DNA of 63,765 bases, the filler included, from Chrysochromulina tobinii (lineage: Eukaryota), in NCBI GenBank assembly GCA_001275005.1. It is 5 parts of 5 records of this genome, joined end to end, with 100 filler letters (N's around TTAATTAATTAA, not from the genome) between each part and the next. Parts side by side here need not be neighbours in the genome. Positions count along the whole stretch, not along the records: positions 30,557 to 43,854 come from JWZX01001200.1; 4 more parts are not named here. The stretch is one strand, 5' to 3'. Of this stretch, positions 1-63,765 are shown one piece after another. Numbering within the stretch: the first letter of the stretch is position 1; each line of letters begins with the position of its first letter. The notes below the pieces were generated by a model. The model was not told the origin of the DNA, ran no database searches, and was given only the letters and a program-made list of their open reading frames with translations. The position numbers and the translations under genes are program-made.

Positions 1-60
1 AGAGGGTCCAGGGGTCCAGGGGTCCAGAGGGTCCAGAAAAGGGGTCTAGAGGGTCCAGGG
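1..60. repeat. Degenerate tandem repeat of (A/G)GGGTCCAG units at window start
   Basis: agagggtcca ggggtccagg ggtccagagg gtccag... about 6 imperfect copies; truncated by the window edge. Confidence 0.7.
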
Positions 61-242
61 CGGGACCCTCTCACTCGGGATGTCTCCGACGTTCTTGTTT
101 CACTAGGTCACGTCATTTGTACTGTACTACGAGTTAGTACCGCAGTCAAACAGTGGGGCGAAACACAGGCTAGCACACGGGAGGAGAAGGAGTCTCGAGT
201 CCAGAGAGCTCTCTCTCAGTAAAATGTAATATCTCAGCACAG

Positions 243-887
243 CTACGCAGGCGCGGGCGGGGGCGGCGTTGCCACTGCTGGGAGTTGCGCCAATGTCGCG
301 TCCCAGTCCTCCTGTTCCAGTTTCCCGCACTCGATCAAGACGGGGGCCGCCGCATTGAGCGCCTCGACTCCCTTGGAGAACTCCTCGGTTGCTTTGAGAT
401 CGTCGTCCTCAAGCGCCTCGAGCACCTTCTCCTCGAGTGCGGTGAAGTAGCCGTGCAGCTGCCCCTGCTCAAAGGGCTTGGCGGTAGTGTACTCTGCGAG
501 CACCTCCTCCTGCTTCCTCACGTCGTGCTCGTCCTTCTCCGGATCCTGCCGGACCTTCTCGATGCGCTCCAGCTGCGACTTGATCTCCTTGTCTGTGTAT
601 GCGAGGTCCTTCAGGCATCTGCCGATCCACCTCGGGCAACGCACACCGTCAGTGCGAGAAGGGAGCGCGCGATACGCAACAGAAAAGAAAGGAAGCCGCT
701 GGGTGCGATCAGGGCGAGATTTGCCAGCAGCCACAAGTTTGGGTTGCACGAGTGAAAGTGCACGCGCGGCTGTGCCTCCCGCAGAGCCTTTTGCGGTGCG
801 TTGCAGGACAATTGGTGCACAAGCACACCGGGTGACCGTGCCTGTCTTGACCTTCAGCTGCTTGATGGCTTCCTTGGAGGCGGACAT
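243..887 (-). CDS. TBCA: Tubulin-specific chaperone A (tubulin folding cofactor A); 2 exons (887-829, 618-243)
   Basis: Spliced product reads KQLKVKTGTVTRCLKDLAYTDKEIKSQ...DEHDVRKQEEVLAE, matching the TBCA pattern (LKIKTGVVKRLVKE...D.YDIKKQ.EVL.E); GT..CAG intron 619-828 (210 nt, in frame). Confidence 0.88.
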   Translation of the reverse strand: MSASKEAIKQLKVKTGTVTRCACAPIVLQRTAKGSAGGTAARALSLVQPKLVAAGKSRPDRTQRLPFFSVAYRALPSRTDGVRCPRWIGRCLKDLAYTDKEIKSQLERIEKVRQDPEKDEHDVRKQEEVLAEYTTAKPFEQGQLHGYFTALEEKVLEALEDDDLKATEEFSKGVEALNAAAPVLIECGKLEQEDWDATLAQLPAVATPPPPAPA

Positions 888-1107
888 TCACTGCAGCCGA
901 AAAGCGTCCTGTGCGCAGGGTCGGCTGGGCCGTTGGCGAGAAGGAGTATTGTGAATTCACAGTCGGAATTCGAAAAACTTCAAACCGCGCCGTGTCGGCG
1001 AATCTACCTTGCTTGCTTGAATTACTACCTCAATGGACACCTAGAACTCAATCGCCGTCCATCGTCGCACTGCACCGCAACCTTGTTCTGCAGCAGCACA
1101 CAGACTC

Positions 1108-1175
1108 CTAGCGTGTCCTAGCGTCCTCGCATGTCCTCGCAAGTCGCATGCCCTCGCATGTCCTAGCATGTCCTC
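1108..1175. repeat. Short degenerate ~10-bp tandem repeat (TCCTCGCATG-like)
   Basis: cctagcgtgtcctagcgtcctcgcatgtcctcgcaagtcgcatgccctcgcatgtcctagcatgtcctc. Confidence 0.6.
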
Positions 1176-1560
1176 CGCCTCCGAGAGTCCGACCCCGCGC
1201 AGCACGTCCACCGTGTCGCGTGTGCTCGCCGTACAAGTAGCGCGGCGGCGGGCCGCAGAGCGTCTTCCTTCAATGGAGGGCTACCGGCCTCGTTGCTCTC
1301 GTTGAGCGCGCCGCCGCCAACCTCCACCACTCGTAAGGCGACCTGGCGTTTGCCCGTCGGCGCGCTGTCGGGCGCACGCAGCACGAGCGCCTGTGCCTGC
1401 GGCTGCAGAAAGACGGCCGACATGCCATTCACGCCGCCCGCCGGTACAGCGCGAGCCTGGCAGGCCTCACACGCCTGGTCGAGGCATGGCGAGCGCCGAG
1501 CGACCATTCGAGCGCGCCGTTGGGCGCAATACTGCAACGGAGACGGACAGTAGTACCAGA

Positions 1561-2160
1561 TCAGTCTAGCTCGTCGGGGTACACTGGCTTTGATAGCGGT
1601 ATGATGCTCTTCCTGTCCACGTCGCGCGACAGGGCCTTTCGCATGTCGTAGGCATCCTCCTCACCGCTGTAGTAGCCTATCACCTGGCGGTACAATGAGT
1701 ACCCAAACTTGGTGTACATGTCTATTGCAAGCTGATTGGAGCGGCGCACGAAGAGGTCGACGAAGAAGCCCTTGGCGCGCTCGGACTGCTTTTCGAGCAT
1801 CGTCATCAGCTGTGTTGCCATCCCGAGCCGGCGGTACTCGGGAGGCACAGTGACAGCGGTGACGTGACCGTGCCAAGAGTTGACCTCGTTTTGAAACGAT
1901 TCCGCCTTGCCCAGAATATCTGCGGAGTGGCACCAAAACCAACTGCTCAGACGCGCATCGTGGCATCCAGGAGCGGAGGGGTGTGCGTGCTTACAGCCCA
2001 TCGCTCGGCGGGTCGGCGCCTCGGCGGTGAAGCAGAATTCGGGCCACCGTGCGAGGTACTGCAGGTAGAAGGACATGTTGTACGTCTCGGTGAGCGGATC
2101 CAAGTTCACGTTGTTGAACTTCAGCACGTCGAACGTCGAGAATTGGCGCATCGTGCACAT
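1561..2160 (-). CDS. NAA20: N-alpha-acetyltransferase 20 (NatB catalytic subunit); 2 exons (2160-1995, 1919-1561)
   Basis: FNNVNLDPLTETY..FYLQYLARWPE, HGHVTAVTVPPEYRRLG, FVDLFVRRSN..AI.MY, EDAYDMRKALSRD; removing the GT-AG intron 1920-1994 restores GYILGKAE. Confidence 0.95.
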   Translation of the reverse strand: MCTMRQFSTFDVLKFNNVNLDPLTETYNMSFYLQYLARWPEFCFTAEAPTRRAMGCKHAHPSAPGCHDARLSSWFWCHSADILGKAESFQNEVNSWHGHVTAVTVPPEYRRLGMATQLMTMLEKQSERAKGFFVDLFVRRSNQLAIDMYTKFGYSLYRQVIGYYSGEEDAYDMRKALSRDVDRKSIIPLSKPVYPDELD

Positions 2161-2264
2161 CGCGCTGCCTTCCACACCCTGTGCGGGTGTGATCCCGCAG
2201 GCGCGTGAAAGGCGCGTGAATGGTGGAACTCACATAAAACGTTCGTGCTGCAAACATTACTTAA

Positions 2265-2981
2265 TTACCCTTCAGACGCCCCGTACGGAAGCGGCTTCCC
2301 TGCAGCCAGAGCTTCGAGGGATGACTCGACGACGCGCTCGGGCACGGCGCCGACGAGCGTGCCTGCGAGCTTGCGCTCACTACTGATGAGCGACAGGTGC
2401 GGGATGCCGTCCACGCCGAAGAGGCGCACCAGATCCAGGTTGCGCGGGTCATCCCCGTTGACGACCACAAAGTTGACGCGGCCCTGGTAGTGCGCTTGCA
2501 TCCGCATCATGCTCGGCGCCGCCTCCTTGCACGAGGTGCACCACGGCGCATAGAACTCAACAAGTGTGGGATTGCCGCTAGCCAGCGCGTCCGACAGCGC
2601 TGGCGAGCGTTCCTCCATGCGAGTGAGCAGCGCGACCGGGTTGACCGGGTTGAGCCGCTGCAATGCATATGCGAGCGTCGCTGCGAACGGCGCAGCGATG
2701 GCGAGCGCCACGTTGCGTCGGCGCTGGTCGGGGGTAAGTGTCGGATCGCAGGCTGCGCCATCAGTTGGAACCACAGCCGCTGCAGGTACCGTCGCTGCAA
2801 GAAGTGACAGAGCAGATGGCGGCCGCGGCGTATCGCGCTGAGCCTGCCGCTCGGGCTCCGCGCACATAAGTGGCGGCGCGGCACGGGAGCAAAATGAGAC
2901 TGGCGTGATGGCTAGCTGCCAGGCCGAGGAGCTACCGGCCATGGCCGCCAGAAGCACCTTTTGCACGTGAGTTATCGTCAT
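2265..2981 (-). CDS. Membrane-anchored thioredoxin-like protein, HCF164/TxlA type, probably plastid-targeted
   Basis: N-terminal signal/transit-like peptide, one hydrophobic segment, then PTLVEFYAPWCTSC...VNFVVVNGD...FGVDGIPH thioredoxin fold. Confidence 0.8.
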   Translation of the reverse strand: MTITHVQKVLLAAMAGSSSAWQLAITPVSFCSRAAPPLMCAEPERQAQRDTPRPPSALSLLAATVPAAAVVPTDGAACDPTLTPDQRRRNVALAIAAPFAATLAYALQRLNPVNPVALLTRMEERSPALSDALASGNPTLVEFYAPWCTSCKEAAPSMMRMQAHYQGRVNFVVVNGDDPRNLDLVRLFGVDGIPHLSLISSERKLAGTLVGAVPERVVESSLEALAAGKPLPYGASEG

Positions 2982-3050
2982 CCTGCAAGGGAGTTCCTCA
3001 GACGAGCGCGATCCGCGCCGGGCGACGCCTTCCGCGGCGTTGACCGCCGG

Positions 3051-3214
3051 AAGTTCAAGTCAAGTCAAGTCAAGATGGACCCCCTCCGTCATCTCCGCCT
3101 ACTCCCGTCCTCCCCTGCTGGCTTCCGGAGCACATTCGATAGGCTTCCGTATGGTTGTCTGTTGTTTATGTATAGACTTGACTTGACTTGAAGTTCAAGA
3201 CAAGTCAAGTCAAG
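3051..3214. repeat. (TCAAG)n/(CTTGA)n pentamer repeat cluster in inverted arrangement
   Basis: ttcaagtcaagtcaagtc at 3054-3071; its exact reverse complement gacttgacttgacttgaa at 3175-3192; a further TCAAG run at 3194-3214. Confidence 0.85.
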
Positions 3215-3385
3215 GTGGATCGCCCGTTTTAGGACCCACCACCCAAAATCCTCCCAAAGGGCCCTGCATAGGGGTAGGGGGGTATTCTTTCTGGATTCAC
3301 ACACTATCCCCACCACCTGATTTTGAACGTAATGGCCTGCTCGTCTACTCACGTCACTCTTCCTGGACACCTGGAGTCCCTTTGC

Positions 3386-4606
3386 CTACTTGTACGGGTT
3401 AAACCTGGCCCACGTGGCCTGCACCCTCGCCTCCTGGGCCTCCTCTTGCGCCTCGCGCTCGGCCTGCCTCGCCACATTGCTCGTGAAGGCCGCCGGCAGA
3501 CCCATGGCTTGCATCATCTGCATCGTGCTCATGGTCTCTCCTTGAGGTCCGGCCGCGCCAGCTGAGCGCGGCGGCGGCGGCGGCGGCGGCGGCGCATGAC
3601 GTTGCCATGAGGAAGCGTATGACGGCGGCGGCTGCGCGGGCGCCGCTCTGGGTACGGCGGCCGTCGCGTACGGCGGCGGAGCCGGTGGAGGTATTCCCCG
3701 CGTGGGCGGCGCGAACCATGGCGGCAGCGGCAGCGCACGCCCATCGGCAGGCGCCCAACTCCCTATCCCCATCCCAATCCCTCCCAGCAAGCATGTGGCA
3801 CCTACCACCCCCACACCGCTGGGCAGGTACGTGCCAAATGCTCCAGGCGGATCGACCGGTAAGACCATCGCGGCCGACGTGGCCGGCGGCTCGGGCGGAC
3901 CTTCCGAAGCGTCTCGCACTCGCTCTCGCTCCTCCTGCTTGAGACGCAGCAAGGCGCGCCGGTCATCGAGCGCCCTCTGCCGCTTGCCCTTCTGCTCAGA
4001 CGCAGCGGCGCGGCCCTGCTCCGTCTCGTGGCGCACAGCCGCGTCCTCGGCCCGCCGCTTGGCCACGCTCGCCACGTGCTCCTCGGCCGCCTCGCTCGAC
4101 CGTGCTCCTCGGCGCAGCTCTTCGTGTGACGTACGCTCCCAAGCGAGGCGCGACGCTTCCTGATGCTGGGAGCCCGGCGGTGGTGCAAACTCGGGGTAGG
4201 CGCCGTCGCGGTCAGCAGCGCCCGACTGAAGCTTCTTGAGCTCAAAATCGACTAGCCCGTCCGAGAGCACAGCAACATCTGCCTCGCCGCGAACAATGCG
4301 CTCGTATTGCTCCGCTTTGCGCGCGAGCGCGTCCTTGATGCGCTGGGCCTCATTGAGGCCCTCCGCCGTGTCGGCTGCGCTGCGCTTGGCCACGCCGCTG
4401 TTGCTGGCCAGGCCCAGTGGACCCGCCTTGCGTCGTTCACGCTCGTGCCGCCGCAACTCACCGGCATCGGGACGGTTGAGCCCCTCCTCCGTCGCGAAGA
4501 CGGCCGCACGCAGGTCGATCATGGAGGCCTTGCCGACATCTTCGATCTGCCGCGGCTTTTTGGGTAGGATCGTGCTCTCGGAGATCCAGCCGTACGAGGA
4601 GGACAT
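3386..4606 (-). CDS. CCDC174-like coiled-coil protein with Pro-rich C-terminus
   Basis: N-terminus SYGWISESTILPKK...ASMIDLRAAVF, NSGVAKRSAAD, L.RKAEQYE..., LVDFELK resemble the CCDC174 family. Confidence 0.65.
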   Translation of the reverse strand: MSSSYGWISESTILPKKPRQIEDVGKASMIDLRAAVFATEEGLNRPDAGELRRHERERRKAGPLGLASNSGVAKRSAADTAEGLNEAQRIKDALARKAEQYERIVRGEADVAVLSDGLVDFELKKLQSGAADRDGAYPEFAPPPGSQHQEASRLAWERTSHEELRRGARSSEAAEEHVASVAKRRAEDAAVRHETEQGRAAASEQKGKRQRALDDRRALLRLKQEERERVRDASEGPPEPPATSAAMVLPVDPPGAFGTYLPSGVGVVGATCLLGGIGMGIGSWAPADGRALPLPPWFAPPTRGIPPPAPPPYATAAVPRAAPAQPPPSYASSWQRHAPPPPPPPPRSAGAAGPQGETMSTMQMMQAMGLPAAFTSNVARQAEREAQEEAQEARVQATWARFNPYK

Positions 4607-4642
4607 GAGCCTTCGGATTCACGCACTCCGCGGTGTGAATAT

Positions 4643-4682
4643 GTCAAGTCAAGTTGTCTGTTGAGACTTGACTTGACTTGAA
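4643..4682. repeat. (TCAAG)n/(CTTGA)n pentamer inverted repeat upstream of the CCDC174-like gene
   Basis: gtcaagtcaagt at 4643-4654 and gacttgacttgacttgaa at 4665-4682. Confidence 0.8.
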
Positions 4683-5047
4683 TATGGACCTCGAACGCTT
4701 TTCTCGGACCTGGGGCCTACCGTTCGCGGCAGCGCTGCTACGAACACCACGACATCGAGCTACTACCACAGCAGAAACGCACGCTGCACACACACCGACG
4801 CGAACGATCTCGCGAAGGGCGCGCGATACACACGTGGGACGCCGCGCATACCTCAGCACAACGGCGTCCTAAACGCGGGATACGGACCTTGCGTTACATG
4901 AATGGCCTCGGGAACATGCTGGTCACACTCACGTGAAGACTCAGTGAGACTCGTCAAGTACGATGAAAGAGAGTCAGAGGGGGCTCTCGGTTTGTCTGAT
5001 GCCCCATCACGCAGACCTGCGCTTTGGGTCCACGAGTTGCCCCCGTG

Positions 5048-5118
5048 CAGCACCCCGGCAAAGTGCAGGGCGTGGTTTGATCCCCGAGCAGTGCCTGCAC
5101 TTTGCCCCCGGGGTGCTG
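5048..5118. other. Long GC-rich inverted repeat (hairpin)
   Basis: cagcaccccggcaaagtgcagg (5048-5069) pairs with cctgcactttgcccccggggtgctg (5094-5118), with a 3-nt bulge. Confidence 0.75.
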
Positions 5119-5142
5119 AACGAGCGTACTCGCACCTAGTTT

Positions 5143-6570
5143 TTACTCGGGGCGCTGGATGGCCACGTCTGCGTCACGCTCCTCGAGGAACGGGCCACCT
5201 GGGGCGAGCATGTGCACGCCCCCGTCCGTGCGCTGGAAGGTGGCGGAAGGGTTGGTGGCGCAGCTCTCGCTCGCCGCGTCGTAAATAGTAGAGTGCTCGG
5301 TGGCCAGGATCGCCGTCCCATTGCCACCCATCGGCCGGGGAGTGAGGCCGACTAGGCGGAGCGCGTGGCTGATGCACTTATTGGCACCCACAGCATCGGC
5401 CCAGCAGTCCTCGATCTGGATCAGGCCATCGGTGATGTCTTTCGCCGCGGCGGCGAAGACGTCGGGGGCGCGTTTGAAGCCGCAGTCGAACTTTGTGCCC
5501 GGAGAAGCGAAGCGGCGAAAGATGGAGAACTGCCTGCTAAGTGGGTCTCGGGTCATCGTGAGGGTCGCGACCTTGGAGTTCGCTTTCATCTCTGTGAGCT
5601 CCTTCTTCCACGCCACGATCGCCTTCTCGTTACGTGCAATCGTGCAGTCCGACTCCACCGTGCCGGGCATGTCCTGTGCGGCCGTATTGGCGTTCACCCA
5701 CTGCGGGAACATCTTGACGGTGATCGTGCAGTCGGAGGGAGGGCACACCTCCGCAGGCACGTTTGCACAGATGAGATCGCGGGCGCGGACGAAGTACTCG
5801 CCGAGGTTGTACTTCAGATCTTTGTACATCGAGGGGTCAGTTCCGCTGAGAGTCTTGCTCGGCTTCATGCCGACCGGCTTGCTTCTTGCGATATGGTTGA
5901 TCCTTGTCGTCATCTGATCGTTGCTATTCATGAGCTGGCGGCCAGAGTCCTGGCCGAAAATGGCCTCAGGATACTGGCACCCCTCTACCACGCTGTTCGA
6001 CCACAGCCCAGTGGGGTTCGCGAACGGCTCCCCGAGGTCGAACATGCATGGGTGTGTGTTGAGCGCATCCCCAAAGTCTGTGGTGCCACTTCCATGGTCA
6101 GAGACAATGACGAGCACCTCTGCGCGCTCCGCCGGCGCTTTGGGAGCCACGTGCTGGACCTCAGCGGGGACTGCCTTCATCGGCGCTTTGGGAGCCACGC
6201 GCTGGACTTCAGCGGGGACTGCCTTCATCGGCGCTTTGGGGGCCGCTCGCTGGACTTCAGCGGGGACTGCCTTCATCGGCGCTTTGGGAGCCACGCGCTG
6301 GACTTCAGCGGGAATCGCCTTGAGCGGCGCTTTGGGAGCCACGCGCTGGACTTCAGCGGGAACCGCCTTCAGCGGCGCTTTGGGAGCCATATGCTGGACC
6401 TCAGCGGGAACCGCCTTCAGCGGCGCTTTGGGAGCCACATGCTGGACCTCAGCGGGAACCGCCTTCAGCGGCGCTTTGGGAGCCACATACCGGGGTTCCG
6501 CTTGCAGAAGATTGCTTTTCTCAAGTGGCACGCCGAGGAATGCGAGAATTGTGACCGCGACGACGAGCAT
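5143..6570 (-). CDS. Secreted/type II membrane protein with 16-aa tandem-repeat stem and a sulfotransferase-like domain
   Basis: N-terminal hydrophobic segment; 7+ copies of VAPKAPLKAVPAEVQ(H/R); VLVIVSDHGSGTTDFGDALNTHPCMFDLGEPF resembles the 5'-PSB loop region of Golgi sulfotransferases. Confidence 0.65.
   Translation of the reverse strand: MLVVAVTILAFLGVPLEKSNLLQAEPRYVAPKAPLKAVPAEVQHVAPKAPLKAVPAEVQHMAPKAPLKAVPAEVQRVAPKAPLKAIPAEVQRVAPKAPMKAVPAEVQRAAPKAPMKAVPAEVQRVAPKAPMKAVPAEVQHVAPKAPAERAEVLVIVSDHGSGTTDFGDALNTHPCMFDLGEPFANPTGLWSNSVVEGCQYPEAIFGQDSGRQLMNSNDQMTTRINHIARSKPVGMKPSKTLSGTDPSMYKDLKYNLGEYFVRARDLICANVPAEVCPPSDCTITVKMFPQWVNANTAAQDMPGTVESDCTIARNEKAIVAWKKELTEMKANSKVATLTMTRDPLSRQFSIFRRFASPGTKFDCGFKRAPDVFAAAAKDITDGLIQIEDCWADAVGANKCISHALRLVGLTPRPMGGNGTAILATEHSTIYDAASESCATNPSATFQRTDGGVHMLAPGGPFLEERDADVAIQRPE
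6133..6488. repeat. 48-bp coding tandem repeat, ~7.4 copies
   Basis: cggcgctttgggagccacgcgctggacttcagcggggactgccttcat unit repeated with few substitutions. Confidence 0.95.
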
Positions 6571-6735
6571 TGTGTCCGAGTCCGGATTTGGGACCTTTCA
6601 AAAAATCCATATTAGGGAACAAATTAGGAAGGTCCCAATTAAATGTGACGGTGATTCGAATAGACAGGAGACTTTCCCAGTTGACTTTCTGAAGAAGTAG
6701 ACGGAAGTGGGATGTGAACGTGTACGTGAAGAGGG

Positions 6736-9702
6736 ATGCGACTTGAAGCCCAAAACGGCGCTCAATTTCGTACATCCGCAATGCTGGACGTCCTGTTTCG
6801 ACTCTTCAACCTTGAGGAGGAGGCGCCGCCAGCGAGCAGCTCTGCAGCTCAGCGACTCTCGCATGCGCTCCGGCACAACGAATACTCCGTCCTGTACCTA
6901 TTTGCGCCAGGAGCGCTTGCGGAGGCTGAGTTTGTGGATGCATGTACCGCGCTGCTAGGAGACCCGCCAGTGGATGCCACAGAGCTCAGCTGGCTGTGGA
7001 AGCAGGGCGCGCACGAAGGCCGGCTCAGCTTCGTGCACCTGCGAGAGCTGTGTCTGAACTCAGATCACGCCGCTCCCGTGACCACTATCACCACTCGGTC
7101 CTCGACGCGCGGCTGGCTTGGGTGTGTCGCCGGAAAGGAGGAAGAGCATGCGCCCGCGCCTGAACCTGCGGTGGAATCCGCACCAACCGAGCAGCGCTCG
7201 CCGTCGTACTGGCCGCCTGCGTCGCCACCGCCACGCCATTCCACGTCGTGCGCCTCGACATCGTCGCCCACGGTGCGCGGCCCGGGCGGCGTCGACATCT
7301 TTGCTGGAAGCTTAATGGTCGACCGGCGCCAGTTCCGTCAGGCGATGCTGCGGCTGGGCCTACGGGCCGCGCCACTCGAGATCGACGCACTCTTCGACTC
7401 GATTGCCTCGGACGGGCAGAGTAGCGTGCCGCGGGCGCAGCTGCTCGAGCTCCTGCGCAGCCACCACCCGCGTGACGGCGGGCCCTCGCCGAGCAGCGCG
7501 GCGCGCAAGACGTCGCCGCGGGCCCGCTCACCGCCTCTCCTCGCCTCGCCGCAGCCCGCCGCCACTTCGAGCAGCAGCGGTGGCTACACGGGCCGCGACG
7601 CCGAGGTCGATGAGCGAGCTCTGAAGGGCGCAGACGCGTCAGCCGACGCGCGCGCCGCCGCCGCCGCGCGTGTCGCCGCGGCTGCGCGTCATGCGGCGAC
7701 ATCGCCGCAGCCGCTGTCACCCTCGCCGCGCTCGCAGCAGTGCTCCAGCGGGTTCGCCGACGCAACGGAGGCGCTGGCACAGAGCGCCGCCGCGAGCGCG
7801 GCCGCACGCGTCGCTGCTGCCGCCGCGCGCGCCGCCCAAAGCGCCCAGACGCCACGTCGAGCCGGTATCTGGAGTAGCCAGTCCTGGGGGGTACCGCAAG
7901 CGCACGCGACGCCCTCGACTGCAATGGGTGGCGGCACTCCACGCGCAAGCAGCCCGCGGGGGCACGGAGGCGGCACTCCACGCGCAAGCAGCCCGCGGGG
8001 GCACGGAGGCGGCACACCACGCGCAAGCAGCCCGCGGGGGCACGGAGGCTCGGCACGCGCCGGCGCGCCACGCGCTGGGAATGACGCTTGGGACTCCGCG
8101 CGACGTCCTAATATGGGACTGCTTAACATGGGACTCCCTGATATGGACTCCGCGCGACGCCCGGCAGCCTCTCCGCGGCGACAAGAGCCGCCACCGCAGA
8201 CGCCGCAGATGAATTCGTCAAAGCAGATGGATTCGTCAAAGCAGACGCCGCAGATGAATTCGTCAAAGCAGATGGATTCGTCAAAGCAGACGCCGCAGAT
8301 GAATTCGTCACAGACAAAGCAGTGGGCAACGCCCCTGTCGCCGCCGCCGCCACCTCCGGCCTTCTCGGCCGCGGCCGCGTTTTCGGCCGCTATTGGAGCG
8401 GCGCAGACTCCCGGTGCCCCCGATGCGCCCTCCCCCTCTCTCAGTATACCTGAGCTCAAACTCTACGTGGACGAGTTCGGAAACGAGTGGACGGAGGACC
8501 CAAACGGAGACGCTCCCGCCGCCGACGCTCCCGCTGCTGACGAAGCCCAACGCAGCACGAATCTCCCGAATCTCCCGGCGCCGGTGCGCGGCGAGACGAC
8601 GGCGGCGAGCGTGGCGGTGGCCATCATGGCGGCGGCACCGGCCGAGCATCCGAAGCGAAGCCCAGCACGGCGCCCCGCGCCATCGGAGGAGCCTGATCGA
8701 GAAGCTGTGAGCACAGCGCCCATCAGAGCGCCCCTCTTCGGACTCGGTCCCAATGGAGCACGGCGCGACTTTCGGGTGCGCTCGTCGCCGCAGAGGCGTC
8801 GCGAGTGGACCGAGACGCATCTGTCACGCTCCGCGCGCCTGCACGGCCCGCCTTCGCCCGGCCCGGGCCAATACAACGACATCTCGGCGCTGCACGGCAC
8901 CTTTGCCGCCATTGGCAAAAGGCCGGGGGACCGGAACCAGTCCGCCTGGGGCGCCTCTGGTTCGGGGCGCATGCCGCGCATCTTTTCGGGCGACGTGGCC
9001 AACGCGCCGCAGGGCGGTCCCGGGGAGTACGAGCCACAGTACCCGTCGAAGCCCGTGCTTGCCGTGTCGGCCACGCGCTCGCCCTCGTGGAGGTCGCAGC
9101 GCGGAGACCAATGGGGCGCCAGGGGCGTCCTTGACGAGCGCCAGGCCGTGTTGCCGCTTCGAGAGCCCACCCCCGGCCCGGGTGCGTACTTCACGGACGA
9201 GAACGGCCCGCATCCGGATACGATCCTCGCGTCCAAGGGCCCCTTGGCCGCGCGCCAGGGGCTTGGGAGCGTCGCGTTCCGCTCGGGCTCTGCGCAGCAC
9301 CTCACCCACAATTTCGGGATCAGCAAGGACACGCCCGGCGTCGGCGCGTACGATATTGAGGGAGAGCCGTGCCAGGACGGTTTCGTGCCCGGGGTCGGCG
9401 ATGGGATCACGCGCTCACGCTCAATGCAGAACCTGAGCCTCGCCCCAGGCACGGGCTTCGGCTCCTCCAGGTTCGATCGGTTCAAGATGGTGCACACGAC
9501 GGCCGCGCACGTAGCCCCGGGCACGTACCGTCCCGAAGTGGGCGAGCAAATCGCACGCGAGCGCGCGAAATCAGCAGGTAAGGCGGGCGCCGAGAATTTC
9601 CCCTTTTCGAGCACCACCGTGCGCGACAACTCCATCTTCTCTTCCGCGAAGAAGCTCGCGTGGACGGGCTCTGCCGTTGATGACCCGTACGGCGTGCACT
9701 GA
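6736..9702 (+). CDS. Low-complexity protein with degenerate EF-hand-like N-terminus and C-terminal PGPGxY (SHIPPO/STPG-type) repeats; possibly ciliary
   Basis: 988-aa ORF; motifs SPGPGQY, GGPGEY, TPGPGAY, TPGVGAY, VAPGTY; internal GGGTPRASSPRGH x3 and QTPQMNSSKQMDSSK repeats. Confidence 0.7.
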   Translation: MRLEAQNGAQFRTSAMLDVLFRLFNLEEEAPPASSSAAQRLSHALRHNEYSVLYLFAPGALAEAEFVDACTALLGDPPVDATELSWLWKQGAHEGRLSFVHLRELCLNSDHAAPVTTITTRSSTRGWLGCVAGKEEEHAPAPEPAVESAPTEQRSPSYWPPASPPPRHSTSCASTSSPTVRGPGGVDIFAGSLMVDRRQFRQAMLRLGLRAAPLEIDALFDSIASDGQSSVPRAQLLELLRSHHPRDGGPSPSSAARKTSPRARSPPLLASPQPAATSSSSGGYTGRDAEVDERALKGADASADARAAAAARVAAAARHAATSPQPLSPSPRSQQCSSGFADATEALAQSAAASAAARVAAAAARAAQSAQTPRRAGIWSSQSWGVPQAHATPSTAMGGGTPRASSPRGHGGGTPRASSPRGHGGGTPRASSPRGHGGSARAGAPRAGNDAWDSARRPNMGLLNMGLPDMDSARRPAASPRRQEPPPQTPQMNSSKQMDSSKQTPQMNSSKQMDSSKQTPQMNSSQTKQWATPLSPPPPPPAFSAAAAFSAAIGAAQTPGAPDAPSPSLSIPELKLYVDEFGNEWTEDPNGDAPAADAPAADEAQRSTNLPNLPAPVRGETTAASVAVAIMAAAPAEHPKRSPARRPAPSEEPDREAVSTAPIRAPLFGLGPNGARRDFRVRSSPQRRREWTETHLSRSARLHGPPSPGPGQYNDISALHGTFAAIGKRPGDRNQSAWGASGSGRMPRIFSGDVANAPQGGPGEYEPQYPSKPVLAVSATRSPSWRSQRGDQWGARGVLDERQAVLPLREPTPGPGAYFTDENGPHPDTILASKGPLAARQGLGSVAFRSGSAQHLTHNFGISKDTPGVGAYDIEGEPCQDGFVPGVGDGITRSRSMQNLSLAPGTGFGSSRFDRFKMVHTTAAHVAPGTYRPEVGEQIARERAKSAGKAGAENFPFSSTTVRDNSIFSSAKKLAWTGSAVDDPYGVH

Positions 9703-10469
9703 CGATGACCCTTACGGCATCTCAAGTGCACCAGCCAGTCCCAGTGCCGGTACAGACGCGGACAGACCGGTAACTTCAGCACAGTACCCATTCACAGTAC
9801 GCAGCAGTGTGTACTGGAGGAGTACACCTCATCAACACGCGGACGAGCGCGCAGCGGCCCAGCGCGGGCTGTCACGCAAGGCGCAACATAGGTACGCTTA
9901 CCATTTTCGTAACTTAGATAGCTTGCACACCAGTCAAGCGCGCCCCGCCACACCTCAGGCGCACGCTTGGGAATGTGTTGGCATTCAGCTGTGGTTTCTA
10001 TGGTTTCTGTTTCGTGTACATGTTCACGAGGGAAAGCCGTTCGCGCCTACGCGGCGCTTTTTCTCACACGTCAATGAAGTGGCTCATAACGCGTCCGCCA
10101 CAGATGCGATGGCCTGCATAAAGGCCGCGACGCTCTCCTCCTTCTCTACTTCCAGAGCTGCCGCCTCCGCCTCCACCAGGCTTCTCCATTCGACGATGTC
10201 CATGAAGCGGCGGGGATCTTTCGCGTCACGATGCACGGTGCGTTTTAGCTTCCCGAGTAGACAGAAATGCATCCATCGCTGCGGACGCTGCGGCAAGGTG
10301 CGAGAGGTCTCTCTCGTGCACGACGTAAACGACGACCTCCTTCACGACCATGTTGACTCTGACCGAAGGTCGACTCCCTCGACTCCCCGCATTATGAATT
10401 CATTATGAATACACCTCGGCGATTTGCTGAGAAACAGTCCAAAAAGAGAAGGGATGGCAATTCACAGCA

Positions 10470-12247
10470 ATGCGAGTCTGGTCGTCGAGATGCCTCCTGC
10501 TAGACTGGGTGATTGCATGGAGAGTGCTGCCGTCTATAGCTACGACGGCGCTACGAGAGCAGCCCTGCCAGCCCGACGCTGCCGAACGCCGGCAGGTGGC
10601 AGAGCAGAGTCGTTCACACGTTGCACGCTGGCAAGCTCATGGCCACGTGTGCAGCATTGGCGATCATGACTGTCGGCCATTGCTCGACGTGGTGCCCGCG
10701 GGCAGGCATGCTGGCCACGACGATGTGGATGACGGGCGCTCAACTGTATGCGCGGCCTCGCGTCGCTGTGCTCGGCGGGGCCGGCTCCCGCGCATCTTCG
10801 TGTACGACTGCATGGACAGCGCCCACGAGCGTCTGCTCCGCTCGCCGCATGTGAGAAGCACGACGGCTGGCGCGCAGTGCATCGCCTCGTGCCCCTTCAG
10901 GCCAGCCCCAACGTCCACCACCTCTCTCCTGCGCCCAGCGAATCTACCGGCCAACGATCCCTGCTCGATTCGCGCTCGCCCATGTGCCCATTACGGCGCT
11001 CGGCCGTGTGCCCGCAGGTATCTGCCTTCTTCGATCCCGACCTCGCGCGCAATCAGTACCTGTCCGAGTACGCGCTGCACCGGGCGCTGCTGCACTCGCC
11101 GGCGCGCGTGCTCGACGCGGCCGCAGCTGACTTTTTCTACGTGCCCTTCTACGCTCGGCTTGCGTACGCGGACAAGGTCGCCTCGAAAACCGTGCGGCGC
11201 CTGCAGGCCAACCTGACGGACACGCTGGCTGCATGCCTGCGCGGCTCAGCGGCGTTCAGGCGCTCGGCGGGGCACGACCACCTGGTCGCGATCTCGTCCA
11301 CACGCGACCCGAAGAAGCTCTTCGGAGCGGCTTGGATGCTCCTGAAGCGTGCGATGCTCTTGCGCATTGAGGCCGCGCCTGACCGGCGCTATGAGCATCA
11401 GGGCAGCGGCCGTCGGCTCAGTCAAGGCGGCAGCAGCCGGCGAGCTCGGCGCGCAGCGAAGCGCACGAAGCGCGACAGCACGCCGCCGCTTCTCGTGTTG
11501 CCATACTATGTGCCCAACTTCGCCGACGATGAGAATGTGAGCAAGGCCAGCAAGACGAGCTCAGTCTGCTTCTTTGGGACGGCCACGAACCCAACGCGGC
11601 GCCAGGCGCTCGAGGCGCTGCGGGCGGTGCCCGGCGCGATGCTCCAGCTTGGCTCCAAGGCGCCCGGCATTGGCGGGAGCGAGAGCGAGCGTGAATCGGA
11701 GCGCCAACGGAACCAGGCGACGCGCCGCATGCTGCGACAGTGCAAGCTCTGCCTCGTACCTGCCGGGATCACAGGTGAGTGCTCTTGATTGCCTCGTGAT
11801 TGCCTCTTGATGGCCACTGATGGCCTCGTGCCCGCCGGGATCGCAGCGTCTTCGAGGCGCTTCTATGAGGCCCTGGTCGCCAAGTGCGTGCCGCTTCTCC
11901 TCGCCGATGCCTTTCAGCCCGCGTTCGCTGAGCTGCTGCCTCTCGAGCAGTATGCCGTGCGCGCAGCGCAGGATGATCCGGCGGCACTGCCCGCAGTCGT
12001 TGCCTCCGCCTTGGAGCGTTGGTCGCAGCTCTATGAGGGTGTCGAGGCCGCACGCAGCGCCTTCATCTACGACGGCGGTTGGCATCCGAGCGCACGCGCC
12101 TCGTGCGATGCGACGCAGGCCATCCTCGCCGAGCTTCAGGCGCGCTTTGCGCATCGAGCGGCGCAGGAGGACAGCCGCAAGAAATGCCTTGATGGGGGCA
12201 GACCATGGATCAATGCACCTGGAGCGGAGAAACTGCCCTGCCGTTAG
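10470..12247 (+). CDS. Exostosin-family (GT47) glycosyltransferase; 3 exons (10470-10850, 11018-11774, 11847-12247)
   Basis: LPRIFVYD, NQYLSEYALHRALL.SP.RV.D...ADFFYVPFY, GHDHL, CKLCLVPAG.T.SSRRFYEALVAKCVPLLLAD; GT-AG introns 10851-11017 and 11775-11846 join the frames. Confidence 0.85.
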
Positions 12248-12690
12248 AACTTAGATGCCGTGCACCCCAACGTAGACCGTACCGGCCCCGGTCGGGCGGG
12301 CTTTAGTGTTTAGAGCGATAGCAAAAACGGTTCGTAGCGCGGTTTCGTAGCCAGCGGGGGGCAGTCCCGTCCGGTCCAGTTGCGCATTATAAGACCTCTG
12401 ACGGTCGGTTTCTCGTTCTTGCCTCTTCGTAATTTTTTTAGAAGCGCGAACCCGAACGTGTAATAAACACAATACGGCCGAGCCTTCCGAGCGAATTATG
12501 GATCCGGGAGAAACTGGGCCAAGACGAACCTTGCTCGCGGGCTGTCCGAGTCCCGGTCATCACTCTCGCACGGCAGCATAGACCGGACTGCCGCGCCGAC
12601 GGCAGGCACCCCGACCGATGGCACCCCGCCTCAGTCCCACACTCCGCAAGCACCAGGTCGGGGCCGATCCCCACACACGCTTGTCATGAC

Positions 12691-15600
12691 TCATGCTATC
12701 GGGCCGCGGTCGCCATCGAACCGCTGGTAGGCCAGCAGGTACTCGGGGTAGATGTACTCCGAGTGGAAGACGATGTACTCGCGGTAGCGCGCGCCATTAT
12801 CCATGACGTCGGCAAGCAGCGAGTGGTGATGCACAGGCGGAGAGATGCCATGCACCGTACTCAGCTCGCGAAACGAGATTGGGAAGACGGGGCGACCATT
12901 GTCTGTGCTCTTTGCTCCCTGCCCATTCTGCTGCGTGCGCACTTGATGACCGAGCGCCACGCGGCACACGAGGATGTAGAAGACCTTGCCCTGGTGGCGC
13001 GCCCCGTGCGCGTACAGCCGCTTGTGCAACTCCGAGCTCCCATCGTACTGCGAATCTACCTTGGTGTACTGGTCATTCTTGCCCGCGTCCTCAGCCAGGT
13101 AGGAGCCCTCGCCGTATGCGGCTCCTGCGGCCGTGCCGGCAAAGCGCTCGTTCATGCCCGCGGAGAGGATGTTGATGAGCACGCCAGCGTTCGTACCGTG
13201 CATCAGGAAGGCCTCATTGACATCCACGCGAAGGTCGCCGGGTAGGGCGTCTGCTACGCGGCGTGTAAGCGGTGGTACGCCGCCCGCGGATGCCACGCCC
13301 CCCTGCCGGATGCGCTTCATGCCGTTCATCACCTCCTGCACGCCGACCATGTACTTCTCCCAAAGCACCCTGTTCTCGAGACGCCACGCGCACGCGAGCT
13401 TGAGCCGGTCGTGCGTGGTGCCCCTCCGATCGGCACCGCTCTGTTTCAGCTTCACTGGGTCGGTCTGTAGCAGCCGCTCGAGTGCGGCCCAAGTGCCCCG
13501 GTCGCGGCCAGTGCGGTCGAGGGCGATCGCAGCGAAGCCATCCGGCGAGCTATTCGCAATGTGCTTCTCCCAGTAGTCGGGCATGACGCGGGCCTTGGTG
13601 CGCGCGGTACGAAGCTCCTCGCGCTCCGTCCTGGCCTTGGCTTCTGCACGCTCCGCCTCGGCCTGTCTGTGCGCACACTCGCGCGCTACGCGCTCTTCCT
13701 CGGCGGTGAGCTTCTGCAGCTCTGCAGTGCGAGCCGCTGCGCTCTCAGAGAGCTGCTGCACTCTCTGCCGCTCTTGTTCGAGGCGGCGCTGCTCGCGCTG
13801 TATCTCGTTGCGCTTCGCCGCCGCATCGCGCTCGCTCTGCTGCGCTGCAATCTCAAGCGCCTCCTCCTGCTCCGCCTGCCTGCGACGCAGCTCGGCCTCC
13901 CGCCACGCCGCCTCGCGATGCAGACGCGCTGCCTCGCGCTCGACAGCAGCCATCTGCTGCGCCGCCTCGTGTGACGCCGCTGCGACCGTCTGCTGCGCCT
14001 GCATACTCGCCTCGGCCGCCGCCTGCTGCGCACGAGCACTCACCTCGAGCGCCGCGGCCGTGTCGAGGAATGCGTGCCGAAGCGTCTGGCTAGCGCTCAG
14101 TCGCCGCGCGAGGGCCTCTTCGTTGGTCGTCGCCACTGCGAGGAGGCTGTCGAGGAGTGACGTGAGGTGCTCATCGGCGAGCGTAGCTGCATCGCGCGAC
14201 CAGCGCGCGAGCTGCCGGCCGTCCTCCCCCGCGAAACGTCGCACTGCCTGCTGCTGCGCGCTCGCATCGGCTGGTAGGCAGCACGCGAAGAGGCAGCAGA
14301 CGCCGTAGGAGAACATGTCGCCCATCGCGGTGGGCTTGGCATCTCGCTCGCGGCCATCTCTGCTTGCCTGGAGGATCTCGGGCGCCACGTAGAGCTCGGT
14401 GAAGGCGTTGCTACCGCCCGTGCTCGCGCTCAGGCTGCTGCGCGTGGCCGTCGTGCGTTGGCGGCGCGCGGACTCGAAGTCGGCAAGGTGCGCCGTCGCG
14501 CGCTCTCCCTCGAGAGACACGAGTGTATTCTCAAGCTTGACGTCGCCGTGCGCGAGGCCGTGGCTGTGCACGTGGCGGAGCGCCTCGCACAGCTGCCCAA
14601 GCAGCGCCTTGCGTCGCCACACCTCGGGCGCCGTCTTGGTCAGCCACTGGAGCATGTCACCGCCATTGTAGTACGGAAGCTGCACGTAGGCCGCCGTGTG
14701 GTCTGGGGTCTCAAATACGGCCTGCACGTCGGCCACGTACGGGCAGCTGGCGAGTCGCCGCAGGACCGTGACCTCCTTGACGAGGGCCTTCCACTCGTCG
14801 CGACTGTCGAGCTTGTACTCCTTGAGCACGCACGCCTCGCCGTCGTAGCTCGCTCTCCAAACTTCGTGTCTCGCATCCTTGTCGCTCAGCCGAGCCTCGC
14901 GCTCATAGTGTGCCAGCTCGCGCTCGACGAGCACCGCGCGCACTTCATCCTCGTCGAGGCCGTCGGCCTTGCCCACGCGCAGCAGCACCTCGCGCGCGAA
15001 CAACTCGGGGAAGTGCGCCGACGCGAGCGTCGCCGCCTCGAAGCGCGCTTGGTGCAGTGCTTTCTCCGCGGCCTGCACGGCGCGGCGGGCGACCTTGAGA
15101 GCGGCCTGCGCGGGTGCGAGGTCGACGCCGTCCTCCCTGGCGTCCTCGAGGCCGCGCGTGCTGTCGCGCAGAGTGCGCTTCGCCTTCTTGAGCGCCTCGT
15201 GCTTCTCGTGCAGATCCTCCAGGCTGGGCGGCTCGCCGCTCACGTGGCGCCCAAAGTCCTCGCGCTCCTCGCGCACTCTGCCGATCTGCACAACCCACTC
15301 ATCGAGCGTGGGCAGAAGCACATCGCGCAGGCGCTCCAGCCGCAACCGCTTGGTGAGCGTGAGCTCGCGCTCAGCCTGCTGCTGCTGCAACGAGGCCGCC
15401 TCCTCCACCTTGTTCTGCCGCTGGTCCTCGGCACGGCGCTCCTCGTGCATGCTCAGCGCATCATCGAGCACACGGACCAAGGCGATGCGTGCCTCGTTTC
15501 GCACCTTGGTGGCTTCGAGCAGTGACTCTTCATCAACTGCTGCCGTCATGGCCACGAGGCGCACGAGGTCCTGCGCCTCGCGAAGCTGTGTGCGGGCCTC

Positions 15601-15786
15601 GTCCATCTTTGCCAGCGCCGTCTTCCAATTGTCAACATTGTCGAGCGTAGCGGTTGCAGCTGTAAGCCGGCTCCAGCTATAAGCCGCCGCGTCGGCTGCG
15701 CCCTCCTTGGTGAGGCGAAAGGAGGCGCGCGAGAGGGCCGCGGCGATCTCGGCGCTGTTGCGCTCAGCGTTGTCGGGCATGTTCAC
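12691..15786 (-). CDS. Protein kinase-like domain + coiled coil + C-terminal PARP catalytic domain fusion
   Basis: Kinase motifs CVLKEY, HGDVKLEN, LADFES, YVAPE, GDMFSYG; PARP motifs NEAFLMHGT, GAAYGEGSYLAE, LVCRVALG, YREYIVF..EYIYPEYLLAYQ; single exon, 1031 aa. Confidence 0.85.
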   Translation of the reverse strand: MNMPDNAERNSAEIAAALSRASFRLTKEGAADAAAYSWSRLTAATATLDNVDNWKTALAKMDEARTQLREAQDLVRLVAMTAAVDEESLLEATKVRNEARIALVRVLDDALSMHEERRAEDQRQNKVEEAASLQQQQAERELTLTKRLRLERLRDVLLPTLDEWVVQIGRVREEREDFGRHVSGEPPSLEDLHEKHEALKKAKRTLRDSTRGLEDAREDGVDLAPAQAALKVARRAVQAAEKALHQARFEAATLASAHFPELFAREVLLRVGKADGLDEDEVRAVLVERELAHYEREARLSDKDARHEVWRASYDGEACVLKEYKLDSRDEWKALVKEVTVLRRLASCPYVADVQAVFETPDHTAAYVQLPYYNGGDMLQWLTKTAPEVWRRKALLGQLCEALRHVHSHGLAHGDVKLENTLVSLEGERATAHLADFESARRQRTTATRSSLSASTGGSNAFTELYVAPEILQASRDGRERDAKPTAMGDMFSYGVCCLFACCLPADASAQQQAVRRFAGEDGRQLARWSRDAATLADEHLTSLLDSLLAVATTNEEALARRLSASQTLRHAFLDTAAALEVSARAQQAAAEASMQAQQTVAAASHEAAQQMAAVEREAARLHREAAWREAELRRRQAEQEEALEIAAQQSERDAAAKRNEIQREQRRLEQERQRVQQLSESAAARTAELQKLTAEEERVARECAHRQAEAERAEAKARTEREELRTARTKARVMPDYWEKHIANSSPDGFAAIALDRTGRDRGTWAALERLLQTDPVKLKQSGADRRGTTHDRLKLACAWRLENRVLWEKYMVGVQEVMNGMKRIRQGGVASAGGVPPLTRRVADALPGDLRVDVNEAFLMHGTNAGVLINILSAGMNERFAGTAAGAAYGEGSYLAEDAGKNDQYTKVDSQYDGSSELHKRLYAHGARHQGKVFYILVCRVALGHQVRTQQNGQGAKSTDNGRPVFPISFRELSTVHGISPPVHHHSLLADVMDNGARYREYIVFHSEYIYPEYLLAYQRFDGDRGPIA

Positions 15787-15929
15787 TGCGGCGAAAGTTC
15801 AGTGTTAATACACACAACACGTACAGATCACGCGTGAATGCTGTGAACAGGCTTCGTACCGCCGTCCAGGTGCCTAACGGTTGACGGGAGTTTCAAGTTT
15901 GAACCCGTTGCCGCGCGACCAAGTTCAGT

Positions 15930-17627
15930 ATGGCGCTCTTGGCGCTGGGGCTGCTCCATCTCTCGCCAGCTCCACCCCGCTCTCTGATCTCCGGCTCGCA
16001 CCCGATGCATGCAGCCCGTGCGGCAGTCTCGGCAGTGCGCCAGCGCAGTTGCCATTGCTGTGCGAGCGCCACTCGCTCGGCGCGCGCCATCGACCTTGCG
16101 GAGCGGCATTGCAGCCCGGAGCCAGCGCGCTTTGCTGCACTGCGTGATGAGACGGCCCAACGCTGGCCTGGCGGCGCGCACATGGTGAGCGGTGCACAGC
16201 AGGGCCGGCTGCTGCACATGCTCGTGCGGCTCTCGCGCGCCTCGCGCGTGCTCGAGGTCGGCTGCTTCAGCGGCTATGCTGCAATGTGGATGGGGCTCGC
16301 GCTGCCTGCAGGCGGCAAGCTGCTGAGCCTCGAGCGCGACGAGCGCGCGGCGGCGGTGGCGAGGGCGCATCTGGCGTCAGCAGGGCTGAGCGATCGCGTG
16401 GAGGTGCGGCTAGGCGACGCGATGGACGCGCTCGAGGCGCTTCCCGGGCCGCGGTGCGGCGAGGCGCCGTTTGAGCTCATCTTCCTCGATGCGGACAAGA
16501 AGCGGAGCTGGGAGTACCTGGAGCTGATCGTGTCGCGCCAGCTACTCGCATCGCACGGGCTGCTCCTCATCGACAACGTGCTCTGGAAGGGCGAGGTGCT
16601 CGCCCGCCTCGACCCGGCCGCCGTGTGTGCGACTAGTGCCGCGGCCTCGAGCCTGACGCCCTCGGCGCGTCGTTCAATGGAGCTGCGCGATGCACTGCAT
16701 GCCTTCTCGACGCGGCTGGCGGCGGATGAGCGCATGGATCAGCTCCTACTGCCGCTGCGTGACGGCCTCACCTGGGCGCAGCACGCACCAGCCTCGGGCG
16801 CAAGCGAGGCCGCGTCCAGTGAGGATCCACGCGCATGGGATGCCACACATGAGGATAAGATGGCGGCGTACCTGCGCTTCGTAGGAAGCCCAGAGCCCTC
16901 AAAGCTTGCAGCCCTGCGCCAAGCGCTGGCAGCCGAGGCAGCGAGCGCCGCAGAAGAGACGGGATACGACTCTGCTGCTGCTGCGCAGGCAGCCGCGACG
17001 ACGAGGATCTCCCGAGGATCTCCCGAGGATCTCGCGAGGATCTCCCGCGAGTGGTGCGGCGTGCAGCAGGGCCGGCTGCTGCACATGCTCGTGCGGCTCT
17101 CGCGCGCCTCGCGCGTGCTCGAGGTCGGCTGCTTCAGCGGCTATGCCGCAATGTGGATGGGGCTCGCGCTGCCTGCAGGCGGCAAGCTGCTAAGCCTCGA
17201 GCGCGACGAGCGCGCGGCGGCGGTGGCGAGGGCGCATCTGGCGTCAGCAGGGCTGAGCGATCGCGTGGAGGTGCGGCTAGGCGACGCGATGGACGCGCTC
17301 GGGGCGCTTCCCGGGCCGTTTGAGCTCATTGTGATCTCCGCTGAGGCGCTTCAAGTGGTGCCAAGTGCGGAGGCGGCCATGCGGTGTGCACTCGCCAACC
17401 TCGCATCGCACGGGCTTGTAATTGTTGTGGCCCAGCCAGCGACAGTATCCGAGGACCCGACTATTCACGAGCATGCCCGGCAAGAGGATGCACCGAGGGG
17501 AGCTCTCGTGCCGATGCTGCTCAGCCTCGCGCGACAGGTGGAGCCAGCCGCGCACGCGGTGACGCTGCCCTCTCCGGACGGTGATGGTGGGGTCCTCACG
17601 CTCATCGGCCGGACGCTTGAGATGTAG
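15930..17627 (+). CDS. O-methyltransferase (Methyltransf_3, CCoAOMT/COMT-like) with tandemly duplicated domain; N-terminal signal/transit peptide
   Basis: QGRLLHMLVRLSRASRVLEVGCFSGY..., FELIFLDADK, GLLLIDNVLWKG, LPLRDGL; the second copy of the SAM-binding part starts at ~17064. Confidence 0.88.
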   Translation: MALLALGLLHLSPAPPRSLISGSHPMHAARAAVSAVRQRSCHCCASATRSARAIDLAERHCSPEPARFAALRDETAQRWPGGAHMVSGAQQGRLLHMLVRLSRASRVLEVGCFSGYAAMWMGLALPAGGKLLSLERDERAAAVARAHLASAGLSDRVEVRLGDAMDALEALPGPRCGEAPFELIFLDADKKRSWEYLELIVSRQLLASHGLLLIDNVLWKGEVLARLDPAAVCATSAAASSLTPSARRSMELRDALHAFSTRLAADERMDQLLLPLRDGLTWAQHAPASGASEAASSEDPRAWDATHEDKMAAYLRFVGSPEPSKLAALRQALAAEAASAAEETGYDSAAAAQAAATTRISRGSPEDLARISREWCGVQQGRLLHMLVRLSRASRVLEVGCFSGYAAMWMGLALPAGGKLLSLERDERAAAVARAHLASAGLSDRVEVRLGDAMDALGALPGPFELIVISAEALQVVPSAEAAMRCALANLASHGLVIVVAQPATVSEDPTIHEHARQEDAPRGALVPMLLSLARQVEPAAHAVTLPSPDGDGGVLTLIGRTLEM

Positions 17628-17798
17628 TCCACGCAAATGGACCCTCGCACGGTTCGCGTGATTGTTTTTTTGCATGCTTTCTTCTTTTGTTGCGGTTTCA
17701 GCCTCGTATCGCCAATCCCCAAACTAAGAAACTTAGATTGGCTTCGCTTGTTTCTGCGACCACGCCCCCGAAAAGCGAAAAGCTGAGGCGTATCCAAC

Positions 17799-18404
17799 AT
17801 GCCCGCCACCATGACGGGCTCGCCGAAGGGCTCGCCCGTTGGGGGCACCCAGCAGACGCATGCTAACAAGGCGAGCTTCAAGACAAACAAGTATTTGCAG
17901 GGGCTGCCCGAGTCCGAGGCCAAGCAGCGCGCACGCATGCTCAGCAAGGTGTCAGGGACAACAGGCGGAAAGAGCCGGCGGACAAAGACCCTTCTGGATG
18001 CATTCGGCAGGCCGACGGACGAGGGCTCGCTCGATGACTCGCGCCAGGAGGGTGGAACTGTCGGCGCGCTCTCGTCGTCCGGGACCGTGACCCAGGATCG
18101 CCGCAACAAGTTCGATAAGAAGTTTGACGAGGATCAAGCAGCGTGGCTGAATGACGACGACCGCAACAATGATGCGCTCTACCACCGCAACTTTGACGAC
18201 GGCTCGATGCACCTGTACAGCTCTGCCTTCCGCGACGGCAAGCCCGTCGACAACCACGGCAAGGAGATTGGTGGCATGGGAGCCAAAGCGATCACCGCGT
18301 ACAGACGGCACGACACGCAGAAAGGCACCCTTGAGGGCGAGTCCGCGACCTTCGTGCCCATCGGTGAGGACAATTCGACGCTGCGATACTTCGCGGCGAC
18401 CGTG
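17799..18404 (+). CDS. Hypothetical protein, N-terminal fragment (runs into spacer)
   Basis: Open frame from ATG to the contig end, with coding-like GC3 bias. Confidence 0.55.
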
Positions 18405-18504
18405 NNNNNNNNNNNNNNNNNNNNNNNNNNNNNNNNNNNNNNNNNNNNTTAATTAATTAANNNNNNNNNNNNNNNNNNNNNNNNNNNNNNNNNNNNNNNN
18501 NNNN
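18405..18504. other. Artificial contig spacer
   Basis: 44 N + TTAATTAATTAA + 44 N. Confidence 0.98.
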
Positions 18505-18850
18505 GAGTTTGTGGAGTTGATGGAGTTGATGGAGTTGGTGGTGTTGATTGAGTTGACGGCGGGCGCGGTGGAGTTGGTGGAGTTGGTGGAGTTCACGGCG
18601 GGCGCGGTGGAGTTGACCGCGGTGGAGTTGACGGCGGTGCAGTTGACCGCGGTGGAGTTGACCGCGGTGCAGTTGACCGCGGTGGAGTTGAACGCGGTGG
18701 AGTTGACGGCGGTGGAGTTGACGGCGGTGGAGTTGATGGCGGTGGAGTTGACGGCGGTGCAGTTGACGGCGGTGGAGTTGACCGCGGTGCAGTTGACCGC
18801 GGTGGAGTTAACGGCGGTGCAGTTGGCGGCGGTGGAGTTGACGGCGGTGG
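18505..18850. repeat. 15-bp coding tandem repeat (GCGGTGGAGTTGACG-like)
   Basis: About 17 copies grading into 9-bp GGAGTTGRT units. Confidence 0.9.
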
Positions 18851-19058
18851 AGCTCTCCTCGAGGTGCCGCCGCTTCAACTCGGGGTGGAGCGCGATGAGC
18901 CGCACCGTGTCCGAGTGCGCCCGACGAACATACGCGTCGCCGACCTCGTTGCTCAAGTGCCGCCCATGAAGCGGCGTATCGGTCACATCGGCCCAGTCGA
19001 TACTCGGCCGAAGCTCTGGCAGTACAAACGCCACTGCGACGAGAAGAGCGGAGATCAT
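18505..19058 (-). CDS. Secreted glycoprotein N-terminal fragment with N-S/C-T-A-V sequon repeats
   Basis: Signal peptide MISALLVAVAFVL; GRHLS/RRHLE processing-like motifs; (STAVN/CTAVN)n; truncated by spacer. Confidence 0.65.
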
Positions 19059-20090
19059 CTGTCCTGCGAAGTGACACTGCGAACACAACATGTAGCGCAC
19101 GCGATGAAGTCAGTGAGGAAGGGTAGCGGTCAAGAAGAAGGCGAAGACGTGCGCGCGTGAGAAAATACATGGCGCAACCCAGACATCCTGCTTGGGCCAT
19201 CAGGCTCGGGGCACCGCGCACATGCGATCTGATGCAGCGATCTGATACGTCGCCCTCTTGTGTTGTGCGCGGATCTTTTTGAGGTTCGGGTTGTTTCTTG
19301 TTCGTAATGAGACTGCGTTTGGGAGATTCCCATCCAAACTTGTCACGGGAAAATTGTGCATGCATCTTCCATTAACGAAACTTAAGGCACATACAAGGTC
19401 GTTGACACTTCAAGCTCACAATGGGCATGTCGCCGTTCTAAACCGCCCCCGTGCGGTACCCACCATACAATTGTAGCGTTAACGTGTACATGTGTGAATG
19501 TGAATGTGACTCTGTGTGTTAGAAACGCTGATCTCCCAAAACAAGCAAAGAGGGAAAAAGTCACACCTGACGTCGCTACACCATGACGTGACTCTGCGCG
19601 AAAATCTCGCTGCGAGAGCCGATCTCCTCGATCCTCATCCCCTCCAGGGGTGCACGGGCCAACACGCAACACCCCCCGGAACCGGTCACTTGGCCGCCAC
19701 ACGGGAACCGGCATCGGCCATCCGAACACTGCCCTCTCCAGCATGCTCCGTTGCGTGCGACATGTGCGCATCTCGCTTCGCCGCTCATGCATACTCATTC
19801 CGGTCCTTTACGTATCTCACGCCTCGACGTGCACACCTCGACGTCCTCATTTTGCTCTCACCATGGCTTCGGCTTCTTCGGCCGCCTGTAGCTGTACGCG
19901 CCGAGAATGGCATGGCACTATCCACAGCAACGCGCCTGGGTTCTTTCTTTCAAGGGGCGGCGCCATTCTTATGTCCTCCCAGAATTGCTCTCGTCTCATG
20001 CGCGGCTCTCCCACCCAACCGTATCCCAAGCCCATCCTCCTGTGCCACCCTCCCCCACAGCCGGTGCCGATCCCCGCCGCGAGCACGCGC

Positions 20091-23000
20091 TCATGCAGCG
20101 ATCTTACGCATGGGCGCCGGCTTGCCGAGCGCGCCCGCCGCCGCCTCCTGCTGCAGCCTCTTGGGGTCCAAGTTGGCAACCTTGGCAAGGCGTGCGATGA
20201 TCACCTCCTTGGTGCCAGTTTCCGCGACTTCGTACAGGCCGCACAGCTGCTTCAGGTCCGCCACCTTGAGACCCTTGAGCTCCTCACGCACCTGCCGCAA
20301 TCAGAGGTCATCAGAGGTCATCAGGGGTCATCAGAGGTCATCAGAGGTCATCGGAGGTCATCGGAGGTCATCCGAGGTCATCGGAGGTCATCAGAGGTCA
20401 TCGGAGGTCATCGGAGGTCATCAGAGGTCATCAGAGGTCATCAGAGGTCATCGGAGGTCATCGGAGGTCATCAGAGGTCATCAGAGGTCATCGGAGGTCA
20501 TCAGAGGTCATCAGAGGTCATCAGAGGTCATCGGAGGTCGAGCTCCTCACGCACCCCCTTCTCGAGCGCCTCCTTCTCAGCCACCGACATGCGCTGCTTC
20601 GGCTTCATCGCGCCGCCGCCGGCGCCGCTCGTCGGGCTGCCATTCGTCGCGCCGGGCATGTTCTCCTGCTCGGTGGCGGTGGCGGCGCTCTTGCCGAGCG
20701 ACACGCGCGGCGAGGGCTGCACCAAGCCCGTCTGCGACGTGCGCGCCGTCCCGGGCGACTTGACGGCCTTGATCGAGAGGCGACGCGTCGGCTGCACCAT
20801 CACCGTCTCGTGCGTCTCGAGCGGCTTGGGGCCGTTGGCCTCGTAGTGCCTTCGCAGCGTCTCCTCGTCGGCCGTCTTGGCGAGTGGCTCATTGAAGGGC
20901 AGCGGCGAGCGCTCCGGCACCGGCACGGGCTCGTCCGAGGAGGCCGCCACGAAGGCCTCAACACTTGAGCTCATTGCGCTCGTCGTGGCCGTCTGCGCGG
21001 CGAGGCTCGCCGCCTGGGCCTCGGCGGCGCTCTCGGCAGCCGCCGCGCGCGCGCGCGCGATCGCCGCGGCAGCCTCCATGTGGGCGCTCGCAGCGGCGGC
21101 GGCGGCGGTCGCGTGCTCCGCGGTCCTGGCCGCCGCCGCGGCACGCGCGCTCGTCTCGGCGGAGGCATGGCTCGTCATCAACGTGTCATGCTTCTCAGCG
21201 GCGGCCGCTGCGGCCGCCACGATCGCCGCCGCCGTCTCGACGTGCTTTGCCGTGGCGGCGCCGCCGAGGGCGATGGCGCTCGCGAGCTCCGATGAGACGC
21301 TCGCGGCGGCGCGCTCAGCGGATGTCGAGATGGACACGAGGGCCGCCGCCTCATTCTTACGCGCAGCCTCGCTCGCCTCGCCGATGCCCTCGAGCGCCGT
21401 CCCGAGCGCCTCACTGGCGGCATTCGACGCCGCCTCGATCGCCGCCAGGGCGGCGCCTCCCGACTTGACGGTCTCGATGCCGCAGCTGATGGACGCGTCC
21501 GCAGCTCCGCTGAGCTCGATGAGCTGCCCGATCTCGGCGTCGATCTCCGAGATAGCGAGCGCCTGCTCGGCCGTGGACACCTGGCTCTCTCCGATGGCCT
21601 CGTTTTGCATCTCGACCGCCCTGCCGAGCGCGCTGCGGCACTCGGCGTCGGAGGCGGCCCACGACCTCGTCGTGCACGCGAGGCTCTCATGGGCCACTTC
21701 GAGCGCCGCACCGCCCTCGGCGATCTGCGTCGTGGTCGTGTCCGCCGCATCGATCGCCTTCCCAATCTCGACGCCCACGGCCCTGCTCGCCTCGCCCCAC
21801 GTCGTGGTCACCTGCAGCAGCGCCGCCGTCTGCGCCGCCGCAGACTCATTTGCCACGGTGACGCCCATCTTGGTAGCCGTGGCGGCCGAGATGAGCTCGG
21901 ACGCCTGCTCGACCGCCACCTCGACCCCGGCGCTCGCGCGCTTGGCGAGCGCGCTCAGCGACTCCTCGAGCTTCGCCTGGACCACCGCCATCACGTCGGC
22001 CATCAGCGCCGTCCTGAGCGCCGACTGCTCCTGGAGCAGCTCGCGCAGCCCTTCTTGCTGCGCCGCAAGCTTGGCAGCGGCCGCCTCGGCCTCGAAGACC
22101 CGCGCCGCCGCCGCTGCGTCCGCCGCTGCGCGCGACTTGGCCAGCATCGTCGCCGTCGTCGCCGACGCGTCGCTCGCCTGCTGCGCCTGCCGGGCAGCCT
22201 CGAGGGTCGCGCGCTGCATCGCAATCGTGCCCGACGCTTGCTCGTGCGCCGCGTTCAGGAGGGCGGCGGCGTCGGCGAGGCCCTCGAGCATCGCGCCGTC
22301 CTGCTGCTGCTCGTGCTGCGTGGTGCTCGCGAGCTCGATGGCCGCAACGATCGCGGCCATGCGCTCGGTGGCCGCCGCGCCGTTGGCACTCTCGTGCTTC
22401 GTGAGCGACGCGAGCGCCTCGCGAGCACGCTGCTCGAGCTCGTGCCCGCGGCGCACCTCGGCGAGCAGCGTGCGCATCGCCGCCGCATGCGTCTCGAGCC
22501 GGGCGCGCTCCGCCTGTAGCCGCGTCCCCGCGTCCACCGCCGCTTGCTTGATGGCGTCCGAAAGGGCCGCCCGGTCCGCTTTCGCCTTCTGCTCCGTCGC
22601 CGACTGGCGGCCGACGGAGGTGTCGACGCTCGTGCTGAGCGCGGCTTGAGCGGCGCCGATGGCGTCCACGACCTTGCCGAGGCGCGTCGCCACATCGCCC
22701 TGTGCTTTCTGGGCCGCCTCCTTGCATGCATTCACATCGGAGGTGAGCCGTTCACAGGTCTCCTGGAGCGACGAGCCAGTGGCCTCCCGCACCTGCGCGA
22801 GCGCGCGGTCGGCACGCGTGCGCTCGGCGGCGCCCACGGAGGCCATCGCGGCCGCGTGCGATCCGATCGCGCCTGCATGCTGCGCGAGAGTGGAGTCCCC
22901 TTCGGTGGCCGTCTGCAGGCGCGTTGCACGCTCCTCTTCGAGCTCCATCGACAGAGCGCTCAGCCCGGCGCGTGCGGCCGCGAGGTGCTCCACGAGCGTC

Positions 23001-24798
23001 TCGTGGAAGGCGGCGCGGCGCTCCGTCTGCGCGTCGATCTGGCGCGCGGCGTCGTGCAGCTTGTCGTGCAGGCCCTGTGCCTCGCTCTCGGTGTCCGCAA
23101 GGCTCTGTAGCAGCTTCCGAGCCTGCTTCGAGAGCCGACTTTCCGTGCTCGCGCGGCTCGAGAGCAAAAACTCTTGCAGCTTGAGCTCATTCTCCTTGAG
23201 CTCGAGCTCGTTCGAGAGCTTCTCGCACTCCTCGGTCTTCTCGCCGAGCTCCCGAATCTTCTCGTTCCGCTCGCTCTCGGCCAGGAAGGCACGCTTCTCC
23301 AGCTCCTCCTGCTCCAGGTGCTTCTTGGCAAGCATCGCCGTCGCCTCGTTCTTCTGGTTCTCCAGGTACGCCACGCGCGCGAGCATGGTCGACCAGTCCT
23401 GCATCGACTTGCCGTCGCCCACACCCTCGGCGTCCACACCCACGCCGCGGTGACCTGCCCCCGGCGCGCCCACTGTCAAGTACGACGTGGCCACGGGCTT
23501 GTTCTGGAGGCCGTGCGCCTGCTGTGCGTACGTGAGCGTGGACGTGGACTCTTCGACGGCGAGCACGGAGGGTGAGAGGGTCGCGATGATGACCGTCTTC
23601 GAGCGTCCGCCGAGTGATTCCTGCAGCAGGCGCGTGAGCTTCGAGTCGCGGTACGGGATGCGCACCGAGTCGAGGCTAGTCTTGTTGGTCATGCAGTCGC
23701 GCAGTGTCGAGATCACACGGCCGAGCGTGAGCAGCGACTGGTTGATGTTGCGCCGCTCCGCCTCGCGCGACTTGTGTGCGAGGTCGGTCTTGCCCGCAGT
23801 GGGCTCGAGGCCGGCCGTGCGCGCGCACTCGGAGCCAGCGAGGTCGACCAGGTGCAGCTTGCCCTTGCACTCCATCGAGCCGCCATCCGAGGTGACGCGC
23901 GTCGAGGCGACCGTGAGTGTGAAGACGCAGTGCGAGCGGCTAGAGGTCTTATTCATGCGCGTCTCACCCACCTGCCGGCGCTGCTGCGCGAGCCGAATCA
24001 GGTGCAGCACGTCATTCGCCGTGAGCACCTTGTGCGACGACAGGTTGTGCACGTGCACACGCCCGCGGTCGCCTTCCTTTTTGGGTGGCTCCTCAGCGAT
24101 CATGAGCTTGGCGCCATACGCCTGCGCAGGCTCGGCCGCGCCGCTCTTGGCGCCCGAGGAGTTCGGCCGTGGCGTCGCGACTGGCTTTGGGTCCTCATCG
24201 ACGAGCAGGTCGGTGAGCTCCTCGTTGTAGATCTCGAGGTACTGCGCGTGGACCGTGTACGATGAATACTTCGGGTCCCTGAGCTGGTCGAAAATGGCCT
24301 CGACCGCGCGCGGGATGACGCCCTTGCCCTCTTCAGTCGCCAGGTTGCCCTCCATCGTGTGCGTCTTTCCCGTGCCGGTCTGGCCGTAGGCGAAGACCTG
24401 TGCGTGGTGGGGCCGGCAGCGTGGGGCGTGTCAGCTTGTGCCTCGACCATGCGGGGCCCGCCGCGCACAAAAGGGTGCAGGGATCCCCACCGCACGCAAG
24501 CTGCGTGCTCTTGGACATAGCCGGCGCTTACCGTGCCCTCGTAGCCGCAGAGCACATCGTCCACGAGTGGGCGGACCTTCTCGAAGACGTCGCGCTGCGT
24601 TGAGTAGTCTGAGAAGACCGCATCGAAGTTGTACACGGTCCGCTGCTGGCGCGCCGTGGTGCCTCCAGTCGTCTTGATCAGTGTCACCTCGTTCTTCTCG
24701 CTCGACGCGCTGAGGACCGGGAGGGTATTGTGCTTGAGCTCGCGCTCATTGAGCGGTCGCACGCGGACGGCCACTTGGATGCTCGCGGAGTCGGACAT
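20091..24798 (-). CDS. Kinesin-5 (BimC/Eg5-like) with long coiled coil and C-terminal SAP domain; 3 exons (24798-24532, 24397-20555, 20291-20091)
   Basis: IQVAVRVRP, GYEGT|VFAYGQTGTGKTHTMEG, NKTSSRSH, LVDLAGSE, INQSLLTLGRVI, IPYRDSKLTRLLQESLGG; introns 24398-24531 and 20292-20554; last exon LKVADLKQLCGLYEVAETGTKEVIIARL fits the SAP pattern. Confidence 0.9.
20301..20540. repeat. 10-bp tandem repeat (TCAGAGGTCA/TCGGAGGTCA) x24 inside kinesin intron 2
   Basis: Direct count of the decamers from 20301 to 20540. Confidence 0.97.
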
Positions 24799-25036
24799 GG
24801 TTCGCTATGTCACGCTACACTTTCCGTTTGAACGAGGCGAGTTTTTGCGGTGCAGCCGTGTTTTCTTGTCTTCCCACAGCCCGACGGACGCAGAAGTGCT
24901 CCACAGCTCGAGAGTTACATGCACATGTATGAGGGGGTTTCAAATTGCAACTTCACGATCTTCGCTACGCGACTTTCGTCCGGCATCCGCGGCAGACGCA
25001 CCGGCTTCGTCTGCGACGGGTGGGAAGGCCAAAGGG

Positions 25037-26755
25037 ATGTCCAGCTCACACGACGTCTACGTGACGCCACCGCTCGGGCCGGAGCCCTCCTCCGTCAATG
25101 CCGCTCTCATCGGGCTGCACCCGCTCCCGTCGCCTGCGCTCAAGGCTCGCGCGTCTTCGATGTTGCCTGTGCCCAAGTCTTGCTTCGTGACCGGCCAGAG
25201 CGCGCGCAGCAAGACGGCGTCGCGGCTCGCCCCGGACCGCTGGTCCGAGCTCAGCGACGATGTGTATCACCTCGTCGCCGACCACGTGCCCACGCGGGAC
25301 CTGCCGTTCCTTGCCCGCTCGAGCAAGCGCTGGCAGCACATGGTGGACCAGGCCTGGCCCGCGATCTGCGCGCGAAGGTGGCCGACACTTCGATCGCCTC
25401 TCACGATCCCAGAGAGCGTCCTGTGGGCCGTCGCAACGCGCGGTGACGAGGACGCGGCCATCAAGCGCTTCTTGCAAGTTCTGGCGGAGCTGCACCGGGA
25501 GTGGCCCGACGCCGTGAGTGTCAACTGCGATGACGCCGGCGGCATCAACAACCGTCTATGCGAGCTGCGAGGCAAGACGTCCTTGCAGCTTCCGGCGGAC
25601 GCCGCCCTCTTTTGGCTCCTCGGCGCGAGCCTCGAGGGCTCCTCGCCCGTCGCCACCACCTCGGGCGACTTTGGGCCCGAGTACGAGGAGACGACGCCGC
25701 GTGAGCCGTGGCGCGTGGCTCTTGCGTGGGAACCGCTCGGGATGCTCGTCGACGAGCCGGCGGTGGACGCCGCCGCAGGCACCCCGCAGGCCGGCGATGC
25801 GCAGCCCCTGACGCCGGTAGAGGCCTTCCAAGAGGCGGTCATTCAGATGGCGAACACGGCCGATGCGGCGGCGGCGGTGGACGGTACGGTACACGAGGAC
25901 GCCGTGGCAGAGGATGCGGCTGCCGTGGAAGGGACCGCATCGCAAGACCACAGCGAGACCGCATCGCCACGAGCGCCGGCGCGGGTGCCAGCACCCGCGC
26001 CGCCGCTGTACGAGCTGCAGAGCCTGGAGATGCTCAACGAGTTCTGGGAGGCACAGGTAGAGGACGTCATAGCGACCAACCCGGCGCTCAACCCGGCGCT
26101 CGATGCGCTCAGGGAGCAGCGCGGCGCCCACTTGCTGCAGATGGCTAACCTGGTGACCGACAAGATGGCGGGCACGTGCTCGATGCTCTTCGTCGACTGT
26201 AGGCCGCGTGCCACAAGCGTACGCAACGCGGCCGCGCCTGCCGAGGCCGGTTCCTCGGGGTCGAGCTCGGAGTCCTCCGAGGGTAAGCCCTCCGGAGCGT
26301 GGATGGTGGTCCTGTCCGGCGACGAGGACGAAGGCGACTACCGCTTCGAGTGCAACGTCAACGGCGAGCCTCTGAGCCTGACGATGCTCCTCGAGCTCAT
26401 GGTCGGTGCGCTACGCTCGCGCCCCGACTGCCGCGGGCTGCGCTGGCAGGAGGCATGGCGGCGGGTCGATTTATACGAGTACATCTGCGGCGCACTCGAT
26501 GCGCCCGAGGACGACGGCATGAGCAGCATCATGGACGATGGCGAGGGCGACTTTGACTTTGTGCACGCGGAGGATGACGAGGAGGGCGAAGAGGGCGACG
26601 ACCTAGCCAGCAACGAGGACGATTATGGTAGCGAGGACGAAGACAGCTATCCTGCCTCAATGCTCGCAGACGCGGACGATCTCGCGGACGATCCCGCCCT
26701 CGATGGGTATGATCCGGCCGGTCAGCCTGAGAGCGCTTCTGGCGATGCGATCTGA
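25037..26755 (+). CDS. F-box domain protein with acidic C-terminus
   Basis: WSELSDDVYHLVADHVPTRDLPFLARSSKRWQHMV...W..IC.RRWP is F-box-like; start codon uncertain (25037 or 25161). Confidence 0.65.
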   Translation: MSSSHDVYVTPPLGPEPSSVNAALIGLHPLPSPALKARASSMLPVPKSCFVTGQSARSKTASRLAPDRWSELSDDVYHLVADHVPTRDLPFLARSSKRWQHMVDQAWPAICARRWPTLRSPLTIPESVLWAVATRGDEDAAIKRFLQVLAELHREWPDAVSVNCDDAGGINNRLCELRGKTSLQLPADAALFWLLGASLEGSSPVATTSGDFGPEYEETTPREPWRVALAWEPLGMLVDEPAVDAAAGTPQAGDAQPLTPVEAFQEAVIQMANTADAAAAVDGTVHEDAVAEDAAAVEGTASQDHSETASPRAPARVPAPAPPLYELQSLEMLNEFWEAQVEDVIATNPALNPALDALREQRGAHLLQMANLVTDKMAGTCSMLFVDCRPRATSVRNAAAPAEAGSSGSSSESSEGKPSGAWMVVLSGDEDEGDYRFECNVNGEPLSLTMLLELMVGALRSRPDCRGLRWQEAWRRVDLYEYICGALDAPEDDGMSSIMDDGEGDFDFVHAEDDEEGEEGDDLASNEDDYGSEDEDSYPASMLADADDLADDPALDGYDPAGQPESASGDAI

Positions 26756-27002
26756 TCAAATTGTGCGCGGCGGGGGTGGCCCCAGCCGCCGGGCCCTACA
26801 CACAAAGCTAGTTGATCGAGCTCGGGTTAATCGGCATGCTGTCACTCGCGAGAAGAGACTACGCGTAGCGTTCATCAGACAACATCGAAAACTCACGTGG
26901 TACTGGGTAAAGGTTGTCTCGAGGGACGGAGGATGCGGGTGCATGACTGTGCAAGGGCGCAACGCCAACGGCGCATTCGCACGGGCCGGTTTTGTTACGA
27001 AT

Positions 27003-27671
27003 CTATTCACTGTTCTGGATGTCAGTGATGACAGCCGTCGCCAGAATTCCAAAGACAGCCTCGCCGGGAATCCCCTTTTTGATGCACATGCGATACTTGA
27101 CAGGGGCCAATGGCATTTCCGAGTAAAGGAACCTCTCTGTGTTAGCCACCTTGTCCGTCCTCCTGTCGCCATCGATCGATTCGATCTTGAATGTCCGGCC
27201 CCACAGCCAGCCCTTGCTAGAGTGCAAGACGTATTGGCCGGCGCCCATTATTGTAGTATACGGCTCCCAGAGCCCGACGGTGTCGCGGTTCACGCTACCA
27301 ATCTCCAACGAGGCCACCCGTACACCCCACTTAGCGTGCAGAGGATCGAGAAGGTTGCTTCGGACGAGTTCGGCTGATCCAGGCATGCCTTCGACAACGC
27401 CTCTGGCAGTTGCGACAGCTTGCAGCCGCCAGTGCGATGGGCGCTCGAAGGATACGATTTCGCTGCCATCGCTGGTGCTTGCGCTGTAAGTGTGCCCAAA
27501 GAGTCCTGTGATGTAGCCACGGTTCACAAAGTAGAGCGTTGAATCGTGGTGGTCACACGACGATCGCAGAATGTCCCACGCACCTGGGATGACCACAAAG
27601 ATGACCAAAAACACGGGCACCGCGATACGCAGATTGATAGGAGGCGCCGCTTCGCCGGTCTCGATCACCAT
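27003..27671 (-). CDS. Single-TM protein with a possible LURP-one/tubby-C/scramblase-like beta domain
   Basis: N-terminal TM segment, then repeated beta-hairpin-like segments (GWLWGRTFKI, YRMCIKKG) and a terminal hydrophobic helix (AVFGILATAVITD). Confidence 0.5.
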   Translation of the reverse strand: MVIETGEAAPPINLRIAVPVFLVIFVVIPGAWDILRSSCDHHDSTLYFVNRGYITGLFGHTYSASTSDGSEIVSFERPSHWRLQAVATARGVVEGMPGSAELVRSNLLDPLHAKWGVRVASLEIGSVNRDTVGLWEPYTTIMGAGQYVLHSSKGWLWGRTFKIESIDGDRRTDKVANTERFLYSEMPLAPVKYRMCIKKGIPGEAVFGILATAVITDIQNSE

Positions 27672-28355
27672 GATGGAAGGTGAAGAAGTAAATAGCTTGA
27701 GAAAGGGTCAGTTGAATCGACACACAAGGTACCGACCAGCCACTACCACACGAAACACAGGACAGACGGGCGCTGTCACCGCGGTCGCGTCGCTCGGTGG
27801 ACTAACACACCGGCGAGGATTTTCAAGGATCCGGCCCCCACCCCCCGTCCCAGCCACACTACATCTTGCACTACATCTATCGGCCCCCGTGCCGGTAGTT
27901 CGTATAACTGGCCTCCCCGTTCATGTTAATACACACAACACGTACAACAACACGTTCACAGCGGTAGACAGTTGAAACAGGCCCCTCTCGGCCAGACGAC
28001 AGTGCCGTAGCACCGGTTGTCGCGTCTGTCGTGTTAACGTTCACGTGCCCCAATCTCAAAACCACACACACTAGGGACCCGGAATGACGAAGTGGGCGAA
28101 AGGGCGACGTGCCCTCCAGTCTCACTCAGATCCACACCCGCACCCCTCAGCCCCTCAGCCCCCCCAAAACCTGCGAAGCCCTGGTGGTAGAAAACCAAAC
28201 ACGCACGCAAGCACGCAAGCACAAAAGCACCCCGCTTGGCGATTCGGCGAAGGAAGTGGCGTCTGGTACATGTACAAACGGTGTCCATTTGTGCGTGCGC
28301 AATCTCCACCAGCCAACCAACTGTTGCCCTATGCGGCGTGGGCGAAGAATGCGAA

Positions 28356-29117
28356 TCAGATCCTAAAGCGCAGCAGTTGGTCGTCGCAGCCGAGGACTTC
28401 GTCGCACGCGCCATCCAGATGTAGCCCCAGAGCTAGGGCTTCGGCGAGAACTGGGGCGACCTCCGGTATGCGCTCGACGCGTGCGATCAGCAGCACGGAT
28501 GAAGACCTGAAGCTGAACGAGGAGATTTCGTCCGTGGGCTGGCACACCAGTGTCATCTCGGGCTCATGGTAGGCCCTCTTGAGAGCGAGCCTGTCGGAGT
28601 CAGACAATGACGCGAGCAGATCAAGCGCTTGGAACGATCGCCTAAGCATCTCAGCGACTCCCAGAAATCCCACGTCGAGACCAATCCGGGACGCGATGGA
28701 TAGGCAGCGTTCCACAAACTCGGGACTGCCCACTTGCATCACGACCGAAGTCGCACGAAACGAGAACCCATGTTCCTGCGCCGCAATCGCCCGCATAACC
28801 TTCTGTTGCCAGGCACGCTTCTCAGCACGGGCAGCATCGCGCCACGCCTTGCATACGCAAGCCATGTGCACGATGTCGGCCAGTGATGGCATAGCATTGA
28901 TGAGGGGCTCCAAGACGCCGAGCTGCAGCAAACTTGAGCGACGAGCTATGTGGCAGTCAACGATGCAAGTCACTTTCAAAGTTGTCGTTGGCACCAGATG
29001 TAACTGGGTTGCAAGCAGCCGTGACCCCGACCGCGCTGGCTGCCGTGGCGCCGCGGCAGTGAATCGCGGCGTTGAGCTCGCTGCCCAAGCACTCGGTCGT
29101 AGACCGCCTCTCTTCAT
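28356..29117 (-). CDS. Possible F-box-like protein
   Basis: LEPLINAMPSLADIVHMACVCKAWRDAA is F-box-like; start uncertain. Confidence 0.4.
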   Translation of the reverse strand: MKRGGLRPSAWAASSTPRFTAAAPRQPARSGSRLLATQLHLVPTTTLKVTCIVDCHIARRSSLLQLGVLEPLINAMPSLADIVHMACVCKAWRDAARAEKRAWQQKVMRAIAAQEHGFSFRATSVVMQVGSPEFVERCLSIASRIGLDVGFLGVAEMLRRSFQALDLLASLSDSDRLALKRAYHEPEMTLVCQPTDEISSFSFRSSSVLLIARVERIPEVAPVLAEALALGLHLDGACDEVLGCDDQLLRFRI

Positions 29118-29258
29118 TCAGATGCAGACGTGCTTGCGTTGACTGGCAGAAGTGCGGGTGTCAGTCTTCGGTCACTACACACACGCGCTGTGTTGAACAG
29201 ATTTTCGCTTCCATCGCGGAACACGGGTCACATCTTTTTCGCTCCTTTTTTCTGCCGT

Positions 29259-29336
29259 GTGACGCCCAAAGTTACACGGCTGTGAACCCAACGTGAAAGG
29301 GCCAGATTACAGGACGGTATCCATCATGGAACCAGA
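29259..29336. repeat. Dispersed ~78-bp repeat, copy 1 (inverted copy at 30560-30638)
   Basis: gtgacgcccaaagttac...aacgtgaaagg...ccatcatggaaccaga matches the reverse complement of 30560-30638 with scattered mismatches. Confidence 0.8.
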
Positions 29337-29417
29337 CAGGGGGGATGCGGGAGAACCCATTGGGGGGTCTCTCCGCCGTTTATTTGTACGCCTGCGGTTT
29401 CAATTCAAAGCGCCGTC

Positions 29418-30456
29418 GTGTGCATAGGCGCCATGCGCGCCGCGAAGCTGATCGACGACAGCCAAAGCCATCCCTTCGCCGCGCAGTCCAGCTGCAGTGC
29501 TGGTGCCCTTCGCATCGACCGTCTCGTGCCTTACGGTGGACCGCACCATGGTGGCACTGAGGTCATGGTGCGCCTGTCGGGCGGCACCGGCTTTATTGAC
29601 CTGGGCGATGCCAAATGCGCCTTCGGTGGGACTGCTGTGCCTGCACAAGGCCTCAACAGCTCAGTGTTGCGCTGCACATCACCCGCAGTCGAGCTTGCAG
29701 ACGAGGAGTTGCTGGGTGCATTGCCCGCCCGCAGCACCAGTGTGAACGGACCTACGCTTCGTGCAGTGCCACTTGAGATATCCTTGGATGGTGTGGCATT
29801 CACTTCGAGTCAAAGGCTATTCACATTCTTCGACTCCAGGTTGTTTGCAAGAATAACGGCCATCGAACCCAATATTGGCCCACGATTCGGAGGCACCTTG
29901 GTCCATGTGACAGCCAGAGGGCTGGTGCCCTTTGGCACCGATCGAGCCGATGCGCCCTTGGGGTTAGCATGCATCTTTGGCGGCGTTGATTGGGTTGCTG
30001 CCAACCCAGCAGGAAGCCTCGACTACTTACACTGCCGATCGCCGTTGGAGTCAACGGTCACGGTCCTCGTGCTCATCCTCTCCGGCGACGTGTCCGACTA
30101 CACGCGGGAGGTGCGGGACCATCTAACGGTTCTCTTCGCCACGGTGGCGGGCGTGCTGCCATCGCAGGTGATGATTGACATCCAGGCGGCCTCTGTCAGG
30201 CTCCGCGTCGAGATTCGAACCCCGCGGTACCCGGCCAGCGCGGGCAGCACCGTACTCGCCCGCCTGCAGCAGGCTGGGTCGAGCTCGCCTGCGGCTCTGA
30301 CCGCTCTGATGAGATCTGTCCCTGCCCTCTCTTCGATCGCTGTCCAATCAATCGACTCTGTCCCAACTCAATTAATTGAGGCATCCTCTGTTGCATGGCC
30401 TGCGCCGCCACCGCCGCCACCATCCACCACCACCTTCGCCACCACCTCCATCGCCG
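29418..30456 (+). CDS. IPT/TIG-domain cell-surface protein fragment with SEA-like module and Pro-rich linker
   Basis: Two IPT-like repeats (P.GGP.HGGTEV.V...C.FG...LRCTSP; EPNIGPRFGGTLVHV...CIFG...CRSP), then LSGDVSDYT...ASVRLRVEI; runs into spacer. Confidence 0.65.
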
Positions 30457-30556
30457 NNNNNNNNNNNNNNNNNNNNNNNNNNNNNNNNNNNNNNNNNNNN
30501 TTAATTAATTAANNNNNNNNNNNNNNNNNNNNNNNNNNNNNNNNNNNNNNNNNNNN
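30457..30556. other. Artificial contig spacer
   Basis: 44 N + TTAATTAATTAA + 44 N. Confidence 0.98.
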
Positions 30557-30559
30557 CGA

Positions 30560-30638
30560 TCTGGTTCCATGATGGAGACCGTCCCTGTGACCTGGCACCT
30601 TCACGTTGAGTTCACAGCTGCGTAACTTTGGGCGTCAC
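30560..30638. repeat. Dispersed ~78-bp repeat, copy 2
   Basis: Reverse complement of 29259-29336, on a different contig. Confidence 0.8.
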
Positions 30639-30940
30639 GCAGCACTCAATGTCAAAAATTTCGACTGTACCCAATACATTGTACTTGTAGTTACGCTGCC
30701 ATCGATGTACGCTGCGTACATTGTATGCGGTATGGCGTACCGCACATGAAATGGCACCGTATCATTGGCATGTCCGTCAAACGCTGTGCCTTTCGGGTAA
30801 CGTACCAATACAGCCACAATTATATTTGAAATATTTTTCAATGCCGCGATTCGTTGATTGGTTCATCGACGGTCGGTCAGATTTCTTAATGGATAATGCG
30901 ACGTTCAGAGTTCGATTGCGCGACTCCCAAGGTACGTGTA

Positions 30941-31065
30941 CACAACAACAAAACTTGATTCGTAACCAAGTTCGTTACTAGGTCTGGGGTTGGTAACGAA
31001 CTACTAACCTCACTACCAACCCCTGACGTTGGTAGTGAACTACTAACGTTGGTAGTGTCGTCGGC
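30941..31065 (+). repeat. Left terminal inverted repeat (perfect part; imperfect to ~31098)
   Basis: cacaacaacaaaacttgattcgtaacc...ggtagtgtcgtcggc is the exact reverse complement of 35619-35743. Confidence 0.97.
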
Positions 31066-31192
31066 TTTTTGGTGGTTTGATCACAGTAGATTACAGTACT
31101 ATCCACACTACACAGTATTCACACTATGAGCTCATTCACGGGGGCTGCTGGCTTCCAGGAGATACACTCCGCGCCGCGCTCTCTCGCTGATC

Positions 31193-33074
31193 TCATGCTG
31201 CGCGAGCCCGCCAGGCCGCAAACGCCTCACAGTGTTGCACATGCTCGAGAGGCTCCCACGTGTTGTCATCCGCGCTCCACCCTTCCCACTTGACAAGGAA
31301 TTCCGTTTTCTTTCCTTTGATGCGCTCGTCCACGATGCACTCGACGTCATACGCATCCGCGTCGCTGCTCTCGTCGCTGCTCTCGTCGTTGCTCTCCTCC
31401 ATGATCTCATCGTCGCTGCTCTCGTCGCCCAGGGCGTAATGTTCATCGAACAAGCCCGTCTTCTTGGTCTTCTTGGCTGCACCTGTTGGCCTCTTGGCTG
31501 CCACCGGGGGCTCCTTCGGTGGCTCCTTCGTCACGTACTTCGCCTTGAGCCAGCCGGACTTGAAGTTGAAGACGGAAATCTTCAACCAGTGCTCGTCGAC
31601 GAGGGTGACGTCATCGGCTTGATACAGCGTCTTCTCCTCGATAATCTCCACCCTTGCACCCTTATCAACGCACAGGGCGTAATCGTTCTCGACGTCAATG
31701 TAGATGATGTTCGCTTCCTGACCTGATGGCTCGGGCGCGGACCGCAATCCGATCGATTCGGTCAGTGAGGTGATGACGCCGAAGGACTTTGCTGCTGGCT
31801 CCAGAGGCCTCTTCGCAGCGGCGGCCTTTGGTGCTTTCGCAGCGGCGGCCCTTGCTGATTTGGCGAGCGTTTTTGCAGCAGGAACGCGCCCCTTTTTTGC
31901 GCGCTGCGTCCCTGCTGGTGGAACGATGGGCGGCATAACCTCGTCGCCCAAGCATGGTGGGCGCGGCGGCAGCACGTTGCTTGCCACAGTAGCTGCGTCA
32001 CGCAGGATCTGAAGGTTAGCAGCTTTTGTTGTTGGAGACAGCTTGCGCATCGCAATAGAAGGCGCAACCTGTGGCTTTGCTTGCAAAGCGCCAGCCAGCA
32101 CGAGCTTGTTGGGGGCAGGCGGCTCCGCGCGAGGCGCGGAAGGCTGCGTCGTCGGGATCACGTTCTCCTTGGTGTTCACGAAGTACTTGGGCTCCTGTGC
32201 GACAGTTGTGACCGAGCCCAGAAAGAGTTTGTCGAGCGAGCCGTCGCGAGCTGTACCGTCAATGTCGGCCTGGTCAACCACGTGTTGGAGGCTCTTCGAA
32301 TAGATCGTCTGTGAGGAGGCAGCACAGATGTACAGTCAGTAAATATGTGCAAAAAGGCGGAGTGAGCAGGATCTGCGAGCGTACCGAAGCGCTGCTCCGA
32401 CGGCCCATTGCCGCGCGACCCTTGAGGATTTTTTTCCAATCGCCACTAAACGCGGGCTTGCCGAGGTACTTCAACTTCAGCAGCTTGGCGTACCTCTTCT
32501 CCACTTCCTTGTCGCCAGAGACGTAGTTGTCGGCGAGTGCACGCTGCAGGAACACGTGCTTCGAGATCTGCTTGGTGTCGTTCGCCGATAGGTCGTTGAC
32601 GAACGGGTTCTCTGTCTCGTACTCCATGGTGTCAAGCACACCGGGAAGCTGGATCGCGTCCAGTGTGCCTTCAAGCTTGAGCTTCTCGCCGAGCTTGATG
32701 TTGTCCTTGGGCGCGTACGAAGGCGCCCTGACACCGCCAGCGCTGCTGAGCACCAGAGCAGCAGACACGGGCGCACCTGGAGCAATGGTGGTGAACTGAT
32801 GCTGGAGAAGGTGTTGGATTGAACGCATCCAACCAAGACGACCTTCCGGATGCGTCTCCGACTGAGTTGCCTTGACGACCACGTTCTGGATCATTGCGAC
32901 TGTGACCCATGGTTGCCTCAAGCAGCCCACCGTGATCAACCCGAACTCGGACGCGAGTGATTCGTGGATTTGTCTTGCCTCATCCATGAAGCCCATCTGT
33001 TTTCCGACGACTTCATTCCAGAAGGACGCGCTCATATCGTCGTCGCTGAACTTCTTGAAGGCGACGAGCGCCAT
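31193..33074 (-). CDS. Transposon-borne accessory protein (~601 aa): unknown N-terminal domain, SH3-like domain, acidic tract, C-terminal chromodomain; exons 33074-32385, 32308-31193
   Basis: GT-AG intron 32309-32384 joins the two ORFs in frame; ALCVDKGARVEIIEE...HWLKI...SGWLKAKYV is SH3-like; YDVECIVDERIKGKKTEFLVKWEGWSADDNTWEPLEHV is a chromodomain. Confidence 0.85.
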
Positions 33075-33165
33075 CGAGACAGCCGGCAGCCCACGACACT
33101 TGAACGACGAGCGGCATTGTCAGCTCACCAGATGAGATTTGAATGAAAGGCAGTCTCTCCAAATA

Positions 33166-33323
33166 TTTGAAAACACGAGCTGTGAAACCCAGAAACCCCA
33201 ATAGTTTCGACCTCATTACAGCCTTATGAGTGGCCTCAGTACTATTTATACAGTTTCGTTGGTCTGCTATTTTTATTTGTCAATCAGTCAGTTTCTGATT
33301 TGAAAACTCGAGCTCTGAAACCC
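33166..33323. promoter_or_regulatory. Duplicated 25-bp motif in the divergent promoter region of the transposon
   Basis: tttgaaaacacgagctgtgaaaccc (~33166-33190) and tttgaaaactcgagctctgaaaccc (~33299-33323), between the two ATGs. Confidence 0.5.
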
Positions 33324-33358
33324 AGTCTCGCCCCAATAATTTGGATCTGAACGCGTCG

Positions 33359-35552
33359 ATGCGCTGTGGAGGTTGCGAGCGGCAGATCAAGAGCTTGGCG
33401 GCACACCTGCGAGAGAACACTCCCTGCCGCAGCTTTTACGAGGACGATGACTCTGACGAGGACATATCGAAGTCGGTGCCGATCGATGATAGTGACGATG
33501 AAGTGACCAAGTCGATCATAGAAGATGGGCACACATCAACGAGAGTGCAGATGGTTGCCGCAGACCTGGCAGACCTCCGCTTCGAGCATGGCCTCAACCA
33601 GGAGGGCATCGTTGCGCTTCAATCGTCGGTGCGCCGGTGGATGAAGGACGTCGCAAACGATGTTGCCAGGGAGCTCGAAGCTCTCGTGTCTTCGGGTTTG
33701 TTGGCGACCGAGCGCGCGCAGAGAGTGGCCGACAAGGTGGGCGTGGACATCTTCGCTTCGCTTTCGACCGCCCATCAGGAGCTCATGCAAATGAAGAAAG
33801 GCACGCGCTATCTCGAACCGCGGATCACCACGATTGGCAGCGAGACCGTTGCTTCGTTCGACCTCGGCGAACTGTACGCTCGGCACCTGCAAACTGACGA
33901 GAGCTTTCGGAAGCTCGTTGTTCGCAAGTCGGACGCCTGGAAAACAGGAGACAAGTGGCGGACGCAGCCCACGACTCTCGCTGACATTGAGGACGGGGTC
34001 GCGATGCGTTTTCATCCTCATCTCTTGCGGCCTGCAACATCCGACGAGGCCATCGACCTTCGCATCGCTATTAATGTTAACGCTGACGATATCGAGGTGC
34101 GTCCGGCGGAGACACGTGATTGTTGCCCGCCGCTGCCCTCATCCTAATCTCGTGCTCTGCAGGTAGCTAACCCCCTTGGCACTGCCCGAGGAGAGCATAA
34201 AGAATGTGGCGTGCAAATCGCAACGTGCAACCTACCGGCGACTGAGAGATTCAAGATGGAGAACATCTTCTTGCACACTCTCGCAAAGGCTAAGCTGTAC
34301 AAGAAGGTAGGCATGTCGAGAGTCCTGTGCGGCGTGGACCAAGCAACGGGCAAGGTTCACACGGACGAGCCGAATCTCGCCAGAGACCTTCGCGAGCTTA
34401 GCACGGTTGGCAGGCTAATCGAGATCCCCGACGATGTTCATGGCGGGTCAACAACAGTACGGCTGAAAGTCTACCATATCGTGTCTTCGTGTGACTATCT
34501 GGGTGCCATGTCGTTGCTCCCAAACGCCGAGTCTCCCGGGTCGCACTTCTTCTGCCGTACGTGCTACGTGGATGCCTCTGACGCTGACTGCCACCGCCCC
34601 TTCTCATTTACCATTTATGCGGACTCAGCAGGCGGGTAAGCGCAAGATTCCGGAGCGCAACTGGCCCGAGCTCAAGGAGGTGATTGCAAAGCTGCGCAAA
34701 GGCGAGGGCGACAGCAAGAAGATCATGCACGACCACGGTCTCAACAAGCTGTTCTTTGCGCTCGATCCTGATTACATCCCGCACGTGGACCCAACCACAA
34801 TCGCACCGATCGACCTGCTTCACCTCTTCCCAGATGGCCTGCTGCGGTCTGAGCTCGCGTGGATGCTGTTCATCTTCATGAAGATGGGCCTCAAGACCGA
34901 CGCCATCAACACGCGTGTGCGTGCGTATAGCAGGCAGAGCCCAACATTCCCCAAGGACGTGCGCATCCCGGCCTTCAAGGACAAGTTGTCGAAAGGGATC
35001 AAAGGCGGCATACCTGACTCCTCCTCGACCGTCAACATGACAGGCTCGCAATGCATGCACTTTTCAGTGCACAGGTGAGCGCAATAGCATGTTGCCCCGC
35101 TCACACTGCAAACTGACGGTCGCAATGCACCCTGCTCCTCTCGCAGCGCGCAGATCCTGCAACCCATCCTGACAGCGCAGATGATGGCGCACCCGGCCTG
35201 GGCAAGCTGGCTCAAGCTGGTGGAACTTTTTGCGTACACCCTGCAATCGGAGCTGCAGGTCAACGACATCAAGGTCATCGACACCCTCCAGCTGCAACAC
35301 TCGTCGCTTTTTGATGCGGTCCCCGAGTACAATGGCCTGAAGCGACCCAAGCACCACTTCTGTACTCATCTAGCTGATGATATCTACAGGTACGGGCCAC
35401 CGCGCGGCTTTTGGTGCTTTGGGTTCGAGGGCTTCAATAGGATAATCAAGAGAGGAGCACGCATGAGTAACTGGAAGAACACTACTGTCAGTATCATGCA
35501 GTATTGGTCAGCGCGGTCCGCACGCGCATTGATGCGTATGTGCGGCGGATGA
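33359..35552 (+). pseudogene. CMC/EnSpm-type DDE transposase, frameshifted (about 682 aa when repaired); exons 33359-34096, 34163-35074, 35147-35552
   Basis: NADDIE|VANPLG..HK, NLP, CDYLG, ES...FCRTC, DLLHLFPDG, PKHHFCTH, YGP...WCFGFEG, NWKN; N-terminal CxxC...H...C zinc finger; 7-nt duplication at 34605-34617 shifts the frame. Confidence 0.85.
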
Positions 35553-35618
35553 GCTCGATACACGATAGTGTGAATGGTGTACCGTGAATACTGTAATCTA
35601 CTGTAATCACCACAAAAG

Positions 35619-35743
35619 GCCGACGACACTACCAACGTTAGTAGTTCACTACCAACGTCAGGGGTTGGTAGTGAGGTTAGTAGTTCGTTACCAACCCCAG
35701 ACCTAGTAACGAACTTGGTTACGAATCAAGTTTTGTTGTTGTG
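35619..35743 (-). repeat. Right terminal inverted repeat
   Basis: Exact reverse complement of 30941-31065. Confidence 0.97.
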
Positions 35744-35831
35744 TAGCACACGCTGCCTGGTGGCATTTTTTACTTACTTACTTACTACAAGGTGCGACAT
35801 GCGAGGACGACCTACACAAACTCGCCCCGGC

Positions 35832-37958
35832 TCATACGAAAGTTGGTATGGCCTCGACGCAAACAAAGTTCTTGCCGCACTCCTCGACGAGGACGCCTGA
35901 AGCCTTGCCGGGGGTCACTTCTATCGAGACCTCCATCATGGTCATCGGCGGGAAGAGCCACTCCTTCTCATCCTCGAACTGCGAGAGCAGGCTGATGTCC
36001 GCGCCTCGATGGTAGCCTGCATCCGTCTCCGGCCCGCATTTGAGGCACCACAGTAGGTTGGGCGCGCCGTTGCCAGCCATGTAGTGCAGCGCCGTCTCGC
36101 GTTCGGCAGAGGTGGACATGAAGGCCGTCTCCGTGGCGATGATGGTGCCGATCTCGTCTGCCAGCCAAAACGTCTTGGGAAGCTCGCCACGTGCTCCGCG
36201 CCAGAGATGTGTGCATGCCTCCTCGGGTGTCGACACAGCGCTCAGCTTGCGAATCCCATTGATGACGTGGCGCGTGGTGGCCACGAACGTGAGGCTCGCA
36301 TGGCGCGCGAGCTGCTCACGGAACTGGCCATCCAATTTGCTCACGTTGCGCAAGAAGGCGTTGATGGGCTGGAAAGCCGGGCCGGAGTACAGCCGGATAG
36401 CGAGCACCTCGTCGAGTGTTAGGAATGCATGCTCGTCTTCCAGGAAGGTTCCGTGACCTTTCTGCCTCCGATTGAGGATGAATTCGTTCACGCGCTCTTG
36501 GAACTCAGCGGGCATGCATCCCCCATTGCGTGCGTCGCGTGTGCCTGGCGTGCAATCGTCCAAGGGCAGCGCCGGACCGCACACGTACTGGAACTCGTCA
36601 CGCGCACAGTAGTGTCGCCCCTTCCAATCTTTCCATTCCAGGTCGCGATCCCACTCTAGCGCCATCGTGAGCACCGGGCGCGCGAGCACGTCGTCGAGGC
36701 CGCTGACAAACTCTTTGCGGCACGCGTAGCTCAGTGTGACCAGGTCGGCGACTCCACACAGCTTCGCTCCAATCGAGAATTCCTCACCATCGGCCACCTC
36801 TGCATCGGCGTCATCGCTGCACGCGGCACCATTAGGCTTCCTATACGTCGCGGTGAAGACGAGCAGCCGTTGACGCGGGAAGACGCCTGGCACGGGAGAC
36901 TCCCAACCGCCGGCCGGCACCACCTGCTTGAGACGAAACAGGCAATTGGGCGGGAACACGCCGCTCTCTTTGCTCGTCATCACCGGCGAGTGGCACCCAA
37001 ACTCGTCGTCCTCGGCCGTCTCGAAGCACACCACGTCCGACTCCTGCATCGTATACACGTACCCTCCGTCGCTCCCTTTCGAGCGCACGACGAAGCCGCC
37101 CTCGCCGAACACATCCCTCGAAGCGCTGCACGTGCCAGTGACGAGCGAAGAGCCACTCAGCCCACGAAAGCCCGTCGCGTCGCCCCTCTCCACGGACGCG
37201 TCGGCCCAACGAGGATCGCGGTCGGCTAGGGAATCGAAGCCCTTTCGGTACCAGTACAAACGCGGAGGCAGCGGATAGCCCTCTTGACGCTGAGTGGAGC
37301 GCTGCGCGTGAATGACGTTGAAGAGCGCGTGCGTCGATGCCGAGTAGCTTGGGTCATGAGAAGCGAGTGCTGTCGATAAGATGCCGTTCACAGCCGGGTT
37401 CGAAAGTACGCGGAAACACTCGGCACGCTTCCCTGGCCATCCGATGGCGGTCGCGCGCTTGATGGCGTCCGAGAGCGAATCGATCATCCAATCGAGGTCC
37501 TGGTGCTTACGCACGTACTCCTCGTTGGCCTGGTCGTGTTTGCCAGCGCGCCTATTCGATGCGACCTTCATGCTGACCCACTCGTCTCTCCATGTGCGAC
37601 CTTCTGGCGCCGGGCCGATCTGGTCCTCGAGTGTTTTGAGATGACCGGCACGCGATGTTGGCGCCTCCTGCGGTACAAGCGTCTCGAGAGCCTGCTGAGA
37701 GCGCTTCAGCTCTTGCTGAAGCGTCAAGATGGATTGTCGGACGAGAGCCACAGCCGCATCTCCGCTTCCTGGGTCATCCTTGATGAGTTGGCCGGCTCGC
37801 AGGATGTAGATTGCGTGTTCAGATGAGGTGCGGCACCTCGAAAGGGCGACACCCATGATGCGCTTGCGCAACTGCTCGAGGGCGTAGGCGAGGGCGGCGG
37901 CGGCGAGGGCGGCGGTGGTGAGGGAGAGGGCTTGGCGCATTGGAGAACTTCTGTACAT
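35832..37958 (-). CDS. ADP-ribosyltransferase (R-S-E/ARTC class) with an upstream degenerate ART-like domain
   Basis: AIRLYSGPAFQPINAFLR, LWRG, FMSTS, GADISLLSQFEDEKEWLFPP; an earlier segment ends similarly in SGVFPPNCLFRL. Confidence 0.8.
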   Translation of the reverse strand: MYRSSPMRQALSLTTAALAAAALAYALEQLRKRIMGVALSRCRTSSEHAIYILRAGQLIKDDPGSGDAAVALVRQSILTLQQELKRSQQALETLVPQEAPTSRAGHLKTLEDQIGPAPEGRTWRDEWVSMKVASNRRAGKHDQANEEYVRKHQDLDWMIDSLSDAIKRATAIGWPGKRAECFRVLSNPAVNGILSTALASHDPSYSASTHALFNVIHAQRSTQRQEGYPLPPRLYWYRKGFDSLADRDPRWADASVERGDATGFRGLSGSSLVTGTCSASRDVFGEGGFVVRSKGSDGGYVYTMQESDVVCFETAEDDEFGCHSPVMTSKESGVFPPNCLFRLKQVVPAGGWESPVPGVFPRQRLLVFTATYRKPNGAACSDDADAEVADGEEFSIGAKLCGVADLVTLSYACRKEFVSGLDDVLARPVLTMALEWDRDLEWKDWKGRHYCARDEFQYVCGPALPLDDCTPGTRDARNGGCMPAEFQERVNEFILNRRQKGHGTFLEDEHAFLTLDEVLAIRLYSGPAFQPINAFLRNVSKLDGQFREQLARHASLTFVATTRHVINGIRKLSAVSTPEEACTHLWRGARGELPKTFWLADEIGTIIATETAFMSTSAERETALHYMAGNGAPNLLWCLKCGPETDAGYHRGADISLLSQFEDEKEWLFPPMTMMEVSIEVTPGKASGVLVEECGKNFVCVEAIPTFV

Positions 37959-38102
37959 GAAGTTTTGCTACCACAATGCAAACAAGTTTCGGGCGGCGCT
38001 GCGCTGCTGGTGGTCTGTTCGCGCAGAGAACAGTGTGGAACTGCCTGTGGAAACACTTTTGACGCGAGGGGGACCTTCGTTTTTGCACGCGACGCGAGGC
38101 CA

Positions 38103-39431
38103 ATGGAAATAGTTGAGCGCCCTCCTGCAGCCTCCGGCGGCTGCTGCCTTGCCGTCGCCCTCGGTGGAGGCTCCGACTGCATCGGCGCGCTCGCGCTCGC
38201 CAGGGCGCTTGGATACGAGGACGTCGTGCTCGTGATGCCCAGTGGCGGCAAGTCAGGAGGAAGCCAAGTGGTGTGCGAGCCGGTGAGTGCGGCGGAGGCT
38301 CCGGCGTTGCCTCCGGGCGGCGACTTCTACTCCAACGACACCATGCTCGCCTACCTCCTCTCGCTGCCGATCGGCCTCCGGCCGACGGTCGCAAAGTTCC
38401 TCGTCCAGCCCAAGGACGCGGCAGGCGCCAAGAGTTTCTCGCTAGCATCGCTCAATGCGACAACAGACGCGCTGCTCGCGCTCGCACGCACGCATCAGTG
38501 CACGGCCATTGCCGGGCTCGACTTTGGCGGGGATGTGGTCCTTCCTGAACCGCTCCTCGACGACTTCAAGCGGCGGTTAGAGCAGCAGCCGCAGCCGCTG
38601 TCGCAGCCGAACATGGATCAGAGTGCCAGAATAGCCAGCGACGATGCAGCCGACAGAGCAGTGGTTCCGTCGGCTGCCGAACGAGTCGGTGCGGTGGCTG
38701 GGCGCGGCGTTAAGCGCGCGGCGGAGGACGAACCGGAGGGCGGGGCCCCCTCGGCACGCGCCCGCGAGGACGACCCCGTGAGCGCAGACCCCGTGAGCAC
38801 AGATCAAGAGTCCTTGATCAAGCAGCGCGACACTCTCAATCTCCACGCGGTCGGGGCGGTGGCGCGAAAGCTCGGGGTGCCCGCGACGCTCGTCGCTTCA
38901 GCGCCAGGCGTGGATGCCGCTGCGGTTGCGCCCGAGTACGCACGGCGTCTGGGCGGACCCGGCGGCGCGACAGTCCCCGTCTTCGCCATGGGCGCGGATG
39001 AGGCGAACCCGTGTTCCCTCGCGCCTGTGCCAGGGCCCGCTCCGCCGTGCTCGCTGCCAGAGCTGCCTGAGGCGCTCACGAGAGCGCGGATGCCCGCACC
39101 CGTCGAGGCCGCCTTCGTGCACGAGCTGCGACGGCTCGCCGAGCGCATCGCCTACGACGCGCGCGCTCAACTGCAGCTGCAGCGCGAGCATGCGTACAAG
39201 ACGTATTCGCTCGTGGCCGCGTGCGCCGCGAAGCTCGAGGCGTCAGGCGCCTTGCCGGGCGCGCTCGTGAAAGACGCGCCAAGCAGCGCGAGCGATGTCG
39301 AAGACTTCTTCGTACTTGGCGCGTTCAGGCCTTCGGAAAAGGCGCGCGCGCACATGCATGCATCCACCGTGCTCGGGCTCTTCGACGTCGCCGGATGGGT
39401 ATGGGAGTGGGGCGGGCCGCTTGGATCGTGA
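38103..39431 (+). CDS. DUF1152-like protein
   Basis: AVALGGGSDCIGA, IAGLDFGGDVVL, RD.L.L...APGVDA resemble DUF1152 motifs. Confidence 0.55.
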   Translation: MEIVERPPAASGGCCLAVALGGGSDCIGALALARALGYEDVVLVMPSGGKSGGSQVVCEPVSAAEAPALPPGGDFYSNDTMLAYLLSLPIGLRPTVAKFLVQPKDAAGAKSFSLASLNATTDALLALARTHQCTAIAGLDFGGDVVLPEPLLDDFKRRLEQQPQPLSQPNMDQSARIASDDAADRAVVPSAAERVGAVAGRGVKRAAEDEPEGGAPSARAREDDPVSADPVSTDQESLIKQRDTLNLHAVGAVARKLGVPATLVASAPGVDAAAVAPEYARRLGGPGGATVPVFAMGADEANPCSLAPVPGPAPPCSLPELPEALTRARMPAPVEAAFVHELRRLAERIAYDARAQLQLQREHAYKTYSLVAACAAKLEASGALPGALVKDAPSSASDVEDFFVLGAFRPSEKARAHMHASTVLGLFDVAGWVWEWGGPLGS

Positions 39432-39629
39432 CCCATAGTGAACTGTGACTGCTCCAGGACGATTTCCTGCCATGCTCCATGGTGCCCGTGGTGCCAATGG
39501 TGCCTAACAAAATCGAACGGCATCGTATTACGCCTAGCATTGCCAATTGCACGCACACGCGGCATTCGGTTGTCGACACATTCACGCCCGATCGACCCCG
39601 CACCAAAATGCCCACTCGAGACTAAAAAA

Positions 39630-39697
39630 CCTTAAATAACACGGGTCCTTAAATAACACGGGTCCGCCCCGAGTCCACCTTAAATAACACGGGTCCG
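39630..39697. repeat. Three copies of CCTTAAATAACACGGGTCC in an intergenic region
   Basis: Two adjacent copies (sharing CC) plus a third after a short spacer. Confidence 0.85.
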
Positions 39698-40129
39698 CAC
39701 ATGACCACAATCTTAGTTTACTGCATACGCATACGGATACGGATCCGAGTCTTGCGCAACCCGTTTCTGGCGCGTTTGCCGTTTCCCACCAGCATCTTTT
39801 CAACCATCTTTTTACATCACTGCGGGCGTGTGTGACTCGATTGCCGCCGCGCGTGACGCCCTTTAAAGCGAAACAGTATCGGTAACGCGGGGGCTGTCCC
39901 GTGTCCAGGGTCTTGTGAAAGGTAGACGCTAGACCATTCACCATATGCATATCCAGCTATGACGAGAATCATAATCATCCTGATCCTCCGACGTTTTAAA
40001 TTAAACGACGTGTTCGATGACGATGCGAACCTCAAACCTGAAAAACATAGATGTCATGGATTCTAGAGCTTAACTGATTGAGTTCGAACGTACAATGAAG
40101 CGTTAAATTGTCCCTAATGTTCCACCGCA

Positions 40130-42559
40130 TCAAAACTCCATCGTCTGCCAGCCGCCAGCCGCCGCGACGAAGAAGTTGTTGAGCTCCTTGGTGAGGGCAC
40201 GCGAGATACGCGCGGCCGGGTAGGCGCCCTGGAGGAGGGCGAGGTGCGAACGCACCTGCTCCTTGCGCACGGCGCGCCGTACCTCGCCGTGTGGCGGCCC
40301 GGGGTTCCGTGGCGTGGTCCCATCCTCGCCAAAGAGGGCGAGCAGCGCCGCAGCGGCCACGGTGGCCGATCGATCGTCCCCACGCTCACAGCAGATGAGC
40401 ACCCTGCGCCCTGCGGCCAGGTGGCCGTACGTGAAGCGCAGCGCAGCGGGCAAGACGGCGCGCTGCCACCAGTCCTTGCTCGGCTGTGCGCGCTTGCTGC
40501 GCCCCCGGCTCTCGTCCTCTACTGGGACGTGTAAGAGGCGATAGGGGATCGTCGTTGCCGGCGACGGCGCTTCTGTCGCCGCCCCCTGCTCCGTCGCCGC
40601 TGCCGCCGCCGCCGTCGTGGCGTGGGGCGCGTCCTTGTGGTTGGGTGCCTCGGCCTGCGTGGCCTGTGAACAGTCCGTCAGACAGACAGTTTCGTGGTTG
40701 GGTGCCTCGGCCTGCGTGGCCGCCCCGAGCGCGCCGTTCGCCCAGGACGGCGCTCCGATCGAGCCGCCCACGTCGAGGATCGCGTCCGCATGGTGCCATA
40801 CGTCGGGTAGACACGCGGCCGCGCGAGGGCCAAGAAGGAGGCCGCTACCCCACAGAGACACCGCCACTGCCGGGGCTGTACCGCTCGCGTCGGCGCCGCT
40901 GTTGCCAGCCGTCGCCGCCTCCGCCGCCTCCGCCGCCTCCACCGCCTCCGCCGCCCCCATCGACGCACTCTTCGCTGCCGCTGCCACCTCGCTGCGGTCC
41001 GCACCGTGCTCTACATCTGCCGGGGCGGCCGCGGAGGTCAGCTCGCTGATAATGACGCGCTCGCCCCTCTGTGCGGCGCAGAGGGCGTCGCTGAGGGCGG
41101 CCTCGGCCGCCTCGGGCGAGCGCGCGGCGAGGGCAAGGATGGGCACCCGCCACTGCCACCACAGCTCCGGCGTCACGCCGCGTGCCCAGTTCTCATCATC
41201 GTCGCCCGCGCCCTGCACATACGTCCACGACGCCCGCTCACGCGCCGCCTCAGCTGAGCATGCCTCCGAGGCACACACGCAGTGCACCCACGCAAACGGC
41301 CCACCTCCCTCCACCGCCGCCGCCTGCACGGCAAGGGCCTCCGCTGCGTATGCGTCCACCGCGAGCGCTGCCGCCGTCGCGCCCCCCGCCGCTGCGGCCG
41401 CACGCCGAACGCGCTGCCCGTCGACGGGCGCGCAGAGCCAGCTCGGCCGGAGTGGAAGGCGCATCGCGGAGCGTAGCTTGGTGAGCACCGGGGCGAGCGC
41501 GGGGCGGCGCAGGCTCGCGACCCATCCAGCCAGCCGCGCTTCGATCTGTGCCGCCTCGCTCGCCGGCACCCACGGCGGAAGGTGCAATGACGTATCCCAC
41601 CTAGACGCGTCACCATGGCGCAAAGCCGCTGCTGCCGATGCTGCCGTTTCGTGCGCATCTGCCGCCTCGGCCGCCGTCTCGCCCGCCGCCGCCTCGCCCG
41701 TCGCCGCCGCCTCGCCCGTCGCCGCCGCCTGAGCTGCCGCCGCCTGGCGCTGTGCGTTGGCCCGCGCGTCGGCCTTGGCCTCGGCGGCGATGGCGCGGTT
41801 GAGCACGCAGCACCAGATCGGGATGGTCTTGGTGAGGGCGTCCGGGAACCGCTTGCCACTGCGCGTCGAGTCGACGATGATGACTTGTCCCTGCGCCCCA
41901 GCGGCAAGGGCGGCTTGCAAGTTGAGACGGGTGAGAGAGAAGCCCCAAGTGCCACAGTGGCCGTCGGTGGACTTGAAGTAGCAATGGCCCGCAGCGAGGG
42001 TCGGCGGCACGTACCACGCGCCACAGCGCAGGTTGCAAAACATTAGAGGGGCGCCGAGGGCCGCGTGTGCGAGGCGGACGAAGGCGGCGTCGTGCTCGAT
42101 CGAGCGCAGGTGCGAGAGACGGTCCGCCCGCCGCTGCTTATGGAGGGCACGCAAGACACTCCCTACCGTCGGCACGCCTTCCCACGCCAGGTGCCACGGT
42201 AGCGACGAAGGCAATGCCTCGAGCTCCTCGGAGATGCCTCGCGAAACTCGGGCTGCGTCGTCGCTCTCGTCGTCGCTCTCGTCGTCGCTCTCGTCGTCAC
42301 GCGGGCGGTGGGAGGCGTGCGGGCGGTGGAGGCGCTGGGCAACTGGAGGCTCGCTCGTTGACGCGCTCGGCATGTGAAGGCCGAGCGGGGAGAGCGTCTC
42401 CAGTGGCCGCCTCAAACTTTTCCCCCCAGGGACACTCGGCAGCGTCGATGCTTCTTCAGATTGTTCGGTTGACGTTGCCGGGGCACGAGGCCTCTGGCGG
42501 ATCTTCACCGTGAAGGACCGTGATCGTGATGAGCTCTGTGGGGAAAAGAGGAGTGTCAT
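40130..42559 (-). CDS. RIT1: Initiator tRNA A64 2'-O-ribosylphosphate transferase (Rit1)
   Basis: NLRCGAWYVPP, CYFKSTDGH.G.W.FS..RLNL, IIVDSTRSGKRFPDALTKTIPIWCCVLNRA, YVQGAGDD.E.WA.G.TP, and C-terminal VLICCERGDDRS; start uncertain. Confidence 0.92.
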   Translation of the reverse strand: MTLLFSPQSSSRSRSFTVKIRQRPRAPATSTEQSEEASTLPSVPGGKSLRRPLETLSPLGLHMPSASTSEPPVAQRLHRPHASHRPRDDESDDESDDESDDAARVSRGISEELEALPSSLPWHLAWEGVPTVGSVLRALHKQRRADRLSHLRSIEHDAAFVRLAHAALGAPLMFCNLRCGAWYVPPTLAAGHCYFKSTDGHCGTWGFSLTRLNLQAALAAGAQGQVIIVDSTRSGKRFPDALTKTIPIWCCVLNRAIAAEAKADARANAQRQAAAAQAAATGEAAATGEAAAGETAAEAADAHETAASAAAALRHGDASRWDTSLHLPPWVPASEAAQIEARLAGWVASLRRPALAPVLTKLRSAMRLPLRPSWLCAPVDGQRVRRAAAAAGGATAAALAVDAYAAEALAVQAAAVEGGGPFAWVHCVCASEACSAEAARERASWTYVQGAGDDDENWARGVTPELWWQWRVPILALAARSPEAAEAALSDALCAAQRGERVIISELTSAAAPADVEHGADRSEVAAAAKSASMGAAEAVEAAEAAEAATAGNSGADASGTAPAVAVSLWGSGLLLGPRAAACLPDVWHHADAILDVGGSIGAPSWANGALGAATQAEAPNHETVCLTDCSQATQAEAPNHKDAPHATTAAAAAATEQGAATEAPSPATTIPYRLLHVPVEDESRGRSKRAQPSKDWWQRAVLPAALRFTYGHLAAGRRVLICCERGDDRSATVAAAALLALFGEDGTTPRNPGPPHGEVRRAVRKEQVRSHLALLQGAYPAARISRALTKELNNFFVAAAGGWQTMEF

Positions 42560-42605
42560 CTGCAGCTAGCGACTCGGCAAGAAGGCTCTCGCGGCGCGAA
42601 TCGCG

Positions 42606-43829
42606 ATGTTCGGAGCTCCCCGCGTGTTCGGAGCTCCGATGTTCGGAGCTCCCACCGCAGCCTCACCCTTCGGAGGCGCACCCGCAGCCGCAACACTTGG
42701 CGCCGCAACATTTGGCGCCGCACCGATCATCCGCGTCACGGGTTGCGGAGGCAGAGGCAGCGGCTGTGAGGGCGTCTACCGAGCCTCGGAGCGCATGCAC
42801 CATGGCATGCCCATCTACCAGCAGGAGGGGAGCAGTGGCATCTTGTACTACGACGGTAGCGAGTGGAAGCTCAACAACAACGACTCGACCGGCGGATGGT
42901 ACTATAACAACGGCAGCAATTCGATCACGGGGGGCTCATGGCAGCCTGCCGCCGGCGCCAGCGGAAATCCCACCGTCGAGGAGATTCGAGGGCAAGGAGG
43001 CCCGCAGCACAAGGAGGCTTCCGAGCAACTTGCCGAGGACTTCGTGGGTTCGATGCTCAACTACGCGGGGGAGAGCCAGAGGGCCCTCGACGAGATCTTT
43101 GGCGACCTTTTGAGCGACGAGCTGCCAGCAGCGCCTGCCGCCAACGCAGCGGCGGCGCCACCCAAGGCAAAGGCAAAGGCAAAGGCGGCGGAGGAGGAGG
43201 AGGAGGAGGCGGCCAAGGGCTCAACGGACGCAGAGTCAGACGCGCTGCTCCCGCCCGTGCCGCCCCCGCTCAGCACGCGGGAGTGGGCCTACTGCCTCTG
43301 CCTGCTCGATCCACGCGGCAAGGCGGCCCCGCTCAAGCTGGCGCCGGCGCTGCTCGCGGACGCTGTAGCCGACCGACCGCGCCCGGGGCGTGCTGTCGCG
43401 TGGACAGCGTACGACGTGCTGACCGAGCGCCGTCTCGAGCGGCTCGCGCTCGCGCAGGCCACCAAGGCACGTCTCGCAAAGGCGTTGCTGGCTACCGACC
43501 CGAACCGACCCGATGCGCTCGAGGGTGGCGCGGTGGAGGCTCCATGGAGGCCCGCGCCCTCGCCGTTCATCATCGGCGCCGAGGCACTCAATGCGATCAA
43601 TGCATGCAGGACCGACGCGCCGCCGCCCGAGGCTATGCCTGCCATTGCCGAGGCCGCCGCTGCGATGGTGCGCGGCGCACGGCTCCGCACGGCGCCACCG
43701 CCGCCTGTGCACGTGAGCTGCTTCCCGCGCCCCGTCTTTGCCTTCGTCAACGGCTCGACGACGTGGACGTGCGACGCGGGCTCCGTCGTCTGTGACCGGC
43801 GCTCCAATTCGGACGCGACCCAACGGTGA
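42606..43829 (+). CDS. Hypothetical protein with FG/FGA-repeat N-terminus; probably continues past an intron into the spacer
   Basis: 407-aa ORF; GTGACG donor-like site at ~43826 followed by a C-rich tract. Confidence 0.55.
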   Translation: MFGAPRVFGAPMFGAPTAASPFGGAPAAATLGAATFGAAPIIRVTGCGGRGSGCEGVYRASERMHHGMPIYQQEGSSGILYYDGSEWKLNNNDSTGGWYYNNGSNSITGGSWQPAAGASGNPTVEEIRGQGGPQHKEASEQLAEDFVGSMLNYAGESQRALDEIFGDLLSDELPAAPAANAAAAPPKAKAKAKAAEEEEEEAAKGSTDAESDALLPPVPPPLSTREWAYCLCLLDPRGKAAPLKLAPALLADAVADRPRPGRAVAWTAYDVLTERRLERLALAQATKARLAKALLATDPNRPDALEGGAVEAPWRPAPSPFIIGAEALNAINACRTDAPPPEAMPAIAEAAAAMVRGARLRTAPPPPVHVSCFPRPVFAFVNGSTTWTCDAGSVVCDRRSNSDATQR

Positions 43830-43854
43830 CGAGCGCCCCCCGCCCCGCCCCCCC

Positions 43855-43954
43855 NNNNNNNNNNNNNNNNNNNNNNNNNNNNNNNNNNNNNNNNNNNNTT
43901 AATTAATTAANNNNNNNNNNNNNNNNNNNNNNNNNNNNNNNNNNNNNNNNNNNN
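43855..43954. other. Artificial contig spacer
   Basis: 44 N + TTAATTAATTAA + 44 N. Confidence 0.98.
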
Positions 43955-43955
43955 C

Positions 43956-44351
43956 GAGCACCTGCTGCTCCTCACGCAGTACTGCGTGCTGACCATCATC
44001 CCTGACGTGCCCGAAGATATCGCTATCGAGAGTGCCAGGCAGCAAAAGTTCGCAAAGTTGCCTGACGAGAAGCCACCGCCGCCAGAAGAGGAGTGGGACG
44101 ACGACGCGCTGATCAAGCAGCATGGTGGGGTGACTCAGAAGGTGCCTCCCGAGGACGCGCCGCCGGCTGACGAGACTTTCAACGGCACCCTGTTCGGTAG
44201 CCAGTCCCCTACCAGGGTCGCGGCGTTGGATTCGTCGGATGTCTCCTTCGCCGAGAGTGGGGGCATCGATAGCTTCACGCCAGGCGGGCGCTCAAACCGA
44301 CGGGATTTCTCTCAAGCTGGGACGCTCACCTCAATGAGCCATCGTGCCTGA
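43956..44351 (+). CDS. C-terminal fragment of an anoctamin/TMEM16-like protein
   Basis: EHLLLLTQYCVLTIIPDVP matches the anoctamin last-TM motif EH...K.....IPDVP. Confidence 0.6.
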   Translation, partial: EHLLLLTQYCVLTIIPDVPEDIAIESARQQKFAKLPDEKPPPPEEEWDDDALIKQHGGVTQKVPPEDAPPADETFNGTLFGSQSPTRVAALDSSDVSFAESGGIDSFTPGGRSNRRDFSQAGTLTSMSHRA

Positions 44352-44785
44352 GTTGACTCCGCATAACCATGAGAGCATGCTTAGTCGCTGCCGAGCACCG
44401 TACGGTGCACAAGTAATTTGCAACGGAGAGCTGTTACTGGCGTATCCATGTTGGCAACATCATGTTCGTCCGCGCGACGCTCACACGATCGATGCGATCG
44501 CGTGGAGTCCGGAGATGCCATGCCGGGAGGGCGTCACCTAATATCACGCGCGTCACATTGACATTCGCTCACACATAACCGACTATTAACACGTGTCGGC
44601 CTTGAAGACGACTTTACGAGATGCCTTTGGACCAGTCTGGCGTTCCGGCGTCCAAAATGGATTCGCGTCGCGGCACAGCCGGGTGCGCACGCAATGCGGC
44701 TACAACATGTGAAGCAGTACTGCCTTACTGCGACAACGCTGAACGTACGGGTGCAGCCAGCCTCCTGCGTCCTGGCACTCTCTGC

Positions 44786-47700
44786 TCAAAGCCTCTGCAG
44801 ATCGTCGGTCGGCGGCGGCCCATCTACCTCGGGGCCCTCCTCGACCTCCTCGTCGCTGGAGGCTCGAGACCGCCGCTCTTCGCTCGAGGCCCGAACGACG
44901 CGCGCGCCGCTCTTGTCCTTGGTGGCGCGCCGACCCAAACGGCCGAGCAGTCCAGTGCTCCGCTTCGGCGCACCCTCGGTCGCCGACAGATGCGCCGACG
45001 GGTGCAAGACTCCCCGGCTGCTGAGCACAGTGGCGCCTCCCTTGGGTGCGGAGGCTACCAGATGCAGCGGCACCTGGGGCACGTATGGAGACGCGATGGG
45101 CCCGGCACTCCCGCCGGCGCTCCTGTCGCCTGTCACGCCGTCTCGCGCGGTGGCGCCGCCATCGCCACGCGCGGTGGCGCCGCCATCGCCACGCGCGGTG
45201 GCGCCGCCATCGCCTCGCGCGGTGGCGCCTCCATCGCCAGCGCCACGGGCAGCCGCAGCCACGGGCGACTTTGTCGCGCAGTTACCGTTACCGTCGCGGA
45301 GGGCCGTGACTTCACGTGGCGTCGGTGCTGGCGTCCAATCCTCTTCGGCGTCTGCTGCTGCGCCCATGAGCGATGAGATCGAGGCGATCTGCGCCGCCTT
45401 AGCGCCCGTGCGCGGCGTGAGCTGCTCGTATCTCTCCTTGGCGGCATCCGCGTCCATACCGAGGGCTGCACCGAAGCGGCTGGTCACGCCGCCCTCGCTC
45501 GACCGGCGGCTGGTCAGCGCTGCCGCCGCCGCGGCGGCAGCAGATTGCCGGCTCGCGCGCAGTTTCTCCTCGTCCACCGGCGCAGCCTCGCCTCGCGGCG
45601 TCTCCCCAATCTGCCCGGTGAAGCCCAACGAAGCATGCAAGCTCTCAGCCATGCGTCGCTTGGCGCGAGCCTCGGCCGCCCGGGACTCGGCGCGTGCCGC
45701 CAGCTGGCCTGCCAGCGCCAAGTCGCCGCGCTGCAGCGCGCGGCGCGCGTCGGCGCCCACCGCCACCGACTCGCTCGCCGCCTCGTTCGCCTCGTCCTGC
45801 ATCGCGCGCACACGAGCCTTGGCCTCGCGCTTGGTTGCATCGGCCGCCTGCCGATTGGCAGAGCCGACCGCCGCGGCCGCGGCTGCCTTGATGCTCGCCT
45901 CCGTGGTGGCACTCAGCCCTCTCCGTGGTGGCGCGGCCGCCTCAAACTCTTCGGACGGCGCCCCCCTGCGTGGGCTCGCCAGTGGCGCGAGCTCCTTGTC
46001 GTCGCCATGCGTGCCCGCGGCCCCCTCCGACGAGCTCGGATCCTCGTGCGCCTCGGCGGTCGCGACGCCCACGCTCGGTTGGACGAAACTTGACGAAACG
46101 CTCGGTTGGGCGGCTTTTGCGCGCTCCGCGCGGCCGGCTGCGAGACTCGCGAGCTCGGACCTCGCCGCGTTCGCATCGGCACGCGCCTTGCTCACGTGCT
46201 CGCGCCGTGCACGCAACTCGAGCTTCGCGCGTGTCTCGGTGGTGCGACGTGCGGCGAGCTCCTGCTGCGTCGCCGCCATCTGATCGCGCAGTACGGCGAG
46301 CTCGTCCGCGTGTCGAGCCTCGAGCGAAGCGAGCTGGTCATCGACAGCTCGCTTCTCCTGCTCCACCTCCGCTTGCCCCTCGCGCAGCTGTGCGCGCATC
46401 CGTGCTAGCTCCGTCTGCATCTCGCGCATCTCCATCGAATGCCTGGCCTGCAGCTCACCCTGCTGACCTTCATAATGGCTCTCGAGGCGCTCGGTAAGGG
46501 CGCTCGCCTCCCTCGCCGCCGCCTCGGCCGCCGCCTCGGCCGCCGCCGCCGCCCGGAGCTTGTCGTCAAGGAGGGATTGCAGCGAAGCGGTAACACGCGC
46601 CTCCACCTCCGCCGCGAGCGCCGCGAGTCGGTCGGCGTCATCGCCGTAGGCTGCTGCGCCTCCATAGCCCACCATAGCGCCCGGGACGCGGGGGGTGTAT
46701 TGCGAGGCGCCATAGGCGACGGCTCCGTCGACCCGGGGCGTGTATTGCGAGACGCCATAGCCCGGCGGCGTAGGTGGCAGCTGGCTGCGTGGCGAGAGAA
46801 TCGGCGCGCTGTAGCCCCCTGCCTCGCACGAGCGCTCCCGAGAGGCGGTGGGGGCGGTCGAGGCGGTGGACGGCAGCGCTCCTCCCGGCCGCATGGCGAT
46901 CTCGGGGCCGGGGGCCAGCTGCTGAAAGAAGTGCGAGAACGAGTCACTGCCGAGTACCTGGTGCAGGTTGCAGTACCCGTCGCCCGCGTCCGCATTTTGG
47001 CACAGCTCGGCCGCCTGCGCCGCCGACAGAGGCAGCGCGTACTGTTGGGCCACTTGGCAGAGGAGGTCGTACATGTGGCGCGAAGGCAGCCAGCCATTCC
47101 CGTGCGGATTGGCCGCGTAGTACGCTTGGGAGAGTGCCATCAGATAGTTGGTGGTGCGCTGTGTGGCGAAGCCTCCAAGTCGCCCCGCACCGCTGCCGGT
47201 CGCCGCCTCACCGCGTGCCGTGAGCCCGCAGCCCGCGTTGGTGAAGCCTCCGCCAGCCGCAGGCAGCATGAGCGGTGGCACCGGCGCACCCATCCCGCGC
47301 GCCGTGGCGCCGGGCGGCAGGTGAACCTGAAAGCTACCGCCGCCGCCGCGGGGTGACATGGAGGCCATGGCCGCGGCCTGGGCAGCCGCGGCCATTGCTG
47401 CCTGCTGCTGATAGTCCATCACGGCATGCTCCAGACGATCCTGCATCATCTCCTTCCGCATAGCATCAAGCTGCCGCTGCTGCGTGGGGCTCATTTCATC
47501 CATGTCTTGAGGCATAGCCGATGGCGGGCGAGGCATAGCCGCCCGCGGCGAGGCATAGCCGATGGCTGGCGGCCCGGGCGGCGGTAGGCGACTAGGCGCG
47601 GGCAGAGTGCGATTAGGCGCGGGCAGAGTGCGGGGTTGCGCCTGCGAGCGCTGCGTCGAGTGCATCTTCTTGCGCACACGCATGACCGCGAACTTCTCCA

Positions 47701-48052
47701 AGGTGACCTGCCCGGTGCCATCTAAGTCGACAGCGGCGTACATGGTGTCGAGCTGCTCACGGCGTGAGCTGTCGCGAAAAGAGAGATCGTGACGACACAT
47801 GGCGGCACCAAAGTCGGCGCGGCTGATGATGCCGTCGCCGTCGACATCGAACTTTTCGAAGTTGACGCGCGCCGCACTGACCTCATCGAGTGAGAGAGTG
47901 CCGAGCGAGCACGAAAAGGTGCCATCGCTGAGGAACCGCGCGCCGCTTGCTGCCGCGGAGAACGTGCGCGGTGTCATATTGTCTTCGTGGCGTGGATTCG
48001 GCTTGTCGCCGCGCGGAGTGAAGACTCCACTCCACAAGGCGTGTAGCGCCAT
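44786..48052 (-). CDS. EF-hand protein with long coiled-coil/low-complexity tail
   Basis: FEKFDVDGDGIISRADF and DLDGTGQVTLEKF EF-hand loops; coiled-coil heptads; GDGGATAR x4. Confidence 0.75.
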   Translation of the reverse strand: MALHALWSGVFTPRGDKPNPRHEDNMTPRTFSAAASGARFLSDGTFSCSLGTLSLDEVSAARVNFEKFDVDGDGIISRADFGAAMCRHDLSFRDSSRREQLDTMYAAVDLDGTGQVTLEKFAVMRVRKKMHSTQRSQAQPRTLPAPNRTLPAPSRLPPPGPPAIGYASPRAAMPRPPSAMPQDMDEMSPTQQRQLDAMRKEMMQDRLEHAVMDYQQQAAMAAAAQAAAMASMSPRGGGGSFQVHLPPGATARGMGAPVPPLMLPAAGGGFTNAGCGLTARGEAATGSGAGRLGGFATQRTTNYLMALSQAYYAANPHGNGWLPSRHMYDLLCQVAQQYALPLSAAQAAELCQNADAGDGYCNLHQVLGSDSFSHFFQQLAPGPEIAMRPGGALPSTASTAPTASRERSCEAGGYSAPILSPRSQLPPTPPGYGVSQYTPRVDGAVAYGASQYTPRVPGAMVGYGGAAAYGDDADRLAALAAEVEARVTASLQSLLDDKLRAAAAAEAAAEAAAREASALTERLESHYEGQQGELQARHSMEMREMQTELARMRAQLREGQAEVEQEKRAVDDQLASLEARHADELAVLRDQMAATQQELAARRTTETRAKLELRARREHVSKARADANAARSELASLAAGRAERAKAAQPSVSSSFVQPSVGVATAEAHEDPSSSEGAAGTHGDDKELAPLASPRRGAPSEEFEAAAPPRRGLSATTEASIKAAAAAAVGSANRQAADATKREAKARVRAMQDEANEAASESVAVGADARRALQRGDLALAGQLAARAESRAAEARAKRRMAESLHASLGFTGQIGETPRGEAAPVDEEKLRASRQSAAAAAAAALTSRRSSEGGVTSRFGAALGMDADAAKERYEQLTPRTGAKAAQIASISSLMGAAADAEEDWTPAPTPREVTALRDGNGNCATKSPVAAAARGAGDGGATARGDGGATARGDGGATARGDGGATARDGVTGDRSAGGSAGPIASPYVPQVPLHLVASAPKGGATVLSSRGVLHPSAHLSATEGAPKRSTGLLGRLGRRATKDKSGARVVRASSEERRSRASSDEEVEEGPEVDGPPPTDDLQRL

Positions 48053-48227
48053 TGGACAGGGACGGGTGCGGGCGGTGCGCCGCTTACGCGCGATTGCTCG
48101 TGAATGCGGCAAATGTGAGTTGACTCTCGAGTAGTTGGGGGGGCAGGATAGTGGCAGGATATGAGCGGTACCGTTGTTTCGTCACGGGACCTTTGGTGGT
48201 GCAAGACGGGCAACCCGGAGACGCCAC

Positions 48228-49544
48228 ATGCCGCTTGTCCAGATACAGGTGCCGGCCAGCATTCCCGCTGACCGCAATATTCTCGTTGGCTTGCCGTCGG
48301 GGCAGCAGGTTATGGTGCAGGTGCCCCCAAATGTTGCGCCGGGAGCGACTTTGCAAGTGCAGCTTCCGGATGCGCCGGGCGTGCCACAGGGTATGCCGCC
48401 AGCTGCGCAGGGCATGCCAATAGGCATGCCCGTTGTCGCGCCCGTTCCGAGCGCGGGCGGCCTGTACCCAACGCCGGGACCTACGTTCCAACCTCCGCTG
48501 CCACCTCCTCCGGCGATGCATCAAATGCATCAGGTCAAAGCACCCAGCCTCAAGGAGCTCGGCTGGCCTGATGGCCTCTCGCACATGGTGGCGAGCTCCA
48601 TTCCCTCGATGCCCCTCCGCTTCGTCATCGTCGATAACAGCGGCTCCATGCAGTCGATGGACGGGTCTCGCCTCGTGCCCGGCCCAGGTGGCAGGCTGCA
48701 GTCGATCAGGTCGACGAGGTTCCAAGAGCTAGCCCAGACGATCAACGAACTGGCGGCGGTGGCGCACGGCGTGCGCGGGCCCACGCACTTCCACTTTCTC
48801 AACCCGTGTCAGTACGGCCAATTCTTCGGCGTCGCTTGCGAGTTTGCGCCCCCGGACAGCATCGTGACCGCGCTCGGCACGCCCGAGGGTGACCTCATGA
48901 AGCTGCAGCAGGCCACCACGACGTCGCCAGGTGGCACGACGCCTCTGACCGAGGCGTTAGTGCGTGTCGACAGTATGATCCGCCCGCACGCGCACACTCT
49001 GCGCGCGCAGGGCCAAAAGGTTGCCGTGATCATCACGTCGGATGGGCTGCCCAACGACCCGAATAGCTTCCTGCACGCGCTCAAGATGATGCAGCATGAT
49101 CTGCCAGTGTGGATCGTCGTACGGCTATGCACGAGCGAAGACTCAGTGGTCGACTACTGGAGTGGGCTGGACCATCACCTGGAGACGCCTTTGGATATCC
49201 TGGACGACCTCGAGTCCGAGGCCAAAGAGGTTCACAAAAAGAACCCGTGGCTCACCTACGGGCCGGCGCTGCATGCGGCGCGTGTCTTCGGGCTGCAAGA
49301 CCGCCTTTTCGACCTTCTCGACGAGCGTCCGCTACTGCCCTCCCAAGTCAAGGAGTTTGTAGAGAAGCTGCTCTCGTGCGGTGCGCTGCCCGAGCCCGAG
49401 GTCGACCCTAAGGGCTTCAAAATGGCGCTCGAGCAGCGCCTGAAGGTGCACCCCATGGTGTACAACGCCGTCTCGAAGACCATGGCGCCGTGGGTCAACA
49501 CGAATAGGATCGGCAAGGGCGGCGGCGACTGCGCCATCAGCTGA
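48228..49544 (+). CDS. von Willebrand factor A domain protein with C-terminal CaaX (CAIS)
   Basis: MIDAS motif FVIVDNSGSM, GTTPL, VIITSDGLP, WIVVRLCT; ends GGDCAIS. Confidence 0.8.
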   Translation: MPLVQIQVPASIPADRNILVGLPSGQQVMVQVPPNVAPGATLQVQLPDAPGVPQGMPPAAQGMPIGMPVVAPVPSAGGLYPTPGPTFQPPLPPPPAMHQMHQVKAPSLKELGWPDGLSHMVASSIPSMPLRFVIVDNSGSMQSMDGSRLVPGPGGRLQSIRSTRFQELAQTINELAAVAHGVRGPTHFHFLNPCQYGQFFGVACEFAPPDSIVTALGTPEGDLMKLQQATTTSPGGTTPLTEALVRVDSMIRPHAHTLRAQGQKVAVIITSDGLPNDPNSFLHALKMMQHDLPVWIVVRLCTSEDSVVDYWSGLDHHLETPLDILDDLESEAKEVHKKNPWLTYGPALHAARVFGLQDRLFDLLDERPLLPSQVKEFVEKLLSCGALPEPEVDPKGFKMALEQRLKVHPMVYNAVSKTMAPWVNTNRIGKGGGDCAIS

Positions 49545-49639
49545 ATGGCATGCATCGTCAGCTGACTGGCGGATCCGCCAGATTATGGCGCGCCGCCCAC
49601 GGGAAACCCCGCGCGACGCCCCAGGTGTGCGAAAATGGC

Positions 49640-49746
49640 AAACACGACCAAACTCGCAACACCCACCGATGCTGGCAACCATGACCAACCTCGCAACACC
49701 ACCGATGCTGGCAAAGACGACGAATCTCGCAAGACCCACCGATGCC
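49640..49746. repeat. ~38-bp degenerate tandem repeat x3
   Basis: Unit approx. acgaccaaactcgcaacacccaccgatgctggcaa. Confidence 0.75.
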
Positions 49747-50328
49747 GCGATACGATCGCTCAGCGGATCGTGGGCTTAATGGCGCGGCTTCCGCATTGTT
49801 GTTGGCGAGATGCTTTCGATGGCGTTGCCGGCGTTGGCGCGGCTACAATGACGTCGCGTCGCGGCGCGCGAAATGCGAAAAAAGTTAAGAAGAATATTTT
49901 TGAAAAAAGCCGTCGGTACAATGGTGACTATGGCATGTTTAAGGTGTCTGGACCGTGCAACCGGAAGGCTGTTTATACCGTTACCGAATACGTTTCTTGT
50001 GAGTTTTTGTTTGGAGGATCCCAGACTATTTTGGAATTTTCGCTAACCCTGCAACCCTCCATCAGAATCGATTATTCCGACATCGGAGACATGATGGTAA
50101 AACAAAAACTATGGTTCGGATGAATTGCGAAATATCGTTGCATGTGATGGAGATGGACAAGGCGAGTTGCGACGCTTGCTTGGGGGACCACTCTGGTTTT
50201 TGCGGGGGACCTACCAACCTCCTACCACCCCCTCCAACAGACGTCAACAATTGGTATTTTTTTATTTTTTGAAATGGTTTTCTTGACGGTGCCGCCGAGT
50301 TCCGTCAAGAACCCCGATTTACTTCGAG

Positions 50329-51645
50329 ATGGATTGGCGCACTGGAGTTCCAGGAATTACTGTGTGCAGGAGAAAAATGGCTTTGTTCATGCTCGGCCTG
50401 GCGAGCCGCATGGAGCACGCGACGGTGGTCTTAACGTCCCGGGTGATGACCACGGCTCCGGATGGCCTCGAGCTGCGAGCGGCGATGCAGGCGACGGCAG
50501 AGCCGGCGGCGGGAGTGGAGGACCATCATAATAATAATAATCATCATCATCAGCAGCAGTCCCGGGCTGCGCCGCAGGCGGGAGACGACGAGGCGCAGCC
50601 GCGCACTGTCGTCCCGGCACCGCGGCTGACTTGGGTGCGCGTCCAGCGTGTCACCGCAGTCCTCGTCCCTGGAACCCTCCCGCCCGCCGCTGATCTCGAG
50701 GCGGCAGATTTGCTCGACGCGCAAGCCGGGATGGACGAGGCCGCCGGAGAGGGCGCGCCGGCCGCCTACGTGCTCCCTCCCGAACGCCCTTCGGTCCTCC
50801 TCGGCTGCTTCGCCGGGGTCATGGCCGCATGCATCCTCCAAGGAACCGCCCCGGGAGGTCTCGCGTGGATGATGGTGCTGCTCGTCGCCCTGTACTCGCA
50901 CTGCGCCCTCACTGTACACCAGCAGACAGCGTCCTTCTGGCGCCGCATGCGCACGCTGGCCACGCTCTGCGCCGTGTGCGAGCTCATGGTCGCCCTCGTC
51001 ACCGGCAGCAACGTGGTGCGTGCCATGCTTACGTGGTCGAGCTGGTGTGAAAAGGGCGTGACTACGATCAATGCCGAAACTCTCTGCTACGCCGTCCTCG
51101 CGTCGTGTTCGAGCCAGTGCTTCATCGCCTTCGTGTGCGCGGCGATCTTCGCGCTCATCTGCATGCGCGGCGACCACCCCTACTACTACTGCTGCTCCTG
51201 GGGTTGCGACGATCGGCGCCGTCCTGAGCGTCCCGGGCGCTCTCCCGAGGCCGCCACGAATGCCTTCCATGCAACTGCTGTGATCCATGGCGCCGGCAAC
51301 CTCTGTGTACATGTCATTCTGTGGACCTGGATCGGTTTATTTGGCGGCTCTGTCGACGGGCGAGGAGGAGCGATGCACCCGGTGCCTTTCGCTGTGGCCG
51401 TCATCGCGGGCGCCCCTACCGGCGACCTGCGTGCCATCGGCGTGCCCTACTTGCCTAACGTGGCCTTTCTCGGAGGAGTCGAGGCGCTCACCTCCCCACC
51501 CAAACCCGCCGCCCCGCCACTCCCGCCGAGACTGTCGCCGTCTCCGTGCGCGCCTCCGCCGCGCCTGCCGTACCCACCGCTGCCGCCGTACCCCCTCCTA
51601 GCGCCGTACCCCCCCACGCCCAACTACGATGAGTACTTCTACTAG
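50329..51645 (+). CDS. Multi-pass membrane protein of unknown function with Pro-rich C-terminus
   Basis: 438-aa ORF with several hydrophobic segments; start uncertain. Confidence 0.5.
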   Translation: MDWRTGVPGITVCRRKMALFMLGLASRMEHATVVLTSRVMTTAPDGLELRAAMQATAEPAAGVEDHHNNNNHHHQQQSRAAPQAGDDEAQPRTVVPAPRLTWVRVQRVTAVLVPGTLPPAADLEAADLLDAQAGMDEAAGEGAPAAYVLPPERPSVLLGCFAGVMAACILQGTAPGGLAWMMVLLVALYSHCALTVHQQTASFWRRMRTLATLCAVCELMVALVTGSNVVRAMLTWSSWCEKGVTTINAETLCYAVLASCSSQCFIAFVCAAIFALICMRGDHPYYYCCSWGCDDRRRPERPGRSPEAATNAFHATAVIHGAGNLCVHVILWTWIGLFGGSVDGRGGAMHPVPFAVAVIAGAPTGDLRAIGVPYLPNVAFLGGVEALTSPPKPAAPPLPPRLSPSPCAPPPRLPYPPLPPYPLLAPYPPTPNYDEYFY

Positions 51646-51870
51646 TACTAAACGCAGAACACGCTCACCCAGGCGACGCCGCGCGCGGTCGGCCGCCGGG
51701 CCGGGCGCGGTTGACCGCAATTTAACACTTATGTTAAGCGCCCATCTTCACGTTATCTAATCGATGTTGTTACTGTAATAAATTAATTCAACCAGCCCGC
51801 GTCTCAGCCGTGCTCAGAAATCAGAAATCTGACCGCACAGAATCTCCCTTAGTTTCAAACGCCAGGGTGC

Positions 51871-52981
51871 TCAAAACCTGCCGCTGCTCAGGAAACCGTC
51901 GATGATCGCACTGCACGCCCGCGGGTCCTCCTGCATGAGCTGATGGGAAGCCTCCGGCACCTCATGGATAGGAGTCCCCGGCGGCAGGAGCGCTAACAGA
52001 GCTTCGGTCGACTTGCGTGGCACGAGCTTGTCGCTGTTGCCGCAGATCAAAAGAATGGGCACCTTAGCGCCGGCCGCTCGCACCTCGTCTGCGGTTGGCA
52101 GTACCAGCTGGCGATAGTAGGCCTTGAACATGTACGGCGGATTCGAAGCGTTGACCTCCTGCGCGAGCTGGAGCACGTGATGACGCTCGGGAGTGACGGA
52201 ACTCAGCGTCTTGGCATGCAGCGCGAGCGCTTCGAAGCCGGCTGAGAGCATCGGCTGGATCCAGCCCAGTACGAGTGCCGGACAGTAGAAGATCGAAGGT
52301 GCCTTGAATCCCTTCGGATGGAAACTCGCGCCCATGAGGACGAGACCGTCGATGGGTGCTGAAGTCTCCACTGGCGCTGCACCCACAATGCCGAGCGCCA
52401 ATGCGCAGCCAGCCGAGTGGCAGACCAGGAGGTTCTTCTTCTCCTCCGACCCACCGAGCACCTGGGTCGCTCGCCCATATCGCACGACCACAGCAGCCAG
52501 ATCAGCGCGCAGCTCGAGGAAGGAATACGCGTACCAATCGCGAGGCTTTGGCGAGCGGCCACAGCCCAGGTAATCATACGCAACCACCTCGTGACCTGCC
52601 GCTGCATAGTACGCCACGAGCGCCTCGTACTGCCAAATCGGAGGGACAAGGGAGCGTTGGAGAAGACGAGACTGAAGTGATGGCAGGGCAGTGACAGGTA
52701 AAGACGGTTCGGTCTCCAAGGCGGAAGTGATTGCAGGGCGTGACAGTGAAAGACGTTCGGACTCCAACACTGACCTGCAGCATTGAGGCGCACGAACCGT
52801 GCACGAAAAAGATGCGCGGCTTGCTAGTGGACGATGGGCGGTGGTGCACGGCAACGTGGCGCCCGGGGCGGATCTCGACGGTCTCGACGAGGAGGCGGGC
52901 TTCCAGGGAGGCGGTGATGGAGGTCATGGCCTGCTCCGACGATCCGCAAGATTCGTCAACGTCGAGGAATCTCAAAAGCAT
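51871..52981 (-). CDS. Alpha/beta hydrolase; exons 52981-52775, 52629-51871
   Basis: IFFVHGS, YDYLGCGRS, nucleophile elbow CHSAG, G.SDKLVP, ASHQLMQEDP; intron 52630-52774. Confidence 0.85.
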
Positions 52982-53081
52982 GAAAATTCGTCTTTCCGAA
53001 GAAGAGGCCAGAAGGTCTCACTTCTCATCAACTCTGCATTGTGAAATCGAGTTTGGCCAACGAACGTCGCAGGATCGTCAA

Positions 53082-55088
53082 ATGTCTGCCCTCCTTGAAG
53101 CTTGCCACCGCGGCGACATGAGCGCGGTGCGCGATCTCGTCGCGGAGGGCCATGCCGTGGATGAGGCAGATGAGGACGGGCGCACTCCACTTTTCATCGC
53201 CTGCCGTGAGGGCAATGTCGAATGTGCGCGGTACCTGATTGAGGCACGCGCCGCCACAGTCAACCAGGCAAGGAAGGACGGGGTCACACCGCTCCTCCTC
53301 GCCTGCTCGCAAGACAAGCCCGCGTGCGTGCAGCTTCTGCTCGAGTCGAGTGCCGCAGTCGACAAGGCGGCCGAGGATATGGCCACACCACTCATCATCT
53401 CCTGTCAGGAGGGCAACGCCGAGTGCGCTGCACTGCTCATAGCCGCGAGCGCCGCCATCAATCGGGCGAGGGATGACGGGGTGACACCGCTCCAGATCGC
53501 CTGCCAGGAAGGCGAGCTCCGCTGCGTGCAGCTGCTGCTCAATGCGGGGGTCTCCATCGACAAGACAGCCGACGACGAGTCTACGGCGCTCTACGTCGCC
53601 TGCCAAGCGGGCAAGGTGGAATGCGTGCGGCTGCTGTGTGAGGCGCGCGCCGCTGTCAACAAGGCGAAGTCCGGTGGCTTCACGCCGCTCTACATCGCTT
53701 GCGAAAAGGGCCGGATCGAGTGCGTGCTCCTGCTTCTGGCCGCGCGTGCTGCCGTCGACCAGGCGGACGAGGACGGGGCCACGCCACTCTTCATCGCGTG
53801 CACGGCTGGCCATCCGGAGTGCGCCTCGCTGCTCATTGGGGCGGGTGCCGCCATCAACCTCGCGGCCGAGGGCGGGCTGACGCCACTCATCTTCGCCTGC
53901 GCGATGGGCAAGCAAGAGTGCGTGGCACTACTGCTCGCAGCACAGGCACTCGTCGACCAGACGGACCAGAGCGGGGCCACGCCGCTCTGCATCGCGTGCC
54001 AGGAGGGCAAGGCCAAATGCGCGGCGCTCCTCTGTGAGGCGAACGCGGCGCTCGACCTGCCAAAAGATGATGGAGCTACACCGCTCTTCATGGCCTGCCA
54101 GGAGGGGTGGACGGAGTGTGCGCGTGTGCTCATCTCTGCGCGCGCCTCGATTGATCGGCCGCACCACGATGGGCGCACGCCGCTCTTCATGGCCTGCCAG
54201 GAGGGCCAGATCGAGTGCGCGCGGCTGCTGTGTGAGGCACGCGCCGCCGTCGACCAGCCTAGAGAAGACGGAGTCTCCCCGCTCTGGGCCACATGCGAAA
54301 CAGGTTTGCATGCGTGTGCACAGCTGCTGCTCAGCGCGCGTGCCGCCGTCGATGCGGCCTCCAAAGGCGGCTCCACGCCCCTCTGGATCGCCTGCCAGCA
54401 AGGCAAGCCCGAATGCGTGCGGCTGCTCTGCGAGGCCAAAGCGGTCGTGGATCGGCCGATGGAGGGAGGGTTCACGCCGCTCGTCATTGCCTGCCAGTTC
54501 GGCCACAGAGACGTGGTCCAGCTCCTGCTGGATGCGAATGCTGACGCACTCGCCAAGTCTCCCATCGGGGGATACAGCGCGCGCGAAGCTGCCCACAAGA
54601 GCGGGGACGCGCGCTGCATCGCCCTGCTGGACGAGTCGCGTGCCAAGGAACTTGGGCGTCTCCTGGCGCAAGGCCCTCCGCTCCCTGAGCGCTGGCTCCG
54701 CGTGCGCGAGGCCATCCTGTGCGACGCCAAGGAGCGCCCTTGGTCGCTTGCGACGACGCTCAAGCGTGGCGGGCTCCGAGGCTATCCTCTGCTCGAGGAC
54801 ACGAAGGTGATGGCCGTGCTCATCGGCAGCCAAGACGACGAGCTCGCAGCACTCGGCCGCCGCCTCTTGGATGCGCAGAGGGCCTCGGTCGCGCCGGAAC
54901 TGCCGCCGGAGGCAGAGGCATCGGCGGCAGAGGCACCGGCGGCAGAGGCACCGGCGGCAGAGGCACCGGCGGCAGAGGCTGAAGCGGCGGAGGCTGAGGC
55001 GGCGGAGGCTGAGGCGGCGGAGGCTGAGGCAGCTGAGGTCCTCGACAAAACAGAAAAGCCTGTTCTGTGCGCTCCTTCACTTGCGTGA
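53082..55088 (+). CDS. Ankyrin-repeat protein (~15 repeats) with acidic Ala/Glu tail
   Basis: Repeated G.TPL.IAC.EG..EC..LL units. Confidence 0.92.
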   Translation: MSALLEACHRGDMSAVRDLVAEGHAVDEADEDGRTPLFIACREGNVECARYLIEARAATVNQARKDGVTPLLLACSQDKPACVQLLLESSAAVDKAAEDMATPLIISCQEGNAECAALLIAASAAINRARDDGVTPLQIACQEGELRCVQLLLNAGVSIDKTADDESTALYVACQAGKVECVRLLCEARAAVNKAKSGGFTPLYIACEKGRIECVLLLLAARAAVDQADEDGATPLFIACTAGHPECASLLIGAGAAINLAAEGGLTPLIFACAMGKQECVALLLAAQALVDQTDQSGATPLCIACQEGKAKCAALLCEANAALDLPKDDGATPLFMACQEGWTECARVLISARASIDRPHHDGRTPLFMACQEGQIECARLLCEARAAVDQPREDGVSPLWATCETGLHACAQLLLSARAAVDAASKGGSTPLWIACQQGKPECVRLLCEAKAVVDRPMEGGFTPLVIACQFGHRDVVQLLLDANADALAKSPIGGYSAREAAHKSGDARCIALLDESRAKELGRLLAQGPPLPERWLRVREAILCDAKERPWSLATTLKRGGLRGYPLLEDTKVMAVLIGSQDDELAALGRRLLDAQRASVAPELPPEAEASAAEAPAAEAPAAEAPAAEAEAAEAEAAEAEAAEAEAAEVLDKTEKPVLCAPSLA

Positions 55089-55451
55089 CCCTATGAACGG
55101 AACTGTGTATCGCCACCTAGGTATCCTACAGAGCTATACCGTACACGCAACCTACAGAGCTCTATGCGGTCCCGTCCCGCCCGTACGCACTCCTGCGCGG
55201 TGTGTGCCGCTGCCGGCTCGTCGTTAGCGCGAAATAGCGCCCCTCGCCCCGCCCGCGGCCGCGCGCCGCGCCCCCCGGTGGCGGCAATGCGGTGGCGAGT
55301 ACGCGTTGAGTACCAGTACCGAGTACGCGAGACCGCATCGAATCTAAATAACGTCGAAGGGCGAACCCGAACGCTAAACCGCTGCGGTAAGCGTGGCTGC
55401 CCTAGTAAAATCAAAAACGTCCGCACAGGTGTCAGGTGTCCCACAATGATG

Positions 55452-57662
55452 TCACATGACGGTGCACAAGGCGCTCTCGGCCGTGCTGCCGCCGCGGCCA
55501 CCCCGCTTCGGCGTCATCACCTGCGACGCGTGCTTGCCTGAGCGCGCGCTGCGGTGGCGCGCGCGCAGGTCGGAGGAGCCCCATGGCGAGTGGTCGACGG
55601 CGACGTACCTCACCTCGAACTCGGCGACGACAGGCTTATGGTCGGACGTGCGGAATGCGGGCACGTCCGTGTATCGCACGAGGCGCACGTCCGCATCCGC
55701 CGCCTGCTGCCGCCGCGCCAGCGCCGCTCCCTGGAGCGGTCTTGTTGCGCCCGCGGCCTCCTCGGCCTCGAGGGCATGCGCCCGGGCGCCTAGCACGGGG
55801 ACAGGCTCACCCGCCGGCCACGTGTCACTCGGCGGTGGACGCCAGAGCACACGGTCCGTGTACGCGGGGATGCGAAGCTTCGCGGAGAGGTCGTACCTTT
55901 CGTTCTGCTTCTTATCGTACTTGTACGTCGGCCGAAAATGGATTGCGCCCTCGCAGAACTCTCCGAACGCGGCGCCGCTCGCCATCTGAGCTCGTAGCTG
56001 GTCGTTAGCGAGCAGCACAGCTCGAGAGTGCGCCCAGTGCGCCGCCTCTCCGCGCCACTCGGCCGACGTGCGTGCCCTCGCGTCCGCGGGGGCGAGCAGC
56101 GCGTCCATCATCGCACGGTTGCCATTGATTCGGTAGTTGAGATCGCCAAACCAGAAGGCCCGATCGAAGGCCGCCGTCGCGGAACCACCGCGCTCGGCGT
56201 GGGTTGGGGCGTTGCTACTGCCGCCGATGCCAGCACCGTCGCCGTCGCCGCCTCTACTGCCGCCGCTGCTCTCACCGCTGCAGCTCGGGGCAACACTGGC
56301 CGTGGCCGCCGTCAGCGTCGCCTCGATCGCCGCCGCGGAGCCCATCGCTGTAGAGCCCATCGCCGCTTCCGCGGCGTCTGTAGAGGCGGGGTCATCGGCG
56401 GCCGTGGAGTCGGTCGGTACGGCGGCGGCGGGGTCAGCTAAAGCCGGAGACGCTGTAGCTGAGGCCGGAGGCCCTGTAGCAGAAGCCGGAGGCCTTCTAG
56501 CTGACGCCGGAGACGCCGGAGACGCTGTGGCTGACGCCGGCAATTGCATGGACCCGTGGTTGGTGCGTGTCGATGTCGTGCGCGGCGCCGTGATGGGCGG
56601 AATTATGTAGAAGACGAGACGGCCTGTCTCCGGCTGCTGCGATGGCGGCTCCGGCTGCTGCTGCTGCTGCTCAGGCAGCGGCGGCGGCGACTGCGACTGC
56701 GGCGGCGCGCCCTCGGCAGCGCGACCCGTGACGCGTTCTCGAGACCCGTGACCCGTGACGCCCGTCTCGAGCCTGGCACTGATGCCGTCGCCGCTGCTGA
56801 TGCTGCTGCTGCTGCTCCACTTGCGATCCAGCGTCGGAAGCTCCATCGCGAGAGCTGCTGGCGAGCTGACGCTGCGGCGCATTGAGGTGCCAAACGGGCG
56901 GAGCGGCAGCCCAGTGTCGATGCGATGGAAGTCGGCGTTGCGCTCCGCCACCCTATGCTGGTGTGCGGCGAGGTGCGCATTCACGAATAGGAAAGAGGTG
57001 TGGCCAAGCGTGAGTGCGATGGCGACGCCGCCCTTGTTGCCTAGCGAACCCGCGAACCCGGTGGACAGCCCGGTGGACACGTGCGCCGACTGCACGTGAG
57101 CCACCTGCGGCAGCAGCCGCGTGCGCACGAAGACTGCGAGGTGGATCGCCACTAGTGTCTGTGAGCCGACGCACTTGTAGTGAGGGCCAAGCGCCGTCTC
57201 GAGCCGACCGAGCCACTGAGCCTTGGAGGGCAGCAGGACGGACGCCTCGATGCCGCGCTGCGCCTCCTGCGTGCCGATGGCGTACACGTCGGGCGTTGCA
57301 ACCGCGCCGCCCAGCCACGGCTTGAGGTCGTCAGGCGCCTCCTTTCCGTGCAGGTTCCATGTGGCCACCACGACGCGCAGCATCGCGTCCTGTGGTACGA
57401 TCATATCGTCCTCCGGCAATATCAGTGTATGTGGCCACCAAGACGGCCCCGCGGGCTGTGCGACCGAGTCTTTGGCCACCCTTTGAGCAACTGGGCCCTT
57501 CCACGGCGGCTCAAAGGGCGGTGGAGGCGGCGCAACTTTGGAGCTGCCTGGCGGAGGCAGCTCGGCGCCGAGCCACGACCGTGCATCGTCAAACGCCTTC
57601 TCGCGAGGGCCGTTCGCGTCTGGAGGTGCGGGCGCCACCTTGGAGCTGGCACTAAAGTGCAT
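55452..57662 (-). CDS. Inositol polyphosphate 5-phosphatase, INPP5E-like, with C-terminal CaaX (CTVM)
   Basis: VATWNL, IGTQE, GNKGGV, FVNAHLAAH, FWFGDLNYRI, F.PTYKYD, PAYTDRVLW, SDHKPV. Confidence 0.9.
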   Translation of the reverse strand: MHFSASSKVAPAPPDANGPREKAFDDARSWLGAELPPPGSSKVAPPPPPFEPPWKGPVAQRVAKDSVAQPAGPSWWPHTLILPEDDMIVPQDAMLRVVVATWNLHGKEAPDDLKPWLGGAVATPDVYAIGTQEAQRGIEASVLLPSKAQWLGRLETALGPHYKCVGSQTLVAIHLAVFVRTRLLPQVAHVQSAHVSTGLSTGFAGSLGNKGGVAIALTLGHTSFLFVNAHLAAHQHRVAERNADFHRIDTGLPLRPFGTSMRRSVSSPAALAMELPTLDRKWSSSSSISSGDGISARLETGVTGHGSRERVTGRAAEGAPPQSQSPPPLPEQQQQQPEPPSQQPETGRLVFYIIPPITAPRTTSTRTNHGSMQLPASATASPASPASARRPPASATGPPASATASPALADPAAAVPTDSTAADDPASTDAAEAAMGSTAMGSAAAIEATLTAATASVAPSCSGESSGGSRGGDGDGAGIGGSSNAPTHAERGGSATAAFDRAFWFGDLNYRINGNRAMMDALLAPADARARTSAEWRGEAAHWAHSRAVLLANDQLRAQMASGAAFGEFCEGAIHFRPTYKYDKKQNERYDLSAKLRIPAYTDRVLWRPPPSDTWPAGEPVPVLGARAHALEAEEAAGATRPLQGAALARRQQAADADVRLVRYTDVPAFRTSDHKPVVAEFEVRYVAVDHSPWGSSDLRARHRSARSGKHASQVMTPKRGGRGGSTAESALCTVM

Positions 57663-58109
57663 GTGACGACCGTTGCCAAAAAACGAACGCTCGACGAGTG
57701 TGAACACGGACGTCTGAGAAAAAAATGTCCGAGATACAACGTAGACGTACGTGCGTAAGCGGTAAGGAAATATCTATTATCTCAGAAACATCCGAGTTCC
57801 GACGGGTTATTAATACACGTAGCTGGAAATTCTCTGCGACGGTACTGCGGCACACAGCGAGGACTCGAATCGCCTTCATGCATTTCTGTCATCTCACGCG
57901 TGCTCCGCCTCCCGCGCCGCTGGCACACGACCTCGCCTGTGCCGTCGCGTTCTGTCAGCTGTGCACCGTGACCGCGACGCGAGGTCCTTGGCTCCTCGCA
58001 AGACCTCAACATGCGGCTCCTGTAGTGTAAATGCGCGCCCCGGCACTTCCTGCCTGCCCCTGGCCTGCCCACTGCCCCCGCGCGCATGCCTCCCGAACAC
58101 CTCCGCCCC

Positions 58110-58426
58110 AGTGCCAAAGTGCCAACGTGTCTGCCAAAGTGCCAACGTGTCTCCCCCATTCCCTCGTCCTGCGCGCGATCAGCGCCCACGAGGACGCGAT
58201 CCGCGTGCGCAGGGCAACCCTCGCGAGTCATCAGCTTGATTACGAGTAATCAGCGCCCACGAGGACGCGATCCGCGTGCGCAGGGCAACCCTCGCGAGTA
58301 GTCAGTGGCAACTTGGCCGCTGATTACTCGCGCTGATTACGCGCTGAGTACTCACACAGCGAGGACTCAGCGCCACGTGGCCGCTGATTACTCGTACTCA
58401 GCGTACTCAGCGCCACGTGGCCGCTG
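58110..58426. repeat. Patchwork of direct and inverted short duplications
   Basis: tgccaaagtgccaacgtgtct x2; ~51-bp atcagcgcccacgagg...cctcgcgagt at ~58178 and ~58249; actcagcgccacgtggccgctg x2; gagtaatcagcg/cgctgattactc inverted. Confidence 0.7.
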
Positions 58427-59507
58427 CCGCCGCCGCCACTTGCGCCGCCGATGCCGCCGCCGCCATCCGAGCAAGCGGAATGGGCGCGATCAGCGAGATC
58501 CAGGACGACCGGTCGGGCGACGCCTCGCTCTCAGCCGTCGCCGTCGCGAGCGTATTCCTAGGAATGTTCTCCGAGTTCTCATACCGTGGCGCCGCTGGAC
58601 GGCCGATCGTCTTGACCAGCGGAGAGGTTGGGATGGTCCGCAGAAGGCGCGCGGCGAAGCTGTCGCCCGTCGGAAGGGTCGCGTGGAAGTCGGCCGACGG
58701 CGAGGGCTGCGCTATCTCGGCGCGCGCGGCCGCGACCGCCGCCTGCGCTTGGCCCATGGCGATGGCGACGGTCGGGCTGCGGAAGCTCTCGACGCCCGCG
58801 ACGGCGCCCGCGACGGCGCCCGGCGGGGTGCTTGGCGGGCGCTCCACACGGCGCGAGGCAGGTGCGGTCTGTTCGTGCGAGGCGGCGTGCGCGTGCGAGA
58901 CGGCGTGCGCAGCGTCAGTCAGCCATCGAGGCTCTGCCTCCTCCAGGGACCGCGTGCTCAGCGGCCGCTCGTCCTCAGTAGCCGTCTCCCACGCCGCCTC
59001 CCACGCCGCCGCCTCGGCCGCCGCGAACGACGAGCGCTCGCGCGCGACGACCGCCGCCTGGGCATCCGTCGAAGGCGTCGCCACGAGCGCCGTCTCGAGC
59101 GCCACGATCGCGTAGCCGAGGAGCGCCGCCTCGGCCGCCTTCTCATCGAGCTGCTCGCGCGCGTCCGCGAGGGCCGCCCGCTTGGCCTCAAGCGCCGCCT
59201 CGAGCGCCGCCTCGCTCGCCTCGAGCGCCGCCTCGGTCGACTTGAGCTCCGAGTGCGTCGCCTGCAGCCGCTCGCACAGCGCGTCGCGCTGGCGCGTCGT
59301 ACTGAGCAGCGCCTCCTCGGAGATCGCGAGCTCGCGCGTGAGCTCCTCAGCGTGGCCCTGCGCCTTGGCGAGGTGCGACGCGGCGTACGCGAGCGCCTCT
59401 TCAGCCGCCGCCGCCGCCGCCTCGGCCGCGTCCGCCATGGCCCACGCCTTCGAGGCGTCCGCGTCCGCCTCCGCCGCTTGCCTTTCGGCGGCGGCGGCCC
59501 GCGCCCC
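58407..59507 (-). CDS. Coiled-coil protein, C-terminal fragment
   Basis: Ala/Glu-rich heptad ORF open to the spacer. Confidence 0.55.
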   Translation of the reverse strand, partial: GARAAAAERQAAEADADASKAWAMADAAEAAAAAAEEALAYAASHLAKAQGHAEELTRELAISEEALLSTTRQRDALCERLQATHSELKSTEAALEASEAALEAALEAKRAALADAREQLDEKAAEAALLGYAIVALETALVATPSTDAQAAVVARERSSFAAAEAAAWEAAWETATEDERPLSTRSLEEAEPRWLTDAAHAVSHAHAASHEQTAPASRRVERPPSTPPGAVAGAVAGVESFRSPTVAIAMGQAQAAVAAARAEIAQPSPSADFHATLPTGDSFAARLLRTIPTSPLVKTIGRPAAPRYENSENIPRNTLATATAESEASPDRSSWISLIAPIPLARMAAAASAAQVAAAAAATWR

Positions 59508-59607
59508 NNNNNNNNNNNNNNNNNNNNNNNNNNNNNNNNNNNNNNNNNNNNTTAATTAATTAANNNNNNNNNNNNNNNNNNNNNNNNNNNNNNNNNNNNN
59601 NNNNNNN
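59508..59607. other. Artificial contig spacer
   Basis: 44 N + TTAATTAATTAA + 44 N. Confidence 0.98.
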
Positions 59608-60565
59608 TTGCGTACGTTTACGGCTGTTCGCTCATTCGTGGGGTTTCGACTTTCGTTTTTAGGAGGTTTGTCGGACACACATCACGGCTCCGCAGCAGCT
59701 CCGCAGTCCGCTCCGTGAGCGTCATGGTGACCATCTTCATCTTGATGGAGCGGTCTCTCGTCTCAGACACGTCATATCGTTTACGCAAGGCCGTAGCGCG
59801 TAGGCTAGCCCGCGTAGGAGACGAGAGTCGAGACTCGAGAGATCGGAAGATAAGATCGGATCCATGGATCGGATCGGATGTAAGCGTCGCCAGGAAAAGT
59901 GTTGGACAAACACCTCCTATCAACTCGACTCCACAGAATGGGGCCGTGTGAACAGGCCGCAACGACTCCGCTCGCGCCTTTGTGAGTTTGAGTGCGCCTC
60001 GCCCTCACTCAACTGCCACCGATCAATTCGTGGCCGCCTTAGGCTTGCGCGCATTTGCCCCCGCCGCCTTGTCCTTTTTATAGGTTGGAGGTTCGGTCGG
60101 GTTTTATAATCGACGTAGTGCTTGGCTCCGGCTTGGACCTCGCTGCACTCCGAGCTCGCGTGCACGGACTCACACAACACACTACCATGCACACTACACG
60201 CGACGCGCACACGGTTTGAGCATGTTGACCGGACGAATAAAGATGTTAGACGCATTTTTATCGGTCGCTCCCGCACAGTACAAAGCGGCGGGTCTCGTGT
60301 GGGAGCAAGTGAATTCTTCCTCCAACTAACTCCAACTCCACACACAGAAATGAACACAGCCACTCAGCAACAGTACCCAGACGCGCACATTCCTGGACAT
60401 CGATGGATGGCTCTACGCACGCGAGCGAAGGCAGCAGATCGAACCTCCCTCCCCCCACAAGCCACTTTCTTACTCAGATCACTCACAAAGCAGTTCAGCA
60501 GCAGACCGAATCCCTCCTCCTTGCCCTCCCCGGCATGATGATTAATGTCCCGCGACCATCTACGC

Positions 60566-63500
60566 TCACACATGGTCAGCATGAAGCACGCGGCTGTCGA
60601 GCGACTCCTTGAGCACCGCCGCCTTGGCCGCCGCCTTTCGCTTCAGCGTCTCGTCGTTCCAGATCAGGCACTGCTGGCCAAAGTGGAGGAAGCGGTCCTT
60701 GCTGCCAGCGCTCACAAACTCGATCGAGCCGTCGTGCGCCTTCTCCTTGGTCATCTCGCAGTGCACGAGATACTCGTCGTCGCACTGGTCCTTGAGCATC
60801 TTGCGCAGCTGCTTGTACGCCCGGCCCGTCGCCGCCTTGACCGCCTTGGCCGACCTTGACGGCGAGGCCGAGGACGACGTGCTGCTTGCATCGTCTCCGA
60901 GGGCGCTCTCGCCGATCAGAACGCTGCCCGAATACACCCTCTCAAACAACTTGACCGCCTCTACCTCCGCCTTCGACACCGCCTGAGACGGCAGTCCCTT
61001 AACCGACTCCAGCGGCAGCCCCGCAACGCAGCCTGCGGCGGCGGTCATCTTGACGATCTGAAGGCCGGCCGAGATGATCTTGCGGTTCTCGACCAGCCAT
61101 TTCTTGGGCATTTCCAGCTTGTAGCCGTCGCCGTCGGGGCCGCAGGGCACCGCGCAGCCGGTCACCGGGTCGAGGAAGACGAGGCGGTACTTGTCCTTCA
61201 GGAACTCCCTCTTGACGAGCTGCATGAGCTTCGAGCTCGTCGCCTCCATCGGCAGGAGCACGAAGAGGCGGGGGCAGTCGAGCTCGCCCTCAGCGAGCCG
61301 GCCGAGACTGCGCTCAACACGCTGCATCTTGGACTCGGTCTCCACCTTGAGCTCACTGAGCTCCTGCATCGCCTGTCGGAACATGTCCGACTGCTGCTGC
61401 AGCATGGCACTCAGCGCGCTCGCGAGCTCGCCGCCGGTACCGCCGGGCATCTGCGAGAGCACCGCGAAGGCATGCTGGCGCAGCAGGCCCTGCGAAGTCT
61501 CCAAGGCTGCCTTCTCCTCGGCCAGGTCTGACTGCTCTGCTGCCGTCGTCGTCGCGTCGCCCTGTGCCGCACCAATCTGCACGAGGGAGAGGCTCAACGC
61601 TTCCGCCTCGGATTCAGTCGAGATCAGCCGCGTCGCCAGCGCCAGCTGCGACGACGCCTCCAGCTCAGAGCCCTTGGAGAGTGAGTGCTCCATCTTCTCG
61701 AGCATCGCGACGACGCCACTCCTCGCCCCCTTACCGCCCTCTCCGCCCTCTCCGCCCTCCTCGCAGCTTCGGTCGATGGGAGCGCTGTCGCTGCCAAAGG
61801 TCGGGCGCTGCGTATACTCGGCATGCCAGCAGCCCTCGATCAGCCGCACCATCGCCCCGTTGGTCTTGTCCCGCCACTCCTCGTTCGGGTCGGCCAGCGT
61901 CGGCCGCACGCCCTTGGCCACCGCCTGCGGCAACGACGTCGCAGCCGCCAGCATCTTCGCGTACGGCTGCTCGCCACAGACGACGATCCACGCGAGGATG
62001 GAAAAGGCGTAGACGTCAGCTTCGGGGCCCACGTGCGGCGGATGGACGAAGAGCTCGGGCGCCTTGAAGGGCAGCGTGCCACGCCCGCCCACGGTCGACT
62101 GAGACATGGAGGTCATGTTGGCAGAGGTGGAGAGCCCGAAGTCGGTGATCCACGGCACGTCGAGCGGCCCGATGAGCACATTCTCCGGCTTCAGGTCGAG
62201 GTGGATGATCTTGTGCGCGTGCACCGCCTCCATGCCGCGCGCGATGCCCGCGAGTAGCCGCACCGTGGTCAATGGCGTCTGGAACTTGTGGTTGTCGAGC
62301 GCGTCCTGAAGCGTGCCGCTCGGGGCGTAGCTCATCAGGATCATCGGCACCGGCTCGAAGCATGCGCCATACAGCTTGATGACATTCGGATGGCGCACGC
62401 GAGACAGCGCGCGCACCTCTCGCCGCACCGCCTGGTTGAACGAATCGTGCGGGGACATTGGGCCAAAGGCATCCGGCGAGATCTGCTTGCCGCGGCTACC
62501 CTTGGGGGCCCGCGGCTGCTTGATGGCGACCTCCATCCCGTGCCACCAGCCGCGCACCACGACCCCCTGCCCGCCCTCGCCGAGCTTCTCGAGGATCCTG
62601 ATCTCGCGCGCATCGAGCTCAAACGCCTTGAGGAGCTCCTGCGCCCGCGTCATGCGGTCCTTGGCACTGGAAGACCCGTCGAAGCGATCGCTCATCTCGA
62701 TGTGAACGCCGCCACAGCTACCGCCGCCGCCGCCACCGCCGCTGGGGATGGAGGCCGCGGCCACCACGACGCTGCACGCGGGCGGCTCCTGTTGATTGAG
62801 GTCGTCTGCGGAGACCGTGCTCACGGACACATTGCGGAGCCAATGGTTGACATCTTTGCACCGCAGCTTGACTTGCGTGCGCCTCGTCCACCAGCAGACC
62901 ATCGCCAGGCACAACAGCAGCCCAATAATCGCCGCGGGCACGGCGATTGCGAGGATGGTGATGGCGCTGCCACCGGCGCTATTCAGCGCGCCCGGCGGCC
63001 GTTGCGGGGTCGGCGAGGGCGAGGGCGAGGAAGGCGGCGGCGGAGGTGCGACGTTCGCGACGATGGGCGGCGTCACGACCGCGAGCACGGCGATCGAGAC
63101 GCCGGTGACGCTCGCGAGCATGGAGGTCGCGCTGCTTGGGCTGCTCGTCGCGCTGGCCACCGCCGACTGCACCGAGGTCGCCATCGCCGTGGGCGTGAGG
63201 ATGCGCACGCCGACGATGACGCTGCCCGACGTGACCGTCACCATGACCGCCGATGGGTCAACGCCCGCCTGGGCCGCGATCGCGCTCTGCATCTCGGTCC
63301 GCACGCTCGGGGTGAAGGAGGAGACGTCGCCGGCGAGCCGGAGGGCAAAGTCGACGACGCTCATCGCTGGCGGCGACGGCGGCGGCGGCTGCAAGGACGA
63401 GGACGACGGTGAGGGCGGCGGGGGCGATCCGTTGATGACCGACAGCTGCGTGGCCGACAGGTAGGCAAAGTCAGCATCCAGCGTGGGGTTGGCTCGTGTG

Positions 63501-63765
63501 GAGAAGCAGGTCTTATAGAGACCGATATTGAGCAGCTGGACCGAGATGGCGCCGTTGCTGATCGTGCCGCCCGGCTGCGCGGTTCGTGCAAAGGCTGCGC
63601 CTGTGCAGGTCTGGTCGCCGGAAGGTAGGAAGACGAGGTGGGAGCCGTTGCTCAAGATCCCACTCACTGTGATGGTGGTCGTGGAGCTGCGCATGATGGT
63701 GCCGGGCGTCAGAATCACGGTCGGAGGGGCGGGTGGGGGCGAGGGCGGAGGCGAGGGCGGAGGCG
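60566..63765 (-). CDS. Receptor-like TKL-family protein kinase (5' end outside window): Pro-rich/SEA-like ectodomain, TM, kinase, C-terminal extension
   Basis: TM ITILAIAVPAAIIGLLLCLAMVCWW; LGEGGQG, VAIK, IIHLDLKPEN, ITDFG, GTLPFKAPE, DVYAF; C-terminal DCPRLFVLLP. Confidence 0.9.
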   Translation of the reverse strand, partial: PPPSPPPSPPPAPPTVILTPGTIMRSSTTTITVSGILSNGSHLVFLPSGDQTCTGAAFARTAQPGGTISNGAISVQLLNIGLYKTCFSTRANPTLDADFAYLSATQLSVINGSPPPPSPSSSSLQPPPPSPPAMSVVDFALRLAGDVSSFTPSVRTEMQSAIAAQAGVDPSAVMVTVTSGSVIVGVRILTPTAMATSVQSAVASATSSPSSATSMLASVTGVSIAVLAVVTPPIVANVAPPPPPSSPSPSPTPQRPPGALNSAGGSAITILAIAVPAAIIGLLLCLAMVCWWTRRTQVKLRCKDVNHWLRNVSVSTVSADDLNQQEPPACSVVVAAASIPSGGGGGGGSCGGVHIEMSDRFDGSSSAKDRMTRAQELLKAFELDAREIRILEKLGEGGQGVVVRGWWHGMEVAIKQPRAPKGSRGKQISPDAFGPMSPHDSFNQAVRREVRALSRVRHPNVIKLYGACFEPVPMILMSYAPSGTLQDALDNHKFQTPLTTVRLLAGIARGMEAVHAHKIIHLDLKPENVLIGPLDVPWITDFGLSTSANMTSMSQSTVGGRGTLPFKAPELFVHPPHVGPEADVYAFSILAWIVVCGEQPYAKMLAAATSLPQAVAKGVRPTLADPNEEWRDKTNGAMVRLIEGCWHAEYTQRPTFGSDSAPIDRSCEEGGEGGEGGKGARSGVVAMLEKMEHSLSKGSELEASSQLALATRLISTESEAEALSLSLVQIGAAQGDATTTAAEQSDLAEEKAALETSQGLLRQHAFAVLSQMPGGTGGELASALSAMLQQQSDMFRQAMQELSELKVETESKMQRVERSLGRLAEGELDCPRLFVLLPMEATSSKLMQLVKREFLKDKYRLVFLDPVTGCAVPCGPDGDGYKLEMPKKWLVENRKIISAGLQIVKMTAAAGCVAGLPLESVKGLPSQAVSKAEVEAVKLFERVYSGSVLIGESALGDDASSTSSSASPSRSAKAVKAATGRAYKQLRKMLKDQCDDEYLVHCEMTKEKAHDGSIEFVSAGSKDRFLHFGQQCLIWNDETLKRKAAAKAAVLKESLDSRVLHADHV

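Follow-up and report, generated by a model that had tools for sequence, protein, structure and literature searches.

A 4803-nt element at positions 30941-35743 of the analysed window, a 63,765-nt stretch of DNA from the single-celled alga Chrysochromulina tobinii, is supported as a cut-and-paste DNA transposon of the CMC/CMCT clade carrying its own chromodomain gene, as the initial annotation had proposed. With a little less than even confidence, it is read here as belonging to a two-gene family whose transposase is RAG1/Transib-like, the present copy being frameshifted. In this family the second protein, ORF2, likely binds the element ends and is predicted to dock on methylated histones, by which it would steer the element into silenced chromatin.

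Structure of the element and its target site

The two spliced genes of the element stand head-to-head between the TIRs. The features are as follows.

30939..30940: TA flanking the left end, probably a duplicated 2-nt target
30941..31065, plus strand: left TIR, 125 nt, begins CACAAC
31193..32308, minus strand: ORF2 exon 2, with low-complexity linker, SH3-like segment, basic and acidic tracts, chromodomain and stop
31196..31351, minus strand: chromodomain, aa 550-601 (Chromo PF00385, E 1.6e-15, above cut-off)
31543..31756, minus strand: tentative SH3-like segment, about aa 415-486 (SH3_3, E 0.022, below cut-off)
32309..32384, minus strand: ORF2 intron, 76 nt, GT-AG
32385..33074, minus strand: ORF2 exon 1, 230 aa
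32708-32397, minus strand: helical bundle, aa about 123-226 (AF2 model, fold comparison)
33065-32796, minus strand: SAM-like domain, aa 4-93 (fold comparison)
33075..33358: divergent promoter region, 284 nt
33359..34096, plus strand: transposase exon 1, with N-terminal CxxC zinc-finger-like motif
34079-34090, plus strand: first catalytic D, in NADD (exon 1)
34097..34162, plus strand: first transposase intron, 66 nt (one X14 RNA contig shows it spliced out)
34163..35074, plus strand: transposase exon 2
34487-34501, plus strand: second D (exon 2)
34553-34564, plus strand: CxxC (exon 2)
34605..34611, plus strand: 7-nt insertion, CATTT repeated around AC, frameshift
34637-34639, plus strand: premature transposase stop after the frameshift
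34812-34823, plus strand: LH (exon 2)
35075..35146, plus strand: transposase intron 2, 72 nt (position conserved in homologues)
35147..35552, plus strand: transposase exon 3, to the stop
35352-35369, plus strand: H-x3-H, as HHFCTH (exon 3)
35421-35435, plus strand: catalytic E (exon 3)
35619..35743, minus strand: right TIR, 125 nt
35744..35745: right TA flank

Both TIRs are perfect over 125 nt in the layout TA-CAC...GTG-TA, in agreement with the initial annotation, and the element has the 5'-CA..TG-3' termini of the CMCT clade. The left TIR carries the motifs ACTACCAAC (three times) and TAACGAAC (twice) in both orientations, and each of the six families examined has a repeated terminal motif of its own. 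The divergent promoter region contains a 26-nt direct repeat (33167-33192 and 33300-33325). G[CT]TGTG ends are found in 11 of the 14 loci examined, and among these loci there is no second element with both ends visible. Target duplications in the CMCT clade measure 2-5 nt. A TA duplication had been proposed, and TA does lie on both sides, presumably as the duplicated target site, but no empty site for the element was seen among source unitigs, and the dinucleotide beside related ends is TA in 5/11, TG in 4/11 and CA in 2/11. Strict TA specificity was rejected since TG and CA flank six of the 11 ends; the target of the lineage is a pyrimidine-purine step, beyond TA alone.

The insertion site is gene-dense, 88 nt from the stop codon of a gene, and high-copy repeats adjoin the insertion, to the left within 300 nt and to the right within 6 nt. 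The surroundings of the element gave no match to tRNA or Rfam, and scans of viral contigs gave no matches. Unbroken alleles occur in relatives, but the source holds no other near-identical copy; the copy number of each family, derived from unitig depth, is low in the source genome.

The transposase and its frameshift

The D..D..E, CxxC, LH and H(3-4)H motifs that had been assigned to the transposase are all found, the last as H-x3-H. The NADD, xDYL and GFE motifs are conserved across the transposase alignments A1 and A5, with D363 in 57 of 62 spanning rows, C383 in 58 of 63 and C386 in 57 of 63. The C(2)C and H(3-4)H motifs lie between the second D and E, as is characteristic of the CMCT clade, and the family has the DDE triad, of which E is beyond the frameshift in the studied copy. 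Pfam searches named no family for the transposase; DUF1258 is a weak lead (3 of 69 sequences, best E 0.069). PDB sequence searches with alignments A1 and A3 returned nothing usable. Fold comparison of the homologue P0017 placed RAGL (Z 8.2, rmsd 3.9, 145 aligned), RAG1 (8.0) and Transib (6.7) at the top, these matches covering the helical insertion domain only, on a model of pLDDT 57. Foldseek with P0017 ranked RAG1 first at E 0.12; Foldseek searches of the PDB and viral libraries gave no E < 0.001. The Atlas look-alikes of P0239 include clusters whose members belong in part to the RAG1 (26-42%), Transposase_21 (13%) and Plavaka (18%) families. The transposase is predicted from models to fold most like RAG1/Transib.

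The initial annotation described a spliced plus-strand transposase, and splicing of intron 1 is seen in RNA, but the gene is not intact: the 7-nt insertion near 34605, whose placement is ambiguous by a few bases within the repeat, shifts the frame so that the product is cut to 404 aa and lacks LH, H-x3-H and the catalytic E. The copy is non-autonomous as it stands. A 4613-nt source unitig, which may be the source of the studied sequence itself, carries the insertion with 0 differences in 4/4 DNA runs. Those 7 nt are absent from one RNA contig, and the database alleles P0239, P0246 and P0248 read through in frame with identical local residues. A frameshift-removing intron (34568-34628 or 34557-based) would have a poor donor or lose CxxC, and was rejected because homologues and one RNA contig read straight through. 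Intron 1 is missing from P0017, an intronless homologue; intron 2 is retained in one RNA contig, and its spliced form was not seen in RNA.

The second gene

The divergent, spliced minus-strand gene of 601 aa stands as annotated, with an intron of 76 nt (32384-32309). P0035 has a 28-aa read-through insert where the intron sits, and Val (GTN) lies 4-8 aa past the exon end motif in 77 of 96 family rows; no RNA contig spans the intron, and RNA cover is missing over most of ORF2, which proves nothing. Alongside the chromodomain, which the initial annotation had recognised, ORF2 has a conserved N-terminal half that had been overlooked. This half is its best-conserved part and defines a family of 205 clusters without a Pfam name.

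Exon 1, modelled by AF2 at pLDDT 91, has no match in Pfam or PDB sequence searches. Of the 50 best fold rows for this exon, about 29 are SAM/PNT/TEL-SAM entries, which fall on aa 1-93 (Z 4.1-5.8; best clean SAM match Z 5.6, rmsd 2.7, 68 aligned), and on aa 138-230 the BEN rows BEND6 and Bsg25A reach Z 4.2, tied with unrelated rows; all these SAM and BEN scores are within the range that the fold-comparison tool calls common. None of 105 family members has a Pfam SAM match, and the homologue P0039 has no Atlas match.

The best PDB sequence matches of the chromodomain are CDYL, CBX2, LHP1, MPP8 and HP1, and Y550, W571 and W574 align with aromatic positions of CDYL, which are taken here to be the aromatic cage. 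With all three cage residues and the profile match, the chromodomain is predicted from its sequence to read methylated histones. The cage is complete also in P0035, which has a chromodomain too, and in P0065. C-terminal chromodomains occur in the distant families L003 (E 3e-6), P0065 (1.5e-5) and P0113 (1.1e-3, below cut-off). Among family proteins of at least 300 aa, 2 of 39 have a Chromo match, most of these proteins stopping at introns or contig ends, and some ORF2 families may lack the domain. The SH3-like domain of the initial annotation is tentative: E is 0.022, 0.0054 and 0.0035 in ORF2, P0035 and P0113, all below cut-off, and profiles compared across families did not outperform shuffled ones (one mis-anchored profile of three being disregarded).

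ORF2 is head-to-head with the transposase in five of six other loci having enough upstream DNA, at transposase exon-1 identities of about 30-42% across paired loci. ORF2 and transposase identities show no co-variation over six pairs (Mantel p 0.45). ORF2 is not a one-off capture, a possibility that had been raised against the two-gene reading, since other families keep it head-to-head.

Comparison with known systems

Searches of published papers brought up no DNA transposon with such a chromodomain partner gene. The initial CACTA/EnSpm-like label does not extend to EnSpm/CACTA proper. As described for Spm with TnpD and TnpA (bioRxiv 10.64898/2026.08.24.746577), a transposase goes with a second protein and family-specific terminal motif clusters; in contrast, the studied element begins CACAAC rather than having a CACTA/CACTG end, has no 3-nt duplication (flanking 3-mers GTA vs TAG), and none of 69 sequences matches Transposase_21 (TnpD) with an E of 1 or less. 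Its ORF2 is divergently transcribed, with SAM-like domain and chromodomain, whereas TnpA is described as a tandem HTH protein of flowering plants only (bioRxiv 10.64898/2026.08.24.746577). In the fold comparison, SAM folds rank first for domain 1 of ORF2.

Within the CMCT clade, ESTA (Kojima 2025, PMC12730594) is described with CAC-started ends (mostly CACCAC, some CACAGC; here CACAAC/CACAGC), TA flanks as in the studied copy and a RAG1-like transposase in which C(2)C and H(3-4)H occur. Unlike the present element, the ESTA entries consulted are fungal and mostly 7-12 kb, the cargo described is TET/JBP, and the available part of PMC12730594 mentions no chromodomain. The CAC termini are shared, but a TA-specific target is not (TA at 5/11 ends), relatives being flanked by TG/CA also. 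Plavaka of fungi and red algae resembles the element in its CMCT transposase, algal hosts and chromatin-related accessory genes, and differs, as far as its descriptions go, in having TGT..ACA or CATCA..TGATG ends and 17-19 kb elements with writers/erasers (SET, methylase, 2OG oxygenase) instead of a reader in 4.8 kb (PMC12730594; 10.1101/2025.02.11.637652; 10.1101/2025.10.09.681428). Neither Plavaka ends in the studied element nor the Plavaka Pfam domain in the 69 sequences was found.

Chromoviral and other chromodomain/Tudor Gypsy integrases also place a chromodomain in a mobile element with a link to heterochromatic insertion, but are described as retrotransposons with the domain fused to the integrase, whereas a separate gene of a cut-and-paste element carries it here (PMC6839031, PMC12477816). 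RAG1-RAG2/ProtoRAG likewise combines a RAG1-like fold with a second gene bearing a histone reader, predicted in ORF2, on an acidic linker. The RAG2 PHD reads H3K4me3; ORF2 has neither kelch propeller nor PHD, the genes are head-to-head, and ORF2-transposase binding is putative.

Possible roles of ORF2

The proposed mechanism starts from the TIR-bounded element with its divergent genes, conserved pairing, caged chromodomain and frameshift. As family knowledge suggests, the DDE transposase would cut the CAC ends and insert into a TA, TG or CA step, with a probable duplication of 2 nt. The ORF2 helical bundle may bind the family-specific TIR motifs, as TnpA does in Spm, and the SAM-like domain may oligomerise ORF2 along these motifs and help to pair the ends. 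The long flexible linker would then allow the chromodomain to grip a nucleosome methylated at H3K9 or H3K27, and target capture would be biased in the manner of chromoviruses. ORF2 likely has a TnpA-like accessory role, binding terminal motifs, oligomerising and docking on methylated histones. The repeats beside the insertion speak for this reading and its gene-dense surroundings against it, as do the SAM and BEN scores in the common range, the few Chromo matches, the insertion at the third cage position in L003 and P0113 and the lack of co-variation between ORF2 and transposase. The studied copy would need transposase in trans and may still supply ORF2.

It is also possible, if somewhat doubtful, that ORF2 is an anti-silencing or self-activating factor of TnpA/VANC type, which would recognise silenced copies of its own element through TIR motif plus methylated histone and make their ends or the divergent promoter accessible, without steering insertion. 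TnpA is described as working on motifs densely clustered at the Spm termini, with H3K9me being retained (bioRxiv 10.64898/2026.08.24.746577), chromatin-modifying cargo is described as frequent in CMCT elements (PMC12730594; 10.1101/2025.02.11.637652), and the terminal motif of L005 is also clustered between its two genes; however, the terminal motif recurs in the promoter region of only one of five elements tested, and Pfam searches found no catalytic domain in ORF2. Insertion targeting is slightly favoured over anti-silencing. A self-limiting repressor, in which DNA binding, SAM polymer and chromodomain damp the element and spare the host, is improbable: the SAM-like fold with a chromodomain recalls repressive chromatin proteins of the Polycomb/HP1 spreading type, and copy number per family is low, but the shared divergent promoter fits co-expression of ORF2 with the transposase. 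The transposon accessory chromatin factors so far described, in the sources available, are activators or putative anti-silencers.

Hardly better placed, though a shade less improbable than the repressor, is the reading in which the N-terminal half is what the accessory function requires, and in which a few families gained chromodomains independently, as dispensable extras. The scarcity of Chromo matches agrees with this, as does the identity of element-borne chromodomains across families (22-38%), which is below that of the ORF2 chromodomain to CDYL, and the SH3-like segment, present in some proteins, is absent in L003 and P0065. Against it, the chromodomain is likewise C-terminal and preceded by an acidic tract in the studied element, L003, P0065 and P0113, and partially in P0138, and an insertion following the cage Trp, at the third cage position, is common to L003 and P0113. 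Passive cargo, a captured fragment of a host HP1-like gene, is very improbable and largely refuted. The chromodomain is canonical, but head-to-head pairing and intron position are conserved, and the domains are 79-92% identical vs 43-69% in linkers; with the N-terminal family of its own and no chromoshadow match, the chromodomain being C-terminal and the HP1 layout therefore absent, these features also dispose of the degraded HP1 gene considered initially.

Implications

ORF2 likely ties the element to silenced chromatin. Chromodomain-guided insertion is described for retrotransposons (PMC6839031, PMC12477816), and the CMCT accessory genes described are DNA binders or chromatin writers/erasers (PMC12730594; 10.1101/2025.02.11.637652). 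A wider reading, held more tentatively than the one preferred above, is that an undescribed haptophyte RAG1-like lineage would be a two-subunit machine, in which ORF2, with SAM-like polymer, DNA-binding bundle and chromodomain, may aim insertion at heterochromatin via repressive histone methylation. Such a lineage would be the equivalent of chromoviruses among DNA transposons, and would parallel the RAG1-RAG2 reader arrangement independently. Since the transposase-plus-reader pair is compact and conserved and unbroken alleles exist, histone-mark target choice by cut-and-paste elements becomes testable, as does the repeated recruitment of histone readers by RAG1-type enzymes. The analysis further delineates a protein family of 205 clusters and a lineage of transposases, neither named in Pfam, in an algal group with little-studied mobile DNA.

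Element anatomy and termini

The two-gene DNA transposon lies in the following setting.

30941–35743: the element; perfect 125-nt terminal inverted repeats (TIRs), ends CAC...GTG, TA on either side
35832–37967, minus strand: intronless ADP-ribosyltransferase-domain gene, 702 aa (ADPrib_exo_Tox, E 2e-5)
12691–15798, minus strand: fusion of a protein kinase with a PARP catalytic domain
15903–17627, plus strand: O-methyltransferase domains in tandem, with 263 nt duplicated internally at 98% identity
18405–18504, 30457–30556, 43855–43954 and 59508–59607: four assembly linkers, each a fixed palindrome flanked by N runs

The TIR-bounded element of the initial annotation is thus recovered, its 125-nt repeats being free of mismatches. 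A metagenome scan with the transposase gives 18 loci, one of which (L006) is the window locus itself. A G[CT]TGTG terminus is present in 11 of the 14 loci whose match extends to the transposase C-terminus; where a locus has several motif matches, the one closing the repeat-rich end was picked by eye. The next dinucleotide is TA in five of these 11 loci, including the window locus, TG in four and CA in two, against a background of 143/567 for TA, TG or CA after TGTG. The claimed TA flank holds on both sides of the window copy, but related ends also stand before TG and CA. The ends of the element resemble those of ESTA, yet strict TA specificity failed. Identities as CACTA proper and as Plavaka failed their tests. 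A perfect 66-nt palindrome with a terminal-motif cluster lies between the two genes of L005 (1621–1788), and the divergent promoter region of the window element holds a 26-nt near-perfect direct repeat (33167–33192 and 33300–33325), with a copy lying close to either gene.

Transposase

The plus-strand transposase gene has three exons. One RNA contig shows intron 1 spliced out; splicing of intron 2 is not seen in the RNA contigs. The product is cut at 404 aa by a 7-nt insertion near 34605, without which the frame has 682 codons and a stop. The insertion (34605–34611, CATTT-AC-CATTT) resembles the footprint of an excision or a slippage product. Since a 4613-nt unitig carrying it matches with no differences in 4/4 DNA runs, the frameshift is no assembly slip, although these runs are possibly the window's own source and are not independent. 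The 7 nt are absent from one RNA contig of a freshwater sample. Among 13 proteins spanning the site in the transposase cluster of P0001 plus P0002, 12 read through and one is the truncated form of the window copy. The transposase of the window copy is broken.

No precomputed Pfam domain is found on any of the 33, later 56, transposase homologues, and none of 69 aligned sequences matches a transposase family. The DDE, CxxC, LH and H-x3-H motifs are conserved in the alignments. In the structural ranking for a low-confidence model of the homologue P0017 (pLDDT 57), RAGL, RAG1 and Transib stand first or among the first entries, and Atlas look-alikes of a homologue include RAG1, Transposase_21 and Plavaka clusters. 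These features fit the CMCT clade as described by Kojima 2025 (PMC12730594). The P0017 gene (L001, 1261–3333) is intronless; in most relatives two introns are retained, and their positions are conserved.

Second gene

The divergent gene (ORF2) encodes 601 aa on the minus strand, is spliced and carries a chromodomain, all as annotated; its single intron is of the GT-AG type and 76 nt long. The chromodomain (E 1.6e-15) stands at the C-terminus and has the aromatic cage residues. The proposed SH3-like domain falls below the cut-off. The best PDB sequence matches of the chromodomain are CDYL, CBX2, LHP1, MPP8 and HP1.

Whether other copies keep the gene was judged from the 17 other loci, 11 of which have at most 224 nt upstream and are outside the count. 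A head-to-head ORF2 homologue is present in five of the six loci with at least 700 nt upstream (L001, L003, L005, L009 and L018) and absent at L013, where the match is partial and the upstream DNA holds tandem repeats. Three pairs were found independently by tblastn with the ORF2 homologue P0035 (E 8e-11, 1e-7 and 0.002); those of L005 and L018 were recognised by visual inspection, so that their profile scores are partly circular. L003, the sole paired locus including the ORF2 3' end, has the chromodomain (E 3e-6). Identities of ORF2 and transposase show no co-variation over six pairs.

A profile of the N-terminal half (exon 1) retrieves 205 clusters at 50% identity, and 14 of the 150 listed are at least 380 aa. 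The model of this half is confident (pLDDT 91). Residues 4–93 resemble SAM-type folds in about 29 of its top 50 structural rows (Z 4.1–5.8), judging by the titles and known domain content of the entries, and residues 138–230 give two BEN rows (Z 4.2), level with unrelated rows; profile and PDB sequence searches give no support for either resemblance.

Copies and neighbourhood

The depth of the element interior equals that of its flanks (e.g. 43.5 versus 39.5 and 54), and the TIR unitig is 2.6–2.9 times deeper. Therefore, the source genome has a single near-identical copy of full length, plus roughly one additional TIR-like end. Among the matches listed, a second, diverged and indel-rich contig tentatively connects chromodomain-like with TIR-like sequence. 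An RNA-run contig with 137 unrelated bases, starting exactly at 30941 thereafter and carrying a 15-nt insert with one extra terminal motif, suggests that the element is also inserted elsewhere. Sequencing-run contigs show no empty site. L013 (1–920), a repeat-filled partial derivative, and L012, with a perfect 33-nt inverted repeat (99–131 and 793–825) around the transposase C-terminus, are possible non-autonomous forms.

The ADP-ribosyltransferase gene, whose stop is 88 nt from the right TIR, has same-genome paralogues. The 90% cluster of a neighbouring gene includes a Chrysochromulina parva protein, which makes this haptophyte genus the probable host. Six nt right of the element lies a short repeat with TTAC units at its end (35750–35786). 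It is multi-copy, recurs with differing flanks in many DNA and RNA contigs and could represent another mobile element's tail. At its start the contig carries a repeat of very high depth (30560–30644), which matches no tRNA or Rfam entry and has an 87% inverted copy at 29253–29336, across the assembly gap. Because the element starts 384 nt after the linker 30457–30556, what lies to the left of that linker is not certain to be the element's neighbourhood.

Possible roles of the chromodomain protein

In the available parts of the literature, chromodomains occur in Gypsy elements, and Plavaka, ESTA and others carry chromatin writer or eraser cargo. Among the matches listed from openly readable full-text literature, no chromodomain gene was found as the partner of a CMCT transposase, and an earlier annotation may exist. 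According to a preprint (bioRxiv 10.64898/2026.08.24.746577), the TnpA target sites of Spm are repeated terminal motifs; likewise, each of the six families examined here has its own. ORF2 would bind these motifs and oligomerise, and its long linker would let it hold methylated nucleosomes.

That ORF2 steers target choice is our preferred, tentative reading. Its narrow lead comes from the precedent of chromoviruses, from ORF2 lacking any catalytic domain and from the repeats beside the window insertion alone; the gene-dense neighbourhood argues against it. An anti-silencing role is slightly less likely, and self-repression by ORF2 is improbable, more so even than the chromodomain being an optional add-on, which is itself doubtful. 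As to the latter, a Chromo match is found in 2 of 39 scanned family proteins (at least 300 aa), a scarcity that is uninformative because most gene calls stop in the conserved intron; the homologue P0138 stops a few residues into a chromodomain, and some families may have lost it. Passive cargo is very improbable: identical residues between ORF2 and P0035 number 75/86, 96/104, 62/78 and 46/53 in the domains versus 20/29, 77/140 and 25/58 in the linkers, the pattern expected of purifying selection. The element is a genuine, broken member of a conserved lineage of two-gene transposons, in which ORF2 may steer target choice.
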